DNA from: an uncultured virus (IMG/VR IMGVR_UViG_3300006737_000028)
Lineage: Duplodnaviria; Heunggongvirae; Uroviricota; Caudoviricetes
Length of the DNA: 64,000 bases
IMG/VR virus record: IMGVR_UViG_3300006737_000028
Direction: 5' to 3' (one strand)
In this document: in pieces, positions 1 through 64,000 of the stretch
Position numbering within the stretch: position 1 is the stretch's first letter
Layout: each line of letters begins with the position of its first letter
Program-made: the position numbers and the translations under genes
Notes under the pieces: model-generated
Told to the model about the DNA's origin: nothing
The model's input: only the letters and a program-made list of their open reading frames with translations
The model's database searches: none

Positions 1-408
1 AATGAAATCAGTAGACGTTATGTTTCGTTCGAACCAGACTTCTACTTTCCAGAATGGCGTGCTGCACCAACAGATGGTGCAAAGCAAGGATCTGATGGTC
101 TTCTAGACTACAACGCAAAGGCAAACGAACCTAATATCGATGCTGAATATCACCTTGCAATCCATGAGTGTCTTCGTGCATACGAAAGTCTAATCGAAAA
201 GGGTGTTGCTCCAGAACAGGCTAGATTCGTTCTTCCGCAAGCAATGTACACTGAGTGGTATTGGACTGGATCCCTTGCCGCGTATGCTCGATTCTATAAG
301 CAAAGAATCGATGAACATGCCCAATGGGAGATCCGACAATATGCACATGCTATTGGAGAACTGATTAGACCACAATTTCCGTTTTCTTGGGATTGCCTCG
401 TTTCCTAA
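1..408 (+). CDS. thyX: Flavin-dependent thymidylate synthase, 5'-truncated by the window
   Basis: Frame 1 reads NEISRRY...APEQARFVLPQAMYTEWYWTGSLAAYARFYKQR...HAQWEIRQYA to TAA at 406-408. These are ThyX signature motifs. Not in the ORF track. Confidence 0.93.
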   Translation, partial: NEISRRYVSFEPDFYFPEWRAAPTDGAKQGSDGLLDYNAKANEPNIDAEYHLAIHECLRAYESLIEKGVAPEQARFVLPQAMYTEWYWTGSLAAYARFYKQRIDEHAQWEIRQYAHAIGELIRPQFPFSWDCLVS

Positions 409-442
409 ATAGAATAGCGAGCAAACAAAGAATGGAGACTGT

Positions 443-3400
443 ATGTCGCGTAGAGGTAATAATCCAGCCAATGTAGATTTGCATATTATCAAAGGAAACG
501 CTGTCGCTTACCAATTTGATTGGTTTCCCGGCGGTGCTACCGGAGTAGATCTAAGTAACTACATTGGTAGACTTGATGTCAAACGGTCTCCATTCAACGA
601 CGATAAAATCCTTGAAGTCTCTGGATCTACCATCGACTCTGATGGTTCGATTAGTGATGCCCATGCCGCATACGCAACCGGAGGTAGAGGATTCACCAAT
701 CGAACTGATGGAACATTCGGTAATGGTTTCCTAGCACTAAACTTTGGGTTCTCGGGCAATGGCTATACATCCACAAATGGATCTATTGTTTTCCAGTTAG
801 ATTCTGAAATTGCACAGGAACTACCCGAAGGTAACCACCACTACGAGATGGAACTTCGTGGATCAGACCTCAACTCCACTACAAAACTCGCTAGAGGTTT
901 GTTTATGGTTGCTCCCGGTGGTGAAGCGGGTGCGTTCGGGCAGACTATTGTAAATCTGAAATCTGATGGTGCGACTACTGACGTTGGTGGTGGTGAGGGT
1001 GGAAAAGGACAGGCGGCACTTGAGATAGGTGTAACCGCCTCTACAAAACCCAAACCCACTCTCGGTGATGATGTTATCGGCGCCTCAGGTGCAACTACTG
1101 AATTCAACAATACACTAGACTACAAGCGTTGGGTAGATGGGGACATCTATGGTTTGGTTATTTTGTCGAATGATGATGATACCACCAGAGATGACTTCCG
1201 TGCAAGGGCAAGAACCCAGAGATATCCATTCCAAGAGCCCACTGGTGTTATGCCGAACTCACACCACACCGGATTCAACGCAGCACCACGACAAACAAAC
1301 TCACTGGGCAGTGAGGGATTCGCTGGTTACATAATCGGGGCGGGTGCAGCAGGTAAGGTTCCCGATGCTGGCGGAAACATGATCATCGGGTATGATCATC
1401 AATGTGAAGTGATCGATGCACAACCATTTGGTGGTCTGGGACGTACATCTCGCCAGACCAAGAGACCATCAATTACAAAGTTTGTGCATTGGGACGGTAG
1501 TCAAGTTCAAGGTTCTAGAGAATATACTTTTGCACATGGATTCAACAATGGAATGTATATTGACAACGAAGGTAAACTAAAGGCCAACATATCAGTTGGG
1601 TATGGCGCTCCCGAACCTGGCGTAGCGACACCAATTGATGATGCTTTATGCTTCTCTGAAATTTATGACCCGAACGGCCCATTTTCACTGGATAGCGGTT
1701 TCTTCGCTCCCATCGACACACGAATTGGTGAACTGTTCTTCAACTCCGATGATCCAAGGTTTGATCCCGACATCAGAGCAATTTCAGTTGCTCGTGCTGC
1801 CGATCAAGCGTTGGCTGTTCTCTGTAGTGATGGTGGTATCAGGGTTCTTGCGATAACAGATCCTTCGAGTTTTCCGTCCAATAGTCAATACTCCTCTCTT
1901 TGTTATTGGGATAAAGATGATGTAGCAGCCGGATTCTTCACAAATGAAGATGGAACTCCCGCCGTAATCGCAAACAACAATTTTGCTAGTGTTCAAATTT
2001 CAGGTGGTGGTGCAGGTGGTCAGGGAGTTGTTGTCTGGGCAATTGACAAACAGGGGAACTTGTTTGGTGCTGATGTTTGGACTCAGGTTGAAAATCAAGT
2101 AACGCAGAGTGAGGTGAATAGGGGTCAACGGAGAAAGATGAAACCCATTCCTCCACGGGTTTCTAGCACAACTAATCCAAACTGGATGACATTCAAAGAA
2201 AAAGCCATGACTGCGACTGCAAATCTGACTTTGCCTGATGGTCTTGGTGAGCAACCCTTCCTTGTCGATCTTTCTGGCAAAGGTTCATGTCTAAGACCAG
2301 ATCACGAACTCCATCCTGCTTTCTTGGAAACTGCTGGTGATGGTGATGAATTTGGAGTCGCCAATGGTATGGCTTTTTCCATTGCACAAACGATTCGTAG
2401 AATCCCCGTTCCTGCCGGTGCGACTGCAAGAATGCGAGCGTTGGAAGTCAAGCCCGGTTATGGGAATGGTGGTTGTGTTCTGTGTGTTGATGAGACAACC
2501 ACACCACAACCAACTCTACCATCTGGTATCACAACAGAGGTAGACAGACCTCTATACAAGGCTGAGATTGTTGCGTTGGGTGCTTTCGGATCAGGTCAAG
2601 TCACCGGGCCGGTCAGTCCTCGGGAGGTAGGAGGCGAATCTGCACACCCGGAACTTACAGGCGCGGTTGGGATTCAAAGACTACTCGATACACAGGTGAG
2701 AAGATACGGATCGTCAGGACCAACAGGAAGTAGTAGCAATACTGGCGGATGGACATATCCTGCAAACACCGAATACGATAAGGATCTGGAAAAGTATCTC
2801 TTTACCGACGAGGATGATAGCGGGAATACATGGTTCTGTCCTCCTGTTGTTGTTAGTCATAGCCGGGCGATGACTGGTATTATGACCGGCCAAAACGCTG
2901 GTAAAAATAGTATGCAGGCTTTGATTGTATCAAAGCCGTTCTCCTTCCCGCACTTCATGGGTTCTACTTTGATGGCAAGCGGGACATCTTTTGGAAATGC
3001 AACTTATGATGGACCCCCTTTCTCCGATTTCATAGCAACGTCAGGCGGAACAGCGACAGGATTTCCCAAAGGTTGGTGTTGGAACTCAGGAAGTCCTATA
3101 TCTGCCAAGTATGACTGTGAGGTAACACCACAGGGAAGTAAGCAAGGAGACGCAATCCCGAGCAGTTTCGATGGGTTCATTGTCGGTCTGGCAGGTCCAA
3201 TGACACAAGTCCATGGCATTACCATTGTACAGGGAGAGGAGGAAACGGAATTCCAAATCCACCCAACTGACTTACGAACTCTGAGTCTCGTCAACGGTAT
3301 GGGCAATCCACCCGGAGGATTTAGTGGTGCAGTCTATGGATCTGGTAGGGGTACTTATCGTTTCTTCGGAGTGCCTGAAGAGGGAACCGAGATCACTTTG

Positions 3401-4051
3401 GACGCAAGTGATCAATACTGCTTCAACTGGTTCAGTCACTACGATCCCGATTATGAGTACAACTACTGGGATCACACACACTGTGTGTTCAACAAACAAT
3501 TCACACATGTGGATGGTGGTACTGCCCCCGGACAAGCAGGTTACATTGAAGGTTCGGGATACGCACAAATCTTCGACTGGAATAAAACAGGATTCTCAGG
3601 CGGTTCCACTGCCAATCCGATTTTCTCCCGAGTCCCAGGCGCAAGTCTAGCGTTCCGAGATCGAGTTACTTGGTGGGAGGTCCAAGGTGATAGTGTTTTC
3701 CTAAACATGCAGTCAGGAAGGATCGATGCTTCATCTTATCGAACGGTGGACATCGACGCGATGATAGGCGAACCTGCGTGGGCCCCCGTGCTTCCGAAGT
3801 CTGCATACAACACCATACCGGAACCCGGACCACTGTGGGACGAACATCGAAACGGACCAGAAAACTATCTGTATCCCGGTGTCGGTGGACAAAACGCATC
3901 AGGCGATACTATTCAATTCGTAGTGAATGGACTTGTCACCTCTGAAGGCGGACACGCTGCGACTGGTGGGGTTACCACTGGTGGCATTCAAGACATCGTA
4001 TCATTCAAAGATAGTCGGCCTCCATCAGTTGGTTTTGGCTTGACAATCTAA
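443..4051 (+). CDS. Large Gly/Thr-rich putative virion structural protein (1202 aa)
   Basis: Long ORF with GGAG RBS and CTAAATA late-promoter-like motif at 405-411. N-terminal beta-rich adaptor-like domain (VDLSNY...HYEMEL...KLARG). Confidence 0.55.
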   Translation: MSRRGNNPANVDLHIIKGNAVAYQFDWFPGGATGVDLSNYIGRLDVKRSPFNDDKILEVSGSTIDSDGSISDAHAAYATGGRGFTNRTDGTFGNGFLALNFGFSGNGYTSTNGSIVFQLDSEIAQELPEGNHHYEMELRGSDLNSTTKLARGLFMVAPGGEAGAFGQTIVNLKSDGATTDVGGGEGGKGQAALEIGVTASTKPKPTLGDDVIGASGATTEFNNTLDYKRWVDGDIYGLVILSNDDDTTRDDFRARARTQRYPFQEPTGVMPNSHHTGFNAAPRQTNSLGSEGFAGYIIGAGAAGKVPDAGGNMIIGYDHQCEVIDAQPFGGLGRTSRQTKRPSITKFVHWDGSQVQGSREYTFAHGFNNGMYIDNEGKLKANISVGYGAPEPGVATPIDDALCFSEIYDPNGPFSLDSGFFAPIDTRIGELFFNSDDPRFDPDIRAISVARAADQALAVLCSDGGIRVLAITDPSSFPSNSQYSSLCYWDKDDVAAGFFTNEDGTPAVIANNNFASVQISGGGAGGQGVVVWAIDKQGNLFGADVWTQVENQVTQSEVNRGQRRKMKPIPPRVSSTTNPNWMTFKEKAMTATANLTLPDGLGEQPFLVDLSGKGSCLRPDHELHPAFLETAGDGDEFGVANGMAFSIAQTIRRIPVPAGATARMRALEVKPGYGNGGCVLCVDETTTPQPTLPSGITTEVDRPLYKAEIVALGAFGSGQVTGPVSPREVGGESAHPELTGAVGIQRLLDTQVRRYGSSGPTGSSSNTGGWTYPANTEYDKDLEKYLFTDEDDSGNTWFCPPVVVSHSRAMTGIMTGQNAGKNSMQALIVSKPFSFPHFMGSTLMASGTSFGNATYDGPPFSDFIATSGGTATGFPKGWCWNSGSPISAKYDCEVTPQGSKQGDAIPSSFDGFIVGLAGPMTQVHGITIVQGEEETEFQIHPTDLRTLSLVNGMGNPPGGFSGAVYGSGRGTYRFFGVPEEGTEITLDASDQYCFNWFSHYDPDYEYNYWDHTHCVFNKQFTHVDGGTAPGQAGYIEGSGYAQIFDWNKTGFSGGSTANPIFSRVPGASLAFRDRVTWWEVQGDSVFLNMQSGRIDASSYRTVDIDAMIGEPAWAPVLPKSAYNTIPEPGPLWDEHRNGPENYLYPGVGGQNASGDTIQFVVNGLVTSEGGHAATGGVTTGGIQDIVSFKDSRPPSVGFGLTI

Positions 4052-4067
4052 TCAAATACCCTATAAT
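4040..4067 (+). promoter_or_regulatory. sigma70-type promoter upstream of nrdJ, followed by a late-type CTAAATA at 4075-4081
   Basis: TTGACA-16 nt-TATAAT. Confidence 0.8.
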
Positions 4068-4109
4068 CATCAGACTAAATACCATGCACTCAAAAAGGAA
4101 AGTTGTTAC

Positions 4110-6050
4110 ATGAAGAACCTACCGTCATTATATCAAGATTTTATTCATCTCAGTCGTTACTCTCGTTGGTTGCCAGAGGAGGGTCGTCGTGAGCAATGGG
4201 ATGAAACTGTGAAGCGGTACTTTGACTTCTTTGAACAACACCTAGAGGACAAGCATAACCATAAGGTATCTAAGAAGGACCGAAAAGAACTTGAAGATGC
4301 AGTGATCAATCTTGAGATCATGCCTTCTATGCGGGCACTAATGACCGCTGGTGAAGCACTCACGAGAGATCATGTTGCTGGTTACAACTGCTCATACGTT
4401 GCGGTAAATCGTATGCGGGCGTTTGATGAGATTCTTTATGTTCTTATGTGTGGTACTGGTGTTGGTTTTTCTGTAGAACGTGCTGAAGTAGATCAACTTC
4501 CTGTTTTGGCTGAGGACTTCCACGATAGCGATACTACTATCGTTGTTGCAGATTCTAAGATTGGATGGTCAAAGGCATACAAGGAACTCATCGCTCTCCT
4601 CATGAACGGTCAGGTTCCAAACTGGGATGTGAGTAAGGTTCGTGCAGCAGGTGAAAGACTCAAGACCTTTGGTGGTCGTGCTTCTGGTCCCGAACCACTT
4701 GTAGACCTATTTGACTTCACGGTGAATACCTTCAAGAAGGCTGCCGGTCGTAGACTCACCACCATCGAGTGTCATGATATCGTTTGTAAGATCGCTGAGA
4801 TCGTCGTGGTCGGTGGTGTTCGCCGTTCTGCTCTTATCTCATTGTCATCTCTCATGGATGACCGTATGCGTGATGCAAAGTCCGGTCAGTGGTGGATGTC
4901 AGAACCGCAACGTGCATTGGCAAACAACTCTGCCGTGTACAATGGTGGTCCCACTGAGATTGGTACGTTCATGCGTGAGTGGATGGCACTCTATGAGTCG
5001 AAGAGTGGTGAGCGTGGTATCTTCAATCGAACAGCAAGTAAGAATCAGTGTAAGAGACTCGCTGAGATCCGAGGAGATGGACACGTTCATCGTGATTCCG
5101 AACATCGCTTTGGAACCAACCCCTGCTCCGAGATTATTCTCCGCGACTGTGAGTTCTGTAATCTAACAGAGGTTGTGTGTCGTGATGGTGATACTGTGAA
5201 TGACTTGAAGAGAAAGGTTCGCCTTGCAACGATTTTGGGCACATGGCAGTCAACACTTACCGACTTCCGTTATCTCTCTTCGTCGTGGAAGAAGAACTGC
5301 GAAGAAGAAAGACTTCTTGGTGTTTCTCTCACAGGGATCATGGATTGCGAAACCACTAGACTCGCCAACGCAGAACACTTGACTAAGTTGCGTACTATCT
5401 GCATCGAGACAAACCGAGAACATGCAAACAAGATCGGTGTCGAGCAGTCTGCTGCTACAACTTGTGTGAAACCATCAGGAACGGTTTCTCAGTTGGTAGA
5501 CGCTGCTTCTGGTATCCACGCAAGACACAATGACTTCTATGTTCGTACTGTTCGTGCAGACAACAAGGATCCTCTGTGTCAGTTCATGAAGGATGAGGGA
5601 TTCCCGTACGAACCATGTGCAATGAAACCAGATCATGTCACCGTGTTCTCGTTCCCTATTGCATCACCAAAGGGTTGTGTGACACGAACCGACATGACTG
5701 CCATTGAGCAGTTGGAGATGTGGTTGCAGTATCAACGACACTGGTGTGAGCATAAGCCTTCTGTTACCATCACGGTCAAGGAACCCGAGTGGATGGAAGT
5801 TGGTGCGTGGGTATGGAATCACCTAAATGAATGTTCTGGTATCTCATTCCTTCCGTTCTCGGATCACACATACAAGCAGGCACCATATCAAGACTGTGTG
5901 GAGTCCGACTATCACGAACTTCGTTCTAAGATGCCCACTGATATTGACTGGACAAAACTCAAGTCATACGAAGAGCAGGATAATACGTCTGGAACTCAGA
6001 CATATGCTTGCTCTGGTGAGTCATGTGAAGTTGTTGATCTAACCTCCTAA
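4110..6050 (+). CDS. nrdJ: Ribonucleotide reductase, class II (adenosylcobalamin-dependent)
   Basis: YNCS, VVVGGVRRSA, GTNPCSEI, TCVKPSGTVSQL and C-terminal ACSGESCE motifs; no beta-subunit gene adjacent. Confidence 0.9.
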   Translation: MKNLPSLYQDFIHLSRYSRWLPEEGRREQWDETVKRYFDFFEQHLEDKHNHKVSKKDRKELEDAVINLEIMPSMRALMTAGEALTRDHVAGYNCSYVAVNRMRAFDEILYVLMCGTGVGFSVERAEVDQLPVLAEDFHDSDTTIVVADSKIGWSKAYKELIALLMNGQVPNWDVSKVRAAGERLKTFGGRASGPEPLVDLFDFTVNTFKKAAGRRLTTIECHDIVCKIAEIVVVGGVRRSALISLSSLMDDRMRDAKSGQWWMSEPQRALANNSAVYNGGPTEIGTFMREWMALYESKSGERGIFNRTASKNQCKRLAEIRGDGHVHRDSEHRFGTNPCSEIILRDCEFCNLTEVVCRDGDTVNDLKRKVRLATILGTWQSTLTDFRYLSSSWKKNCEEERLLGVSLTGIMDCETTRLANAEHLTKLRTICIETNREHANKIGVEQSAATTCVKPSGTVSQLVDAASGIHARHNDFYVRTVRADNKDPLCQFMKDEGFPYEPCAMKPDHVTVFSFPIASPKGCVTRTDMTAIEQLEMWLQYQRHWCEHKPSVTITVKEPEWMEVGAWVWNHLNECSGISFLPFSDHTYKQAPYQDCVESDYHELRSKMPTDIDWTKLKSYEEQDNTSGTQTYACSGESCEVVDLTS

Positions 6051-6065
6051 ATAAAGAGGGTACAC

Positions 6066-6278
6066 ATGGACGAAAAGAGTTTCAGAAAGACACTACGTCA
6101 CATAGGACTCGGAGATACACTCGCAAGTATCATCCATCGTGCTACCTTCGGGAAGGTCCACCCATGCTCCTCTTGTCAGAAAAGACGAGAGTTGCTGAAC
6201 GACTTTTTCCCATACAAGGAGAGTAAGGATGAACGAGATGAAGCAAGTGGTGATAGCGGGAGTGGACTACAGTCTTAG
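6066..6278 (+). CDS. Hypothetical protein with GLGD...PCxxC motif
   Basis: ORF with GAGGG RBS and CTAAATA at 6047-6053. Confidence 0.6.
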   Translation: MDEKSFRKTLRHIGLGDTLASIIHRATFGKVHPCSSCQKRRELLNDFFPYKESKDERDEASGDSGSGLQS

Positions 6279-6819
6279 AGGACCAGCCATTTGCATATGG
6301 ACTGGAGATGATTCTAGGCAGTTCAGTTACAAAGACTGTCAGTTTTACTTTCTAACAGATGTCAAGTCCAAAGCAAAGGTGTACGAGAGTCGGATCTTTG
6401 GTGAGAACTTCATGGAGTACTCATGTGATGAGTCTCGATACGATACTATCTCAGACTGGGCAATGGACAAACTCAGAGGGTGTGAGGAAGTTGCTATTGA
6501 GGGATATGCCTACGGTGCAACCGGCCGTGTTTTCAATATCGCAGAGAACACAGGTATCCTAAAGTACAAACTCTATGATGCTACCATACCGATTGAAATC
6601 ATCCCCCCGCAAGCAGTGAAGAAAGTTGCAACGGGTAAGGGCAATGCCAAGAAAGATGCGATGCACGCCGCTTGGTATGCAGAGACGGGGATCAACCTAC
6701 AAGGGGCGATCTCTCCGAAGAAGAGTGTTGTAGACTCTCCTGTTTCTGATGTTGTAGATGCGTACTATATCTGCAAGTGTCTATGGAAGAACATGCAGAA
6801 GAGAACGTGGGGCCCTTAG
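6229..6819 (+). CDS. RuvC-like Holliday junction resolvase (RNase H fold)
   Basis: IAGVDYSL, VAIEGYAYG, IPPQAVKKVATGKGNAKK and SDVVDAY motifs. Confidence 0.8.
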   Translation: MNEMKQVVIAGVDYSLRGPAICIWTGDDSRQFSYKDCQFYFLTDVKSKAKVYESRIFGENFMEYSCDESRYDTISDWAMDKLRGCEEVAIEGYAYGATGRVFNIAENTGILKYKLYDATIPIEIIPPQAVKKVATGKGNAKKDAMHAAWYAETGINLQGAISPKKSVVDSPVSDVVDAYYICKCLWKNMQKRTWGP

Positions 6820-7040
6820 AGATCGCCGTTGGTAGACCAATGCTTCTCAGTGAGTCGGTCAACTTGCTCTTCTAACTTGTGGATATCTTCGCGTTGACGA
6901 TCAACGTCTTTGCGTAGGTCATCGATCTTCGTTGATAGTTGTGTGACCTTGTGTGAAATATTCCACACGAACCCAACGAGTCCAAATAGTAGAGCAGTGA
7001 TAATCGCTTCAGGATCTATTAGACTTTGCAGTACTTCCAC
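6816..7040 (-). CDS. Small membrane protein (TM helix plus coiled coil)
   Basis: Hydrophobic N-terminus followed by a heptad-rich tail. Confidence 0.65.
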   Translation of the reverse strand: MEVLQSLIDPEAIITALLFGLVGFVWNISHKVTQLSTKIDDLRKDVDRQREDIHKLEEQVDRLTEKHWSTNGDL

Positions 7041-7260
7041 GGAATTCCCTCCAAGTCAACCAACCAACAATACCAAGAAGAAGAAGGTATGCCCCGATAG
7101 GCAACCACCCCGTGGTTGTCTCAACGGGAATCTGTGCCATCACAGTACCATCATCAAGTGGCGGAATAGATTTCGTTGGGACTGATTCTACAATCTTGAC
7201 GCCATCTTGACATCCAAGGACAATCAGACAACACATCATACTTATCGCGATTCTTTTCAT
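7009..7260 (-). CDS. Putative lipoprotein with C-terminal TM helix (unimolecular-spanin-like architecture)
   Basis: MKR...LIVLG-C lipobox-like signal; C-terminal hydrophobic segment followed by basic residues. Confidence 0.5.
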   Translation of the reverse strand: MKRIAISMMCCLIVLGCQDGVKIVESVPTKSIPPLDDGTVMAQIPVETTTGWLPIGAYLLLLGIVGWLTWREFRGSTAKSNRS

Positions 7261-7709
7261 CGTGTTTTCCCTACAGCAGCACCAAAGTAAAAACCGACAA
7301 TGGTCACGAGAATCTGTCTATTCTCTTGTGTGAACAAATATCCTCTGATCACTTCAAAGGAGACTGTCTCGGTTGTTCCGAAAAGACCGAATAGATCAAG
7401 TGGTGCGTACTTTCTTTCAGTCAGTTCTACTACCACGGGAATCCCGAAGAATGGTAGAAGAAAGGGAGCGAGGATAGTGCCAAATAGGATTGCAAGAACG
7501 ATGACTCTTCGTACCCACTTGCCTGCCTCCACTCCAACACGCTTCACTGCCTCGTTAGCGTGTTCGTTTCTTTTGGTAGATGCTTCGATCATTCGGTTGA
7601 AGCGTTCTTGTTCGTTCGCTCTCTTCTCGGCCATTGCCTTGAAAAGAAATCCCGTGACGCTGCCGCCAACCAGAGATAGAAACTCTGTTGTTAGTAGTCC
7701 CTCAAGCAT
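7257..7709 (-). CDS. Membrane protein, possible holin
   Basis: Three hydrophobic segments, ending IVGFYFG plus a basic tail. Confidence 0.5.
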   Translation of the reverse strand: MLEGLLTTEFLSLVGGSVTGFLFKAMAEKRANEQERFNRMIEASTKRNEHANEAVKRVGVEAGKWVRRVIVLAILFGTILAPFLLPFFGIPVVVELTERKYAPLDLFGLFGTTETVSFEVIRGYLFTQENRQILVTIVGFYFGAAVGKTR

Positions 7710-7717
7710 AGTTTACC

Positions 7718-10198
7718 TCACTTGGCTTTGACCGCCGAGTATGCGAATTGAACCAACTTGATAAAGTTGCCCATCTTTGCATTGATCTTCTCGACGAACT
7801 TCTTCTTGTTCTTATCATTGAGTGCATCATAGACAGTCATAAGTACGTTCGCAGTCATCATATCAACCTTCTGCTTCCCATCAGGGAACTTGACAGTCAT
7901 CATACTCTTATCAGCGACAATCTTCTTGATGTCATCGAATGGTGCTTCCTTGATTACCCAACGATCACGAAGGACAGGAGTCATGTTTGCTGCAAGGATT
8001 TCTACCTCACTAACAGGGAACTCATTGTCGAACGACTCGTTGATTGAAGACACATCATCGATCTCATGACTTTCCTTCATGGCCATCTTGGTAGCAGTCG
8101 CATACATCACTTCGTCTGCCTGATCACCGTAACGTGCCTTGAAGTCATCCTTCTTCTTCTTCATGGACTTGACAATCTTCTCTCGCTTATCCATCTCAGC
8201 GTCAGTCATCTTGTCTTCGAGAGTATCGACAACCTTATCCATCGACTTATTGGGGTCGAGTTTGACCTTCATCTTCTTGCCCTCTTGCACATCTTCTTGA
8301 ACCTTTACGACTCCACCAGAAACCCCTTGACTAAAGAATTTATTGAAATCACTCTTGCTCTTGAAAGTCATTTTCACCATATTGGGTCGCCCCTCAATTC
8401 TTTTATCAAGTTCACTAAACCCTGTCATCGAACCACTATTTTGAAATTCTTTCACTCGGCTCATAAATTTTGTTTTTGACCCTTTGAATTGAAAAGTAAC
8501 TTCATATGCCTCGACAATCTGCACATCTTCTTTCTTCATACCGGGATAGGACTTCATGATGAATGCTGCTGCTTTCTTGACATCGCCCTTGAACTTCCTG
8601 AGCATGTTGCGAACAAGAGTGCCATCCTGCTCGCCACCCATACGATACCCGTTCTTTTTGAGAATGTCGAAGACCTTCTTATCTTCGCTCTTAGCATAGT
8701 TCTTCAGCATCTTATCATAATCGGACGATGCCTTTGAGCGTTTCTGAAACATCTCATCATCGAACTTGCCTTCTTCGAGTTCGGTGTCTTCCTTCTTGTC
8801 CTTCTTATCTTTCGCCTTATATCCGCTGGCGAAAGCAGCACGCCGTTGAGCGTCACTTGAGAAACCCTCATCGGTTGACATCTTGACTTCTCTTGGTGAT
8901 ACGGCCATGTCGCCTTGGGCCATGCTGATCTTATCATCACGGTTGTACCAGAAGTACTTTACACCGCCCATGTTATCAACACTCTTGAAGATGATACGAC
9001 CAACCTTGGACTTACCCACCACACGGTGTGGACTGGTCACAATGAGAGTCATGGGATCTTTACCCTTGCGAACCGAGGAATCGAAGGTGACATCGATCTT
9101 GTCGCCCTTCTTGAGTTTCTTGTACATCGCAAGAAGTTGCTTCTGATCGACTGCTTCATCAAGTTCAATGGCTTCATCAATCTGCACATCATCCTTGAGA
9201 TTCATTTCATCCCAACCTTTTAGCCATTGCTTCATTACTTCATTCTTATCTTGACCTTTGGCGAAACCTTTCAATGACACAAGATTTGGATCTTTGATAG
9301 GTACTCGCTTCTTGCCCGCCTTGAATGCGTTTTTCCCAAGCACCAATGCCTGTTTCAGCAATCTAGAGTCGTAGTTTGGAGTTACGGATTCATCAAGTTC
9401 AGTCTCTTCGGTCTGACGGTGTGCCGATAGGGAGACCTTCTTCTGTGCCTTGACTTCCATGCCAGTCTTCTTCTCGAACTGACCACCGAACGCCTTGTTG
9501 AGTGCCGCTCTTGCTTCGACAACATTCATGGGATTTACCATGATCTTACCCTTTTCGGTGTGGAATCCAATACCCTTCTTCTTCAAGACCTTCTTGATCT
9601 TGTCGATCTCGGGGTAGACATCCTTTGCACGGACGATCTCATCGACCTGAGTTTCTTCCATGACATCTTTTACTTGGAGATACATGTCCGACAGTGGGTC
9701 GTAATACTTGCCTGCTTTCTTGTCGTAGTAGTAGACCTGACCAGACTTCTTGCTACGGTATGGTCCCTCAAGACCTTCCTTCTCACGGTTCGGGAAACGA
9801 TCTCTATCAATAGGCGTGACAACCATGCCACCCAACTTGCCTTGTGCCTTCATCTTGTTGTAGTGTGCTTTCGCAGACATCTCTTCAAGATGCTCTTCGA
9901 TATGCTCTTCTGTCTCTTCCATAAAGTCAACATGCTCTTGAAAGGAAGCGAACAAGCGTTGACCAGCATACTTGCCTTTGACATCGGGAATGCCACGCTC
10001 ACGACGATCTCTCGCGTCGGAGGCACCATCTAGTTTCTTCATGATTCTCTCTGCTGCCTTCTTGTCGAGATCATGGAACATACCGATAGGCCCACGGTCA
10101 GTCTGGCGAAGGATGGAGTATGTACCGTCCTTACGCTTCTTCATCATGTACTCTTTCTTAGGAGGTGTTCCTCCACGGTCGTATCGTGCCTCGTCCAT
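7718..10198 (-). CDS. Lys-rich modular protein, putative head-internal polyprotein
   Basis: 826 aa of basic modules separated by about 10 acidic (L/I/V)xE linkers. Confidence 0.6.
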   Translation of the reverse strand: MDEARYDRGGTPPKKEYMMKKRKDGTYSILRQTDRGPIGMFHDLDKKAAERIMKKLDGASDARDRRERGIPDVKGKYAGQRLFASFQEHVDFMEETEEHIEEHLEEMSAKAHYNKMKAQGKLGGMVVTPIDRDRFPNREKEGLEGPYRSKKSGQVYYYDKKAGKYYDPLSDMYLQVKDVMEETQVDEIVRAKDVYPEIDKIKKVLKKKGIGFHTEKGKIMVNPMNVVEARAALNKAFGGQFEKKTGMEVKAQKKVSLSAHRQTEETELDESVTPNYDSRLLKQALVLGKNAFKAGKKRVPIKDPNLVSLKGFAKGQDKNEVMKQWLKGWDEMNLKDDVQIDEAIELDEAVDQKQLLAMYKKLKKGDKIDVTFDSSVRKGKDPMTLIVTSPHRVVGKSKVGRIIFKSVDNMGGVKYFWYNRDDKISMAQGDMAVSPREVKMSTDEGFSSDAQRRAAFASGYKAKDKKDKKEDTELEEGKFDDEMFQKRSKASSDYDKMLKNYAKSEDKKVFDILKKNGYRMGGEQDGTLVRNMLRKFKGDVKKAAAFIMKSYPGMKKEDVQIVEAYEVTFQFKGSKTKFMSRVKEFQNSGSMTGFSELDKRIEGRPNMVKMTFKSKSDFNKFFSQGVSGGVVKVQEDVQEGKKMKVKLDPNKSMDKVVDTLEDKMTDAEMDKREKIVKSMKKKKDDFKARYGDQADEVMYATATKMAMKESHEIDDVSSINESFDNEFPVSEVEILAANMTPVLRDRWVIKEAPFDDIKKIVADKSMMTVKFPDGKQKVDMMTANVLMTVYDALNDKNKKKFVEKINAKMGNFIKLVQFAYSAVKAK

Positions 10199-12054
10199 TA
10201 CTTGCTTCCTTTCTTGAGCATGGTAATTCTTCTCTTGACTGATGCTGAAGCGAGTTGCTTTTCGACATCTTCTAGTGCAGAGACAAAGAGGCGTAGAATA
10301 CCCCTGTCATTTAGAATCTCATAGTAAAGTTTATCTGTGTTTCTATCTGTCATCTTCGATAGTTCTTGAAGACGCTTTGAAATCTCTTTGCGGAGGAAGT
10401 TGACAGACATGGAACCATACCCACTAACGACTACGTTAGGGTTGTCGGGATCACCGAGGTTATCCAACTGTAGATTGCCATTATCGTACCGAACCATCTC
10501 GTCAAGTGTGACTTGCTTGATCTTACTTTCGAGTGAATGAAATGATTCCTTCGCGTAAGGTGGATACACATCCAACTCGCCCTTTGCAAGTGCTTTCGCT
10601 GCATCAAGGTGTTCTCCCTTGTCAGCATCGATGACAGGCATACGATTGCGAGGAGGTGCGCCTGCGGGTGGGGTTGCTGACTGGATTGCCATGAGGCGTT
10701 CTCCGAGAACCTTCTCACCACCGATGCTTTCCAACCACTCGACCGCTGTATCCTTGTCGTAGAACTTGGGGTTCATGTACTTACCGTGATAGATCGCGTC
10801 GAGAGCATCCTTCAACTTCGCTTGGTAAATGTTGAGATCACCACCGCCTGGGTTGCCTCGTCTTGCGTTACCGTACGCATCACCCATTGCACGAAGAACG
10901 GGGATTAGGTCTTTGATTGGAAGGTCAACTTCAACACCACCGACACGGGCCTTTGGATCATTGAAAGATGTTGCCGCCCATCTGTGGTGACCGTCTAGAA
11001 TACGATTGTCATTCGAGACGATAGAACCAAGATTACCACCCTTGACACCGCCGATGGCCATACCGAGTGACTTACCAAGGTAGATCGCGTCCTGTGAGGG
11101 AAGCAACTTGGAAGCAGGCCATTGAGTCTCGCGTGTGCGAATCACATCGTCCTTTGCATCTCCATCTCGCTTACCCTTGCCCTTGAAGATCTGTGCGAGG
11201 GACCGTGGTAGTGGATCAGGGAACTTATCGAGATCGATGTCTTCTGTGTAGTAATTGTCGGAGACATCACCTTCCATGTCTCTGTACACTTCTTCTTCAT
11301 CCTCATCGGGATCGAAGTGGTCATCAGATTCCCAGAACTCATTGACAAGTTCCTCATCGTCTTCTAGTTCGTATGCCTCTTCGCTCATCGAGTTACGAGT
11401 GTAGATGATACCCCGGATAAGTTGACCCGATGCAGTACCAGACACTTCACCATCGTTGTTGAGCGATACTCCAAATTTCTTTGCAACTTTATCGATTACT
11501 CGAACGACTGAACCTTGATCCATGTCTGAGATATCGAATTGAACCGCTGTGATACCGTTCTTCACATCATCCAACAATGGGGAGTCATTGAGGATACCGA
11601 CTGTGCGTCGAAGATCCATAAGGAACTTTGTTGCGTTGGGCATCTCCTCGTATGTTTCCATGTCAAGGAACACAATGAGACTCTGAGAGTGGTTGCCGAA
11701 GTAGGTCGGATCATAGTAGCGAGAAGCACCTTCGGTCATCACGCTGTTTACCGCTTCATTGATTGCATGAACCCAAGACTCACCCATGTTCAATGCTTTA
11801 CGCTTTCGGATTGACTTCTTACGCTTTCGTAGGATCCCTGCCATTCTACCGCGTCTCTTTCTTGCTGCCTTCTTGGCACCCTTTGCTCGCTTACGCTTTT
11901 CGGATGCAGACATGCGTACCTGTTTGCCGCCGGCCATACGATAACCCAACTTGGTGGTTACCTTCTTGCGGATCTTCTTGCCACCACGAACAACGACCTT
12001 TCGCTTGATCGCTTCTTCAAAATCACCTTCGTTGATGTTATCTTCTTCGCTCAT
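10198..12054 (-). CDS. Prohead-core (gp68-like) basic N-terminus fused to a ParB/Srx-like domain
   Basis: KRKVVVRGGKKIRKK...RMSASEKRKR N-terminus; LLPSQ...IVSNDNRILDGHHRWAA ParB-like motif. Confidence 0.6.
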   Translation of the reverse strand: MSEEDNINEGDFEEAIKRKVVVRGGKKIRKKVTTKLGYRMAGGKQVRMSASEKRKRAKGAKKAARKRRGRMAGILRKRKKSIRKRKALNMGESWVHAINEAVNSVMTEGASRYYDPTYFGNHSQSLIVFLDMETYEEMPNATKFLMDLRRTVGILNDSPLLDDVKNGITAVQFDISDMDQGSVVRVIDKVAKKFGVSLNNDGEVSGTASGQLIRGIIYTRNSMSEEAYELEDDEELVNEFWESDDHFDPDEDEEEVYRDMEGDVSDNYYTEDIDLDKFPDPLPRSLAQIFKGKGKRDGDAKDDVIRTRETQWPASKLLPSQDAIYLGKSLGMAIGGVKGGNLGSIVSNDNRILDGHHRWAATSFNDPKARVGGVEVDLPIKDLIPVLRAMGDAYGNARRGNPGGGDLNIYQAKLKDALDAIYHGKYMNPKFYDKDTAVEWLESIGGEKVLGERLMAIQSATPPAGAPPRNRMPVIDADKGEHLDAAKALAKGELDVYPPYAKESFHSLESKIKQVTLDEMVRYDNGNLQLDNLGDPDNPNVVVSGYGSMSVNFLRKEISKRLQELSKMTDRNTDKLYYEILNDRGILRLFVSALEDVEKQLASASVKRRITMLKKGSK

Positions 12055-12089
12055 TCTATCTCCAGAGGAATGCTCTTTTATGTAGTGGT

Positions 12090-12788
12090 TTACTTCTTCA
12101 GGAACTCAGCCGGACCCTTACGCTGGGTGTCTGTTGGGTCAAATGTGTATGGACTTGATGGTAGTGAAGACTTGGGAATCTTGATCGCCCATGTGGTATC
12201 GAATTTACCACCACCGTATCCCTTGTTACTTCGGAATCTAATTTCAGGGGCACATGCAAAGTATGGTAGAGGCAGGCGTGCAGGGTTCTTACCGAGGTGG
12301 AATGCACCATGTCCATCGACTTGAATGTAATACACGCCTTTGTCTGCGTAATACTTGGCAATGATGTCTGGATCGATGTCTGTGAGGTAGAGATCGCCAC
12401 CCGTCCGTGCCTGCTTCACACGCATGTCTGAAGTCACCTGTGCCTCTGTCTTCTTACCTAGTGAGATCGGACCCCAGTGATTCATGAGATCATCGTCGTA
12501 TGTGAGTGTCTGAAGGTAGTCGGTAATCGTCTTACTGTTCTTGGTGTCTGCGTACCACTTCTTACCTCTCCAGTGGACTTTACCCTGTGCGAAGTCTTTA
12601 CCGACCTTACCGATCTCTAGATTGTGTTCCTTACCCTTGTGAGTAAAAACAACATCCGCTCGGTTCGTTGAACCTGCGGTCTTGGTAGTGTTTGCAAAGC
12701 CCATTTTGTAGAGACCCTTTTGGATCAACGCCTCATAGTCAAACGCTGCCTTCGCAAATCCCTCGAATAGTTTCTCATATGATCTCAT
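12090..12788 (-). CDS. Putative PD-(D/E)XK-fold nuclease-like protein
   Basis: YE...ADVVF...NLEIGK pattern; N-terminus MRSYEKLFE. Confidence 0.45.
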   Translation of the reverse strand: MRSYEKLFEGFAKAAFDYEALIQKGLYKMGFANTTKTAGSTNRADVVFTHKGKEHNLEIGKVGKDFAQGKVHWRGKKWYADTKNSKTITDYLQTLTYDDDLMNHWGPISLGKKTEAQVTSDMRVKQARTGGDLYLTDIDPDIIAKYYADKGVYYIQVDGHGAFHLGKNPARLPLPYFACAPEIRFRSNKGYGGGKFDTTWAIKIPKSSLPSSPYTFDPTDTQRKGPAEFLKK

Positions 12789-12790
12789 CT

Positions 12791-14620
12791 TTACCCCAGT
12801 GTAAACTTCTTGTTGACGCTAACACTGTAGTTAGCAGAAGAGAGAAATGGCTTACCGACTAGAATCGGGTACACATTGAGTTTTCGATCTGCAAGGGCAA
12901 AGTAAACGTCTGTGTACTCTTTTCGTCCTAGAGTCATATCAAGTTGAACTACTGGACGATTCTCGAACTCACCACCGCCTAGGTGAATACGCTTGGTCTC
13001 TTTCACGGGTAGAGTCATTCGCTTCTTACCCATGAGTAGGAACGATACCTTATCGCCCTTGACCTCGATGTCCTCTGCATGTACTGCATTGTAACTACCG
13101 TTGCCGGTGTCCAGTTTGGCCTTGACCTCAAGTCCTCCGATGGATGCCTTTTCAATGTACCCCACGGTCTGCTCGCTGGATCGGTTCGCATCCTGCTGTG
13201 TCATGAGTGATACGACATGAGACATCATCCGATCACCGTTGACTGTCTTCTTCTCACCGAAGTACGCACGATACTTGTCTGCGCCACTGCCTGGTGATCC
13301 ATTCACCTCAAGGACATAGTGCTTACCACCCACGGTGATATGATCCACACCCACGACACGCCCGCCAGACAACGCTGCAACACGACGAGCCAAATCCTTT
13401 TCCTCTTCAGACAAGTCGTATGGTTCGGTGTCGTTACCGAGTGCCTTGTTGGTACGGAAGTCCTTCTTGCCCTTGAGACGCTTCATGCAGGCGACGATCT
13501 TACCATCAGCGACAATGGTACGAACATCGTACTTGATCTTCATGAACTCCTGTAGGATGACTTCAGCATCGTACTTCCAGAGAGACTGTAGAACGGACTT
13601 GAGAGACTGCTCAGAGTCCACCACAGCAACGCCAATACCTTCTGACCCTGTGATAGTCTTCACGACCACAGGGAACTGTCCACCAATCTTCTTCAATGCA
13701 ATCCCGATAGAATCCTCATTGGAGACGAATGCCGTCTTGGGAGTAGAAACCCCGTGACGATCAAGGGTCAACGCCGACGCCATCTTGTTCTGACATAGTT
13801 GCATCGTCTGAATACCATTCACCATCGACGCACCTGCCTGTTCCAACACCTGCATGATTCCAAGTCCTGCATTGTTGAGAATGGCACTACCACGAACAAA
13901 GACCACGGTATTGTCTGTCTGTACCGTGATCTTATTACCTTCGCCGTCGTAGTTGTGAATGGTGATGCTGTTGTCCGTTGCATCCTCGTCTGCAATGTAT
14001 GCCTTGTTGACGAGTACGGGAAACGCAGAGAGACCCAACTCAGTGGATACCTTGAGAAGACGCTCTGCTGTGCCTGTGACCTTCGAGTCCTCTTGTCCAG
14101 TCAAGACCAACACGGTAGGTTTGCGTAGACGCCCTTCAGTCGCTTCACGAACGGGAACTCGCTTACGCTTTGCCTTATACCATGCAGCAATCAACTCACG
14201 AGTATTCGCTGCACCACGAGTCTTCAACTTGAGACTACCATCCTTGATACCCTGAAGTGCTGCCTGAGCGAACTCGAATGGATCATCATGCTTACGAATC
14301 AACAACGCAAGACTCTCATCAAGGGTATCATCCTCCATGAGCGTACGCATGAAGTCAATCACATCAATGACCTTGAGAACGTTATCCGCATCTGCCTTTG
14401 CAAGAACTCGTGCTACGCCGGGAACACGCAACAACTTATTTGCAAGTGCTGTTGAATCGACATTCACCATACGATTGAGCAACCTTACCACAAGAGGCAT
14501 GTTCATCAATGCCGTTGCGAGAGTAGCAAGACCTACTGCCTCATCAATCTTTCGACGAGAGAAGAGCATATCCGACTGTGGTTTTTTCTTTTGAAGGTAC
14601 GACTTCTTGCCCATAACCAT
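12791..14620 (-). CDS. rimK: RimK-family ATP-grasp ligase fused to a C-terminal retropepsin-like (RimB-type) protease
   Basis: NK...FPVVVKTITGSEGIGV, QEFM..YDVR, FRTN, GVD, VLEVNGSPG; then AKLDTGN..AVHAEDI...RPVV...LADR...ILVG. Confidence 0.85.
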   Translation of the reverse strand: MVMGKKSYLQKKKPQSDMLFSRRKIDEAVGLATLATALMNMPLVVRLLNRMVNVDSTALANKLLRVPGVARVLAKADADNVLKVIDVIDFMRTLMEDDTLDESLALLIRKHDDPFEFAQAALQGIKDGSLKLKTRGAANTRELIAAWYKAKRKRVPVREATEGRLRKPTVLVLTGQEDSKVTGTAERLLKVSTELGLSAFPVLVNKAYIADEDATDNSITIHNYDGEGNKITVQTDNTVVFVRGSAILNNAGLGIMQVLEQAGASMVNGIQTMQLCQNKMASALTLDRHGVSTPKTAFVSNEDSIGIALKKIGGQFPVVVKTITGSEGIGVAVVDSEQSLKSVLQSLWKYDAEVILQEFMKIKYDVRTIVADGKIVACMKRLKGKKDFRTNKALGNDTEPYDLSEEEKDLARRVAALSGGRVVGVDHITVGGKHYVLEVNGSPGSGADKYRAYFGEKKTVNGDRMMSHVVSLMTQQDANRSSEQTVGYIEKASIGGLEVKAKLDTGNGSYNAVHAEDIEVKGDKVSFLLMGKKRMTLPVKETKRIHLGGGEFENRPVVQLDMTLGRKEYTDVYFALADRKLNVYPILVGKPFLSSANYSVSVNKKFTLG

Positions 14621-14910
14621 TATCCTCTAGTGATATTCAATAGACGTTCAATTGCAAGGTTACACTGAGAGACACGATCATGACCTTTCCAAAGAATGTA
14701 ATCACGCTCAGGATCCTTTTTCAAGTTGACTAGAAGAGGAAGAACGATCTTCTCAATGGAATCCATTGCGTCAGTATTAGATTGCACAAGAGAGGACTCC
14801 TGTGCTACCTCATCGGTATCAGCAAAGGAGAAACCAAAGTCAAAGACATCGTTATCCCCCGAGATCATGTTCTCGATTTCTGCTTCGATTGCTTCTCTAT
14901 CGAATGACAT
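14620..14910 (-). CDS. Hypothetical protein of T4-like phage type
   Basis: FDFGFSF...LPLLVNLKKDPERDYILW; stop codon abuts the rimK start. Confidence 0.7.
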   Translation of the reverse strand: MSFDREAIEAEIENMISGDNDVFDFGFSFADTDEVAQESSLVQSNTDAMDSIEKIVLPLLVNLKKDPERDYILWKGHDRVSQCNLAIERLLNITRG

Positions 14911-14985
14911 TTGAGTACTCCTGCGGGTCGTATTTGCCCAAAAAGTGTTTTGTTAGTCTAATAAAAAGGGCCATCGCGGTCGGCA

Positions 14986-15276
14986 TCAGTTGCAGTACCT
15001 TGATTTGATGCGGTCCCCATCAGGTGTGCCCTTGATACCGGGACGCTCCGCCATGGCCGACATGGCCTCTTTGAACCCACCCATGTTGTGCTTGCTGTCT
15101 ACCCGGTACTTGGTGTCGAGCATCTGTGCCGGTGCCCCCAAGTATTCCTTCACGACACTCCCAACGAGGCCGCACTCAGGACATGGGTCACTCAGAGGTA
15201 GGTCACGATTCGCGATGGTCTTCATCTCACTGAACTGGTGTTCGCACTTCTCACATTTGAAGTCGTAAATAGGCAT
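14986..15276 (-). CDS. FmdB-family zinc-ribbon protein
   Basis: MPIYDFKCEKCEHQF...CPECG; GGAGG RBS before the ATG at 15276. Confidence 0.85.
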   Translation of the reverse strand: MPIYDFKCEKCEHQFSEMKTIANRDLPLSDPCPECGLVGSVVKEYLGAPAQMLDTKYRVDSKHNMGGFKEAMSAMAERPGIKGTPDGDRIKSRYCN

Positions 15277-15434
15277 AGTAAATCCTCCATGCCTTATGTA
15301 GGTCACGGGAATCCCTCCAAGGGTCCAGAAAGTCCCAACCCCTCTGGCCGCCTGCCACGGGGGTATACCCCTCTGGCTGCTCGCCAGGGGGGATAAAAAA
15401 AGTTGAGAAAATCCCCATTTTTTACCCGTACGGG

Positions 15435-15462
15435 TTGCATGGGTGGCCAGTTGTGGTACACT
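15435..15462 (+). promoter_or_regulatory. Early promoter overlapped by an inverted repeat
   Basis: TTGCAT-16-TACACT with extended -10 TG and upstream A-tracts; GGCCAGT/ACTGGCC arms. Confidence 0.7.
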
Positions 15463-15523
15463 GGCCTATGTGGAGATCCCACACACAGACCACCCTCGAC
15501 CCTAACAGGAACCTAACACGACC

Positions 15524-17752
15524 ATGACCACTACCCTCCCCGCCAACGGATTCGCGAAACTCCTCGCCACCGAAAACATCTCCGTGATGTACGATGGTTC
15601 TGCCACCACCGCTACGTTCGACACCGAATCCCGTGTCCTGCGTATGCCTATGTGGAAGGACATGAGTCGCCGTCTCAACGATATGCTGATCGGTCACGAA
15701 GTTGGCCACGCACTGTTCACCAAGATGTCCGCTGACGATATCGTCACGTTCCTCAAGAGCGTCGATTCCCAGCATATGGATCGCGTCATGCAGTATCTCA
15801 ACGTGGTTGAGGACGCCCGCATTGACCGCCTGATCCAGCGAAAGTTCCCCGGACTCCGCAAGGACTACCGGGCTGGTTACCCCGAAATGATGGAGCGGGG
15901 TTTCTTCGGTCCTATGGATGCGGATCTCGATTCGTACTCACTGGTTGACCGAATCAACCTCAACTACAAGACTGACATGACTGTCCCGTTCGATGTTGTC
16001 GAACAGGAGTTCATTGCTCGTATCGATGACGTTGAAGATCTCGACGAAGTTCTTGAGATCGTTCGCGATGTCTACGAGTATGCACAAGTTCACGATTCCG
16101 AAACCGTTACTCCCGACTGGGATATGGATAATGGAATGCCCGGTGATGAAGAGGGTGAAGATCAGCAAGAGTCCGGCCAGGATGATACTGGTGGCGCTGA
16201 GGGTGCTGACTCCTCTTCGGATGAGGGTGATGATGATAACGCCGGTTCCGGCGAGGGTTCGGACTCTGAGGAGTCCGATGGTCAAGAAGAGGGTGGTTCC
16301 TCTTCTAACAATGCTGGCGACTCGGCTGAGGATGATAGTTCCGAAGCCAAGGGTGAAGGTACTATGGAATCCGCTGCTGATGCAGAGGATGACGGTTCCT
16401 CAGCCGAGTCGGAGCAGGTATCGGTCCAGAGCAATGGTGCTGGTAACGACGAAGCCCCTCGCGAATCGCAGACGCAGAAGGCCATGCAGGATGCCCTGAG
16501 CAACCTCACCGATAATAGTTACTGGAGTGGCCACTCTGGTCAGACTCTTCCCAAGACGATGGATCTCGATAGCATCATCGTTCCGTTCAGTGAAGCGAAG
16601 AAGGATTGGGATGGTTATACTCTTCCCACCGAATCGACCTACGTCAAGGGCCTTCGTGGTTCGGTGACTCAACTGGTCCAGATGTTCGAACGCAAGAAGC
16701 GTGGTGCGATCTTCTCCAAGCAGCAGGTTGCCAAGACTGGTACAATTGACTGCACCAAGTTGCACACCTACAAGTTCAACGACGATATCTTCAAGCGAAA
16801 CACCATCGTTCCTAACGGTAAGAACCACGGCATTCAGATGCTTATCGACTGGTCGGGTTCGATGTCTGGTAAGCCTCTCAGTGGATGCGTCAGCCAGGTT
16901 ATGCTGCTTTCCGCTTTCTGTAAGAAGGCTGGTATTCCTTTCGACTGCTACGCATTCACCAACAACTGTGAGACGGATCGTCAGACAGGCGAGTACACCG
17001 AGTCCCGCAAGGTTGTTGGTGAGATGTTCAACAACGGTGACAAGGAAGAGATCAGCGGATTCCGTTTGATTCAGATCACCTCATCGACTCTCAACAAGGC
17101 AGACTTCGATCTCTCGATGCGTATCCTTGACATGTACCGCGAACACGGTGGTAACAACTACGGTGTGCCGCACCGATGGAGTCTCTCCGGTACTCCTCTC
17201 CACGAAGCCCTTATGGCGATGCGGTATCGCATTCCCGAGTTCCGTGCCCAGTACAATCTCGATGTGGTCACCATGTGTGTCCTCACCGATGGACAGGGAT
17301 ACTCGTCGTTCCGTCCGGGTAGCCAGCAGACCAAGGTCTTCGACCCGATCACTCGACGTACGTTGATGTACGACAAGAGGATCTCTGCGGAGGATTGTCT
17401 CGTCGATGCTGTTCGTCAACTCACGGGCTGCAACACGATGGGATTCTTCGCTACTGATACTGACAGCACTGCGGTCCACATGGCTGCTCGTAAGAATCCC
17501 ACCAACTTCGACACTGGTGAGTTCAAGAAGATCTGGCGTACCGAGCGGGCGTACGAAGTCCCGCAGGACGGTCACGATCTCTACTTCCTGCTCAAGCCTG
17601 AAAAGGTTGAGGTTGGTAACGGTCTCGAAGATGCCGTCGCTGGCGATCTCCGTTCGGTTCGTGCCCAGTTCAAGAAGGCTGCGAAGAACGCTACTGCATC
17701 GCGTACCCTTCTGAATCGAATCACTGATGTCCTTGCGGAGAACCTTGTCTGA
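15524..17752 (+). CDS. HExxH peptidase-like domain, acidic linker and vWA domain (CobT-like MoxR partner)
   Basis: HEVGH, NVVEDARI, D/E/S/G-rich linker, MIDAS DWSGS, GTPL, LTDG. Confidence 0.85.
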   Translation: MTTTLPANGFAKLLATENISVMYDGSATTATFDTESRVLRMPMWKDMSRRLNDMLIGHEVGHALFTKMSADDIVTFLKSVDSQHMDRVMQYLNVVEDARIDRLIQRKFPGLRKDYRAGYPEMMERGFFGPMDADLDSYSLVDRINLNYKTDMTVPFDVVEQEFIARIDDVEDLDEVLEIVRDVYEYAQVHDSETVTPDWDMDNGMPGDEEGEDQQESGQDDTGGAEGADSSSDEGDDDNAGSGEGSDSEESDGQEEGGSSSNNAGDSAEDDSSEAKGEGTMESAADAEDDGSSAESEQVSVQSNGAGNDEAPRESQTQKAMQDALSNLTDNSYWSGHSGQTLPKTMDLDSIIVPFSEAKKDWDGYTLPTESTYVKGLRGSVTQLVQMFERKKRGAIFSKQQVAKTGTIDCTKLHTYKFNDDIFKRNTIVPNGKNHGIQMLIDWSGSMSGKPLSGCVSQVMLLSAFCKKAGIPFDCYAFTNNCETDRQTGEYTESRKVVGEMFNNGDKEEISGFRLIQITSSTLNKADFDLSMRILDMYREHGGNNYGVPHRWSLSGTPLHEALMAMRYRIPEFRAQYNLDVVTMCVLTDGQGYSSFRPGSQQTKVFDPITRRTLMYDKRISAEDCLVDAVRQLTGCNTMGFFATDTDSTAVHMAARKNPTNFDTGEFKKIWRTERAYEVPQDGHDLYFLLKPEKVEVGNGLEDAVAGDLRSVRAQFKKAAKNATASRTLLNRITDVLAENLV

Positions 17753-18228
17753 TGAATACTGTTGACCAAAATCGAAAAGACTTCCTCGCTTTCATTCGAA
17801 AGCAACTCACCAAGTGTGGAGTCAAGTTGAACCTTCGTGCATCCAAGAAGCACCTCGATGGTGACTACGGTATGTTCTGTGAACCAGACATCGGTGGAGA
17901 ACTGTGTGTCGCAGCCGGGATGTCCAAGGACAAGTTCTTCCACACTCTCGCCCATGAGTACGTTCACTTCCTGCAATGGTTCTCTGACGATCCTCTCTAT
18001 CGTGCTTCCCGTGATGATGCTAGGGACTACTATGCCCTTGAGAAAGTCACTGAGGAATCTGCAATCGAGATCCTAGACCAGTGGGGACTGATCCCCGATT
18101 CGGGATGGGATCGAGTCAAGGAATCCAGCGAGAAGTACGTTTGTTCGGTGTTTGTTAGGGGTCCGAGCGTCCGCGTGAGTCGTAAACCCTTGTCCGATAA
18201 GGAGATAAAAAAGTTGAAAAAAAGGTAA
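17752..18228 (+). CDS. HExxH zinc metallopeptidase-like protein
   Basis: HTLAHEYVHFLQW...ALEKVTE. Confidence 0.6.
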   Translation: MNTVDQNRKDFLAFIRKQLTKCGVKLNLRASKKHLDGDYGMFCEPDIGGELCVAAGMSKDKFFHTLAHEYVHFLQWFSDDPLYRASRDDARDYYALEKVTEESAIEILDQWGLIPDSGWDRVKESSEKYVCSVFVRGPSVRVSRKPLSDKEIKKLKKR

Positions 18229-18256
18229 AAAAGACGACCCACATACCCCATTTCAC

Positions 18257-18278
18257 GGCCAGTTATGGTACACTGGCC
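18257..18278 (+). promoter_or_regulatory. Second copy of the early promoter module
   Basis: GGCCAGTTATGGTACACTGGCC, one mismatch to 15445-15466. Confidence 0.65.
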
Positions 18279-18332
18279 CATGTGGCCAGTCCACATTGAC
18301 CCTTTCCCTCTGACCCTAACAGGAACCTAACC

Positions 18333-19580
18333 ATGACCTACACTGCTTCGCAAACCGCTTTCGTCTCTGCTCTCCAGTCCGCTGCTGCTGCTGGTGAGAT
18401 CTCCGATCTCTGCAACGCTAACGAGTTGATCAAGGTTGCCAACTCCATTGGTAAAGCCTGTATCCCGTTGTGGGTGCGTCGAAACGAATCTCTCAAGGCC
18501 GGTCGCGGTCTGTGGAACATCAAGCCGCTTCTCGATGGTGATCAGAAGATCAATCCTCTTGACGTTCCGCAATCGTATGCCCCTGCTCCTGCTGCGACTC
18601 CCGCTCCTGCGGTGAAGTCCGCTCCCACCATCCCCACTGCACCGAGTGCCCCAGTGTCCACCGAGTTCACCAACACTACGCTGGTGCCTTCGAAGATGGA
18701 TACTTACGTCCCGTGGGGTCACCACACCGATATCGAAACCATTCTCAAGTCGGGCCACTTCGCTCCGATCTTCGTGACTGGTCTCTCCGGTAACGGTAAG
18801 ACCACCATGATTGAGCAGGCTTGCGCCCGCCTCAAGCGTGAGTTCTACCGCGTCAACATCACCGCCCAAACTGATGAGGATGATCTCCTCGGTGGTTTCC
18901 GTCTCATCGATGGTAACACCGTGTGGTGTGATGGTCCCGTGATCCGTGCGATGAAGGCTGGCGGTGTCCTGCTTCTCGACGAGATCGACCTTGGTGGTCA
19001 TCTCATGATGTGTCTCCAGCCCGTCCTTGAGGGCAAGGGTGTCTACGTCAAGAAGATCAACGAGTGGGTCCAGCCCGCCGCTGGTTTCACCATCCTCGCT
19101 ACTGCGAACACCAAGGGCCAGGGTGACGATACTGGTAAGTTCTCCGGTACGGGCATGATGAACGAAGCCATGCTCGACCGTTTCCACTTCACGATGGAGC
19201 AGCCGTATGCTACTGCTTCCACTGAGCGGAAGATCCTGCTCAAGAACATGTCGAAGTGGAACATGGATATTGCCAAGGACGGCGATAACTACCAGTTCGC
19301 CGACATGCTCACCAAGTGGGCTGATACCATCCGCCAGACTTTCTTGCAGGGTGGTTGCAGCGAGATCATCACCACTCGACGCTTGGAGCGTATCGTCGAG
19401 GCCTTCGCGATCTTCGGTGATCGTATGAAGGCAATCAAGATGTCAGTCGCCCGCTTCGATGAGGAAACTCAGAGCGACTTCACCCGTCTCTACGAGAAGA
19501 TCGATGTCAACGTGTCGATCCCTGAAGAGACTACCACCACCGGGCCCCTCAACGTGGAGAACAACGAATGCCCCTATTGA
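18333..19580 (+). CDS. MoxR/CobS-like AAA+ ATPase
   Basis: Walker A GLSGNGKT, Walker B LLLDEID, ATANTKG, AMLDRF, ITTRRL. Confidence 0.9.
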   Translation: MTYTASQTAFVSALQSAAAAGEISDLCNANELIKVANSIGKACIPLWVRRNESLKAGRGLWNIKPLLDGDQKINPLDVPQSYAPAPAATPAPAVKSAPTIPTAPSAPVSTEFTNTTLVPSKMDTYVPWGHHTDIETILKSGHFAPIFVTGLSGNGKTTMIEQACARLKREFYRVNITAQTDEDDLLGGFRLIDGNTVWCDGPVIRAMKAGGVLLLDEIDLGGHLMMCLQPVLEGKGVYVKKINEWVQPAAGFTILATANTKGQGDDTGKFSGTGMMNEAMLDRFHFTMEQPYATASTERKILLKNMSKWNMDIAKDGDNYQFADMLTKWADTIRQTFLQGGCSEIITTRRLERIVEAFAIFGDRMKAIKMSVARFDEETQSDFTRLYEKIDVNVSIPEETTTTGPLNVENNECPY

Positions 19581-19759
19581 TTGATGTAAAGCAGAACGTC
19601 CCCGAACTTCCCGACTTTGATCTGGAGTTCGTGGTAGAGCCCACTGAGGAAGAACTCAAGGAAGCGGATGAATGGCCGCCCTCACAAGATCTTCCCTACG
19701 AACCTGAAGACTCATTCGACCTCGACCCTTACGACCGCCCTTCCAACTGGAGCAACTGA
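19568..19759 (+). CDS. Small acidic hypothetical protein
   Basis: ORF overlapping the ATPase stop, upstream GGAG. Confidence 0.5.
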   Translation: MPLLIDVKQNVPELPDFDLEFVVEPTEEELKEADEWPPSQDLPYEPEDSFDLDPYDRPSNWSN

Positions 19760-19762
19760 CCT

Positions 19763-20170
19763 ATGAACGAAGCCCTCACCGCCGAAGTCATCCGCAACAA
19801 CATCAACGCTAAGGACAACCACTGGATCTACCGATCACTTCTCGTCCTGCGTAAGGCCCAGATCGAGGATGCCAAACTCTTTCGCAAGTCCCTCACTGAA
19901 TCAACTGGAGACCGTGTAGAGAACCGCAACTCCGCAGGGTACTGGTTGGAATGGATCACCGAGGGACACCTCAACCGTTCGTCCGACATCTTCGATGTCA
20001 CAAAGGCACAGGAAGATCGTGAGTTGGATCTCATGAAGAGGAACCTCTCGCGTGAGCATCTCGACAACGCGGTTGCCCTCTTGACGAATCCCTGTGTGTC
20101 TGACTGCATTGCGAACTATGTGAACATGGGCAAGTTCAAGACAACTCAAGATCTGGATACGGTTGCGTAA
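19763..20170 (+). CDS. Hypothetical protein
   Basis: Co-oriented ORF with GGAG RBS. Confidence 0.65.
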   Translation: MNEALTAEVIRNNINAKDNHWIYRSLLVLRKAQIEDAKLFRKSLTESTGDRVENRNSAGYWLEWITEGHLNRSSDIFDVTKAQEDRELDLMKRNLSREHLDNAVALLTNPCVSDCIANYVNMGKFKTTQDLDTVA

Positions 20171-20278
20171 GTGCGACCCCCCTTCCGAACAGTGCCACGG
20201 CAAAAAGTCCGGTAAGGTTCCATAGGGTCTAGACCCCGCAAGTCATTTTCCCTTCTCAGACTTTTTTCGCCACACCCC

Positions 20279-20307
20279 TTGCATCCCTCAAACACTTCTG
20301 GTAGAAT
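20279..20307 (+). promoter_or_regulatory. sigma70-type promoter
   Basis: TTGCAT-17-TAGAAT with extended -10 TG. Confidence 0.65.
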
Positions 20308-20314
20308 CTTCAAC

Positions 20315-20758
20315 ATGAACATGAAACCGCTGATCAAAGACAACTGGTACAAGAAAGCACCTCACCCGGTGATTCAAAGATGTTACCAACTGGCAACATG
20401 GGAAGAGAACAAGGGTGCCCACTTCCTTGTCAACACCGAAGCAAGGGAGATCTGGATTCACCGACACACTCCGGGTCTTGATGATGTCGTTCGTATCTCT
20501 CTGATTCGTGTGGACGAGCATGGTAATGCCCTCTTCAACAGTCCTAACTTCGAACTGAATGTCTTGGAGGGACGAGATCTCTGGAACGATCATGTTGCTG
20601 GAGGGGCACAACACCTGAGACTCTTGGGGGGATCCCCGAACCGTTACGACGAATACATTGAACTTGACCCACTAGAATACGATGGGTACGAACCCCTGAA
20701 TGACCCTGTAGTCATGTGTCATGAGATCGAAAACCAAATCGAAATGGAAACAGAATGA
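20315..20758 (+). CDS. Hypothetical protein (possibly leaderless)
   Basis: ATG 7 nt after the -10 box; ORF runs to an ATGA overlap with the next gene. Confidence 0.6.
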   Translation: MNMKPLIKDNWYKKAPHPVIQRCYQLATWEENKGAHFLVNTEAREIWIHRHTPGLDDVVRISLIRVDEHGNALFNSPNFELNVLEGRDLWNDHVAGGAQHLRLLGGSPNRYDEYIELDPLEYDGYEPLNDPVVMCHEIENQIEMETE

Positions 20759-21129
20759 ACAACACACAAAACGAAATGATTGAAGTACTTCCCAAGTTGG
20801 TTCGCTCAGAGATCCGTGATCACCTTCTCAGTAAAGGCATCGCGGAGAAAGTCGAGGTTCATTACACCAACGACACCGAGACCTACCGTGCAATGCTCAA
20901 ATCCAAGTTGATGGAAGAGGCAGGCGAAGTCATCGGAGCGAACACTCGCGATTCCATGCAGGAAGAGATCGGTGACCTTATGGAAGTTCTCGACGCACTG
21001 ATCAAGACCTATGGTCTCAACAAGGCAGACATCGCATCCACGAAGGATGCAAAGCGAGAACGTAGCGGTGGATTCGAATACCCCGGAACCATCATGACAG
21101 GCATTCAATACACTGGAGATTCACAATGA
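20755..21129 (+). CDS. All-alpha NTP pyrophosphohydrolase (MazG-like)
   Basis: KLVR..I, KLMEEAGE, EEIGDLMEVL, KRERSGGF. Confidence 0.8.
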   Translation: MNNTQNEMIEVLPKLVRSEIRDHLLSKGIAEKVEVHYTNDTETYRAMLKSKLMEEAGEVIGANTRDSMQEEIGDLMEVLDALIKTYGLNKADIASTKDAKRERSGGFEYPGTIMTGIQYTGDSQ

Positions 21130-21270
21130 AAACACACGGATACGAATGGCTTGTATTCGGACTGCTTCTATGGGTTGCAGTCATGAATGAATGGTGGTGG
21201 ATTGCATCACTCACCACATGGACTCTTCTCTTCACTCTTATTCTTGCATTCCTCAAAGGAGCATCGACCC

Positions 21271-21639
21271 GTGATCTACCACCGAACGATTGAGAACACT
21301 GACACGCACTACAAGACTCTCTGGAGTGATGAGAGTCAGACACGATTCTTCGTGGTCTCTGCGACCGATGATCCTCATATCGGAGTCAACGAGACTATGT
21401 GCTTCGCTTCTGACAGCGAGGGACAGATCATTTCCTGGCGAGACCTTGCAGAGACTCATCCTGCCGTGCGAAGTAACGCGGAACATGAGACTCTCGCATC
21501 ACAAGCGTACGACGAGTCCGCGAAGGAAGTCATGGGAATTTCAGGAGGCCGAGCAGAAGAGCGAGACCTCAGAGAATCAATGGGCATGGGCCTGTTCAAC
21601 CACGCATACGCATTGGGTTACATCAAGGAGACTAACTGA
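21271..21639 (+). CDS. Hypothetical protein
   Basis: Likely GTG start after AAGGAG; ETMCFASD motif. Confidence 0.55.
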   Translation: MIYHRTIENTDTHYKTLWSDESQTRFFVVSATDDPHIGVNETMCFASDSEGQIISWRDLAETHPAVRSNAEHETLASQAYDESAKEVMGISGGRAEERDLRESMGMGLFNHAYALGYIKETN

Positions 21640-21836
21640 TGACCACCAGCACAAGCATTGACCTTACCAACACCATCACTTGCTACGGACTCTATGAAGT
21701 CCACAACGAAGCAGGGTATATCTACGAGAAGCGTCTTGCAGTCTACTCAGACATCGCGGAAGCACGATCAACTGCTCAGTCTCTTGAGGGACGTATGATG
21801 ATCGTTCGTGAGATCCCGGTTCTGGAGTCTGCATGA
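21639..21836 (+). CDS. Hypothetical protein
   Basis: AAGGAG RBS, TGATG coupling. Confidence 0.55.
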   Translation: MTTSTSIDLTNTITCYGLYEVHNEAGYIYEKRLAVYSDIAEARSTAQSLEGRMMIVREIPVLESA

Positions 21837-22102
21837 TGACTTCCTCTTCGGTTCAAGGAGAACCGTATCTGACCTCCAACGTGACCACCACGGTCATGCA
21901 CGGTCTTACGGACTCCTCAGGCAACCATGTGGTTGTCCGTGTGATGAATGATGGCATCTCCGTGTGTTGCGGGGATGCAGAGTGGAGAGGGAGAGTCGTT
22001 GATCTTCTTCCAGAGGTAAACAAAAATGTCCATGAAACAACCGACCAAACTTTATTCAGTCAACATTCCGGCAGCGGCAGCGGGCGCGTTCCGCGTGGGT
22101 AA
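21833..22102 (+). CDS. Hypothetical protein
   Basis: ATGA overlap within the operon. Confidence 0.45.
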   Translation: MMTSSSVQGEPYLTSNVTTTVMHGLTDSSGNHVVVRVMNDGISVCCGDAEWRGRVVDLLPEVNKNVHETTDQTLFSQHSGSGSGRVPRG

Positions 22103-22586
22103 ACCCCATCGTCTAGGAGATACTCACTTGTACCACGGGGAGACCTCAATCATGAGCGACCGGGCCTTAGAGTTTGCGGAAGCGATTCCGTTCCTCGATG
22201 CCGCACACGGAGATGTCCTGTGTGCAGGCCTTGGACTTGGTGTGTTGCACAAGGCACTCATGGAGAACGAGAAGGTTCGTTCAGTCACCATCGTCGAGAA
22301 GTATCAGGATGTGATCGACCTTGTGTGGGATCACTGTGAGAAGGATGATCGCTTTCGATTGATCAATGCAGACATCTATGATGTTCACTTCGACAAGAAC
22401 AATGATCTCTTTGACGTTGGTTGGTTCGACTCATGGACATCGGAGACTGGTGAACCAGACTACCCGCTTGATCCTTACAACTACCAGAAGGACATGCTAG
22501 AGCGTTTCGAACCATTCGTGAAAGAGATGTTCTTCTGGAAGGACTATCGAAAGTGCGATTGGATTGAACAGATTGAACAAGATTGA
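22026..22586 (+). CDS. Class I SAM-dependent methyltransferase (spermidine-synthase-like fold)
   Basis: DVLCAGLGLG, VTIVEK, INADI, FDVGWFD motifs. Confidence 0.8.
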   Translation: MSMKQPTKLYSVNIPAAAAGAFRVGKPHRLGDTHLYHGETSIMSDRALEFAEAIPFLDAAHGDVLCAGLGLGVLHKALMENEKVRSVTIVEKYQDVIDLVWDHCEKDDRFRLINADIYDVHFDKNNDLFDVGWFDSWTSETGEPDYPLDPYNYQKDMLERFEPFVKEMFFWKDYRKCDWIEQIEQD

Positions 22587-22590
22587 TGAC

Positions 22591-22664
22591 GGCGGTGTAG
22601 CCCAATCGGCAGAGGCAATGGATTCAAAATCCATACAGTGTGGGTTCGAGTCCCACCACCGCTA
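22591..22664 (+). tRNA. tRNA-Leu(CAA), short variable loop, CCA not encoded
   Basis: GGCGGTG/CACCGCT acceptor stem, ATGGA-TT CAA AA-TCCAT anticodon arm, GTTCGAGTC T-loop. Confidence 0.9.
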
Positions 22665-22685
22665 TTGATGATGAAAGGATTTGAA

Positions 22686-22895
22686 ATGAATTGTTTTGAT
22701 TGTGGTAACAAGATCCCCGAAGCACGACTGCAAGCGGTTCCCGATACTGAGTATTGTGTGAACTGTGCAGACAAGCACACGGAACCCGTGGTTGGTAGAA
22801 TGATCTACAATCACAAGACTGCCGGTGAGGTAATCTTTGCGAGAGGTAAAGAGAACATTCGACGGTTGAATCGAGAGTATGCAAGGGCCCGTTGA
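22686..22895 (+). CDS. DksA/TraR-type C4 zinc-finger protein
   Basis: CFDCGNKIPEARLQAVPDTEYCVNC. Confidence 0.85.
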   Translation: MNCFDCGNKIPEARLQAVPDTEYCVNCADKHTEPVVGRMIYNHKTAGEVIFARGKENIRRLNREYARAR

Positions 22896-22971
22896 TGTTG
22901 ATTGTTCTTCTTCTCGGCTGGATAGCACTCTTTCTCTACTTTACCTACTGCCAATGGAGCGATGAAAACGA

Positions 22972-23388
22972 ATGAAATATGTAATGATTGTAATGTTGAT
23001 GTTGACACTGACCGACCGTGCTACTGCGGTTACCGATAAGGAGATGGATCGTGTACTTGCTGCTATTCGTATTGTTGAGTCTAACAATAATCCTGATGCT
23101 GTGGGCGACTCGGGGAATGCTATCGGCGTTTATCAGATTTGGACTTCTTATTGGAAAGATGCTACTGAACGCAGTGGTATTGGTGGTGTGTATCTGGATT
23201 GCTATAAGCCTGCTTACGCTGATCGTATCGTCCGTGCATACATGGCTAGATACGCAACCGACCGGCGTCTTGGGCGCCCTGTGACGATGGAAGACATCGC
23301 CCGCATTCACAATGGTGGGCCAAACGGATACAAGAAAAAAGCAACTCTCAAGTATTGGGAGAAAGTCAAGAAGGAATTGAACCGATGA
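22972..23388 (+). CDS. Secreted lysozyme-fold enzyme resembling invertebrate-type lysozyme/destabilase
   Basis: Signal peptide; AIRIVES, GVYQIWTSYWKDA, ARIHNGGPNG, YWEKV. Confidence 0.75.
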   Translation: MKYVMIVMLMLTLTDRATAVTDKEMDRVLAAIRIVESNNNPDAVGDSGNAIGVYQIWTSYWKDATERSGIGGVYLDCYKPAYADRIVRAYMARYATDRRLGRPVTMEDIARIHNGGPNGYKKKATLKYWEKVKKELNR

Positions 23389-23579
23389 AAAGTTTTCTAT
23401 ACGTTTTTCTAATCACATTCGTGGTCGCATTGATCGCGTTTCCCCTCTCTGCTCTGTCATTCTGGTTGGTATCATTCCTCTTGGATACGCTTGGATACTG
23501 GGGAACAGTGGGACTCTCAACGATCATGTGTTGTCTTCGTGTCATCCTTGACAAAAGCATCTGGAAGGAATTCTCTTGA
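23385..23579 (+). CDS. Small membrane protein
   Basis: Two hydrophobic segments; ATGA overlap with the lysozyme gene. Confidence 0.55.
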   Translation: MKSFLYVFLITFVVALIAFPLSALSFWLVSFLLDTLGYWGTVGLSTIMCCLRVILDKSIWKEFS

Positions 23580-23872
23580 ATATCGAAAACCAACTTGGAA
23601 CAACTTGCTACATCAGTGATGCTCTAACAGGCATCGAAGTATCTGCTCTACTTGCACACAAGGTTGCAACATCAGACAAACTCACAGTGGATAGCATCAA
23701 CACAACGATTGACATTCTTAGCAATGAAGATGCACAGACAGTGAACAGTTTCGTTGACATTGCATCGGCAACAGGCATGGTCAGTGAGGAAGAAGAGGAG
23801 ATTCTCATACACAATCTTCAAGTGATTGATGACAGTCTACAGACGATGGAAGAACGTCTCAGAAATTTTTGA
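23576..23872 (+). CDS. Acidic hypothetical protein
   Basis: TTG start after AAGGA. Confidence 0.5.
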   Translation: MNIENQLGTTCYISDALTGIEVSALLAHKVATSDKLTVDSINTTIDILSNEDAQTVNSFVDIASATGMVSEEEEEILIHNLQVIDDSLQTMEERLRNF

Positions 23873-23881
23873 TAAAGGGTG

Positions 23882-23909
23882 TTGACACATTCTTATCACA
23901 GGGTACAAT
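23882..23909 (+). promoter_or_regulatory. sigma70-type promoter
   Basis: TTGACA-16-TACAAT. Confidence 0.8.
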
Positions 23910-23921
23910 TACTATTCACAA

Positions 23922-24197
23922 ATGGAGAAACCCATGAATCACAACAGTATCAAATTCCACAGGCTTGGTCACGCAGGAACTCCAGCAAACCCATGCTTAG
24001 ACTTCGTTCGGGATGAAGAGGGTAACCCCTCCGTTGCGTTCTCTGGATTCGATTCCAAAGAACAATGTGATGCTTTTGATATCACGGATCTTGATCGAGT
24101 GATTGAGATGCTCAATGAAGCAAGGGCAATGCTAGACTATGAAAACAAGAAGTCGAATACGCCCGCATTCGATTTCAATACACCGGAGAATTGCTGA
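23922..24197 (+). CDS. Hypothetical protein
   Basis: ORF directly after the promoter; true start may be the second ATG, after GGAGA. Confidence 0.6.
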   Translation: MEKPMNHNSIKFHRLGHAGTPANPCLDFVRDEEGNPSVAFSGFDSKEQCDAFDITDLDRVIEMLNEARAMLDYENKKSNTPAFDFNTPENC

Positions 24198-24523
24198 TGA
24201 CAGAAGGAATGGAAATCATCTACGACTACGCACCAGAGGACTTTGAACCACATGGAGAGTCTGTAGTAGTCAAGAGAGATGATGATGTCGAGAAGACAGA
24301 AGCAGGTATTATCTTTCCGAACAACAAGGTCCGGTGGACCGGAACCATCCACGCAATGGGTGATGGTAAGCGTTGCAAGGAACTACAGGAAAATGGTCTG
24401 ATGGACGTTGGTGATCGTGTCGTCGTCTGGCCTGAAAAGTATTACACGGTTGCAGATGATCCAAAGTACATGCTCATGAACGTGAACAAAGTCTTGGGTC
24501 GTATTCAAAAGGCCTCTTCTTGA
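24197..24523 (+). CDS. GroES-like co-chaperonin
   Basis: FEPHGESVVVKR...KTEAGIIFP...GTIHAMGDG...VGDRVV...VLGRI. Confidence 0.8.
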   Translation: MTEGMEIIYDYAPEDFEPHGESVVVKRDDDVEKTEAGIIFPNNKVRWTGTIHAMGDGKRCKELQENGLMDVGDRVVVWPEKYYTVADDPKYMLMNVNKVLGRIQKASS

Positions 24524-24546
24524 GGTCGAACATAAGGAGGAGCATT

Positions 24547-24741
24547 ATGGCTTCTAAGAACTGCCCTGTTATGGGCGAATGTGAAAAGGACATCGTGTCC
24601 AGTACTCTTGGCAAGATTGGTGTGTGTCGTTCGATGCTCATCACCCTCGCACTTCTGCCCTTTTCTTGGGACGGTGTTGTTTGGGTTGCCTCTTCACTCA
24701 AGTCCGTTTGGGACGCAGCGACTTCCGCAGTCGGTTCCTGA
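24547..24741 (+). CDS. Small membrane-associated hypothetical protein
   Basis: AAGGAGG RBS, hydrophobic core. Confidence 0.6.
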   Translation: MASKNCPVMGECEKDIVSSTLGKIGVCRSMLITLALLPFSWDGVVWVASSLKSVWDAATSAVGS

Positions 24742-24768
24742 GTGTTGAAAAAACTTTGAGAAAGTCTC

Positions 24769-24796
24769 TTGACAGTGTTGACATCGGTGGTACAAT
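24769..24796 (+). promoter_or_regulatory. sigma70-type promoter
   Basis: TTGACA-16-TACAAT with extended -10 TG. Confidence 0.8.
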
Positions 24797-24835
24797 AACC
24801 GTGTAACAAAAACAGGAGAGAACTCAAATGTGAGA

Positions 24836-25010
24836 CACACCCTACTATGAATTATGTAAGAAGTAAAATTATTATTATTGAGTAGGGTGAGACCCTGACC
24901 TGTGCGAAAGCACGAACAGTGGTCATCTCTAACCGTCCCTCTAGGGGGAAACCTCTAGACGGACTTTCAAAAAACGCAAAGACTTAGGCGACGGAAAGTC
25001 AAAGCGTATT
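24836..25010 (+). ncRNA. Candidate structured RNA or long 5' leader
   Basis: Stems CACCCTACT/AGTAGGGTG, GTGC-GAAA-GCAC, CTAGGGG-GAAA-CCTCTAG, CCGTC/GACGG; no long ORF. Confidence 0.45.
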
Positions 25011-25050
25011 TCAACTTTTAGAACTCGTCGCAAATTTTGGAGTATTCATT

Positions 25051-25275
25051 ATGACCCGTACCAACACCACTAAGCGTCGAATCATGGACTACCTTGCAAC
25101 TGGTAAGACTCTTACCGCTGCTGAAGCACAGTCCCGATTCGGTTGCGCCAACTTCCGCGCCACCATCAGCGACATCAAGTCGCAGGTTGAGCGGTACAAC
25201 AACTGGGCAATTGTTTCCCAGACCACCAAGACCACCGGCAAGAACCGTTACGCCATGGTCTCCCTGAACGGTTGA
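25051..25275 (+). CDS. Winged-helix/HTH DNA-binding protein
   Basis: RIMDYLATGKTLTAAEAQSRFGCANFRATISDIK; GGAG RBS. Confidence 0.75.
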   Translation: MTRTNTTKRRIMDYLATGKTLTAAEAQSRFGCANFRATISDIKSQVERYNNWAIVSQTTKTTGKNRYAMVSLNG

Positions 25276-25397
25276 GGGACCGTTCATGGACTCCCCCGCG
25301 TGGGGGAACACATGATCAGAGTCATGGCTGATCATGAAAATTAGGTGTGGGTGGGGGCAACCCCATTCACGCTTTTCAAACTGAAAGAATCAAAACA

Positions 25398-25673
25398 ATG
25401 AAAACTACTAAAACAAACTACATCATCGAGTACCATTCAGATATGTTCACCGAGTCTCGTAGAGAGCGGGTGAAGAATAAGAAAACGGGAAAGATGGAAA
25501 TAAAGAACATCAAACCCAATCCAGAAACCACCAAGGGTTTCAAGGTTGTTGAGGTTATCAATCCCAACCGAAGCAGTCACATGCCCGGCACTTGGTTGAC
25601 TAAGAAGCAAGTCTTGACACAAACTCAATTCTCAGATGTCGTAGTCAAGACTCCCCGAGAACGGAGATACTGA
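25398..25673 (+). CDS. Basic hypothetical protein
   Basis: ATG after GAAAGA; TGATG coupling to the next ORF. Confidence 0.55.
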   Translation: MKTTKTNYIIEYHSDMFTESRRERVKNKKTGKMEIKNIKPNPETTKGFKVVEVINPNRSSHMPGTWLTKKQVLTQTQFSDVVVKTPRERRY

Positions 25674-25852
25674 TGAGTGATAAACACGCAGCAGGAAAAG
25701 GTAGTCGTTACCGACCTGTGGACCAAGATAAGTATCGAGAAAACTACGAAGCAATTTTCGGAAAGCCAAAGAAGGAAACCAAGAATGACAGATCCAAAGA
25801 TTCTAAGACTGACAACCGGCGAAGAGATTCTAAGCAAGACGGAAGAGACTGA
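25673..25852 (+). CDS. Small basic protein (GKGSRYRPVD...NYEAIF), 59 aa
   Basis: Translated by hand, below the ORF-track cutoff; GGAG RBS; motif resembles small phage proteins. Confidence 0.6.
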   Translation: MSDKHAAGKGSRYRPVDQDKYRENYEAIFGKPKKETKNDRSKDSKTDNRRRDSKQDGRD

Positions 25853-26099
25853 CGCAGGATGGTCCCTAGTGGATCCTGTGATCCTAGTCCCCACCGGCGG
25901 TAAGGGTCTCGCCCTCGCTCCGTGGCTTCCATATCGTGCTGAGAACAGTGAACTCGTTATCAATGAGAAGAACATCGTGTTTATCACGACTCCTCATCCT
26001 GATCTCATCAAGGAATACGTTGCTGCTACCAGCAAGATCATTACTCCACCGAAATCCGATATCGTTGGAATCGTTGGACCCGGTATGATTACCGAATGA
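25785..26099 (+). CDS. Small beta-barrel (Sm-like) protein of T4-like phages
   Basis: KILRLTTGEEIL...LAPWLPY...IVFITTP; AAGGA RBS. Confidence 0.7.
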   Translation: MTDPKILRLTTGEEILSKTEETDAGWSLVDPVILVPTGGKGLALAPWLPYRAENSELVINEKNIVFITTPHPDLIKEYVAATSKIITPPKSDIVGIVGPGMITE

Positions 26100-26104
26100 C
26101 ACAT

Positions 26105-26178
26105 GCGCCTGTAACTCAATTGGATAGAGTAACGGCCTTCTAAGCCGTAGGTTACAGGTTCGAGTCCTGTCAGGCGTG
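26105..26178 (+). tRNA. tRNA-Arg(TCT)
   Basis: GCGCCTG/CAGGCGT acceptor stem, ACGGC-CT TCT AA-GCCGT anticodon arm, GTTCGAGTC T-loop. Confidence 0.93.
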
Positions 26179-26183
26179 CTGCC

Positions 26184-26256
26184 GGATCGGTAACTCAATT
26201 GGTAGAGTAGCGGGCTTTTACCCCGAAGGTTGGGAGTTCAAGTCTCCCCCGATCCA
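26184..26256 (+). tRNA. tRNA-Lys(TTT)
   Basis: GGATCGG/CCGATCC acceptor stem, CGGG-CT TTT AC-CCCG anticodon arm, GTTCAAGTC T-loop. Confidence 0.88.
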
Positions 26257-26268
26257 TTGGAGATAAAC

Positions 26269-26775
26269 ATGGATTATGATTTGACTGGTGAAGCGATTGC
26301 GTCGAAGACGTACTCCAATCTAAACAAACACACAACCGAACCATACTGGAGAGGATCAGTCTTCGAAGACTTTGCTATGATCCGGTCTCCACGATCCCGT
26401 GGTGCTGCTGGTGAGAAACTCGTCAGCGATATCTTTGAGTCACACGGACACGCTGTGAAGCGATCACGGACATCTCAGTATGACAGACTCATTGCTGGTC
26501 ATAAGATCGAGATCAAGGTTAGTACAACATGGGATTCCACTCCCAATAACTTCCGATGGTCTCAGATCCGAAACCAACCATACGAGCGAATCGTATTCTG
26601 TGGGATCAATGCCAATGAATTGAAACTGTCATGGGCAGAGAAGTCTGATCTAGAGAAGTATGTGTTCAACGATGCACATAGACAACACGCAGGTCAAAGA
26701 GGGGGTCTTGACATCTACTGGATCGCTGGTAGAATTGAAGACTTCCACTGGATGAGATCAATAGGAGAATTTTGA
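26269..26775 (+). CDS. Restriction-endonuclease-like PD-(D/E)XK nuclease
   Basis: GAAGEKLV...YDRLIAGHKIEIKVST...WSQIR. Confidence 0.65.
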   Translation: MDYDLTGEAIASKTYSNLNKHTTEPYWRGSVFEDFAMIRSPRSRGAAGEKLVSDIFESHGHAVKRSRTSQYDRLIAGHKIEIKVSTTWDSTPNNFRWSQIRNQPYERIVFCGINANELKLSWAEKSDLEKYVFNDAHRQHAGQRGGLDIYWIAGRIEDFHWMRSIGEF

Positions 26776-27044
26776 TGGGTACACTAAACGAACATGATGC
26801 AGACAAGGGACGTTGTTTCGTGACTTCACGATTCATCGCACCAAACGAATCCGCCCGATTCACATCTGAGTTTGACGCATGGATTTCTACACAGGGTCAG
26901 CGTATGATTGAGAACTGGGTAGGTGAAGGTATGAAGACTCCCAACAAAGAATGGGAGATGATCTACCGCGAGTGGTATGCCACAGATGAGTCTGCCGCAG
27001 GACGAGAAGAACACAGGGACTTTCTTACAGAAGATCGGAACTGA
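26772..27044 (+). CDS. Hypothetical protein
   Basis: AGGAG RBS, coupled to the upstream stop. Confidence 0.55.
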   Translation: MMGTLNEHDADKGRCFVTSRFIAPNESARFTSEFDAWISTQGQRMIENWVGEGMKTPNKEWEMIYREWYATDESAAGREEHRDFLTEDRN

Positions 27045-27052
27045 AAAGACAA

Positions 27053-27274
27053 ATGACTTTCAAGGAATCTTTACAACGTAGTTTGGTAAAGGCAATTGGG
27101 TTCCGTATTATTGGATTCATCATGTGCTTCCTTATCATAAAGATAGGAAGTGAGAATGACATCCTCCTCGCAATAGAAATAAATGTATCTGCATTCATTC
27201 TGTATTTCGTATACGAACGTATCTGGAACAGTATCAAGTTAGGAAAAGTACAAGATGGCAAAACGAGTGATTGA
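27053..27274 (+). CDS. DUF2061-like small membrane protein
   Basis: ESLQRSLVKAIGFRII...LYFVYERIWNSIKLG. Confidence 0.7.
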   Translation: MTFKESLQRSLVKAIGFRIIGFIMCFLIIKIGSENDILLAIEINVSAFILYFVYERIWNSIKLGKVQDGKTSD

Positions 27275-27437
27275 CCAATTTGACATGGAAGCAGAACGCG
27301 AAGGAAACGCGATCAAAGGACATACCGTTATTCGTCGCGGGTGGGGCAAAGGCATCACAAAGCAGCGAAACATGCACAAGCGTGGAAATGAAATCCTCAC
27401 GACACGGGTCGTGAACAAACTCAAAGTTTTCAAGTAA
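27255..27437 (+). CDS. Small basic hypothetical protein
   Basis: AGGA RBS, co-oriented. Confidence 0.55.
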   Translation: MAKRVIDQFDMEAEREGNAIKGHTVIRRGWGKGITKQRNMHKRGNEILTTRVVNKLKVFK

Positions 27438-27448
27438 GGAAACAAACA

Positions 27449-27598
27449 ATGGACATGAAGACCTACATCTATCTGCTCACTGGCATCCTCACCTATTGGG
27501 GAATGTGTGCGCCGGACTCTCCGAAGGAATTTGATCTGAACAGAGACGGGTGTGTTGACTGCATGGATCTCATGCAACTGATCTGGAATTTCATGTGA
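27449..27598 (+). CDS. 49-aa protein with a dockerin/EF-hand-like motif
   Basis: Translated by hand: MDMKTYIYLLTGILTYWGMCAPDSPKEFDLNRDGCVDCMDLMQLIWNFM; AAGGA RBS. Confidence 0.6.
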   Translation: MDMKTYIYLLTGILTYWGMCAPDSPKEFDLNRDGCVDCMDLMQLIWNFM

Positions 27599-27602
27599 TC
27601 AC

Positions 27603-27983
27603 ATGATTGATTGTCTTGAACTATGTGATACGGCGTTTCCTATTGCCAAAGAAATCAATAGGAGTCAAAAGCATGTGTCGTTTATTCTAGACAGAAAGGG
27701 TAAGATAGTTTCGATTGGGACGAACACACGAAAGACACATCCAAAAGCCATGGAACATGGTTATCGCTTCTGTGAATTGCACAGCGAATTGGATTGTTAC
27801 CTTCGTCTTCCTCAGTCTCGTCGCTCTGATAAACTTACTCTAGTAAATTTTAGATTCAATCGGTTTGGGGACATGAGAATGTCACGACCGTGTACTAAGT
27901 GTATGCCTTGGTGTAGGGTAGTTTTTGAACGAATCATATACACCACTGATTATGGATTCGAAGAAGTAAAGGATATAAAATGA
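27603..27983 (+). CDS. Zinc-dependent cytidine/dCMP-deaminase-fold protein
   Basis: SIGTN, LHSE, SRPCTKC, IIYTT. Confidence 0.75.
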   Translation: MIDCLELCDTAFPIAKEINRSQKHVSFILDRKGKIVSIGTNTRKTHPKAMEHGYRFCELHSELDCYLRLPQSRRSDKLTLVNFRFNRFGDMRMSRPCTKCMPWCRVVFERIIYTTDYGFEEVKDIK

Positions 27984-28156
27984 ACGTGAAGCAAATTATC
28001 GCAAACACCTGCTATGGACTTGGGTTCGCATCCATCGCACTTTCCGCATACGCATACTCGGCAAGCGGAGTTGATAACGCGACCTATCTCGGTCTCTGGG
28101 TTCCGTCCTTCATTCTGGTCGGACTGCTCTTCGAAAAGTGGAGTATCGAAGACTAA
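27980..28156 (+). CDS. Small two-TM membrane protein (58 aa)
   Basis: Translated by hand: MNVKQIIANTCYGLGFASIALSAYAYSASGVDNATYLGLWVPSFILVGLLFEKWSIED. Confidence 0.6.
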   Translation: MNVKQIIANTCYGLGFASIALSAYAYSASGVDNATYLGLWVPSFILVGLLFEKWSIED

Positions 28157-28176
28157 AAAAAATTGTATAAAGTGGG

Positions 28177-28204
28177 TTGACAGAAGTTCGATCCAACATA
28201 CAAT
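28177..28204 (+). promoter_or_regulatory. sigma70-type promoter for the tmRNA precursor
   Basis: TTGACA-16-TACAAT with upstream A-tract. Confidence 0.8.
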
Positions 28205-28210
28205 ACTTAT

Positions 28211-28270
28211 GTCATCGAAGAAGGAATGGATGACTGAAACCACACGGGGGTTCGAATCCCCCCGACTCCA
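28211..28270 (+). ncRNA. ssrA: Permuted tmRNA, acceptor piece (tRNA-like 3' end)
   Basis: T-arm GGGGG-TTCGAAT-CCCCC then CGACTCC-A, which pairs with GGGGTCG at 28493 including the G3:U70 Ala determinant. 5' boundary inferred from the promoter. Confidence 0.85.
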
Positions 28271-28285
28271 CTGAAAGGAACGGAT

Positions 28286-28489
28286 ATGGAAAGCAGAGTA
28301 GAAAACAAGGGTCGCAAAACAAAGCGTGAAGCGGCACACTACTGGCCTACTAAGGTCCGTTACAAGGGAGAGTCCCATTGGATTCTCCTCACCGATACCG
28401 AAGTCGTTCGTGCAGCGAAACGTGCGAAGGCGAATCCAGAGGATCGCCCGGGACTTTGGGGACGCATCCGATTGGTGTTTGGATTCTAA
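28286..28489 (+). CDS. 67-aa basic protein encoded in the tmRNA intervening segment
   Basis: GAAAGGAA RBS and ATG..TAA filling the gap between the two tmRNA pieces. Confidence 0.7.
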   Translation: MESRVENKGRKTKREAAHYWPTKVRYKGESHWILLTDTEVVRAAKRAKANPEDRPGLWGRIRLVFGF

Positions 28490-28492
28490 CAG

Positions 28493-28686
28493 GGGGTCGA
28501 ATGGTTTCGATGGGTCAGTTTGAAAAACTGGAGATGACCGGGAAGGCAACCTACTCGAATCAATGGTTGCAAAACTCAAACGCCAATGAAATGCGTATCG
28601 CTGCTTGACGCAGCACGGGCGACCTCAGCCTAGGGGAACAAAGAGGTACTCCTCACCTTGGACGAAAGTTCAAGATGAGGGTTTCA
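28493..28686 (+). ncRNA. ssrA: Permuted tmRNA, coding piece; tag ANEMRIAA*
   Basis: 5' GGGGTCGAATGGTTTCGA; pk1 with GCAACC/GGTTGC; resume codon GCC at 28582, stop TGA at 28606-28608; 3' end approximate. Confidence 0.88.
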
Positions 28687-28704
28687 AAACTGAATAGATG
28701 AAAC

Positions 28705-28910
28705 ATGTGTTGGGACTAATTACCCCGGCACAGGACGGTGACTGAATATTGTTCGTCATGTGATAAAAGGTACTGTCTTCCCTGTAGTGGGGTGCCAATG
28801 CTCAAATGAGTGAGGTAGCGTATAACTAACGCAAGGTAGGTGCGAGTAGGATCAAATTCACTAGCGTGAATCCGAAAGTTGGTGGTAAATTGTGAGTCCA
28901 CCCCGTCCAC
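28705..28910 (+). ncRNA. Candidate multi-stem structured RNA
   Basis: Closing helix GGACGG/CCGTCC enclosing several hairpins; no credible ORF. Confidence 0.5.
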
Positions 28911-28922
28911 GATCTTCAAAGA

Positions 28923-28963
28923 AGGGCCCTGAGTTTGAGATTTTCTCCTCGGGGCCCTCTTTT
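28923..28963 (+). terminator. Intrinsic terminator
   Basis: AGGGCCCTGAG/CTCGGGGCCCT stem followed by CTTTT. Confidence 0.7.
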
Positions 28964-29055
28964 CAATTATACATAAGGGTGTACTAGGGCGAACGAACTT
29001 CGTTCATGTGCAGGGACGGACCACGGGAATTTCGCTACCTTAGAACCGTCAACAA

Positions 29056-29084
29056 GAGGCGCCCTCACTTGGTGGGGGCGCTTC
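29056..29084 (+). terminator. GC-rich hairpin (terminator-like)
   Basis: GAGGCGCCCTCAC-TTG-GTGGGGGCGCTTC; weak U-tract. Confidence 0.5.
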
Positions 29085-29112
29085 ATTATAGATACTGATA
29101 GAGGAGAAACCT

Positions 29113-30198
29113 ATGAGCATAAAAAGGTTCCAGACCCACATCAGTGATAATCAAATTCTAAATGAAGGCGCGAGAAGTCGCGGTGAAGAGATGGAAGAGT
29201 TTATTGTTGCCGCTCTAAATGGTGATGATGAACCTATCTCCAAATTCGGCATTGAGACTGGGGCAGGCGAGAGAGTCGTTGAGCAAATGCCTTTCAAACC
29301 AAACAGTGGACAAGCCACCGTTCTCGGTGCTGAAACTATTGAGGTTACACAGAAGTGGGCTAGTTTCTGGGATCCAGACAACGTACCGGGATCCACCAAG
29401 ACCCCCAAGACAGACCTCATAGCGAAGTCAGACAAGATCTCCCTGAAGACCGGAGCGGACGCTCAGTTGATGTCAGGAGGACGTAACGAGAGCGTGGCGA
29501 CCTTCTACGCTGCTGTAGATCTAAGTGGTACGAAACTGGATGCTTTCGGGAAGAAGATCGCGGAAGCAATCGGAGATCTCGCACCTTCGAGTATCGCTGC
29601 TGGACCGACTAGACAAGAGATCAAGAAAGGCACTGATGCCCTCCTTGTTGCTGCCGATCAGGCCCACAAAGTCTTGACAAAAGAACTAACCAAGATGTTT
29701 GAGGGTAATCCAGAGTTCGCATACTTCTTCATTCGTGAAGCAATGACGGGCGAGACTAAGTTTGGTGGCAATGACGGAACATGCACCCACTTCCTAACCT
29801 GCGACTTCGATGGAGAGAACGTCCACTACATTCCTGTCACAGACGAGGCATACGTCAGGAAGATTGCAAACAGAGCGAAGGTTTCTGTTCGCATGAAGTC
29901 AGTCAGTGAAAAGAAAAAGGTTGGTGGTAAGAAGACTAAGACTGGACGGTATCGCTACTGGTCCGCAGTTGGCATCCTTGCAGACAAACTCACAGAAGAG
30001 GCAGAGACACTTGAACGTGATGGTGTGTTACTTACGGAAAATGTGGTCAAGAGACTACTCAGTAAGTTCATGAACTTCTTGAAGAAGTTGGTTTCGAAAA
30101 TCGTCGAACACATCAAGAAGGGTGCGAAGTACGCACTTGAATTCATGGGACTCCAACCAGAAGTTGAGTTCGTCAACAACATCGATTTCAGACCATAA
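29113..30198 (+). CDS. Hypothetical protein with PD-(D/E)XK-like motif, probably head-packaged
   Basis: TPKTDLI...ISLK; N-terminus KRFQTHI...LNE; TATAGATA upstream. Confidence 0.6.
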   Translation: MSIKRFQTHISDNQILNEGARSRGEEMEEFIVAALNGDDEPISKFGIETGAGERVVEQMPFKPNSGQATVLGAETIEVTQKWASFWDPDNVPGSTKTPKTDLIAKSDKISLKTGADAQLMSGGRNESVATFYAAVDLSGTKLDAFGKKIAEAIGDLAPSSIAAGPTRQEIKKGTDALLVAADQAHKVLTKELTKMFEGNPEFAYFFIREAMTGETKFGGNDGTCTHFLTCDFDGENVHYIPVTDEAYVRKIANRAKVSVRMKSVSEKKKVGGKKTKTGRYRYWSAVGILADKLTEEAETLERDGVLLTENVVKRLLSKFMNFLKKLVSKIVEHIKKGAKYALEFMGLQPEVEFVNNIDFRP

Positions 30199-30208
30199 GG
30201 AGATACGG

Positions 30209-30523
30209 ATGTTTCAATTCAATGAATATCTAGAGAAGATAGAACTCTATGAAAAGGTCATGGATGAGATCCAACGTATCGTCCACGATAAAGGCAAGAT
30301 GACTCTTTACGGATACAAGACCGCTGGTGCTGCTATGAAAGCCGAGCGGAAGGACGAGAAACCTCTGGTGATCGTTAGTAAAATGAAGATGGGTGAAAAG
30401 ATCATCGCAAATAAGAGTGGTAAGAAACTTACTATCCAACCACTTGCAAACAAAGATATGGTAAACGTCTACGACGATAGAGGAAGAATCATTCTCTACA
30501 ACGTCTACGACTACGAGTATTGA
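30209..30523 (+). CDS. Hypothetical protein
   Basis: AAGGAG RBS; N-terminus MFQFNEYLE. Confidence 0.65.
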   Translation: MFQFNEYLEKIELYEKVMDEIQRIVHDKGKMTLYGYKTAGAAMKAERKDEKPLVIVSKMKMGEKIIANKSGKKLTIQPLANKDMVNVYDDRGRIILYNVYDYEY

Positions 30524-30537
30524 TAAGGATTTTGTGA

Positions 30538-31212
30538 ATGCGAAACTTTATGAGACATGTAGAACTCACAGAAGAAACCGCACTTGTTGATATGGTGTAT
30601 GGTGAGGTATCGGTATCTGACTCTGCAAAGATGCACAGACCAATCTCAAACTTCCCTGTATTTTCGGAGATCATCTCGGTAATTGATCCTCCTCCGGCAA
30701 ATGACAGTGATGAAACATATGGAGAGATCATGGAGATGCTTGACATCATCGAACTGTCAAGTGAATCTGAAAAGAATGATTTCAGTTTCTTTGACAACAA
30801 AGTAATCGGACACTACTTCGATTACTGTCGTCAAAACAATCTGAGTTACTCTAAAGATTTAGTCTCATCACTGTATAGGCAAGTAACCACTCTTTGTCTG
30901 AATTTCAAATACAAGTTCAACCGACCGAGACCAGTTCAAGTAGCAAGATCTGTTGGACTACCGTTGAAAGCAGTATACAGTCGAACCGCTGACAGTCCAG
31001 CATATCCGAGTGGTCATGCCTGTCAGAGTAGATTCTTATCTCTTTTCTTCGCAACCCTCCACCCACAACACAGATCTAAGTTCATTGACCTTGGTGATAG
31101 ATGTGCTAAGTCCAGAATAACTGGCGGTATTCACTATCCAAGTGATTCGGCCGCAGGGAAAAAACTTGCGGAGGTTTTATTCTCAAGGCTAGATATTAGC
31201 GACCAACTCTAA
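30538..31212 (+). CDS. PAP2-superfamily phosphatase
   Basis: KYKFNRPRP, PAYPSGHA, SRITGGIHYPSD. Confidence 0.9.
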   Translation: MRNFMRHVELTEETALVDMVYGEVSVSDSAKMHRPISNFPVFSEIISVIDPPPANDSDETYGEIMEMLDIIELSSESEKNDFSFFDNKVIGHYFDYCRQNNLSYSKDLVSSLYRQVTTLCLNFKYKFNRPRPVQVARSVGLPLKAVYSRTADSPAYPSGHACQSRFLSLFFATLHPQHRSKFIDLGDRCAKSRITGGIHYPSDSAAGKKLAEVLFSRLDISDQL

Positions 31213-31223
31213 GGAAACCCAAC

Positions 31224-31544
31224 ATGCCCAGAAGTAACAGACCCAACGCAACCGACATCCGATCTATTCAGATCGACAACCCAAAGACCGTAGGCAACAG
31301 TGCGGGGACTAACGCATTCGTCCAAGAACTCGCCGCAGTAACTCTTGAAAGTGGACTTCGCGTCAAAAACGATGATGGGTCTAGTGCTTTGCTGATTGGT
31401 ATCACAGGCGCTGCTGTTGCTATCGGAGCAGACACCACTGCTTACAAGTTGAACGCAGGGGAAGAAATCTTTCTAGAAGTTCGTAATACCGACTTGGTAT
31501 TCATCAAAGGTAACTCCGTAGCATTCAGTTTCATGGGTAATTGA
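31224..31544 (+). CDS. Small beta-rich putative virion protein (paralog 1)
   Basis: LESGLRVKN...YKLNAGEEIFLEVRNTDLV. Confidence 0.7.
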   Translation: MPRSNRPNATDIRSIQIDNPKTVGNSAGTNAFVQELAAVTLESGLRVKNDDGSSALLIGITGAAVAIGADTTAYKLNAGEEIFLEVRNTDLVFIKGNSVAFSFMGN

Positions 31545-31900
31545 TGTCAAGTAGTAACAGGAAAAACTCGGTTGACATTCGCGGGTATGAAGCACACCAC
31601 CCCAAGTCTGTTGGTAACAGAGATTCGGGGACAACCATGTCCGCCTTATCTGCGACCTCTCTCACTCTTGATAGTGGAGTTTTAGTACACAACGCTGCTG
31701 GTCAAGCGATCCTTGTTACTCATACCAGCACGAGTGGTCTAGCAGATGGTGACAGTCAATTCACCAGCAACAATTTCAATAAGTGTTTCAAACTGAAAGA
31801 CGGAGAGCAAGTTTTCATGGAGTGCGATAACCTGCAAGATGTTCTCGTCGGACAAACTACAGTCATTGGTTCCGGTTCAATTTCATTCGAGGCACACTGA
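31541..31900 (+). CDS. Small beta-rich putative virion protein (paralog 2)
   Basis: LDSGVLVHN...FKLKDGEQVFMECDNLQDV. Confidence 0.7.
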   Translation: MMSSSNRKNSVDIRGYEAHHPKSVGNRDSGTTMSALSATSLTLDSGVLVHNAAGQAILVTHTSTSGLADGDSQFTSNNFNKCFKLKDGEQVFMECDNLQDVLVGQTTVIGSGSISFEAH

Positions 31901-31909
31901 GGAATAATC

Positions 31910-32545
31910 ATGGCAGATTTTGGAAAAGTTGGCGGTGGTAAAGGTGGTAAGGGTTCCCGAGGGAGTCGCACGCGGAACTTCAAGAGTCCTATCGCAAAAA
32001 TTTCAGGTCGCAAGAAGTCCGGCCAGCCCGATTACGAATGTAAATTCGAAGTGGATATTTTTCATGTCTCGGGTGGTCGTGGTGGTGGAGTCACATATGG
32101 AGATGCACTGCTAGGCACTTTCACTGATGGCAGAAGGAACAGGGGTCTTCTCCGGGCGGCCACCGGAGCGACCGCAGTCATGGATGTTCCTCAAACGAAT
32201 CCCTTCCAATCCGGCAACACCGCCACTTATGTGTTTAGATTAGATGCTGGTGAATTGTTTGGTAACTCGGGTGGGGCGTTGGGTAACGCATATCCTGATG
32301 CCAGATTTGAGATTAGCGTGGATGGGCCATCTGGAGATGGTTTTCACTGGGAGGGGTATGAGAGTAACAACTCCAGTTGGGGAAATACCAACCAAGCCTT
32401 TATCAACTTGGATTTGCGAGGCCCAACCGCCGCCGGGATCTCTTGGAATGACCAAATGAGAACTGATGGAGTGACTTGCCACTTGAAAGTGTGGTTCAAT
32501 GGTGACGATAATCCATTCAACATAACACCAAGGATTACCCCATGA
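31910..32545 (+). CDS. Hypothetical protein with basic Gly-rich N-terminus
   Basis: GAGGA RBS, co-oriented. Confidence 0.65.
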   Translation: MADFGKVGGGKGGKGSRGSRTRNFKSPIAKISGRKKSGQPDYECKFEVDIFHVSGGRGGGVTYGDALLGTFTDGRRNRGLLRAATGATAVMDVPQTNPFQSGNTATYVFRLDAGELFGNSGGALGNAYPDARFEISVDGPSGDGFHWEGYESNNSSWGNTNQAFINLDLRGPTAAGISWNDQMRTDGVTCHLKVWFNGDDNPFNITPRITP

Positions 32546-33753
32546 GAATCAAAAAGTTTACAAACTATATCACAGAGGCAAAGAACCTTCACATGGAACA
32601 CCTCGAAGACTCACTCTTCAATGAGGGTGGTGCTGGTGTTGCCGAAGCGATCCGATTTCTAGAGAGTGTCGCTGACATGCTAAGTGGTAACGCAGGAAGT
32701 GAATTTGGTGTGACTGTCAAGTGGGATGGTGCGCCCGCGATCTTTGCCGGTGTTCACCCAGACACAGGAAAGTTCTTTGTGTCCTCGAAGTCTTTGTTCA
32801 ACAAGAATGCAAAAGTAAACTACACTGCTGCTGATGTTGACGCCAACCATCAAGGTGGACTCGCAGATAAACTAAAAGCGGCACTAACCTATCTGCCCAA
32901 GATTGGAATCAAGGGAATCCTTCAGGGCGATCTCATGTACACAGATGATGTCTCAACCAAGAAGATCGATGGTGAGTCACACTACACATTCCAACCAAAC
33001 ACGATCATGTACGCTGTCCCGGTTGATTCTGATCTAGGCAACAAGATCAAGGCATCAAAGATGGGTGTCGTATGGCACACCAAGTACACTGGTGACTCAA
33101 TCGAAAGTCTCTCTGCTTCCTTCGATCCTGATGTATCGAAGTTGAAAGCGAACAAGGATGTTTGGTTTACTGACGCGAACTTCCGCGATGAGTCGGGTGC
33201 TGCAACCATGACGAATACAGAAACTACTGATATGAATAGACACATCAAGGCTGCGAAGTCTCTGCTTACCAAAAAGGTTGGTAAGGTTGCGGATGATATC
33301 GTTGCAAACTCTAGACTACAACTAGAGATCAAAACGTACATCAATGCCAATGTACGGAACGGAACCCTGCAAGGTTCTGCCTCAGGATTTATATCATACA
33401 TCGACACCAAACTACAGAAGGATGTTGATAAAGTAAAATCCAGTGCTGCAAAGGAGAGGAAGGAAGTAGTAAGAAAAACACTTATCGAGATGTTGTCTCG
33501 AAACACTAAAGAGATTGACTCTCTCTTCCGACTCCATGCCGCACTTACTGCTGCGAAGTTGATCATCATTCGTAAATTAGAATCCGTAAAGAGTATCGGT
33601 ACTTTCGTGAGAACCGATGATGGATTCAAAGTTACTGCACCCGAGGGGTTTGTTGCAGTAGACCACACCAAGAATCAGGCACTAAAACTTGTAGATCGTC
33701 TTGAGTTTTCCAGACAGAACTTCAATGCCGCGAAAAACTGGGTTTCTGGGTAA
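32542..33753 (+). CDS. DUF6267-type protein with ATP-dependent ligase/nucleotidyltransferase motifs
   Basis: HMEHLED, VKWDG (motif I), QGDLM, EGFV, KLVDR. Confidence 0.75.
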   Translation: MRIKKFTNYITEAKNLHMEHLEDSLFNEGGAGVAEAIRFLESVADMLSGNAGSEFGVTVKWDGAPAIFAGVHPDTGKFFVSSKSLFNKNAKVNYTAADVDANHQGGLADKLKAALTYLPKIGIKGILQGDLMYTDDVSTKKIDGESHYTFQPNTIMYAVPVDSDLGNKIKASKMGVVWHTKYTGDSIESLSASFDPDVSKLKANKDVWFTDANFRDESGAATMTNTETTDMNRHIKAAKSLLTKKVGKVADDIVANSRLQLEIKTYINANVRNGTLQGSASGFISYIDTKLQKDVDKVKSSAAKERKEVVRKTLIEMLSRNTKEIDSLFRLHAALTAAKLIIIRKLESVKSIGTFVRTDDGFKVTAPEGFVAVDHTKNQALKLVDRLEFSRQNFNAAKNWVSG

Positions 33754-33781
33754 ACTACATAAAAAGTCAAGGAGACTAACC

Positions 33782-33991
33782 ATGTCCGTTCAAAGAGGCC
33801 CCCGAGGCAGAATCATCGTCAGACCAGACAAAGGAGACCAAGATGAGAAGATCAGAAGTGAGGAAGTTCGACAACTCGAAACTACCAAAGAGCGTGTTGT
33901 CGAGACCCCGAAAAGCAAAAAGAAGACTACTCGACGAAGTAGTGGAACCAAAGCCAGTCGCAAAGGCCCCAAAGGCCCCAGCAAAGGCTAA
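33782..33991 (+). CDS. Small basic hypothetical protein
   Basis: AAGGAG RBS after CTACATA. Confidence 0.55.
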   Translation: MSVQRGPRGRIIVRPDKGDQDEKIRSEEVRQLETTKERVVETPKSKKKTTRRSSGTKASRKGPKGPSKG

Positions 33992-34022
33992 GAAGATTTC
34001 GACAAAGAAAAAAGGATAACCT

Positions 34023-34148
34023 ATGGAATTTCTAACAACTACCTACGGTCTAATTGCACACACAGTTATTGTATTCGTAGCAGGCGCACTTGTCGGTCAA
34101 CCTCTTTGGGGTTGGGTTCGTAAGTTCTTCCCTTGGAACAAGGGCTGA
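34023..34148 (+). CDS. 41-aa single-TM protein
   Basis: MEFLTTTYGLIAHTVIVFVAGALVGQPLWGWVRKFFPWNKG; AAGGA RBS. Confidence 0.6.
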   Translation: MEFLTTTYGLIAHTVIVFVAGALVGQPLWGWVRKFFPWNKG

Positions 34149-34151
34149 TAA

Positions 34152-34817
34152 TTGTCAAAGACCTTCAAACAACTTGTCGCAGAAGCAAAGGCACAACATG
34201 CCGTTCTTACGTTTGGTCGCTTCCAGCCTCCAACCGTAGGTCATGAGAAGTTGGTTGGAGTTCTTGCAGACACGGCAAAAAGAAAGGGAGGGACTCCTTT
34301 CCTTTTCCCGAGTCGTACGAATGACAAGAAGAAAAATCCACTTACACCAAAAGCAAAGGTCAAGTTCCTCAAGAGCGTATTCCCACAAGTCACAGTTGTT
34401 GACGATGCGGGATCGAGAACAATCTTCGAAGCACTTGACTACTTGGTAAAAAAGGGATTCAAGACAGCAACCATCGTTGTAGGTGGTGATCGGATCGGTG
34501 AGTTTGAAAAGACTGTTGTTCCTTACACTGACAAGATTGGTATGGATAATATCGACTTTGTTGGTGCGGGTGCAAGAGATCCAGATGCTACCGGAGTCGA
34601 GGGAATGTCTGCATCTAAATTGAGGGCCGCTGCCCTTGATGGTGACTTTGATACTTTCCGTTCGGGGATGCCCAAGAGAGCATCCTCTAAGGATTCGAAA
34701 ATGCTTTATGACGAGATTAGAAAAGTCATGGGCGCGAATGAAGAATATGATGAAGACTCTCTGTACGGAACAGATGGTCTTCGAAAAAAGTATCAGCGGG
34801 ACACGCCCGGTCAGTGA
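34152..34817 (+). CDS. Cytidylyltransferase-like (HIGH-motif) nucleotidyltransferase
   Basis: TFGRFQPPTVGHEKL, KNPL, VVGGDR, GMSASKLR. Confidence 0.85.
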   Translation: MSKTFKQLVAEAKAQHAVLTFGRFQPPTVGHEKLVGVLADTAKRKGGTPFLFPSRTNDKKKNPLTPKAKVKFLKSVFPQVTVVDDAGSRTIFEALDYLVKKGFKTATIVVGGDRIGEFEKTVVPYTDKIGMDNIDFVGAGARDPDATGVEGMSASKLRAAALDGDFDTFRSGMPKRASSKDSKMLYDEIRKVMGANEEYDEDSLYGTDGLRKKYQRDTPGQ

Positions 34818-34842
34818 TACATAATAGAAATGGAGTAATACT

Positions 34843-35148
34843 ATGAGTGGATTTCAATCAAACGATTTGGACAAGATCAAGAACGTAGCAAACACTGTTC
34901 AGCAAATCATGCAAGGTAGCATGGAGCAGAAACGAGAACTGCCTTCTACATTCACGGATCGAGTCCCACAGGCTCACGCAGATATTCAAGATGTGCGTAC
35001 ACTTGAAGATCGTAACAGAATTTTGAGTGATCATGTCAGAGCAGCATCATCTGGCATGGACGAGATTATTCCAACAGATTTTGCAATCGAATTCGAGAAC
35101 CAAGTTCTCAACTACACGCCAGAACCACAGGAAGGCCAAGAAGGATGA
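34843..35148 (+). CDS. Hypothetical protein
   Basis: ATACATA motif plus GGAG RBS. Confidence 0.6.
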   Translation: MSGFQSNDLDKIKNVANTVQQIMQGSMEQKRELPSTFTDRVPQAHADIQDVRTLEDRNRILSDHVRAASSGMDEIIPTDFAIEFENQVLNYTPEPQEGQEG

Positions 35149-35606
35149 AAAAGTACAAGGACTTCAAAAAGCAACTTGATGAGACTTACGCTTCTGCGGG
35201 TCAAGTCGGAGACTACACCGGACTCAATCTGTCTGGTGCAGACGATGGTAGCACCCTCGTCTATGATATCGAGGATCCAGAGGTTCTTCGTAAACTCAAT
35301 GTCGCAGTTCAAGGTGAAGTTGAAAACGAATCAAACTACCCACTAAAGAGTCTCGCTCGACTACGAGAGAAACTACAAGTGGCAGGTCTTTCGTTTGATA
35401 TGCCAGCAAAGATGAACCCAGGCGTTCTAGAACTCCCACTCAGCCAATACGGAAACGAGTTGGGTGCTGAGTATGGTGAGATGATGAGCGATGGTGACTC
35501 TCCTGCCACCAGAGAAACAAAGGCACATGTTCTTCGTGTCGAAGTTGTCGAGGGCGAAGACGGTCTTACAGATCTCTTTGTAAAGATCGCCGCCGTCGAA
35601 GACTGA
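35145..35606 (+). CDS. Hypothetical protein, probably head-associated
   Basis: N-terminus MKKYKDFKKQLDE; LPLSQYG. Confidence 0.65.
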   Translation: MKKYKDFKKQLDETYASAGQVGDYTGLNLSGADDGSTLVYDIEDPEVLRKLNVAVQGEVENESNYPLKSLARLREKLQVAGLSFDMPAKMNPGVLELPLSQYGNELGAEYGEMMSDGDSPATRETKAHVLRVEVVEGEDGLTDLFVKIAAVED

Positions 35607-35635
35607 GTAAATGTTTATTATGAGAGAAGTGATGA

Positions 35636-36016
35636 ATGAAATTCGAACATCTAGACGATCAGAACATAGCACTCTTCGCTGCTAAATTCTACGAAAATCC
35701 AGAAGTGTCCTCCATCGATGAATTTCATGAGGATCTCAATCGAACGAAATATGTGAAAAGACTGTTCCGTAAGTATAAGCAGTCTGGCATCTTGCGTGAG
35801 AGATTGATTCTCAACCACCTCATCATCATGTGTAATGTATTTGGAATTTGCCCTGCGAACAGAATCCTCTTCTACAGAATCGAGGAAGAGTTCCACAGTC
35901 TACTGAAAACATTCTTAGTTTCTCTAGACTCTCTGACTAACGATGAAATACCAGAGGCAGACCTAATCTCAATTCCCCTAGATACTACAGTGATCACTGT
36001 TCTAAGGAGAATTTGA
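35636..36016 (+). CDS. Conserved T4-like phage hypothetical protein
   Basis: FAAKFYENP...EDLNRTKYVKRLF...LRERLILNHLII..NVFG. Confidence 0.8.
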   Translation: MKFEHLDDQNIALFAAKFYENPEVSSIDEFHEDLNRTKYVKRLFRKYKQSGILRERLILNHLIIMCNVFGICPANRILFYRIEEEFHSLLKTFLVSLDSLTNDEIPEADLISIPLDTTVITVLRRI

Positions 36017-36567
36017 TGGGACTCATAGACGTATTCGTTGCATACCAACTGGTCAAATTCTTGACGCTGGACTACACAGAGTTCGATGCGTACAAGGAGG
36101 GTGTCATTGATGAGAAGGGTAATATCCTCGTCAAGAACAAAGCCAATAGAACACCCAAACAGAAAAAGTCCTTCACCAAACTTCACGTTGTTGCGTTCAA
36201 TCTCCGAAAGATTCTAGAGAAGGTTCCTGTCGTGAAGTCGAAGTTGGGTAGATTTGCCAGTGCCTTGTTTCTACTCAAAGAGGAATATGAGAAGTCTGAG
36301 GGTCGGGCCCTAGACATCGAAAGATTTCTATCAGACATTGACTACGAGGTTGAGTTGTCTGAATCGGAACAGGTTGATAAGTTGGACATGGGTTTTTATA
36401 TCGTCGATGACTATCCAGAAATCGGAGAAACCGCAGTTCGACTAGATACTGTCGTAGAATCGACTGATGAACTATTAGGCATCCCCTTGTTCACTGTTGA
36501 TGATGTAGAAGGCAACAAACTGCTGGTATCCGCAGATGACTTGAGAAAGGTATCCCATGAACTTTGA
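36013..36567 (+). CDS. Conserved T4-like phage hypothetical protein
   Basis: AYKEGVIDEKGN...FNLRKIL...ASALFLLKE. Confidence 0.75.
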   Translation: MMGLIDVFVAYQLVKFLTLDYTEFDAYKEGVIDEKGNILVKNKANRTPKQKKSFTKLHVVAFNLRKILEKVPVVKSKLGRFASALFLLKEEYEKSEGRALDIERFLSDIDYEVELSESEQVDKLDMGFYIVDDYPEIGETAVRLDTVVESTDELLGIPLFTVDDVEGNKLLVSADDLRKVSHEL

Positions 36568-37072
36568 AGAGTTTCGTCGAAAGATTGTCTTGTTCTTTGA
36601 AGGTAAAGACAATGAACTAGAGGAAGACACACCAACGATGTCTGTGTCTGGTGGAGGTATTGCAGGGGTTTCGGATAACAACCCACCCGCACCTCTCAGG
36701 AAACCTCGACGTTTGTCTCCTGAAGAACTAGAGAAGATGTTGGGTAAAGGCGTAAAGTCTTTTACGGTCAGTAAAGAAGAGTATGAAAAATTCTCAGACC
36801 GAGCAAAACGAAAGAACGAACGATGGAATAAGTTCTTTGAAGAAGGCTCCGAGTCGGGTGGTGCTATCAAGAAATACTCTATGAGAAACCCAGGCAAGCC
36901 TGTCATCATTCAGAACGAAGACGGCGAAGCAATGATTCTTCGACGACCTATGGGCGATAAAAGACTTCACCACCATGTTCGGGCAAAGAAGATGGCAGAG
37001 AAGCGATATGGACCGTGGTCTAGATATATGAGAGAGAAGAAAGTATCAAAGGAGTTCAAGAAGAAATCTTGA
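36557..37072 (+). CDS. Hypothetical protein
   Basis: LEEDTPTMSVSGGGIAG...PVIIQNE. Confidence 0.65.
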   Translation: MNFEEFRRKIVLFFEGKDNELEEDTPTMSVSGGGIAGVSDNNPPAPLRKPRRLSPEELEKMLGKGVKSFTVSKEEYEKFSDRAKRKNERWNKFFEEGSESGGAIKKYSMRNPGKPVIIQNEDGEAMILRRPMGDKRLHHHVRAKKMAEKRYGPWSRYMREKKVSKEFKKKS

Positions 37073-37096
37073 CTCGTTGAAAACGTGAGGTATAAT
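37069..37096 (+). promoter_or_regulatory. sigma70-type promoter
   Basis: TTGACT-16-TATAAT. Confidence 0.8.
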
Positions 37097-37103
37097 ATTG
37101 ACT

Positions 37104-37778
37104 ATGTTCACACACGCTCCACCACCAGATCTTCCAGATCTAAAATGTATCACAGAAAACGGATCTCGTAAATACGTTACTCCAACCGGAGAGCGTTATC
37201 CTTCTGTGACCACTGTGACTGGATGGTCGAAGCGGCAGTTCTTCGCTGAGTGGAGAAAGAATAACCCAGAGGAGTCTAAGCAGATTCTCGAAAAGGGTAA
37301 CAAGTTTCACAGTATCGTTGAAGACTACTTGAACAACAAAGGCGAACCAGATGCAAATGCACATCAAGATGCTCGCGAGTTGTTTTATCAGGCACAACCA
37401 AATCTAGATCGCATTGATAACATTCGCGTTCAAGAAATTGCCCTCTGGAGTCACACTATGGGACTCGCTGGTAGGGTGGACTGTATCGCCGAGTTTGATG
37501 GTAAACTCTCTGTCATCGACTTCAAGAGTTCGAAGAGAAAGAAGAGAGAAAGTGACATCGAGAACTACTTCCAACAAGCAACCGCATACGCGATCATGTG
37601 GAAGGAACTGCTCGGCGAGACCATCGACAACATCGTGATTCTTGTTTCGTCGAGTGATGGAACGACACAGGTTCTACAGAGAAATCCAATCAACCACGTT
37701 GTTGGTCTCAAGGAATGTATCGACATCTATCACAATGCCAACAATTCAGAATCATACCGTGAGGTTATGAACGATTAG
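37104..37778 (+). CDS. PD-(D/E)XK (RecB/Cas4-like) exonuclease
   Basis: YPSVTTV, GNKFH, AGRVDCI, VIDFKSS, YFQQATAYA. Confidence 0.9.
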   Translation: MFTHAPPPDLPDLKCITENGSRKYVTPTGERYPSVTTVTGWSKRQFFAEWRKNNPEESKQILEKGNKFHSIVEDYLNNKGEPDANAHQDARELFYQAQPNLDRIDNIRVQEIALWSHTMGLAGRVDCIAEFDGKLSVIDFKSSKRKKRESDIENYFQQATAYAIMWKELLGETIDNIVILVSSSDGTTQVLQRNPINHVVGLKECIDIYHNANNSESYREVMND

Positions 37779-39691
37779 TGTTGAGACTCATGTCTCTGTC
37801 GAATTGGTGGATAGAACTCATGTCTATTCCGTGCATCTCTTCTGACAAACTTCTCATTGGGGTGAGTTGCGCCTCCGATTGAGGCAATTCCCATATCAGG
37901 CTCTACGTCAGCACCACTACCGCCGGTCGATCCTGCTGGCATATAACGGACGAATAGATCTGGTTCGAAGTCTTGTCGGCCGGTTGTGTTTTCTCTACCA
38001 CACCATCCATAGAACTGAACAGCACCAAGGGCATTTGCGTCGTTGTCTGGTTCCTTCAACAACATGAACCGAAGAATTCCGTCTTGGTTATCCAGAGCAT
38101 CTTGTACAAATTCGGTCATGTTGATTGTGATTGGATTGTTTAGATCAACTGGAGTACTGATGGTGAACCCCGTCGAGATTCCTAGATTGGAATCATTGAC
38201 ACCGAAAGCACCTGTTGCCGCCCAGGCGATTCCACCGTTGGTGGTATCTGAGGTGATATCAAGGAAGTCCCATGTCATGTGTTGAGTGGCTTCGGGTGTG
38301 AAGTTATGACCCGCACCATTTCCGGTGGTAAACCCAACAATGCGGAAGTGCATATCACCATCAAGTGATGGTTCGGTGTCAGTAATATCACTCAAGCGAC
38401 CGGCCACTCCCCGAGGAACAAGTCGTAGTCCAGCACCATATACTCTATCGCCTGGGCCCGGGAAGTGTTCGAATAGATTACCCGGACAAAGGTTGTAGCA
38501 GAAGATACCTCTACCCTGTCTCATGACTAGGGTAGGATCGTCTCCGGTGCCTCCGCCGGGATCATCAGTGGCAGTATCGGTTCTTGTGGTATTGGTCGTG
38601 GTATCCGTGGCATCCGTGGTATCATTTGTTTCATCTGGCGTGTTGGTCGTGAACGTTGGTGGAGTAATGATGATAGTGGGCCCCTGCGTCAATGTGACAT
38701 TGGTCTGGGGGGTGTTATCATCAAACCCGCCCGCCTCAACGACACCTCCACCGGGGCGAGTCTCATCATCAATCTCATTGGTATCAAAACCACCTCTATC
38801 TGGGGCATCGACCTGTGGACCATCACCAGGCCGAGTGTAGTCAGGATTGGCTCCAGATCGGAAAGGAGTTTTATTTGGTTCGGGAACAATCGGAGGAGGC
38901 GGATCGTCTACTTTTATATTGGTTTCAACAGTGTCCGCGAAAACGGCAGCGGAGGTTCTAAAGTTTCCGATATAGTGTGAGAACGCATGACCATGCTCAC
39001 CAAATCCGATCCTACGAAGAATTGCCTCTCTACTGAGAAGTTCATCATCTATCGAAGGATCTGTGTTTAGAAATCTTTCAGTGATGATTGGTGTGAATGA
39101 TTTCGATCTTTCATCGTCAGCGGCAAAACCCTGACCTTTGGTAATTCCTGCGGTCGCTGACGTTTCTCCAGCAAAACCAAAATCACCAAAGGATCGAAGA
39201 AGACTGCCTTCTACCTCATGCCAGTTACCAATCAGAGCAAGATTCGAATCCCGCAGATTGAAATTGGAACCTTGACTCGGGGCGCCCAAACCAGACGCAT
39301 TAGCAATGCCCTGTGTCCATCCTGCTTGACCTGATGTAGCAGCATCGAGAATCTGAGTATAACCAATTTGAAACTGGAGATCTCGAATAAGATTGTTGTT
39401 TCTGCCTGCTAATTCATGGTTTGGTGGAAAGACCTCCTGTCGGAAGGTGTCAGTAGGAACTGAAGCAGATACCACAGAAGGAATAGTGAAGTGTGCAGCC
39501 TCAACCATTGCAGGGACGGTTAGTCCCGCATTGGTGATGCCATCGGTAGTTGCACCACTATTTGTTGGACCATGTTCCAAATCGATAGAGGTAAGAGCGT
39601 GACCAGTTGGACCAGTCACCGCTGAACTCAATGATATGGTGATAGCACTGGAACTACCACGGATGCGTCTTGACTGCTTTCCGTGTCTCAT
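37775..39691 (-). CDS. Putative virion structural protein with Thr/Pro/Asp-rich linker
   Basis: 638 aa; low-complexity T/D/P segment separating two globular regions. Confidence 0.6.
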   Translation of the reverse strand: MRHGKQSRRIRGSSSAITISLSSAVTGPTGHALTSIDLEHGPTNSGATTDGITNAGLTVPAMVEAAHFTIPSVVSASVPTDTFRQEVFPPNHELAGRNNNLIRDLQFQIGYTQILDAATSGQAGWTQGIANASGLGAPSQGSNFNLRDSNLALIGNWHEVEGSLLRSFGDFGFAGETSATAGITKGQGFAADDERSKSFTPIITERFLNTDPSIDDELLSREAILRRIGFGEHGHAFSHYIGNFRTSAAVFADTVETNIKVDDPPPPIVPEPNKTPFRSGANPDYTRPGDGPQVDAPDRGGFDTNEIDDETRPGGGVVEAGGFDDNTPQTNVTLTQGPTIIITPPTFTTNTPDETNDTTDATDTTTNTTRTDTATDDPGGGTGDDPTLVMRQGRGIFCYNLCPGNLFEHFPGPGDRVYGAGLRLVPRGVAGRLSDITDTEPSLDGDMHFRIVGFTTGNGAGHNFTPEATQHMTWDFLDITSDTTNGGIAWAATGAFGVNDSNLGISTGFTISTPVDLNNPITINMTEFVQDALDNQDGILRFMLLKEPDNDANALGAVQFYGWCGRENTTGRQDFEPDLFVRYMPAGSTGGSGADVEPDMGIASIGGATHPNEKFVRRDARNRHEFYPPIRQRHESQH

Positions 39692-39702
39692 AAATTATTA
39701 CC

Positions 39703-40515
39703 TCAAGATCCGAAGTATGACAAAGCGACTTGGTTGTCTAGACCTGCACCTCTGTTTGTTGCAGTGACTTGAATCAAGTTTGTGTTTGCGATCTCTAGGA
39801 AGACTTCTTCGCCGGGAGCGAGAATCAATCCATTAGTTGCCCCATTAGGGAATGATCCAATGGCCAGGCCGCTTGGACCAATCGTCAAGTATCCGCCACC
39901 GGAGTTACCCAAGTCATTGTCTTGAATGTAGTTCTTCAGTTTCAGACCAGACTCTAGGGCAAAGGATGATAGACCGGCAGTTGCCGCTGTTCCAACAAGA
40001 ACGTATCCTGCTGTACATGCACTTGGCATCGCAATATTGTCGATGTCGATACTACCAGTTACTTCAACTCCACCTGCTCCTGCGGTGACTCCGATTTCCT
40101 GTCCTGCGACATCGGTGGAAACAACCTTGACATCAATCGCTGTGTAACCAGCAGATCCGCCCATCAGGTAAGTTTCATCGACTCTGTGAACGGTATCGAG
40201 AGTACCACCAGAGATACCTACTTCTTCAACTGTAAGAGTTGCACCTGCGATGGAAACTGCAATAGGCGTAGACCCATCAGTACTACCTGCGACTGGGAAG
40301 AAATCAAAGTCTCTACCACTTGTACTACCAAGACCTTGAATTTGTACTGGGAGTGGATCGCTAGTCGATACAAGTGTACTTGTGTTGGCATCACCAACAT
40401 CCACTTTGACAACCTGAACGTGTCCTACTCCAGAGATGAACTCAGTTGCAACGTCGGCACCACCTGTGCCTAAGTTGAGTGTAATATTGTCTGCTGCGGT
40501 TGCTGCTCCGGCCAT
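39703..40515 (-). CDS. Putative virion protein; C-terminal domain paralogous to 31224/31541
   Basis: LESGLKLKN...LILAPGEEVFLEIANTNLIQV; ATACATA upstream on the minus strand. Confidence 0.7.
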   Translation of the reverse strand: MAGAATAADNITLNLGTGGADVATEFISGVGHVQVVKVDVGDANTSTLVSTSDPLPVQIQGLGSTSGRDFDFFPVAGSTDGSTPIAVSIAGATLTVEEVGISGGTLDTVHRVDETYLMGGSAGYTAIDVKVVSTDVAGQEIGVTAGAGGVEVTGSIDIDNIAMPSACTAGYVLVGTAATAGLSSFALESGLKLKNYIQDNDLGNSGGGYLTIGPSGLAIGSFPNGATNGLILAPGEEVFLEIANTNLIQVTATNRGAGLDNQVALSYFGS

Positions 40516-40554
40516 TATCCTTCTCCATTTTTACGGGATACATAGTATGTATGC

Positions 40555-40582
40555 TTGACTAAATTCGGTCCTGTGTTATACT
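40555..40582 (+). promoter_or_regulatory. sigma70-type promoter
   Basis: TTGACT-16-TATACT with extended -10 TG. Confidence 0.75.
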
Positions 40583-40609
40583 TCTTCTGTTCTATTGAAA
40601 GGATTCGCA

Positions 40610-40837
40610 ATGCTAACGAACGAGGAAGACTACTCTGTATCTATCCCAAAAAGAATTGAGGAACTCGTTGTTGACGAGGATCTCCCGTATATGGATGCAG
40701 TCATTCAGACCTCTGATGAAATGGGCGTAGAACCTGGCTTTGTTGCCAAGTATCTCACAAAGCCTATCGTCGAGAGGATTCAGAGTGAAGCAGAAGATAA
40801 AAACCTTCTACCAAAAACAGCAAAACTTCCATTTTGA
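40610..40837 (+). CDS. 33: Late-promoter transcription co-activator (T4 gp33-like)
   Basis: IEELV...YMDAVI...KPIVERIQSEA..NLLPKTAKLPF; directly upstream of gp32. Confidence 0.85.
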   Translation: MLTNEEDYSVSIPKRIEELVVDEDLPYMDAVIQTSDEMGVEPGFVAKYLTKPIVERIQSEAEDKNLLPKTAKLPF

Positions 40838-40839
40838 TC

Positions 40840-40867
40840 TTGACTGATGTCAATGTGGTTGTACAAT
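40840..40867 (+). promoter_or_regulatory. sigma70-type promoter
   Basis: TTGACT-16-TACAAT. Confidence 0.75.
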
Positions 40868-40904
40868 AAACCAGTCGAAAACAGTTCACAACAAAGGAGA
40901 ACTT

Positions 40905-41798
40905 ATGTCGTTTGAATCAATGAAAAAGCGTAACACAACTGATTTGATCTCGCGTCTTGCCGCGAGTGATGAGAAGAAGTCATACAAGGATGATCGTTTC
41001 TGGAAGCCCACTCTCGATGATGCGGGCACTGGATCTGCAATCGTTCGGTTCCTCCCAGAACCCAAGAACGAGGAAATGCCTTACGTCCTTTACTTCTCTC
41101 ATGGGTTCCAAGGCCCCGGTGGTTGGTACATCGAAAACTCGCGTACCACTCTCGGTGAAAAGGATCCCGTTTCAGAGATGAACACCAAACTCTGGAACAG
41201 TGGACAGCAGTCCAACAAGGATCTTGTGTCTCAGAAGTTCAAGAGGAAGAAGAACTACGTTTCTAACATCCTCGTCGTTTCTGATCCGGGCAACCCGGAG
41301 AATGAGGGTAAGGTCTTCCTCTACCGTTATGGTCAGAAGATCTTCGACAAGATTCAGGAGGCTATGAAGCCTCAGTTTGCAGATGAAGAAGCGATCATTC
41401 CGTTCGACTTCTGGAAGGGTGCTAACTTCCGTCTGCGTATCCGAAAGGTCGCTGGTTTCCTAAACTACGACAAGTCGGAATTCGATTCAGTCTCTACATT
41501 GTTTGATGGAGATGATGAAAAGTTGAAGGCCCTTTGGGAAGGTCAGAACTCCCTTCAGGAGTTTGTTACCTCTGATGCCTTCAAGTCATACGATGAACTC
41601 AAGGAACGTCTCGAACGTGTACTTGGAACATCGGGCCCCGTTACTGGTCGGGCGGAGGAGATGGATTCTCCCGCTCAGGAGAACGTGAACAGTCGTTTCG
41701 GTTCGGACTCAACTCCGACTGAAGAGACTACTAATGATGCTCCGTCTGAAGAAGAAGACGCAATGTCTTACTTCTCCAAGTTGGCCGGAGAGGGATGA
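40905..41798 (+). CDS. 32: Single-stranded DNA-binding protein (T4 gp32-like)
   Basis: DDRFWKP, IVRFLP, HGFQGPGGWYIENS, GANFRL, NYDKSEF, acidic tail ending YFSKLA. Confidence 0.95.
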   Translation: MSFESMKKRNTTDLISRLAASDEKKSYKDDRFWKPTLDDAGTGSAIVRFLPEPKNEEMPYVLYFSHGFQGPGGWYIENSRTTLGEKDPVSEMNTKLWNSGQQSNKDLVSQKFKRKKNYVSNILVVSDPGNPENEGKVFLYRYGQKIFDKIQEAMKPQFADEEAIIPFDFWKGANFRLRIRKVAGFLNYDKSEFDSVSTLFDGDDEKLKALWEGQNSLQEFVTSDAFKSYDELKERLERVLGTSGPVTGRAEEMDSPAQENVNSRFGSDSTPTEETTNDAPSEEEDAMSYFSKLAGEG

Positions 41799-41829
41799 GA
41801 GAAAACTAAAAAATAGTATTCTCGCGAAG

Positions 41830-41858
41830 AGGGCAGGTCTTTGACCTGCCCTTTTTTG
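41830..41858 (+). terminator. Intrinsic terminator between convergent genes
   Basis: AGGGCAGGTC-TTT-GACCTGCCCT followed by TTTTT. Confidence 0.9.
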
Positions 41859-43400
41859 TTACCCTGCGGCCGCGGCGATTGCTGCACCAGATGATTGTGT
41901 GTCACTTCTTGCTGGTCTTGGCATGGCCATATTTTGAACGGGAGAACTTGAATTGTCTACAACGGTGACGGTGTTCTGAACCCCCGCTGCTTGAGCAACC
42001 CTATTCGCGGAAGTGGTTGCCTCTTGTTGTTCTTTGAGTTCCGCTTCGGTAGGCATTCTTTGAAGGAGTTCACTGTCACGACCGAGCATCGCACGGGCCC
42101 GTTTTGCGTCTGCGGGACTATCAAATCTTCTATCCATTCGTTCAAGTTCTCGGTTATATGCTGTAGCATCACCGTATCTCTTGAGTCGTTCAAGCCTCTT
42201 GGCCTGACCTCGAACCTGTTCTTTGAACTCTTCTTCTGCTACCCGAGCAAGTTCCGCCTCATACATTCTTCTTGTTGATTCTCTATTCTTCGCCTCTGCC
42301 TCTGCATTTTTAGCAAAGTTTTTTTGCATCTCTTCCATGCCATCCGTTTTCAGGAAACTTGGAACTAAGTCGATAACACTCGCTGCGAGACTGAAGAACT
42401 GCTCTTTGATAATAGAAACAATCTGGTCAACCTTCATCGCAAAGAAGGTGATTGGAAACTTGAACTGCTCGTAGATAAATTCACCAACGGAAGTGAACGC
42501 ATCACTAATGCCTTGTGCTGCACCGGCAATCATGTTACCAATGCCTTCTATGGAGAAGTTGTCCACTACTGTGTCGTAGATAATTCCAAACAAAGCACCT
42601 ATTCTTTCGAACTGTGCCCTGATACTTTCTTTGAGCGTGAAGATATACTCTTCGAAGATCAGACCGAGTTTCTGAAAGATCGATAGTTCGGGGTCACTGA
42701 AGATTGCACCGATATTGGCAAAGAATAACTTGACTGGTTCGAACAGCGGATCAAGGAACTCTTTGACTGCATCATATGATAGGAGTCCAAATGTTAGTCC
42801 CTGAATGATTTGAGCGAATCCACCACTAACTGCATCCATGAGTCGGGCACCAATGTTACCCTCATCCGATCCTAAGAATCCCTTGATCGCTCCGGTGATT
42901 CCGTCGATTAGAATCATTAGGGGACCGAGGAACTTCAGTCCAATCTTCGCGATCTTTCCGCCTGTTCCGAGGAATGGTTCGATCTTCTTTGCAATCCCCA
43001 TTACATCATCAGACAATGCAAGGATCCTCGCTGCGAAAAGTGGGAGTCTACCTTCAGGACCAAAGAACCCACCCAGTGCTGCAAGAACTCCACCACCAAG
43101 AAGTCCACCAAGAATTCCACCAAGACCCATCTTTACTTTTTTCGCGCCTTCGCCAGTGCCTTTTTTCAGAGCGGAGATGCTACCTTCAAGTCCAAGGATT
43201 GCGGACACAAGACTCTTGCGTTCCTTTTTCTCCTCAACCGCTTCCTCTTTCTTCTGGATGCGACCCTTTTCATCTCGCTTGACATTGGATAGATCGCGAC
43301 CTTTGCCGCCACCACCGCCACGCTTACCACCCATACCCTCGACGGCGGACGAGAACTTGTCTACGGAATCACTAAACTTGTTTGTAGTTTCGTCAGCCAC
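41859..43400 (-). CDS. Tape-measure/baseplate hub protein (gp29-like)
   Basis: Helical with Gly/Leu-rich hydrophobic segments; follows gp26-gp51. Confidence 0.65.
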   Translation of the reverse strand: MADETTNKFSDSVDKFSSAVEGMGGKRGGGGGKGRDLSNVKRDEKGRIQKKEEAVEEKKERKSLVSAILGLEGSISALKKGTGEGAKKVKMGLGGILGGLLGGGVLAALGGFFGPEGRLPLFAARILALSDDVMGIAKKIEPFLGTGGKIAKIGLKFLGPLMILIDGITGAIKGFLGSDEGNIGARLMDAVSGGFAQIIQGLTFGLLSYDAVKEFLDPLFEPVKLFFANIGAIFSDPELSIFQKLGLIFEEYIFTLKESIRAQFERIGALFGIIYDTVVDNFSIEGIGNMIAGAAQGISDAFTSVGEFIYEQFKFPITFFAMKVDQIVSIIKEQFFSLAASVIDLVPSFLKTDGMEEMQKNFAKNAEAEAKNRESTRRMYEAELARVAEEEFKEQVRGQAKRLERLKRYGDATAYNRELERMDRRFDSPADAKRARAMLGRDSELLQRMPTEAELKEQQEATTSANRVAQAAGVQNTVTVVDNSSSPVQNMAMPRPARSDTQSSGAAIAAAAG

Positions 43401-43575
43401 GGTTTCGTTCCTTGAGTCTTTGCTCTTCTTCCTTTAGGTATTGTTTCAGCAGCATTATGTATGCGTGCCTTTCCCAAGGCAGCATTGATTCAAGATCCGA
43501 CCAACTCCACTTATGATGTTGCAGCATGATAAAGTTATTCTGGAAGTACGACTCCAGACTATCATGTTGCATCAT
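43393..43575 (-). CDS. 51: Baseplate hub assembly protein (gp51-like)
   Basis: NFIMLQHHKWSWSDLESMLPWER..YIMLL. Confidence 0.85.
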   Translation of the reverse strand: MMQHDSLESYFQNNFIMLQHHKWSWSDLESMLPWERHAYIMLLKQYLKEEEQRLKERNRG

Positions 43576-44288
43576 CAGGTAAAAAAATCGCTGAGTCCCT
43601 CCACAACGATCTTGTTTTCATGACCACATTCACTACATGTCCACACAACGTCTTTACACATTCTCGGTGCGTCAGAAATCCATTCTGTGATTGTCTGCAA
43701 GTGATCTGTTGTCATCGACTCGATGAATCTCTTGTTCTCTTCTGGATCCTGATCTCGAAGTCTGTATGTCTGTTTGTCATCATACACGCCTGCGATTGCC
43801 GTTTCGATTACTGAGAACTGATCATCAATTTTCATCTTGTCTGTATTCATGGCGGCAAACTTCTTAGTAGTTCTAAGTCTGGGAAGTTGCATGATAAGTC
43901 CGATGCCATCTGCTAGGGGGATGCGATCTCCATCTTTCGAATCACCCTTCACATAAAAATCTGTTAGATCAATTTCGACTGCCTGAGACGCTTCACACTC
44001 TTCACATGTTGCCTTCATCGTGACAGATTCGCCGACCGATGTGGTCCTAAGTTTGACCATAAGATATTCAATATCATTCATGGTCAAGTCTTCTACGGAA
44101 ATATCCTCATCGAGACACGTTGAGATCACATTCACCACTGTGCCGATGTGGTCATTTTTGTTGTTCGATTGCATCGCAATCAGGAGGTTCTTTTCCTCAC
44201 GAACGGTAAAGGGTCTATATGTTACCGTCTGTTGTGTTGACGGAAGTGTCAGTTGATACTTTGGTGTTGATAATGTTGGTAGACTCAT
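43575..44288 (-). CDS. 26: Baseplate hub protein (gp26-like)
   Basis: LPTLSTPKYQLTLPS...YRPFTVREEKNLL...SVGE..CEEC...CSECG...EGLSDFF. Confidence 0.9.
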   Translation of the reverse strand: MSLPTLSTPKYQLTLPSTQQTVTYRPFTVREEKNLLIAMQSNNKNDHIGTVVNVISTCLDEDISVEDLTMNDIEYLMVKLRTTSVGESVTMKATCEECEASQAVEIDLTDFYVKGDSKDGDRIPLADGIGLIMQLPRLRTTKKFAAMNTDKMKIDDQFSVIETAIAGVYDDKQTYRLRDQDPEENKRFIESMTTDHLQTITEWISDAPRMCKDVVWTCSECGHENKIVVEGLSDFFT

Positions 44289-44307
44289 TCAATAACTCCT
44301 ATTTATT

Positions 44308-45012
44308 TCACTCAGTAATTCTAGTACCTTCTACAACTCTACCTCCTAGAGCGATAGATTCTGGTGCGCCTGTTTTCTTGGCGACTGCTGGTAGATCTAA
44401 ACCAAGACGGGTATTTGGTCCGCCTGCGGATCCTTGTGTTTGCGGGTTGATTGGTCTACCACTAAACGGTTCGACTTGCTCCCACCATCTGTATGCCATA
44501 GTAACTGTTTGCTTGATGAGTCCCTCTGTTTCGGCACCCACCTCGAATGACTGAACACTCTTTGGCCAAGACTCGTATAGTTTACACGCATATCTGACTC
44601 TATCTTTTCGATCAAACAAAGAGATTGTCATATCACAGACATAATCCTTGTAGTATCCAAACGTATTTGTGCCATGGTTTTGAATCTTTGTCATCCAGTC
44701 GGTGAAGAACTGTCTTTCGAAATAATCAGCACCGACTAGGAAAGTCATGTCAATTGATTGTTCGTATGTTCTACCGTAAGGCATTTCTCTCTCAGGGCCC
44801 GAACTAAACCTCTGTGGATTGGACGCAATGCCCACACCGGGAACCGAGATTGTTTCTAGGGATGCACTCAATCTTTTGGTAAGGTAGGTGGATTGAATAA
44901 TCCTATTCCCCGAAGGTGTGTTGCTAAAATCGATAGCATATCTGTTTGTCGGGGCAGTGCCGAACCGAGTGATTCGACTCACCATATCTGCTACGTTTGG
45001 ATTCAACGGCAT
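44308..45012 (-). CDS. Tail tube initiator / tube-like protein (gp54-like)
   Basis: SVPG, MPYG, FFTDW, YYKDYV, LYESWPKS, MAYRWW. Confidence 0.75.
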   Translation of the reverse strand: MPLNPNVADMVSRITRFGTAPTNRYAIDFSNTPSGNRIIQSTYLTKRLSASLETISVPGVGIASNPQRFSSGPEREMPYGRTYEQSIDMTFLVGADYFERQFFTDWMTKIQNHGTNTFGYYKDYVCDMTISLFDRKDRVRYACKLYESWPKSVQSFEVGAETEGLIKQTVTMAYRWWEQVEPFSGRPINPQTQGSAGGPNTRLGLDLPAVAKKTGAPESIALGGRVVEGTRITE

Positions 45013-45596
45013 TAGTTCTTCCCTCTACGTTTCTTTTCTTCTCGAATTATTCTTCGACTATCAGCAAACACTCTTCGCTTAGATGTCTTTCTGAAAATCT
45101 CAATAGGCATCGCTGCTATGGTTGACCAGTCCTCAAATTCAATCTCAACCACTTTCGAAGAAATACGATTGAACCGATAGTATTTATAGCAGGGAACCAA
45201 TGGGACATACTGTGGTTTATCTTTTAGGTACTCATAATCAACTCTAATTCTGGCAAAGTCTTCAGTTTTTTGTAATCTCGAATCAATCAGTCTGTTTAGC
45301 ATTGCTGATCTTAGTCTGGGATCTAAGTAGTGGAGGTTCACTCCAAAGAAACCATCGTTCTTTCTTTCCAACATCAAGACTAGGGGAAGAGTATCGTAGT
45401 AAGGCAGTTTTCTTTTTGTCACCGGATTGTATGTGAATAAATAGAGGTGACCCTCACTAAGTCTTGTTGAACGAGGAATGTCTCTGCCGGTACTGTGGAT
45501 TTGTTGAATTGGATCTAGTAGATCCTTAGACTCACCCTTGATCCCTCTAATGTAATCAGAAAGTAAAGCAACCGGATTGTCGATATCTTTGCTCAT
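45012..45596 (-). CDS. 2: DNA end protector protein (gp2-like)
   Basis: YLFTYNP.TKRKLPYYD.LPLV, GVNLHYL. Confidence 0.9.
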   Translation of the reverse strand: MSKDIDNPVALLSDYIRGIKGESKDLLDPIQQIHSTGRDIPRSTRLSEGHLYLFTYNPVTKRKLPYYDTLPLVLMLERKNDGFFGVNLHYLDPRLRSAMLNRLIDSRLQKTEDFARIRVDYEYLKDKPQYVPLVPCYKYYRFNRISSKVVEIEFEDWSTIAAMPIEIFRKTSKRRVFADSRRIIREEKKRRGKN

Positions 45597-46030
45597 AGAA
45601 TTTCGTCCTCTGTAAGAATAACGAATCTCCAACCCCGTAGTTCACAGAAGTCTACTGCGGACTTCCATTTTGCTTTATTCACAGCATATTGAAATGCCTC
45701 GACAATGAATCTCTTGTTCTTCTTGCCTGACTTGGGTAAGGCCGGTGGAGCGGTTTGCTTCTTTGGCTTGACCTCGATCATGACAGTCTCAACCTTGCCT
45801 TTTTTATTTTTTTGTTCGATTATGAAGTCTGGATAATACTTGTGTACTCGATTATCTTTCGGAGATCGGTATGGAATAGCGACTTCCTCTGATGCCCATT
45901 TCATGATGTTCTTATTTGAATCGAACATCTTCATGCACCGTCTTTCCCAAAGACTTCGGTACACGATTTTGGACACATCCCCTACATACTTTTGAGGATT
46001 TGTTGGATTATATTTTCCCTTGTATGCCAT
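45593..46030 (-). CDS. 4: Head completion nuclease (gp4-like)
   Basis: KYVGD..IVYRSLWE, WASEE, YYPDF, IEVKP, NKAKW. Confidence 0.95.
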   Translation of the reverse strand: MAYKGKYNPTNPQKYVGDVSKIVYRSLWERRCMKMFDSNKNIMKWASEEVAIPYRSPKDNRVHKYYPDFIIEQKNKKGKVETVMIEVKPKKQTAPPALPKSGKKNKRFIVEAFQYAVNKAKWKSAVDFCELRGWRFVILTEDEIL

Positions 46031-46064
46031 ACATACTTATGTATCACCAGAAAGGATGATTCGC

Positions 46065-47186
46065 ATGGCAGAAGAAACTTTTATCCCATCTCCGGGGTCA
46101 ATTGGTAATAATCCGGGCGTTGACGCCGGTGCGGATGGTGTTGGTGCATCTAGTCAGTTAGATGGATTCAATGCCAAGGCTACAGGGTCTATTCTTGAGA
46201 AAGCATCACAGTCGTATGGCAATAGTGGAGTTCTCGGTTCTTTTGATGGAAAAGGCCAGTTCCTCAAGTATCCAGAGGATCTAGAGGGAAGCACAGAGTA
46301 TTCCAACTTTCTGATGTTCAAGATCTTCCAGCGTCAGAGTTTGAATCTACAAACTCAATACGACAGACTTACCTCGGCACTGAGTGGTGCTTCTGAGTCT
46401 GCTGGTGAACTGATCACTGGAAATTCACAAGAGCAATCACAAGCAATTTCGAATGCAGGTCAGGGTATTCTAGATGCAAACTTAGGCGAGACTGGGTTGG
46501 CTGGATTCAATAAGACTATTGCAGATACTCGACTTGCAAAGGCCAAGACAGATACCAAAGATGTGATCGTCCTTGGAATGAATACAGGCATTCAACTCAG
46601 TGATAACTTGTCATACACAGAAAATAACTTCGGTACGGTCAAGGGAATTCTGGAAGGTAATATGCTCGCGACCTTTTTCCCCAAAGCAATGGCAGCGGGA
46701 CTGGGCGCAGTGGATACCGTTTCCAAATTCGTAGGTGCTGACATGAATACAGAACAAGCATTCAACTCAATCGTCGGTGCAGTGTCCAACCCAAGAAAAG
46801 AAATGACGTTCGAGGGAGTACAGATCAGAACGTATGACATGTCTTTCAACTTCTCTCCCAGATCTCGGACAGAAGCAGAGGCAGCATTGCAAATTGTTCG
46901 TATGTTTAGGTTCCACGCATATCCAGAAGTATCGCCAAACAGGGCATTCTACTCATTCCCATCTGAGTTTGAAATTCACCCTTTCATTGTTAGAAATGGT
47001 ATCTCCAGAGAAAATACAAATCTGCCTAAGTTCCCCAGAGCGTACCTTACTAGCGTGCAAACAAACTATACTCCCAATGAGTACATGACATCGTTCGAAG
47101 ATGGAACACCAACCCAACTAACCTTATCACTAAGTTTCCAAGAGGCAGAAGCACTCAGCAGGAACCACATCAAGGCAGGCTTCTGA
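46065..47186 (+). CDS. 48: Baseplate tail tube cap (gp48-like)
   Basis: LKYP, NPRKEMTFEG..IRTY.MSFNFSPRS..EA, FPSEF, LSLSFQE. Confidence 0.85.
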   Translation: MAEETFIPSPGSIGNNPGVDAGADGVGASSQLDGFNAKATGSILEKASQSYGNSGVLGSFDGKGQFLKYPEDLEGSTEYSNFLMFKIFQRQSLNLQTQYDRLTSALSGASESAGELITGNSQEQSQAISNAGQGILDANLGETGLAGFNKTIADTRLAKAKTDTKDVIVLGMNTGIQLSDNLSYTENNFGTVKGILEGNMLATFFPKAMAAGLGAVDTVSKFVGADMNTEQAFNSIVGAVSNPRKEMTFEGVQIRTYDMSFNFSPRSRTEAEAALQIVRMFRFHAYPEVSPNRAFYSFPSEFEIHPFIVRNGISRENTNLPKFPRAYLTSVQTNYTPNEYMTSFEDGTPTQLTLSLSFQEAEALSRNHIKAGF

Positions 47187-48166
47187 TGGAATATTTCAAG
47201 CACTTTCCAGACATAAACTACACGTTTGACGGCAAGACTCTTTTCCGTGCTAAGGACATCCTCCGTAGAGTGGCGTTCAAAGAGGAGATACGGGTTGGTC
47301 GAGATCTGTTTACCGAATACAGAGTTCAAGATGGTGATCGATTAGATACCATCGCAGATGAAGTCTATGGTCGCCCTGATTTTGCTTGGGTTCTTGCTTT
47401 GTATAATAACATCATTGATCCCCTCACCGATCTGGGTTACGATGCAAATTCGTTGGATGAATATGTTGATAAGAAGTATGAGGGAACCACTTTAGTTCTA
47501 TATCCTGGCTTGACAACGGCGACCTCGGAGGACCAGTTGACAGACACATGGTTTGAGCGAGGTGATACCATTTATGGATATGACTACACTGATGTTGTAG
47601 ATCCATATCAGATGGAAATCAGAGGTCAGGTTCTTGATTACGACCCATCTTTACAACAATTGCGAATCAAAGAATTTATTGGAGATACCAATAGGTCTAA
47701 GATCGGAGCCACACAGGTCAAGAATTTTGATGACATGCTTGGTCAGGTAATCAGCACCAATGCCTTTCTTGATGGTGGAACTTCTGATCAGAGAGCAACA
47801 ATCAAAAGAGTCTATCGAGATAGCGGGAATGCTCTCCACCACTTTTTCTCACCAACTATAAATTACAATGGTTCGTCCGGTGCATTTTTAGACCCATATG
47901 GCACACCACCAGACTCCAACGGAAGACAATTCACAGTAGGCGTCACATACGCAGACTCATCAGATTATGCCTCAGTCGCTCCGGGGTATACTGCTTCCCT
48001 ATTGGAAAACTATGTTACAGACAACAACTCAACTTATACAGTTACCAATAGACAACATGAGTTTGATTTGGCACAGAACCAACGTAGGTTTATCAAAATC
48101 TTAGATCCCGCAGTGGTCCAGCAAGTGATTGTTGAATTTGAAAGACTTGTCAGCGGAGATGATTGA
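47186..48166 (+). CDS. 53: Baseplate wedge protein (gp53-like)
   Basis: YFKHFP.INY, GDRLDTIA..VYG....WVLALYNNI, IKIL. Confidence 0.9.
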   Translation: MEYFKHFPDINYTFDGKTLFRAKDILRRVAFKEEIRVGRDLFTEYRVQDGDRLDTIADEVYGRPDFAWVLALYNNIIDPLTDLGYDANSLDEYVDKKYEGTTLVLYPGLTTATSEDQLTDTWFERGDTIYGYDYTDVVDPYQMEIRGQVLDYDPSLQQLRIKEFIGDTNRSKIGATQVKNFDDMLGQVISTNAFLDGGTSDQRATIKRVYRDSGNALHHFFSPTINYNGSSGAFLDPYGTPPDSNGRQFTVGVTYADSSDYASVAPGYTASLLENYVTDNNSTYTVTNRQHEFDLAQNQRRFIKILDPAVVQQVIVEFERLVSGDD

Positions 48167-49539
48167 TGACTGAGTTTGATTCCCTGAAAAGCATGGATCA
48201 AATGACTAAACTTGGCGATTATGAAATTGCTGAGTTGAGGATGTTTGCTGATTCTGGTGGAGATATCGATCTCAAAGAAGGCGGTCAATTTATGCGACTG
48301 TCAATCTTTGAGGATATTCTATCCCCTACCATGCACGGATTTATTTACATCAAGGATGGTCAGGGCATCATCAATAGAATGCCTGTAAACGCACATGAGA
48401 CTATTCTCTCATCATTCAGAACTCCCGGTGTTGGAGGTAACTATATTGATTTCTCTTTGGAGACATCTAAGATAGATGAAAGAGTCCGGTCAATTGGTGA
48501 GAGGGCAGAGGGGTACAGACTAGATCTAAACACATCTGGTGCTAGGAAGAACCTTCAAACTAGAGTTGCAAGGGCTTTGTCTGGAAGTCCAGAAAGTATT
48601 ATCGAGACTATTTGCTCCGAGTATCTCGATGGAAGTCTCAACTCAGAGAAGAGTTCTAATGACATACCCAAGTTTGTTTTTCCCAATATGAGGCCAATTA
48701 CTGCGATCAAATCTATCGTGCCTCTTGCCCTAAACGATAAGGGTCAGTCGGATTTTATTTTCTATGAGGATCGTAACGGATACAACTTCAAGAGTATTTC
48801 GTCGATTGTCAATAGAAAAACTAAAGAGACAAAAGCGACATACACACTAAAACCAACAGCACAAAGAGATGTGGAATCACCAAATAGGAACCAATCTTTT
48901 CTAGAGGGATTCACAAATCTTAGAGACTATACTCCAGTCACACAGTCTGATCATGTAAAGTCTATGGAGTCTGGTCAATTTGCAACTCAAGTGTATTCCT
49001 ATGACATCTGGGGTAAGAACGTATCGGCATCAACGAACAGTTATTATCCAGACTTCAAGGACTATGACAGAGAAGCAAAACACCCAGTGGTCCCGACCAA
49101 TTCGAAATACCTAGAGGGTAAGAACAGAATTATAGTCGAACCTAAAACTGCAAGATCGAATACAGAGTCGAATACAGAACGGTATCAATCCGAACCAGAC
49201 AAGTACAGAGGGTCTAGAGTCGTTCTAATCAATCAGTTGAGATCGCAGCAAGTGAAGATTATGATTCCAGGCAACTCTTTACTTGAACTTGGTGACCACG
49301 TTGAAATTCTAATCCCGAGGGCAGACCCCATAGATAATAGTGAACCAATCTGGTTTGATCAGAGATCAAGTGGAGTGTATACGATTACTGCAATCAGACA
49401 TGACATTGATTCAAATGAGTATACTAATACCTTAGAATTGTCTAGATCAGGTTTGCCTCTTGAGTATCCAAGTGAGGGTAAGTTCTTGGGAAGATCGGGT
49501 ACGATAGGTGATGCTGTTCAAGGAGTATTGTTGACATGA
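48163..49539 (+). CDS. Baseplate hub protein (gp27-like position)
   Basis: IFEDI.SP.M.G, FIFYED..GYNFKS, IPGN..L.LG, SGVY.I..IRH; lies between gp53 and gp5. Confidence 0.7.
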   Translation: MMTEFDSLKSMDQMTKLGDYEIAELRMFADSGGDIDLKEGGQFMRLSIFEDILSPTMHGFIYIKDGQGIINRMPVNAHETILSSFRTPGVGGNYIDFSLETSKIDERVRSIGERAEGYRLDLNTSGARKNLQTRVARALSGSPESIIETICSEYLDGSLNSEKSSNDIPKFVFPNMRPITAIKSIVPLALNDKGQSDFIFYEDRNGYNFKSISSIVNRKTKETKATYTLKPTAQRDVESPNRNQSFLEGFTNLRDYTPVTQSDHVKSMESGQFATQVYSYDIWGKNVSASTNSYYPDFKDYDREAKHPVVPTNSKYLEGKNRIIVEPKTARSNTESNTERYQSEPDKYRGSRVVLINQLRSQQVKIMIPGNSLLELGDHVEILIPRADPIDNSEPIWFDQRSSGVYTITAIRHDIDSNEYTNTLELSRSGLPLEYPSEGKFLGRSGTIGDAVQGVLLT

Positions 49540-50471
49540 GCGAAAGAAATACTGTAGAGACACCAAACTTTGTTTGGTTTATTGGTGTCGTTGAAAGTAG
49601 AGATGATCCAGATACTCTCGGTCGCTGCAAGGTTCGTTGTATTGGATATCACACAGAGGACAAGAGCGAGTTGCCTACCGAGGATCTTCCTTGGGCGACT
49701 CCAATGCAACCAATCACAAGTGCGGCAAGTTCTGAGGTTGGTACTGCTCCGGTCGGTCCAGTGGAAGGGACTTGGGTTGTCGGTTTTTTCCAAGATGGTG
49801 ATAAAGCACAACAACCTATTTTCATGGGAACTATTGGTGGCGTTCCCCTCGCGGCCGCGAACCCGGGCATGGGGTTCAATGATCCAAATGGAACGTATCC
49901 AACAAGAGTGGGATTCCCCGACACACCTAGACTTGCATATGGAAACAAAGAGGGAACATCAGTCGAGTTCAAGGAGTCAAACATCGATGAGATGTTGCCT
50001 GCTTCACACTTGTTTGGCGAACCAAAGTTGCCTGAACCCGATCCTCCGTACGCTGCATCATACCCATTCAATCACATTACCCAAACTGAGTCTGGTCACA
50101 TCTTAGAGATGGATGACACACCCGGTGCGGAGAGAATCAACATCCTCCATAGGTCCGGGTCGTTTGATGAATATCATCCTGATGGTAGTCGTGTTCAGAA
50201 AATTCTGGGTGATGGATATGAAGTCGTTGCCAACAATAAGCAAGTTCACGTTCGAGGCACTTGCTACATTACCGTCGATGGTAACAGTGAAATTTATACA
50301 AAGGGTGACTGCTTGTTTAGAACTGATGGCAATCAACAGTTCAAGGTTCAGGGAGATTGTCAGTTCAACGTAGGTGGTAAGTTCGCAGTCCAATCATCAC
50401 TGGGACAATCTCGACTGGAGATGATTGGTCCCATGATCAATCTAAATCCACCATATCCAGTGGTGTATTGA
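49536..50471 (+). CDS. 5: Baseplate central spike (gp5-like, no lysozyme domain)
   Basis: WFIGVVE.RDDP..LGRCKVR, LPWA, YPFNH...ESGH..E.DDTPG.ERI...HRSG. Confidence 0.92.
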   Translation: MSERNTVETPNFVWFIGVVESRDDPDTLGRCKVRCIGYHTEDKSELPTEDLPWATPMQPITSAASSEVGTAPVGPVEGTWVVGFFQDGDKAQQPIFMGTIGGVPLAAANPGMGFNDPNGTYPTRVGFPDTPRLAYGNKEGTSVEFKESNIDEMLPASHLFGEPKLPEPDPPYAASYPFNHITQTESGHILEMDDTPGAERINILHRSGSFDEYHPDGSRVQKILGDGYEVVANNKQVHVRGTCYITVDGNSEIYTKGDCLFRTDGNQQFKVQGDCQFNVGGKFAVQSSLGQSRLEMIGPMINLNPPYPVVY

Positions 50472-50480
50472 GGATAAAGG

Positions 50481-52406
50481 ATGACACCACAAGAAATTAT
50501 TTCTGAAGCACAACTACAGGGGGTTCGAATTATTCTGAATCCCTCTGGTGGTATATCTTTAGTTGGAAACACGAGTATCATCACTGATTCTTTCAAGTCT
50601 CTTGTGACCGCGAACCGCGAAGAAATTATTGACTATCTGACTCAGAATAATCCACTTCCTGCTGGTGTCGATCCGAACGCCAAACCAACCACGAAATATG
50701 TCGTGGGTCAAAATAACATGGTGTTTACCACTGTTACCGGGCCGACATCATCTGGTGTTATTCGTGCGGAGGGTCTGACTTCAGCATCCGCAGGCGTAAA
50801 ATTTCCTGCTGACTTGTATCCACCGATATCCAATCCATTCAAAAGGGCAGGACTAAGTGGAGGTGTTACTTCCCCTAACATTGTAAACACTTTCAATGGC
50901 GGAACAGGTGATATCACATTCACCATCAACGGAAGCACGGGTTCGAATGTTACTGGTGCTACCATGTTCAACATTGAGGTGGTCAACACGTTCAATGGTG
51001 CAACAGGCACAATTGAAGGCGTCAATACATTCAATGGTGCTACTGGATCAATTGTCGGCGTCAACTCAGTAAACGGGGCGACTGGTGCGGTGACTTTAGT
51101 CGATCTGGTCGGCGTCAACACAGTCAATGGCGTGAGTGGTGATGTTCAAGTCGTGTCTACTTTCAATGGAGCAACAGGCACAGTCGAAGGCGTCAATTCA
51201 GTAAATGGAAGCACCGGAGCAGTCACACTATCCTCAACGACTGTGAATGGTGCCGCCGGAAATGTTGAGGCGGTATCTTCCTTCAATGGGAATACCGGGA
51301 CCGTCGAAGGCGTTGCGAGTGTCAACGGAGCAACTGGTGCCGTTACAAACATCGCTGCTATCAACGCAACTAACCTCTTTAGTTCCAATCAAGAGTTTGC
51401 AGGCAGTGTCGCTGTAAGTGGTGGTATCTCCATGCAAACATCTGGAATTACTTTCCCAGATGGAACACACCAGTCCACAGCGTTCCGTGCAGGACTCAAA
51501 TATACCGTTACACATACAGGTGCCGCAGAGTCGCCCAGTGCTGGTGGTATCAAGATGTCATCCAATATCTCGGGAACGGCAGTTGATATTCTTTCGATAC
51601 ACGATACGGACGCCAACGGAAACGATATATCTTCCATCATGACCTTGTTCGCCTCAAATGGTGGATTTGTTCAGGTGCTAAAAGAAGATGGTACTGAGTT
51701 GCTGATTGCTGCTGTTGATGCAGGCGAGACCAGTATAGCAGGGTTTAGTAGTAGTATTCTTACGATTACTGCGACATCTGGTATTGAAGTGGATACATCA
51801 CCCTCTGTGAATGATGTGGTTTATGTTTATGTCATCCCCAACTTGGTAACTGCTGTTCAAACCATCGGGGGTGCAACTGGAAACATTCAAGTCTCTGGAG
51901 GCACGACAGGCGGTGGACTCACAATGGAGACCATTGCAAATGTGGGTTATCTAGGCATTGACTCACAACAAACAATTCATGTGTCTGGTATTTCAACTAA
52001 CGCAGGCGTAACATTCGCTGATGGATCACATCTAATATCAGGCAAAGAGGTTGCTCACTTTACAATCCAGTCCTCATCTGGAATCGCAGCGGATGAAAAA
52101 CTAGATGCACTGAAGTTCATTCCATTCAACGCAACAGTCAAAGAGGTCGGAGTTAGGACTTCAATTACAGGTGGTGTGACGGCATCGTTTGTCCAAGCAG
52201 GAACAGATCCTTTCGGTGCTGCGACCACGGGCGCCCGAACCCTAGCGACAATCGAGTTGGGACAGACTGGTAATGACTTTGGATTTACCTCCTCTACGAT
52301 CTCAAGTTCCGCAATCACCGGAAGTAGTTTTGTCTATCTCGATATTACCTCTATCTCCGGTGGTATCACTGGGATTCAAGCGTTCATGACTTTCGAGGGA
52401 ACTTGA
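50481..52406 (+). CDS. Tail-fibre-like protein with V(N/S)(S/T)(V/F)NGATG repeats
   Basis: About 10 tandem VNTFNGATG/VNSVNGATG repeats; GITFPDGT motif. Confidence 0.75.
   Translation: MTPQEIISEAQLQGVRIILNPSGGISLVGNTSIITDSFKSLVTANREEIIDYLTQNNPLPAGVDPNAKPTTKYVVGQNNMVFTTVTGPTSSGVIRAEGLTSASAGVKFPADLYPPISNPFKRAGLSGGVTSPNIVNTFNGGTGDITFTINGSTGSNVTGATMFNIEVVNTFNGATGTIEGVNTFNGATGSIVGVNSVNGATGAVTLVDLVGVNTVNGVSGDVQVVSTFNGATGTVEGVNSVNGSTGAVTLSSTTVNGAAGNVEAVSSFNGNTGTVEGVASVNGATGAVTNIAAINATNLFSSNQEFAGSVAVSGGISMQTSGITFPDGTHQSTAFRAGLKYTVTHTGAAESPSAGGIKMSSNISGTAVDILSIHDTDANGNDISSIMTLFASNGGFVQVLKEDGTELLIAAVDAGETSIAGFSSSILTITATSGIEVDTSPSVNDVVYVYVIPNLVTAVQTIGGATGNIQVSGGTTGGGLTMETIANVGYLGIDSQQTIHVSGISTNAGVTFADGSHLISGKEVAHFTIQSSSGIAADEKLDALKFIPFNATVKEVGVRTSITGGVTASFVQAGTDPFGAATTGARTLATIELGQTGNDFGFTSSTISSSAITGSSFVYLDITSISGGITGIQAFMTFEGT
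50880..51350 (+). repeat. Degenerate coding tandem repeats (VNxxNGxTG)
   Basis: Recurring ttcaatgg/gtcaatgg/gtaaatgg...ac(a/t/c)gg units. Confidence 0.75.
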
Positions 52407-52407
52407 T

Positions 52408-53556
52408 ATGGCACTAACTGACGTATTCATTTCACCTGCTGGTGCAGGCGATAACTCTGGGAGTTCTATCGCAAACGCTTTACCTGCGATTAGCAGTGGA
52501 GATTGGTCAACCAATATCGAGGGACTTGACCGAGCAAACAAGAGATTCATATTTCTCACGGGTACTTACAATGTCACCACACAACTTATCTTTTCTGGAT
52601 CAACACCCACAGATGAGCAACCAAACCAGTGGGTAGGTGCTGACGCGAGTGGCAACATTCTTCGACCTAAGTGGTTGGAGGGTGGGTTGAGACTAGATCT
52701 AACAGACTACCCAAAGTTTGTCTGTAGCACCAACCTCAATCAAGGTATGGTTCAAGGTGAAGAGTTCACATACTACAAGTGTTTGTCATTTGAAAACACA
52801 AACGCATCATATTCACAGGGTTCGATTGTCGAGGAAGCGACTACCGATACAGATCAACAAGCGTGGTATGGATGTAGTTTCAAAGCGGCACCAGCAAACA
52901 ACGCCTCAGAGGTTATGATTATATCCTCGACTTCGTTTTACAATTGTGTTTTCGAGGCAACCACACAACAATTTGATAGAGTGGTGGACGTAAGAGCAAA
53001 CTCTAGAATTTATGATTGTAGATTTATTGGTGGTGGACTTGGATCTGGTTCGGGTGATGGTGTTGGTCTGGAAGTAACAACACACACCACAGACATCAGA
53101 AATTGTGTGATTACAAACTGTCACGGTGACGGTGTGCGGTATAATAGTACAAGTGCAAAAGCATCCACCAACATATCAGATTGCACGATTGTAAATAATG
53201 GTGGAGATGGTATTGATGCCACCGCTGGCGGTGCTGCTGGATTGGCACTCACACCACACATGGAATCAAACATTATATTTGGAAACGGTGCATTTGGTAT
53301 CGCAGTAAACGCTGTGGATGATAGAGGTGGTGGTATTCAGATGGCGGCAATGGGATCCAACTCATCGGGCAACTTTAGCAACTTGGACTCTTTCGAGGAC
53401 ATGGTTGATGTAGTCACAGTGACAACAGCAGACTTTTTTGATTACGCAAACTTCGACTATCGTATCAAGAGAAGTTCTGCTCTTTACAAGTTTTTCCAGA
53501 ACAGAAACTTCGGTGCTTTACAAAACGAAGACTTTGAATTTGCGAGTGTATCATGA
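52408..53556 (+). CDS. Right-handed beta-helix (pectin-lyase-like) protein, possible tailspike/depolymerase
   Basis: VFISPAGAGDNSGSS..NA; repeated I.NC.I.N..GDG turns. Confidence 0.7.
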   Translation: MALTDVFISPAGAGDNSGSSIANALPAISSGDWSTNIEGLDRANKRFIFLTGTYNVTTQLIFSGSTPTDEQPNQWVGADASGNILRPKWLEGGLRLDLTDYPKFVCSTNLNQGMVQGEEFTYYKCLSFENTNASYSQGSIVEEATTDTDQQAWYGCSFKAAPANNASEVMIISSTSFYNCVFEATTQQFDRVVDVRANSRIYDCRFIGGGLGSGSGDGVGLEVTTHTTDIRNCVITNCHGDGVRYNSTSAKASTNISDCTIVNNGGDGIDATAGGAAGLALTPHMESNIIFGNGAFGIAVNAVDDRGGGIQMAAMGSNSSGNFSNLDSFEDMVDVVTVTTADFFDYANFDYRIKRSSALYKFFQNRNFGALQNEDFEFASVS

Positions 53557-53822
53557 GTGCAGGTATAGGTAGAGTGACAGATTTTGTTGGTGCGCCAATC
53601 ATTTGCAGCATCGTGAATACGGTAACGGCAGAGTCACTGCCTGTTGCAGTCATTGGTTCACCAATCACACCACACAATTCGGAACCAGTTCACATTGCCA
53701 CTGTCGTTACTGGATCTGCGACAGTAACGGTTGGTGGTATTGGAGTTTCGAAAATAGGAAGTGTCGGAAGTTGTGGACACCCACAAACAACAGGTTCAGC
53801 AACGGTAACAGTAGGTCTATAA
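53553..53822 (+). CDS. PAAR-like spike tip protein (gp5.4-like)
   Basis: GIGRVTD, H...H, GSATVTV, CGH. Confidence 0.8.
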   Translation: MSAGIGRVTDFVGAPIICSIVNTVTAESLPVAVIGSPITPHNSEPVHIATVVTGSATVTVGGIGVSKIGSVGSCGHPQTTGSATVTVGL

Positions 53823-53832
53823 GGAGTACATC

Positions 53833-54804
53833 ATGCCAACACCAACAATTCCACAATTCACAAGAGATCTTTTTCCAACAGACGGATGTCAAGTCGGTGT
53901 AATGAAACTCAGCGAAAGTGCTAGGTCATTGGTCAATCAGGTTGTAGATGGTTCGGCGTTTGTAAATCCGGTTCAGGGTGCAATCTCAGATGCACAGAAT
54001 TCAATCTCAAACGCTTTGAACTTTGAGGTGTTTGTTCCCAGTGGTCTCAGCGGTGGCGGTCAGACTATCGCTCCATTATCGTTTACTGGTTCTGTTTCAA
54101 TTTTCTCTGGATTGACCGGGACCGACGGCGAACCTATCTTCAATTTCATTGAGGGTTACGGAAACAATAGCACCATTCAACAGGCACTTTCTGACTTACA
54201 AGGCGGAATCAATGGAATGCAAGTCCATACTGATAGACTCAGTGGTGTGAGTATGTTCAAGGATGGTGGTTCCGATTTTGGAGTTGGAGGTTCGTCTGGA
54301 GAATTTGGTGGCATCGCAAGTCTCGCCGGTGTTGCGTCCGCTTACAATTCAGGCAAAGAAATGCTCAAGGATCCAGGCGCAGCGTTGGAGGATCATTTCT
54401 CTCCCATCTTCAATTCTGTTCTTGGTCCAGGCACTGACGCAATGGGAACAGTTCAGAATCTAATGGATGGTGATGTACTTGGCTTCCTCGAAGAATTTCC
54501 GGGTGGTGATGTTGGTGCTATTGCTGGTCAAATCGGTGGTGTTGTCTCTGGTGTTCAGAATCTTATAGATGGTGATCTAAACGCATACATCGGTGCAGTT
54601 GATTACCTAGCAAAACAAGCACTTGGTATCTCTGTTCTTGATTTTTATATGGATCCATGTTTCCTCACCAAACTCATGGGCAATATTGGTGTTCCGGGTC
54701 TAAATGAGTTGGGTCAGGAAATTGCATCTGCGGCAGGTGACGCTGTGCAGGGTGCTGTCAGTAATGTTGTCAACGACACTATCAACGATACGATTGATCT
54801 GTAA
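53833..54804 (+). CDS. Hypothetical baseplate-region protein
   Basis: AAGGAG RBS; HTDRLSGV and DPC motifs. Confidence 0.65.
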   Translation: MPTPTIPQFTRDLFPTDGCQVGVMKLSESARSLVNQVVDGSAFVNPVQGAISDAQNSISNALNFEVFVPSGLSGGGQTIAPLSFTGSVSIFSGLTGTDGEPIFNFIEGYGNNSTIQQALSDLQGGINGMQVHTDRLSGVSMFKDGGSDFGVGGSSGEFGGIASLAGVASAYNSGKEMLKDPGAALEDHFSPIFNSVLGPGTDAMGTVQNLMDGDVLGFLEEFPGGDVGAIAGQIGGVVSGVQNLIDGDLNAYIGAVDYLAKQALGISVLDFYMDPCFLTKLMGNIGVPGLNELGQEIASAAGDAVQGAVSNVVNDTINDTIDL

Positions 54805-54834
54805 AACCATACATAGACTGGGGAAGGGATTCAC

Positions 54835-55479
54835 ATGCAGGCATTGCCAGATAACGAGTTTTTCAATATAGATGTTTTTGGTTCATGGATGGATGTCGGT
54901 CTCGCGGTCGGTATGTTTGCTATTGGTGTCGCCTTTGTTATCAGGTCAATCGTTGGGATAAAGAAGTCGAAAGGCTGTTCCCCTTTCAAGCAACATACCA
55001 TTGAAGTACACAGTAAAGTACACGAGCAACTCACAGAATTGAGAGTTCTTACGGGCGCGGGCCGGGCACATATTTGTATGTTCCACAATGGAGGAACATT
55101 CGAAACCGGATCATCAATGAAAAAGTTTTCGGTGACACACGAGTCTCTTGCTCTTGCAATTGAATCTACATTGCAGAAAAAGAAAGAGTTGATGGCTAGT
55201 GCTTTTACTCACCTGATTGAACATGTATCAAGTGATGATCCCACGCCAATCGTCATCAGTGAAATGGAAGACTCTTTCTGGAAGTCATTCTTAGAATCAC
55301 AGAGAGTTTTGATGACATGCAATCTTCCCATTTTTTGTCAGGCAAAGGGAACCATAGTAGGCTACCTATGTTTAGAGTGGTGTAGTTTGAAGCACATGGA
55401 TGATGCTAATGTTGACAATATCATAATGGAGATGAAGGAAAAGCGATCAATCATACAAGCGTTGATTTCTGAGGGGTGA
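54835..55479 (+). CDS. Single-TM protein with GAF-like domain (T4 holin T-like architecture possible)
   Basis: N-terminal TM; LTELR..TGAGRAHICMFHNG, SVTHE, LPI...IVGYL.LEW. Confidence 0.55.
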   Translation: MQALPDNEFFNIDVFGSWMDVGLAVGMFAIGVAFVIRSIVGIKKSKGCSPFKQHTIEVHSKVHEQLTELRVLTGAGRAHICMFHNGGTFETGSSMKKFSVTHESLALAIESTLQKKKELMASAFTHLIEHVSSDDPTPIVISEMEDSFWKSFLESQRVLMTCNLPIFCQAKGTIVGYLCLEWCSLKHMDDANVDNIIMEMKEKRSIIQALISEG

Positions 55480-55483
55480 TCTA

Positions 55484-55906
55484 ATGGATTATAGACACAG
55501 TTCTACGACTCCAAATTCAAGACAGGTCGAAAGATTTTCAGACCTTGATATGGACTTTGGTATGAATCCCAACACCAAAGATGTTGATCGACTTTTTGAC
55601 GAAGAGGCAATCAAGAGATCTATTCGCAATTTGATTCTAACTAATAGAAACGAGAGATTCTTCAGACCAAATATTTCGGGTGGTATCAGAAATCTTCTTT
55701 TCGAACCAGCGACTCCCGTCACAGCGACTCTAATTCAACAGCAAATAGTTGATGTGATTGCTGAGAATGAACCTAGAGCAAGTTTGATTGATGTAACAGT
55801 CAAAACAAGTCAAGATGGAAATGCTTTCGATGTGTCGATAGTTTTTCAGATTAGAAACAACGAGCAACCAACAAGAGTCGTAGTTGCACTAGAGAGGCTA
55901 AGGTAA
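55484..55906 (+). CDS. 25: Baseplate wedge subunit (gp25-like)
   Basis: FSDLD, AIKRSIRNLILT...ERFF.P.I...LLFE, EPR, LERLR. Confidence 0.95.
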   Translation: MDYRHSSTTPNSRQVERFSDLDMDFGMNPNTKDVDRLFDEEAIKRSIRNLILTNRNERFFRPNISGGIRNLLFEPATPVTATLIQQQIVDVIAENEPRASLIDVTVKTSQDGNAFDVSIVFQIRNNEQPTRVVVALERLR

Positions 55907-57861
55907 TGCCAAATAGCAAGAACATTCAAATCAACTCACTTGATTTTGACAGCATCCGAGCGTCACTCAAGGATTATCTAAAAGAACAAGACACATTCAA
56001 AGACTATGACTTTGATGGTTCGGGTATGTCTGTTCTATTGGATCTACTTTCGTACCATAGTTATCAGCAGGGATTCTATAACAACATGGTCGCCAATGAG
56101 ATGTTCTTGGATTCGGCAATCAAACGCGACTCGGTGGTTTCTCATGCCAAGAGTTTAGGATACACTCCACGATCCTCTAGAAGTGCAAAGGCGACTGTTG
56201 ACATTACCTTCGGAAGCACAGCAGGACTTTCTAGCACATTTGCAATCGGCAATAGATTCAACTCAACGAGTGCGGGTAGATCTTATCAGTTCACTAATAC
56301 GTCAACGGGCACAATCAATCTTGATGCAAACACCGTTGGTGTTGGAGCGACTGCTCATATCTCGAATCTAGAAATTACTGAGGGTTCGCTCAATCAAACT
56401 TCTTTCATTGTCGATAACTCAAACCTGAATCAGAAGTTCGTCATCCCAGATCTAGATATTGATACTTCAACCATCTCAGTAAACGTACAAACATCTGCGA
56501 CTGACAATACAGGCAGAACTGACTTGTGGTCTCTTGCTCCTGCTAACATTGCTGACATCACCAATACCACCAAGGCATTTTTCTTGGAGCAAAATAGAGA
56601 TGGTAAGTATGAAATTATCTTTGGCGACGGTGTGGTTGGAGTCAAGCCAACGAGCGGTAGTCTAGTTACAATCACCTATCTGAGAAGTAATGGTGCAGAC
56701 GCTAATTCACTGTCTACATTCTCATATGGGAGTGGTTCGAATACTATAACCACAATCTCCAATTCATCTGGAGGCTCTACCGCAGAATCCGTTGCGTCGA
56801 TTAGATTCAATGCACCAAGAGTATATTCTTCCCAGAATAGAGCAGTCACCCCAGATGACTATGTGTCCTTGATTCTCGCTCAGTTTGGAGATATCCGATC
56901 TGCTTATGTTTATGGTGGAGAGGATGCCGATCCACCTCAATACGGCAGGGTAATGATTTCTGTAATTGATACCAACGGAACGGATCTTAGTGATCAACAA
57001 AAGAGAGAGATCTCAGACTTTGTTTCAGGAAAGTCTGTCGTTGGTGTGTCTCCTGTGATCAACCCACCCGATATCACATACCTAACATTCAATGCGAATG
57101 TCTTCTATGACGAAAAAATCTTGTTGACAGATCAAAGCACTCTTACCACGAATGTAAGGGCGTCGATCAAAAACCATGTTGATTCAACTGTTGGTGTATT
57201 CAATGGTGATATGATTCGTTCTAAGTTGTCGGCAGCGATTGATGCCACCGACGAATCCATTCTAGGTTCTGTAACATCGATCAGTATGCAGAAGAGAATC
57301 ACCCCATTCATTGATGCCACTCAAACATATCAAATCAAGTTCAATAACCCAGTTGAACATCCGCACGATGGTCACATGACTGTTCTTACTTCAGATGAGT
57401 TTACTGTGAAGGAAAGTGATGGTACAACGTATACAAATGCGTTTATTGATGATAATGGTTCTAGTATTCTTCGGTTGAAGTATAGAAACAGTGCCGGACA
57501 GGTAGAGACTATCAGAGAAAACGTAGGAACGATTGACTATCATCTGGGCGTAGCGACTCTTACAAACCTTAGAATCATGTCAATCAGTGGAAGTTCGGAC
57601 TACATTGTTTTCTATGCACCGCTTTCGGTTTCAAGCAACGCATACGCTGAAAAAGACGCGATTATCTTTGTTGACTCTAATGCGTCAGGATCGATTGCCG
57701 TGTCAGCACTATCCGAAGGATCTCGACTCTCTGGTGTGGCAAGCGATCGTGTGAGTTCAACTGCTTCCTACACTCCTCCACCAACATCGAGTTCATCGTC
57801 CAGTTCATCTAGCAGTAGCACTTCATCTTCATCTTCATCCTCCAGCGGCAGTGGATATTGA
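55906..57861 (+). CDS. 6: Baseplate wedge subunit (gp6-like) with poly-Ser tail
   Basis: LDFD.IR.SLK.YL, DYDFDGS, NEMFLDSA, FGDGVVG, QNRAVT..DY. Confidence 0.95.
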   Translation: MPNSKNIQINSLDFDSIRASLKDYLKEQDTFKDYDFDGSGMSVLLDLLSYHSYQQGFYNNMVANEMFLDSAIKRDSVVSHAKSLGYTPRSSRSAKATVDITFGSTAGLSSTFAIGNRFNSTSAGRSYQFTNTSTGTINLDANTVGVGATAHISNLEITEGSLNQTSFIVDNSNLNQKFVIPDLDIDTSTISVNVQTSATDNTGRTDLWSLAPANIADITNTTKAFFLEQNRDGKYEIIFGDGVVGVKPTSGSLVTITYLRSNGADANSLSTFSYGSGSNTITTISNSSGGSTAESVASIRFNAPRVYSSQNRAVTPDDYVSLILAQFGDIRSAYVYGGEDADPPQYGRVMISVIDTNGTDLSDQQKREISDFVSGKSVVGVSPVINPPDITYLTFNANVFYDEKILLTDQSTLTTNVRASIKNHVDSTVGVFNGDMIRSKLSAAIDATDESILGSVTSISMQKRITPFIDATQTYQIKFNNPVEHPHDGHMTVLTSDEFTVKESDGTTYTNAFIDDNGSSILRLKYRNSAGQVETIRENVGTIDYHLGVATLTNLRIMSISGSSDYIVFYAPLSVSSNAYAEKDAIIFVDSNASGSIAVSALSEGSRLSGVASDRVSSTASYTPPPTSSSSSSSSSSSTSSSSSSSSGSGY

Positions 57862-57871
57862 GGGATAGCAA

Positions 57872-60298
57872 ATGGTAGCAGGTAGTTCAACACAATATGG
57901 GGGCATTACGCCACTTCTCGGTCTAGGAACCGTGACGGAAATTATTGAGTCTCTACCTCCTATCGTAGATACTGTTGATGAAAGAGTATCGACACAACTC
58001 AAGTCACTCTTACCTGATTTTGTTACCTCCGATCATGCTACGTTTGCCTCTTTCGTACAGGCATATTTCGAATGGATGGAGCAAGAGGGGAATCCAAGGT
58101 ATGCTACGGTAAAGCATCTATCGAACAGAGATATCGATACGACTGCCAGTGCATTCATTGCAAACTTTTCTTCTGAGTATCTACATGGTTTCCCTGCGGA
58201 GTTTTCGACTGCTGTCAATGAAAAGGCAGCGATAAAAAACATCGGGGATTTGTACAGATCAAAGGGCGGGGAGAAAGCAATTCTTCTGCTCTTCCGTCTT
58301 CTGTACAACGAGACGGTAACGCTGATTAGACCGGGTGAGAGACTTCTTGGAGTGTCTTCTGCTTTATGGGAAGACCCGATGATTATCTTTATCTCTCGAA
58401 CACATGGTATTAGTCTGGCACAAGACGCAGTGGGAAGAACACTCTTTCAAACTTCGGATGGGTTGCCTACAGGAGAAGTTTCTACATCTGCGTTCATCAG
58501 AGATGGTAGATTTTTCACCTATAAGTTTATGGACGTTGCTGAATACAAACTGAATTCGGTGCAGGGAACATTCGCGCCCAATAAACCTGTGTTCTACACA
58601 TCAGGCTCAACCTCATACAAAGAGACTCCATTCCCGATGGTTGGTACTATTGGAGTCACGAGTGGTGGAACGGGCTATTCCATTCTAGACAAAATTATTG
58701 TGAAGGACACTACCAACAATGCAAACATCGCCGAGGCGATTGTATCAAATGTTGATAGAAAAGGTGCTATCACATCAGTAAAGATCAGTAAGAGATACCC
58801 AAACTATATTGAGGGCAATACTCTAGATTTTGATTTCATCACAGGATCTACTTCTGATGTTACTCCCGGTGGAACGGGTGCAACACTTGAGGTCGAAGGG
58901 ACCGTTGCTGGATTCAAGTCTGGCAGATATACATCTTCGAAGGATGTGTTGGGTGGTTCTGATAAGATTCAAGACAACCATTACTATCAAAGGTACTCCT
59001 ACTCAGTAAGAACAAGTAGGGGTATTGAGGACTATCGAGAGTCTTTGAAGGATATCGCTCACCCCGCTGGATATCAAGTTTTTGCTGATACAATTCTTGG
59101 TGCGTCAGGCGATGGGTTCACCTCTGCACGAGGAGCGACTCTGGCAGCGAATAAGTTGTTTTTTGAAGACTATCGCGGCATCAACCGTGTGGTTTCCAGA
59201 TACGGACATACACAGGCATTTGAAAGTCCAATGATTGGACACTATTTGCCATATACGTTCGAAGAGTTTACTGACTATCGTGGATATGTGACTGGACCCA
59301 CAAGTGAAATCGATCCAACTGGTCACTTTGTCGATCTATTCCCATTTGGATACAACGGAGTGACGGGAGACCTAGCAGGAAACTTTGTTGTTGGCGGTCG
59401 TACCGCACACATTCCACAGGCGTCAACTGCTGCTGGTGGGGCGACCGCAAAGTTGCCTCTTGGTGTTAGTGATGGAACTCCAGATGGTATCACTGTTGGA
59501 TACGGCATAACCGAATCAGGACATCAACTACTAGACCAGATTGTTTGGTATAACACCAACGTCGTCGGGGGCCCCGGAGCATCTGCAACCACGGGCGATT
59601 CACTCGCACTCGCTGTGTATCCCCATCCGGCTGGAAGATGCGCCAATTCGTTTGGCAAGGATCGCTACGGTGCTGATGGTCATGATATGTGGACCTTTGG
59701 ACAAACGTATGTACAGTTTGGTGAAGGTTTGACGATGGACTTCCAAGAGAAGGAAAAAATCAGACAACCAGTATGCAGAGTTTTCATCGATAGCATTACT
59801 GGTGATACTGATATGCTCGATGGTGATCTTGTTATTCAAGAATTGCCGGGGAGACCAGAGGCAATCGGAAGATTGGCATTTGACTTTTCGAACATGGATG
59901 ATGCCGCAATTGCTAACCAAACGAAAGTCATCGACATCTCCACCTTCGGAGTCACTAAAGGAACTGCTCGTAAACCCGAGAAATCGGCCGATTCGAATCT
60001 TGGTTTCGTGGGTAGCATGGACAGTGCGTTTCTTGATATCAAAATGATTAGTGGTAGGTTTTCATCTGTGATTGGTGCGGGCGAAACTGCTCCATATCCT
60101 ATCGTTAGTGTTACCGGCGGCGGAACCCTTTCGGTTATCGCGAAACCATATTCGGTGTCAGGACCGCATATAAATATGCTTGAGGGCGTAAGTCTCGATG
60201 CACAACCGGAGTGGAGATTCCTTCCGATTTGGGATTTCTTGAACAATATGCCTTTTGCTGATACCTCCGTAAACAAGTCTAACTACACCAGCGACTAA
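57872..60298 (+). CDS. Baseplate wedge protein (gp7-like)
   Basis: FVQAYFEWME, LYRSKG....LLFRLLYNE, IQDNHYYQ.YSY, HPAG; lies between gp6 and gp8. Confidence 0.8.
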   Translation: MVAGSSTQYGGITPLLGLGTVTEIIESLPPIVDTVDERVSTQLKSLLPDFVTSDHATFASFVQAYFEWMEQEGNPRYATVKHLSNRDIDTTASAFIANFSSEYLHGFPAEFSTAVNEKAAIKNIGDLYRSKGGEKAILLLFRLLYNETVTLIRPGERLLGVSSALWEDPMIIFISRTHGISLAQDAVGRTLFQTSDGLPTGEVSTSAFIRDGRFFTYKFMDVAEYKLNSVQGTFAPNKPVFYTSGSTSYKETPFPMVGTIGVTSGGTGYSILDKIIVKDTTNNANIAEAIVSNVDRKGAITSVKISKRYPNYIEGNTLDFDFITGSTSDVTPGGTGATLEVEGTVAGFKSGRYTSSKDVLGGSDKIQDNHYYQRYSYSVRTSRGIEDYRESLKDIAHPAGYQVFADTILGASGDGFTSARGATLAANKLFFEDYRGINRVVSRYGHTQAFESPMIGHYLPYTFEEFTDYRGYVTGPTSEIDPTGHFVDLFPFGYNGVTGDLAGNFVVGGRTAHIPQASTAAGGATAKLPLGVSDGTPDGITVGYGITESGHQLLDQIVWYNTNVVGGPGASATTGDSLALAVYPHPAGRCANSFGKDRYGADGHDMWTFGQTYVQFGEGLTMDFQEKEKIRQPVCRVFIDSITGDTDMLDGDLVIQELPGRPEAIGRLAFDFSNMDDAAIANQTKVIDISTFGVTKGTARKPEKSADSNLGFVGSMDSAFLDIKMISGRFSSVIGAGETAPYPIVSVTGGGTLSVIAKPYSVSGPHINMLEGVSLDAQPEWRFLPIWDFLNNMPFADTSVNKSNYTSD

Positions 60299-60308
60299 GG
60301 ATAACTGA

Positions 60309-62282
60309 ATGAGTACCACAGATACATCTACACTAAGGAGCGAGTTCAAGACATATCTTGCCCAAAACTTTGTTGACAAGTTCAAGGTTGACTCCGATGA
60401 TCGGTTGTTTGTATACACCGCTGGTGTAACATTGTCTTCGGATGAAACAACGACCCTGAACACATCAAGTGATTTGCAAGCAAGACTCTCGCTTAGAAAA
60501 TCAGTCGGGATGCGTCTGGTTGATAATGTGTCTGCATACCTCATGATCACAAAAAATCTATGGGTAAACAATACCAAGTATGATCAGTATGATGATAAAG
60601 TTGATCTATCAACAAAGACTTTCTATGTTACCAATACTGAGGGTAACGTATACAAGTGCCTGAGTAACGGACAGGGTAGTAACTCAATCGACGAACCCAC
60701 TGGTGTTTCATTTGAACCAATCAGACTCAGGAATGATTATGTTTGGAAGTATATGTTTACTATTCCTGTTGGAGCAAGAGAGTATGAGACTGAGACAGAG
60801 ATCCCCGCACTAGAACTTCCAGTTTATCCAAACAGATCTAATGTCTATGGGGATGAACGTGAACTACAATACGATGCACAAAAGGCTGCTCGGGATGGTG
60901 CAATCGAAACTGTAATTATTGATAGTGCTGGAAGTGCATATGTCAACGCGATCAGGGCAGAGGAAGGTCAGAATGCTCGGGCCCTTTCGACTGGAGAATA
61001 TCCATCAAATACTTCGGTTCGACTAGCAGCAGTCGCAAGTTCGACAGATGATGCGTATAACAACTATGCTATTAGAATCGTCGCGGGCACGGGCGTAGGA
61101 CAGATCAAAACAATCACTGATTACTTCGGGGCACAGAGACTCGCGACCGTATCGACTGCATGGACAATTTCTCCAGACACAACCAGTGTTTATGAAATCG
61201 CACCATCAGTTACCTTTTCCGGTGATGGTTCTGGTGCCGTTGCGTTTGCTCGAATGAACAGCAATCTGACATTAGATGATATCGTGATGAGTGATACTGG
61301 AAGTGGTTACAGTGAGGCATCCATCGCATTGGGTGGATCTGTTACATCTGCACCTAGCGTAAGGGCTGTCATTGGGCCAATTGGTGGTCACTCCTCATCG
61401 ATTCCATATGAACTTCTTGCGAGCAAGGTATTGATTGTTGCTAGGGTTGAGAGAGATGAAGATGCTTTCCCCGGCGACAATGATATTCGATTGTATGGTT
61501 TTTGTTTGAATCCAGAAATCGGAACTGGCCACGCGGGCGCGGGCGGGATCGCGGGCGCGGAAGGAACAAGTTCGACTCTACTAGACATCGAGGCAAACGT
61601 GTCAGATAGAGCGACACTACGGACAAACGATTTCCCTGTTGGGACATACATTTTTGCGAATGACCCACCCGCAGCAGGCAGAGTAACTAGGTTCACCCTT
61701 GAACCATCAGGGCTGAAAGCAACATTGCAGGTTGAGAATCTGACTGGTAAACTACCATCAGGCACTATCATCAGAGGACTAACAGGAACGTCTACCGCAT
61801 CAACTTCTGGTTGGGCGATTGATGGATCCTTTGCTAAGGTTGTACAGAAACTTGATTCTGATTATGGAGTCCAGCAAAAGTCATATCGAACAACCACTTT
61901 GATCGAAGCAGTTCGGGCCGATGGTGCTGTTCTCGCCGCTGGGTTGTTTGCTAAAGATGTGAATGTTACTGGTGCATCTGGTGGTGGTGCAGTTCTTGTT
62001 GAAACCGAGGTTAGCGGATCTGGTTTCTCTGGCGGTAAAACTGCCACATTCTATGTCAACGACATCAAGCAAAATGGCATCACATCAAACGAATATGGTT
62101 TCACTGCAACAGAAACACTTCAGGTGAAAACCAGTGGTGGTAATGTTGATTTCACAATTGCCGGAGTCACCGGGCCAGAAATTGATATTCCCTCTGGCAA
62201 AGTGCTATACATAAGAAGTATAGACCCAATTGCACGAAACGACGAGCAGTACGAAAATTATCAACTAGAGATTGACTTCTGA
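60309..62282 (+). CDS. 8: Baseplate wedge subunit (gp8-like)
   Basis: W.....YDQY, FYV....NVYKCLSN, EPT, YVWKYMFTI, SGKVLYI....PI.R. Confidence 0.9.
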   Translation: MSTTDTSTLRSEFKTYLAQNFVDKFKVDSDDRLFVYTAGVTLSSDETTTLNTSSDLQARLSLRKSVGMRLVDNVSAYLMITKNLWVNNTKYDQYDDKVDLSTKTFYVTNTEGNVYKCLSNGQGSNSIDEPTGVSFEPIRLRNDYVWKYMFTIPVGAREYETETEIPALELPVYPNRSNVYGDERELQYDAQKAARDGAIETVIIDSAGSAYVNAIRAEEGQNARALSTGEYPSNTSVRLAAVASSTDDAYNNYAIRIVAGTGVGQIKTITDYFGAQRLATVSTAWTISPDTTSVYEIAPSVTFSGDGSGAVAFARMNSNLTLDDIVMSDTGSGYSEASIALGGSVTSAPSVRAVIGPIGGHSSSIPYELLASKVLIVARVERDEDAFPGDNDIRLYGFCLNPEIGTGHAGAGGIAGAEGTSSTLLDIEANVSDRATLRTNDFPVGTYIFANDPPAAGRVTRFTLEPSGLKATLQVENLTGKLPSGTIIRGLTGTSTASTSGWAIDGSFAKVVQKLDSDYGVQQKSYRTTTLIEAVRADGAVLAAGLFAKDVNVTGASGGGAVLVETEVSGSGFSGGKTATFYVNDIKQNGITSNEYGFTATETLQVKTSGGNVDFTIAGVTGPEIDIPSGKVLYIRSIDPIARNDEQYENYQLEIDF

Positions 62283-62292
62283 GGAGAGTTGA

Positions 62293-64000
62293 ATGGCGCG
62301 TTCACATAGACCTGAAATTCATAACATCGCACCATACTACGATGACTTTAGCGAAGATAAAAACTTCGCTAGGGTTCTGTTCAGACCGGGTGTTGCTGTT
62401 CAAGCGAGAGAACTAACACAGGCTCAGACTATTCTACAGAATCAGTTGGAGCGGTTTGGTGATCATATCTTCGAAAACGGGTCAGTCGTTAGCGGTGCTG
62501 CTATCAATGAGCAACTCACTCGATTCATGAGACTCAAGGACGATGGTGCTACGGTAGGATTTACGGATGCAGTTCTATCTGGACTAGCAGGACAAAGAGT
62601 AGAAAACGATTTTGCTGGTCGTGCCGGTGTGGCAACAAGTGCAATTATCACTCATGCTATTGCGGGATCTACCCTCACGAAAGACACTACTCCTGTCATC
62701 TTCTTTGATTATCAATCAGGTGGTCTTTTCACGAACGACGAAGTGATCACCATCACTGGTGGTGGACTCAACGATGGTCTAACATTCCAGATCGATCAGG
62801 ATCGACAAGGTTCTGGGGCAGGAACTACTGCCATCGGTCTTGGTGCTGATGCGTTGCTCGTCAATGTTGGTCAGGGTGTTTACTTCGCAGACGGCAACTT
62901 CATCCAAAGTTCCTCATCTAATGTATTCGTTCCTCTCATTGATAGTCTCACGGGTGGTTATAGAGACTTCGATAAGCCATCAAACTCACTTGGTTTCAAC
63001 ATCAATAGAGAATACGTTAGTTCTGATCAAGACGAAACTCTTCGCGATCCATCATACGGGTTCAATAACTACAATGCTCCCGGTGCGGATCGATACAAAC
63101 TAAGTTTGTCTCCCAAGCAAATTGAGTTCGATGGTATCTCTGGATCTGCCAGCGGACTTACTTTCAACACAGAAGACTACTTCGAAGTCGCTCGCGTTAT
63201 CAACGGAGAAACATCCAAGTCAAGTGTGTACTCAAACTACGCTGACTTGGAAGACTCTCTGGCAAGAAGAACATTCGATGAGTCGGGTCACTATACGGTT
63301 CGACCATTCGCTTTGTCTTTCGGCACAAACGAAAATGTTTTCGGTAGCATCGACACGACTAAGTTTGGTGCAATCATTGGGCCGGGTAAGGCATACATTA
63401 GAGGTTATGAGTTTGAAACAATTACGCCTAGTTACCTCTCTCTTGTAAAGGCAAGAACTCTCGGTACTTTGCGAAATTTGACCTCTCCAGCATCCCCAGA
63501 AAACATGGTTCAGATTGATCTGTCTTTGGATCACCACCTTGGTTCTGGTGATATCAACAACCTCGACGCACACGCAGTCATGGAAAATTTGCTTGTTGGT
63601 CTTTTCCAAGCAGATGATCCGACCGCGACACAACCAAATTTCACTCTCATCGGAACTGCCTTTCTTCGAACTGTTCAGGCTTCCTTCGAAACACCTGATG
63701 ACCTTATTGCTTCGGCTGGACTGTCGAATGTCAAAATGTTTAGAATAGACCCAACCTCATCGTCGGGCACACGATTCAATTTCAATAGTGACACTGATCT
63801 GATTCGAACATTTGATGACAGTGATTTTGCGGAAATTTCTGGTGGGACAAATAACCCGAACAACACCTGTATGTTCAGAACGAAAAAGACCACTGCTGGT
63901 CTTCTCATATTCACAGGCAATGACGGTCGAGGCGCCGGTGATGCTAACCAAGTATTCCCTCTTCTCACCGCAGATCAAGCACAGGCTAGAGTTCAAACAC
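62293..64000 (+). CDS. Large virion structural protein (DUF4815/VrlC-like), 3'-truncated
   Basis: Translated by hand: PYYDDF....F.RVLFRPG.AVQARELTQ.QTILQNQ..RFGDHIF.NGS; NAPGADRYK; LARRTFDESG.Y. Confidence 0.9.
   Translation, partial: MARSHRPEIHNIAPYYDDFSEDKNFARVLFRPGVAVQARELTQAQTILQNQLERFGDHIFENGSVVSGAAINEQLTRFMRLKDDGATVGFTDAVLSGLAGQRVENDFAGRAGVATSAIITHAIAGSTLTKDTTPVIFFDYQSGGLFTNDEVITITGGGLNDGLTFQIDQDRQGSGAGTTAIGLGADALLVNVGQGVYFADGNFIQSSSSNVFVPLIDSLTGGYRDFDKPSNSLGFNINREYVSSDQDETLRDPSYGFNNYNAPGADRYKLSLSPKQIEFDGISGSASGLTFNTEDYFEVARVINGETSKSSVYSNYADLEDSLARRTFDESGHYTVRPFALSFGTNENVFGSIDTTKFGAIIGPGKAYIRGYEFETITPSYLSLVKARTLGTLRNLTSPASPENMVQIDLSLDHHLGSGDINNLDAHAVMENLLVGLFQADDPTATQPNFTLIGTAFLRTVQASFETPDDLIASAGLSNVKMFRIDPTSSSGTRFNFNSDTDLIRTFDDSDFAEISGGTNNPNNTCMFRTKKTTAGLLIFTGNDGRGAGDANQVFPLLTADQAQARVQT

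Follow-up and report, generated by a model that had tools for sequence, protein, structure and literature searches.

A single transcript can give rise to both stable RNA and mRNA. In the E. coli tRNA-tufB operon, processing enzymes that include RNase P part the two, and the mRNA lies beside the tRNAs. At the phage locus described here, the mRNA would instead lie inside the acceptor-stem-closed loop of a single RNA gene. Protein genes within a removed part of a tmRNA precursor are also known from group I introns, where homing-endonuclease genes have been reported in 36 of 883 intron forms; these introns, however, are self-splicing elements of the T-loop, and the LAGLIDADG nucleases that they encode promote intron mobility (PMC11915505). 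Outside tmRNA, the closest parallel is the intervening sequence in helix 45 of Coxiella 23S rRNA, which carries the S23p ORF within a segment excised from a stable-RNA precursor and has been called a selfish element (PMC4990558).

The permuted tmRNA genes of Bacteria (RF04321; Alphaproteobacteria, Betaproteobacteria and cyanobacteria) resemble the locus in gene order and in having a spacer that is removed by tRNA-processing enzymes; one such spacer is reported to hold an intact tRNA-Ala gene and another a repetitive element (PMC11915505, whose database includes 11,946 permuted tmRNA genes). Normally the spacer is short, non-coding and discarded. Two-piece tmRNAs are known from phages as well: of 133 unique phage tmRNAs, 53 have this form, and 50 of the 53 are aquatic (PMC9004378). 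Melnitz and the pelagimyophages are T4-like marine myophages in which, as at our locus, an early promoter precedes a permuted ssrA (PMC9004378). The Melnitz paper also reports a glutamine riboswitch in the ssrA 3′ domain (PMC9004378). Its main text says nothing of a gene in the spacer; the text of PMC11915505, supplementary tables aside, likewise mentions no spacer protein gene and applies the term “protein-coding” to intron endonucleases only. The first-pass annotation of the DNA analyzed here knew of no described equivalent, and our literature search, which excepted the supplements of these two papers, also found no report of a protein encoded in the spacer of a permuted tmRNA gene.

Anatomy of a permuted tmRNA gene in a marine phage

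The window, a 64,000-nucleotide stretch of the uncultured virus record IMGVR_UViG_3300006737_000028 in IMG/VR, encodes ribonucleotide reductase, CobS/CobT-like, baseplate wedge and tail proteins, together with three tRNA genes predicted by ARAGORN. Its baseplate gp6-like protein shares 35–37% identity with those of the Pelagibacter phages HTVC008M and Mosig and of the OM43 phage Melnitz. The window belongs to a T4-like myophage of marine origin. The setting is neither alphaproteobacterial nor cyanobacterial but a phage group in which two-piece tmRNAs have already been reported (PMC9004378).

As the first-pass annotation had proposed, the tmRNA gene at the locus is circularly permuted and made up of two pieces. 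ARAGORN called a permuted tmRNA at 28179–28699 with the tag ANEMRIAA*, the permuted form being the only tmRNA form called, and RF04321 (tmRNA_permuted) matched 28210–28608 at 71.3 bits (gathering threshold 47, E 1e-11). The latter alignment runs through model positions 1–213 of 213, with the nested ORF appearing as a single long insertion. The standard tmRNA model RF00023 matched only the tRNA-like 3′ end (28174–28273, 21.8 bits). For RF01850, the beta-type two-piece tmRNA, the window had no match at E ≤ 0.1; this is the nearest subtype model for eight relatives, which score 32–55 bits on it, all under its gathering threshold of 84. A conventional 3′ end downstream was looked for at the locus and none was found: there is no second T-arm-like motif 3′ of the coding piece, and the nearest on either strand is at 42188. 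Group I intron families gave no match over 27900–29200 at E ≤ 0.1. Unlike the intron cases, the locus has neither an intron nor a nuclease match, and removal of its intervening segment would be ordinary end processing.

All features described below are on the plus strand, and the coordinates, T-arm, acceptor stem, cross-pairs, pseudoknot and tag given in the first-pass annotation all hold on re-reading the sequence. The acceptor piece (28210–28270, supported by ARAGORN and by the start of the RF04321 alignment at 28210) ends in the T-arm GGGGG-TTCGAAT-CCCCC (28246–28262), the acceptor 3′ strand CGACTCC (28263–28269) and the discriminator A28270. The coding piece (28493–28700, from ARAGORN, RF04321 and folding, 28700 being an approximate 3′ limit) opens with the acceptor 5′ strand GGGGTCG (28493–28499), which forms seven pairs with 28263–28269, including G3:U70. 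The two pieces also cross-pair in helix P2, proximally between ACTGA..CCA (28233–28242) and TGG.TCAGT (28511–28519), and distally between GTCATC (28211–28216) and GATGAC (28533–28538). These are followed by an H-type pseudoknot 1 at 28539–28570, with stems CGGG/CUCG and GCAACC/GGUUGC, and by the tag ORF (GCC..TGA, 28582–28608), whose resume codon GCC (Ala) is at 28582. Folding places the tag stop codon inside the loop of a hairpin at 28600–28614 and a further hairpin at 28651–28680, towards the 3′ end of the coding piece.

The 3′ end of the tmRNA, A28270, lies upstream of its 5′ end, G28493, and the 222 nt that separate them (28271–28492) are looped by the acceptor stem and predicted to be removed at maturation. 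Since positions 28271–28273 read CTG and CCA is not encoded, it would have to be added after 3′ processing of the tmRNA.

Minimum-energy folds of the pieces and of the precursor were set aside because the conserved AAUGGUUUCGA region was mispaired in them, in place of the family’s helices. We also observed within-piece hairpins that compete with the cross-pairs, namely GTCATC/GATGAC at 28211–28234 and CAGTT/AACTG at 28516–28530; the second of these has one compensatory change relative to the related contig L009.

For a comparison of helices, relatives were required to be identical over the 25 nt of the T-arm and acceptor strand, which gave 44 IMG/VR loci. The acceptor stem was outside the covariation test, as its 3′ strand was itself used for this selection. 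ARAGORN called a permuted tmRNA in 29 of the 44 and a one-piece tmRNA in seven, and made no call in eight. The 5′ end motif was located downstream in 33 of the loci which, with the window, comprise 26 distinct sequences. The 3-bp helix adjoining the T-arm is fully paired in all 26, with two, three and two pair types at its three positions (UA/CG; UA/AU/GC; GC/AU). The distal P2 helix, GUCAU/AUGAC in the window, is GGUAU/AUACC, GAUAU/AUAUC, GACAU/AUGUC or GAUAC/GUAUC in other clades. Between the window and L009, compensatory changes are seen both in P2 (UCAGU/ACUGA to UUGGU/ACCAA) and in pseudoknot 1 (GCAACC/GGUUGC to GUAACC/GGUUAC). The two pieces thus covary among relatives, and the compensatory helix changes relative to L009 argue for ongoing selection on the structure.

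The nested reading frame and its protein family

Within the intervening segment, a gene at 28286–28489 encodes a basic protein of 67 residues whose family has no name. A Shine-Dalgarno-like AAAGGA (28274–28279) lies 6 nt 5′ of the ATG. The ORF begins 15 nt past the discriminator and, stop codon included, finishes 3 nt 5′ of G28493. The first-pass annotation had read this as a protein-coding gene filling the segment and had asked for dN/dS below 1; dN/dS proved to be 0.04–0.23 across the ORF comparisons, with changes dominated by third codon positions. Between the window and L053 (Nei-Gojobori), dN was 0.155 and dS 1.54 (ratio 0.10), and the changes at first, second and third codon positions numbered 11, 8 and 32 (32 of 51 at the third). 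The corresponding counts between the window and L052 were 14, 6 and 40 (40 of 60 at the third). The lowest ratio, 0.04, was that of L052 against L053, and the highest, 0.23, that of the window against L051. Homologues of the ORF were found at 99, 81 and 64% identity, and the reading frame is unbroken in all eight sequences compared. On these patterns of substitution, we regard the 67-codon ORF as a true protein gene under purifying selection. The Coxiella S23p ORF, called part of a selfish element in the article cited above, makes a contrast here, since the window ORF is under clear purifying selection and is also found as a free-standing gene.

A family profile built from 11 members retrieved 1037 representative proteins at E ≤ 1e-3, 62 of them at E ≤ 1e-10. 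They include many proteins with a single domain and about 70–80 residues, as well as many tandem two-domain forms, and the members that we checked are all unnamed (“hypothetical protein” in their sources). Residues N7, Y19, L34, T36 and the stretch R46-A-K-x-N-P-E-D53 are invariant in the 11 aligned sequences. The product had no match in Pfam or PHROG, including no nuclease family, and an ESM Atlas search gave no usable match. An AlphaFold model (mean pLDDT 71.6) shows a basic tail, a beta-hairpin and two helices, and Foldseek found no match to it in the PDB at E ≤ 0.001. The best VIA-align hits, COMM-domain and PUR-repeat chains at Z 3.1, were rejected as being at noise level. Nothing in these fold and family searches hinted at RNA or ribosome binding. 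Among GenBank phages, neither the locus (blastn) nor the ORF (tblastn) found a match.

A different reading of the segment is that the ORF is untranslated and that the sequence is conserved as a structured RNA. The segment alone folds at −72.9 kcal/mol, a value without a shuffled comparison, and other relatives have ORF-free, apparently structured spacers of 95–96 nt. Set against these observations are the codon-position pattern with its dN/dS of 0.04–0.23, the frame kept intact in eight of eight sequences, the properly spaced Shine-Dalgarno site and a family of 1037 representatives that includes tandem two-domain forms, and we hold a purely structural role to be extremely improbable.

In a single contig, the ORF variant P0005 has about 17 residues read in another frame, which is either a sequence error or a sign of relaxed constraint.

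The gene and the tmRNA apart and together

Gene and tmRNA occur together in at least three independent assemblies, L002, L003 (= G001) and L050, the first two of which are IMG/VR contigs identical to the window over the locus. A metagenome scan for the ORF returned 22 loci, with an ARAGORN tmRNA in two of the 22. In contigs L052–L056 the gene is free-standing at 81–82% identity, with no tmRNA flanks; an unrelated gene precedes it, and the stop of that gene overlaps the start of the family gene. The DNA homology of these free-standing copies to the window is confined to 28283–28489. A distant family member is found in a phage contig estimated to be 84% complete that lacks a permuted tmRNA.

Either part can also be lost alone. 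L009 matches the window at 95.7% identity over 27528–28156 and at 92.9% over 28489–29639, and has an intact permuted tmRNA (tag ANDMRIAA, RF04321 75.4 bits) without positions 28273–28488. Its 27-nt spacer lacks a Shine-Dalgarno site yet retains ~14 nt from the start of the ORF, and so arose by deletion from an ancestor that carried the ORF. L051 shows the reverse state. Its ORF is 93% identical and the promoter is kept; the acceptor piece is damaged (CGAGTCC), and positions 28498–28676 of the coding piece are deleted. As the tmRNA has been lost in so near a relative, selection on it may be weak. More widely, spacer length was measured in 33 of the 44 loci and is 12–13 nt (five loci), 27 nt (one), 31 nt (three), 95–96 nt (21), 129 nt (one) or 222 nt (two). 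Both of the 222-nt loci are identical to the window, and the remaining spacers fall within 12–129 nt.

L051 is in exactly the state that would be expected if insertion of the ORF had disabled the tmRNA and left its flanking pieces as a decaying relic, retained as promoter and leader for the ORF. A 222-nt loop with translating ribosomes on it could also impede folding. Against such decay, all tmRNA elements are intact in the window, the helix differences relative to L009 are compensatory, and the working-looking tmRNA of L009 descends from an ORF-bearing ancestor. Permuted tmRNA genes are, in addition, reported to tolerate long inserts, such as a tRNA gene and a repeat element (PMC11915505). 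We consider a disabled tmRNA in the window very unlikely.

Phage Melnitz provides a second case. Its annotated SsrA scores 113 bits on RF04321, and in its spacer, between the sequence ending in CCTCCACCA and GGGGCGAA, a GGAG site is found with an ORF of 54 codons, which extends 42 nt into the mature 5′ end. The GenBank record annotates SsrA only, with no CDS in the spacer. In nine relatives analyzed for selection, out of 24 of the Melnitz type in IMG/VR, the first 35 codons are kept with dN/dS of 0.09–0.33, and the C-termini are variable; codon-position changes in one example were 8, 6 and 19. Melnitz holds a different, unannotated ORF under selection at the same place. A common family for the two spacer ORFs was rejected, since hhalign profile comparison gave no match. 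Contig L093 has the Melnitz-type tag and a short, ORF-less spacer.

Melnitz therefore resembles the window in that its spacer, too, holds a selected small ORF. The two differ in that the tmRNA of the window is of another lineage, its relatives scoring best on the beta-type model though under the cut-off of that model, and in that the tag of the window is shorter and the nested proteins are unrelated. The glutamine riboswitch family had no match in the window or in ten scanned relatives.

The first-pass annotation had also suggested that the protein is coupled to tmRNA maturation. In a functional coupling, tmRNA maturation would release or destroy the mRNA of the protein, or the protein would act on the tmRNA or on trans-translation. 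The very tight fit of the ORF, with its 15-nt leader and 3-nt trailer, would suit such a link, as would the common promoter of ORF and tmRNA, the persistence of the arrangement in the three or more assemblies listed above and the unrelated ORF in the same slot of Melnitz-like phages. However, the gene stands free at 81–82% identity with no adjoining tmRNA in L052–L056, a distant member occurs in a largely complete phage contig that has no permuted tmRNA, L009 has the tmRNA without the ORF and L051 the ORF without the coding piece of the tmRNA, and the fold and family searches gave no pointer to RNA or ribosome binding. The suggestion is weakened because the gene is free-standing elsewhere and because either part has been lost alone, and we now think it unlikely. 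We favour, as quite probable, the explanation that the tmRNA gene is a working one whose spacer serves as a permissive and exchangeable slot, occupied here by a small phage gene of an ordinary kind, with no obligatory link between protein and tmRNA.

Transcription, processing and consequences

A sigma-70-type promoter (TTGACA, 16-nt spacer, TACAAT; 11 of 12 consensus positions in a scan) is predicted at 28177–28204. It ends 6 nt upstream of the acceptor piece, whose first base coincides with the predicted transcription start near 28210–28212. Both hexamers are kept in L050 and L051 with a variable spacer between them, and the −10 hexamer is kept in L009. Downstream of the coding piece, a manA-like structured RNA (28708–28912) matches RF01745 over the full model length at 49.9 bits (E 1.8e-11), below the gathering threshold of 55.2; the RNA at the same relative place in L009 scores 52.6 bits. 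It is probably in the same transcription unit as the tmRNA. A terminator-like G+C-rich hairpin leading into a T-run at 28918–28962 has a folding energy of −27.1 kcal/mol (z −5.0, with none of 200 shuffles as stable). A simple terminator scan reported none on the plus strand between the promoter and 28918, and the scanner did not report the 28918–28962 hairpin itself.

With the spacer as an exchangeable slot, expression of the nested gene could be explained as follows. From the single early promoter, transcription would yield one precursor carrying, in order, the acceptor piece, the 67-codon ORF, the coding piece and the manA-like RNA, and would end at the terminator near 28962. The ORF would thus be expressed from the early promoter of the tmRNA, with ribosomes loading at AAAGGA and the protein being made from the precursor or from processing intermediates. 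Pairing of 28263–28269 with 28493–28499 would close the ORF in a loop. RNase P would then cut at 28492/28493 and a 3′ activity after A28270, before addition of CCA; these processing steps are established for permuted tmRNAs in published accounts (PMC11915505; PMC9004378). The mature pieces would be held together by the acceptor stem and helix P2, and the same cuts would release the mRNA, a probably short-lived RNA with a 15-nt leader and a 3-nt trailer. A ribosome at the end of the ORF would cover 28493–28499, so that translation and folding of the tRNA-like domain would be mutually exclusive on any one molecule. Protein and tmRNA would share a transcript and have no need of each other.

A more general proposal can be made, although we regard it as speculative and unlikely. 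The spacers of phage two-piece tmRNAs may generally be exchangeable expression slots in which tRNA-type processing controls how much of the nested protein is made. As the excised message would end 3 nt past the stop codon, slight 3′ trimming would turn it into a non-stop mRNA, and hence into a natural substrate of the phage’s own tmRNA. If this were true, the precursor of a stable RNA would double as a messenger, and trimming of the message would make expression of the protein self-limiting and confine it to early infection.

The arrangement bears on how such genes are annotated and studied. tmRNA genes are treated as RNA-only, and pipelines that label the whole span ssrA miss nested genes, as in the Melnitz record. 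Where a gene is nested in this way, one transcript must act as messenger and as stable-RNA precursor, which offers a natural system for studying the competition of translation with tRNA-type processing on one molecule. The permuted gene form could be a place for phages to park and exchange small genes, and a widespread, unnamed family of small proteins gains a testable setting.

Sequences from RNA libraries cover much of the locus. In four marine metatranscriptome runs, contigs cover 28234–28646 and 28702–28866, the latter lying over the manA-like RNA; as assembled contigs, which could derive from DNA, they show presence and neither ends nor absence, and this applies equally to the stretches they leave uncovered (28100–28223 and 28875–29000) and to the contig ends at 28489/28492 and 28635–28646. 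One contig spans 28245–28635 and another 28234–28489, so that both junctions between the ORF and the tmRNA pieces are bridged. All junction-bridging contigs carry G28461A, the P0002 variant.

Reading frames and structure in related tmRNA spacers

An unannotated 54-codon ORF was found within the tmRNA spacer of Methylophilales phage Melnitz (GenBank MZ577097.1; positions 1584-1748 of our locus L072), inside the annotated SsrA feature (45984-46436). This ORF is accompanied by a GGAG site, and its 3' part extends 42 nt past the mature tmRNA 5' end. Codons 1-35 are kept in all nine IMG/VR relatives analysed, with dN/dS values of 0.09-0.33. L093, a relative of the Melnitz tmRNA locus, encodes an identical tmRNA tag and has a spacer without an ORF.

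Among the related phage tmRNAs (L005-L048, IMG/VR loci matching the T-arm/acceptor strand of the window), the most frequent spacer is 95-96 nt long and contains no ORF (e.g., L007, L005 and L032). These spacers look structured and show paired changes, such as CCCGAAG..CTTCGGG versus CCCAAAG..CTTTGGG. The spacers of L037, L041 and L046 are a 31-nt truncated form of this type, and ARAGORN missed the tmRNA genes at these three loci.

We also observed a frame variant of the window's spacer ORF in P0005, a homologue from a single contig. From about residue 27 to residue 44 it matches a +1 reading of that ORF, after which the original frame resumes; the cause is either a double frameshift, the second shift compensating the first, or an error in assembly.

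Hairpins within the tmRNA pieces

Each tmRNA piece can also form a hairpin of its own, GTCATC/GATGAC (28211-28234) and CAGTT/AACTG (28516-28530), and both compete with the pairs of P2, the helix joining the two pieces. The latter hairpin shows a compensatory change relative to L009, a close relative that retains the tmRNA without the ORF. These hairpins may represent alternative folds of the precursor and mature RNA.

Sequences flanking the tmRNA locus

Insertion/deletion variation among close relatives also occurs immediately 5' of the tmRNA locus (27965-28156). L051, a near relative that keeps the spacer ORF, lacks 27965-28155, a stretch with a 58-residue hydrophobic ORF (27980-28156), and L009 carries an additional 481 nt (L009 1316-1796) at junction 28155/28156. 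The product of a 126-residue ORF (27603-27983, plus strand) contains, by eye, an H-x-E ... P-C-x-x-C pattern, which we take to resemble that of cytidine or dCMP deaminases; it had no Pfam or PHROG match at E<=0.01.

In L023, L033, L038, L043 and L048, a tRNA-Tyr gene adjoins or overlaps, by about 20 nt, the permuted tmRNA gene at the start called by ARAGORN, which suggests that both RNAs are processed from a single precursor in these phages.

Directly 3' of the tmRNA, and 5' of a terminator-like hairpin (28918-28962), lies a manA-like RNA (28708-28912, plus strand; Rfam RF01745, 49.9 bits, slightly below the 55.2 cut-off, E about 1e-11). Its L009 counterpart (754-958, minus strand) scores 52.6 bits, also slightly below this cut-off, at a similar E of about 1e-11. 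In this region, one contig assembled from a metatranscriptome spans 28702-28866.
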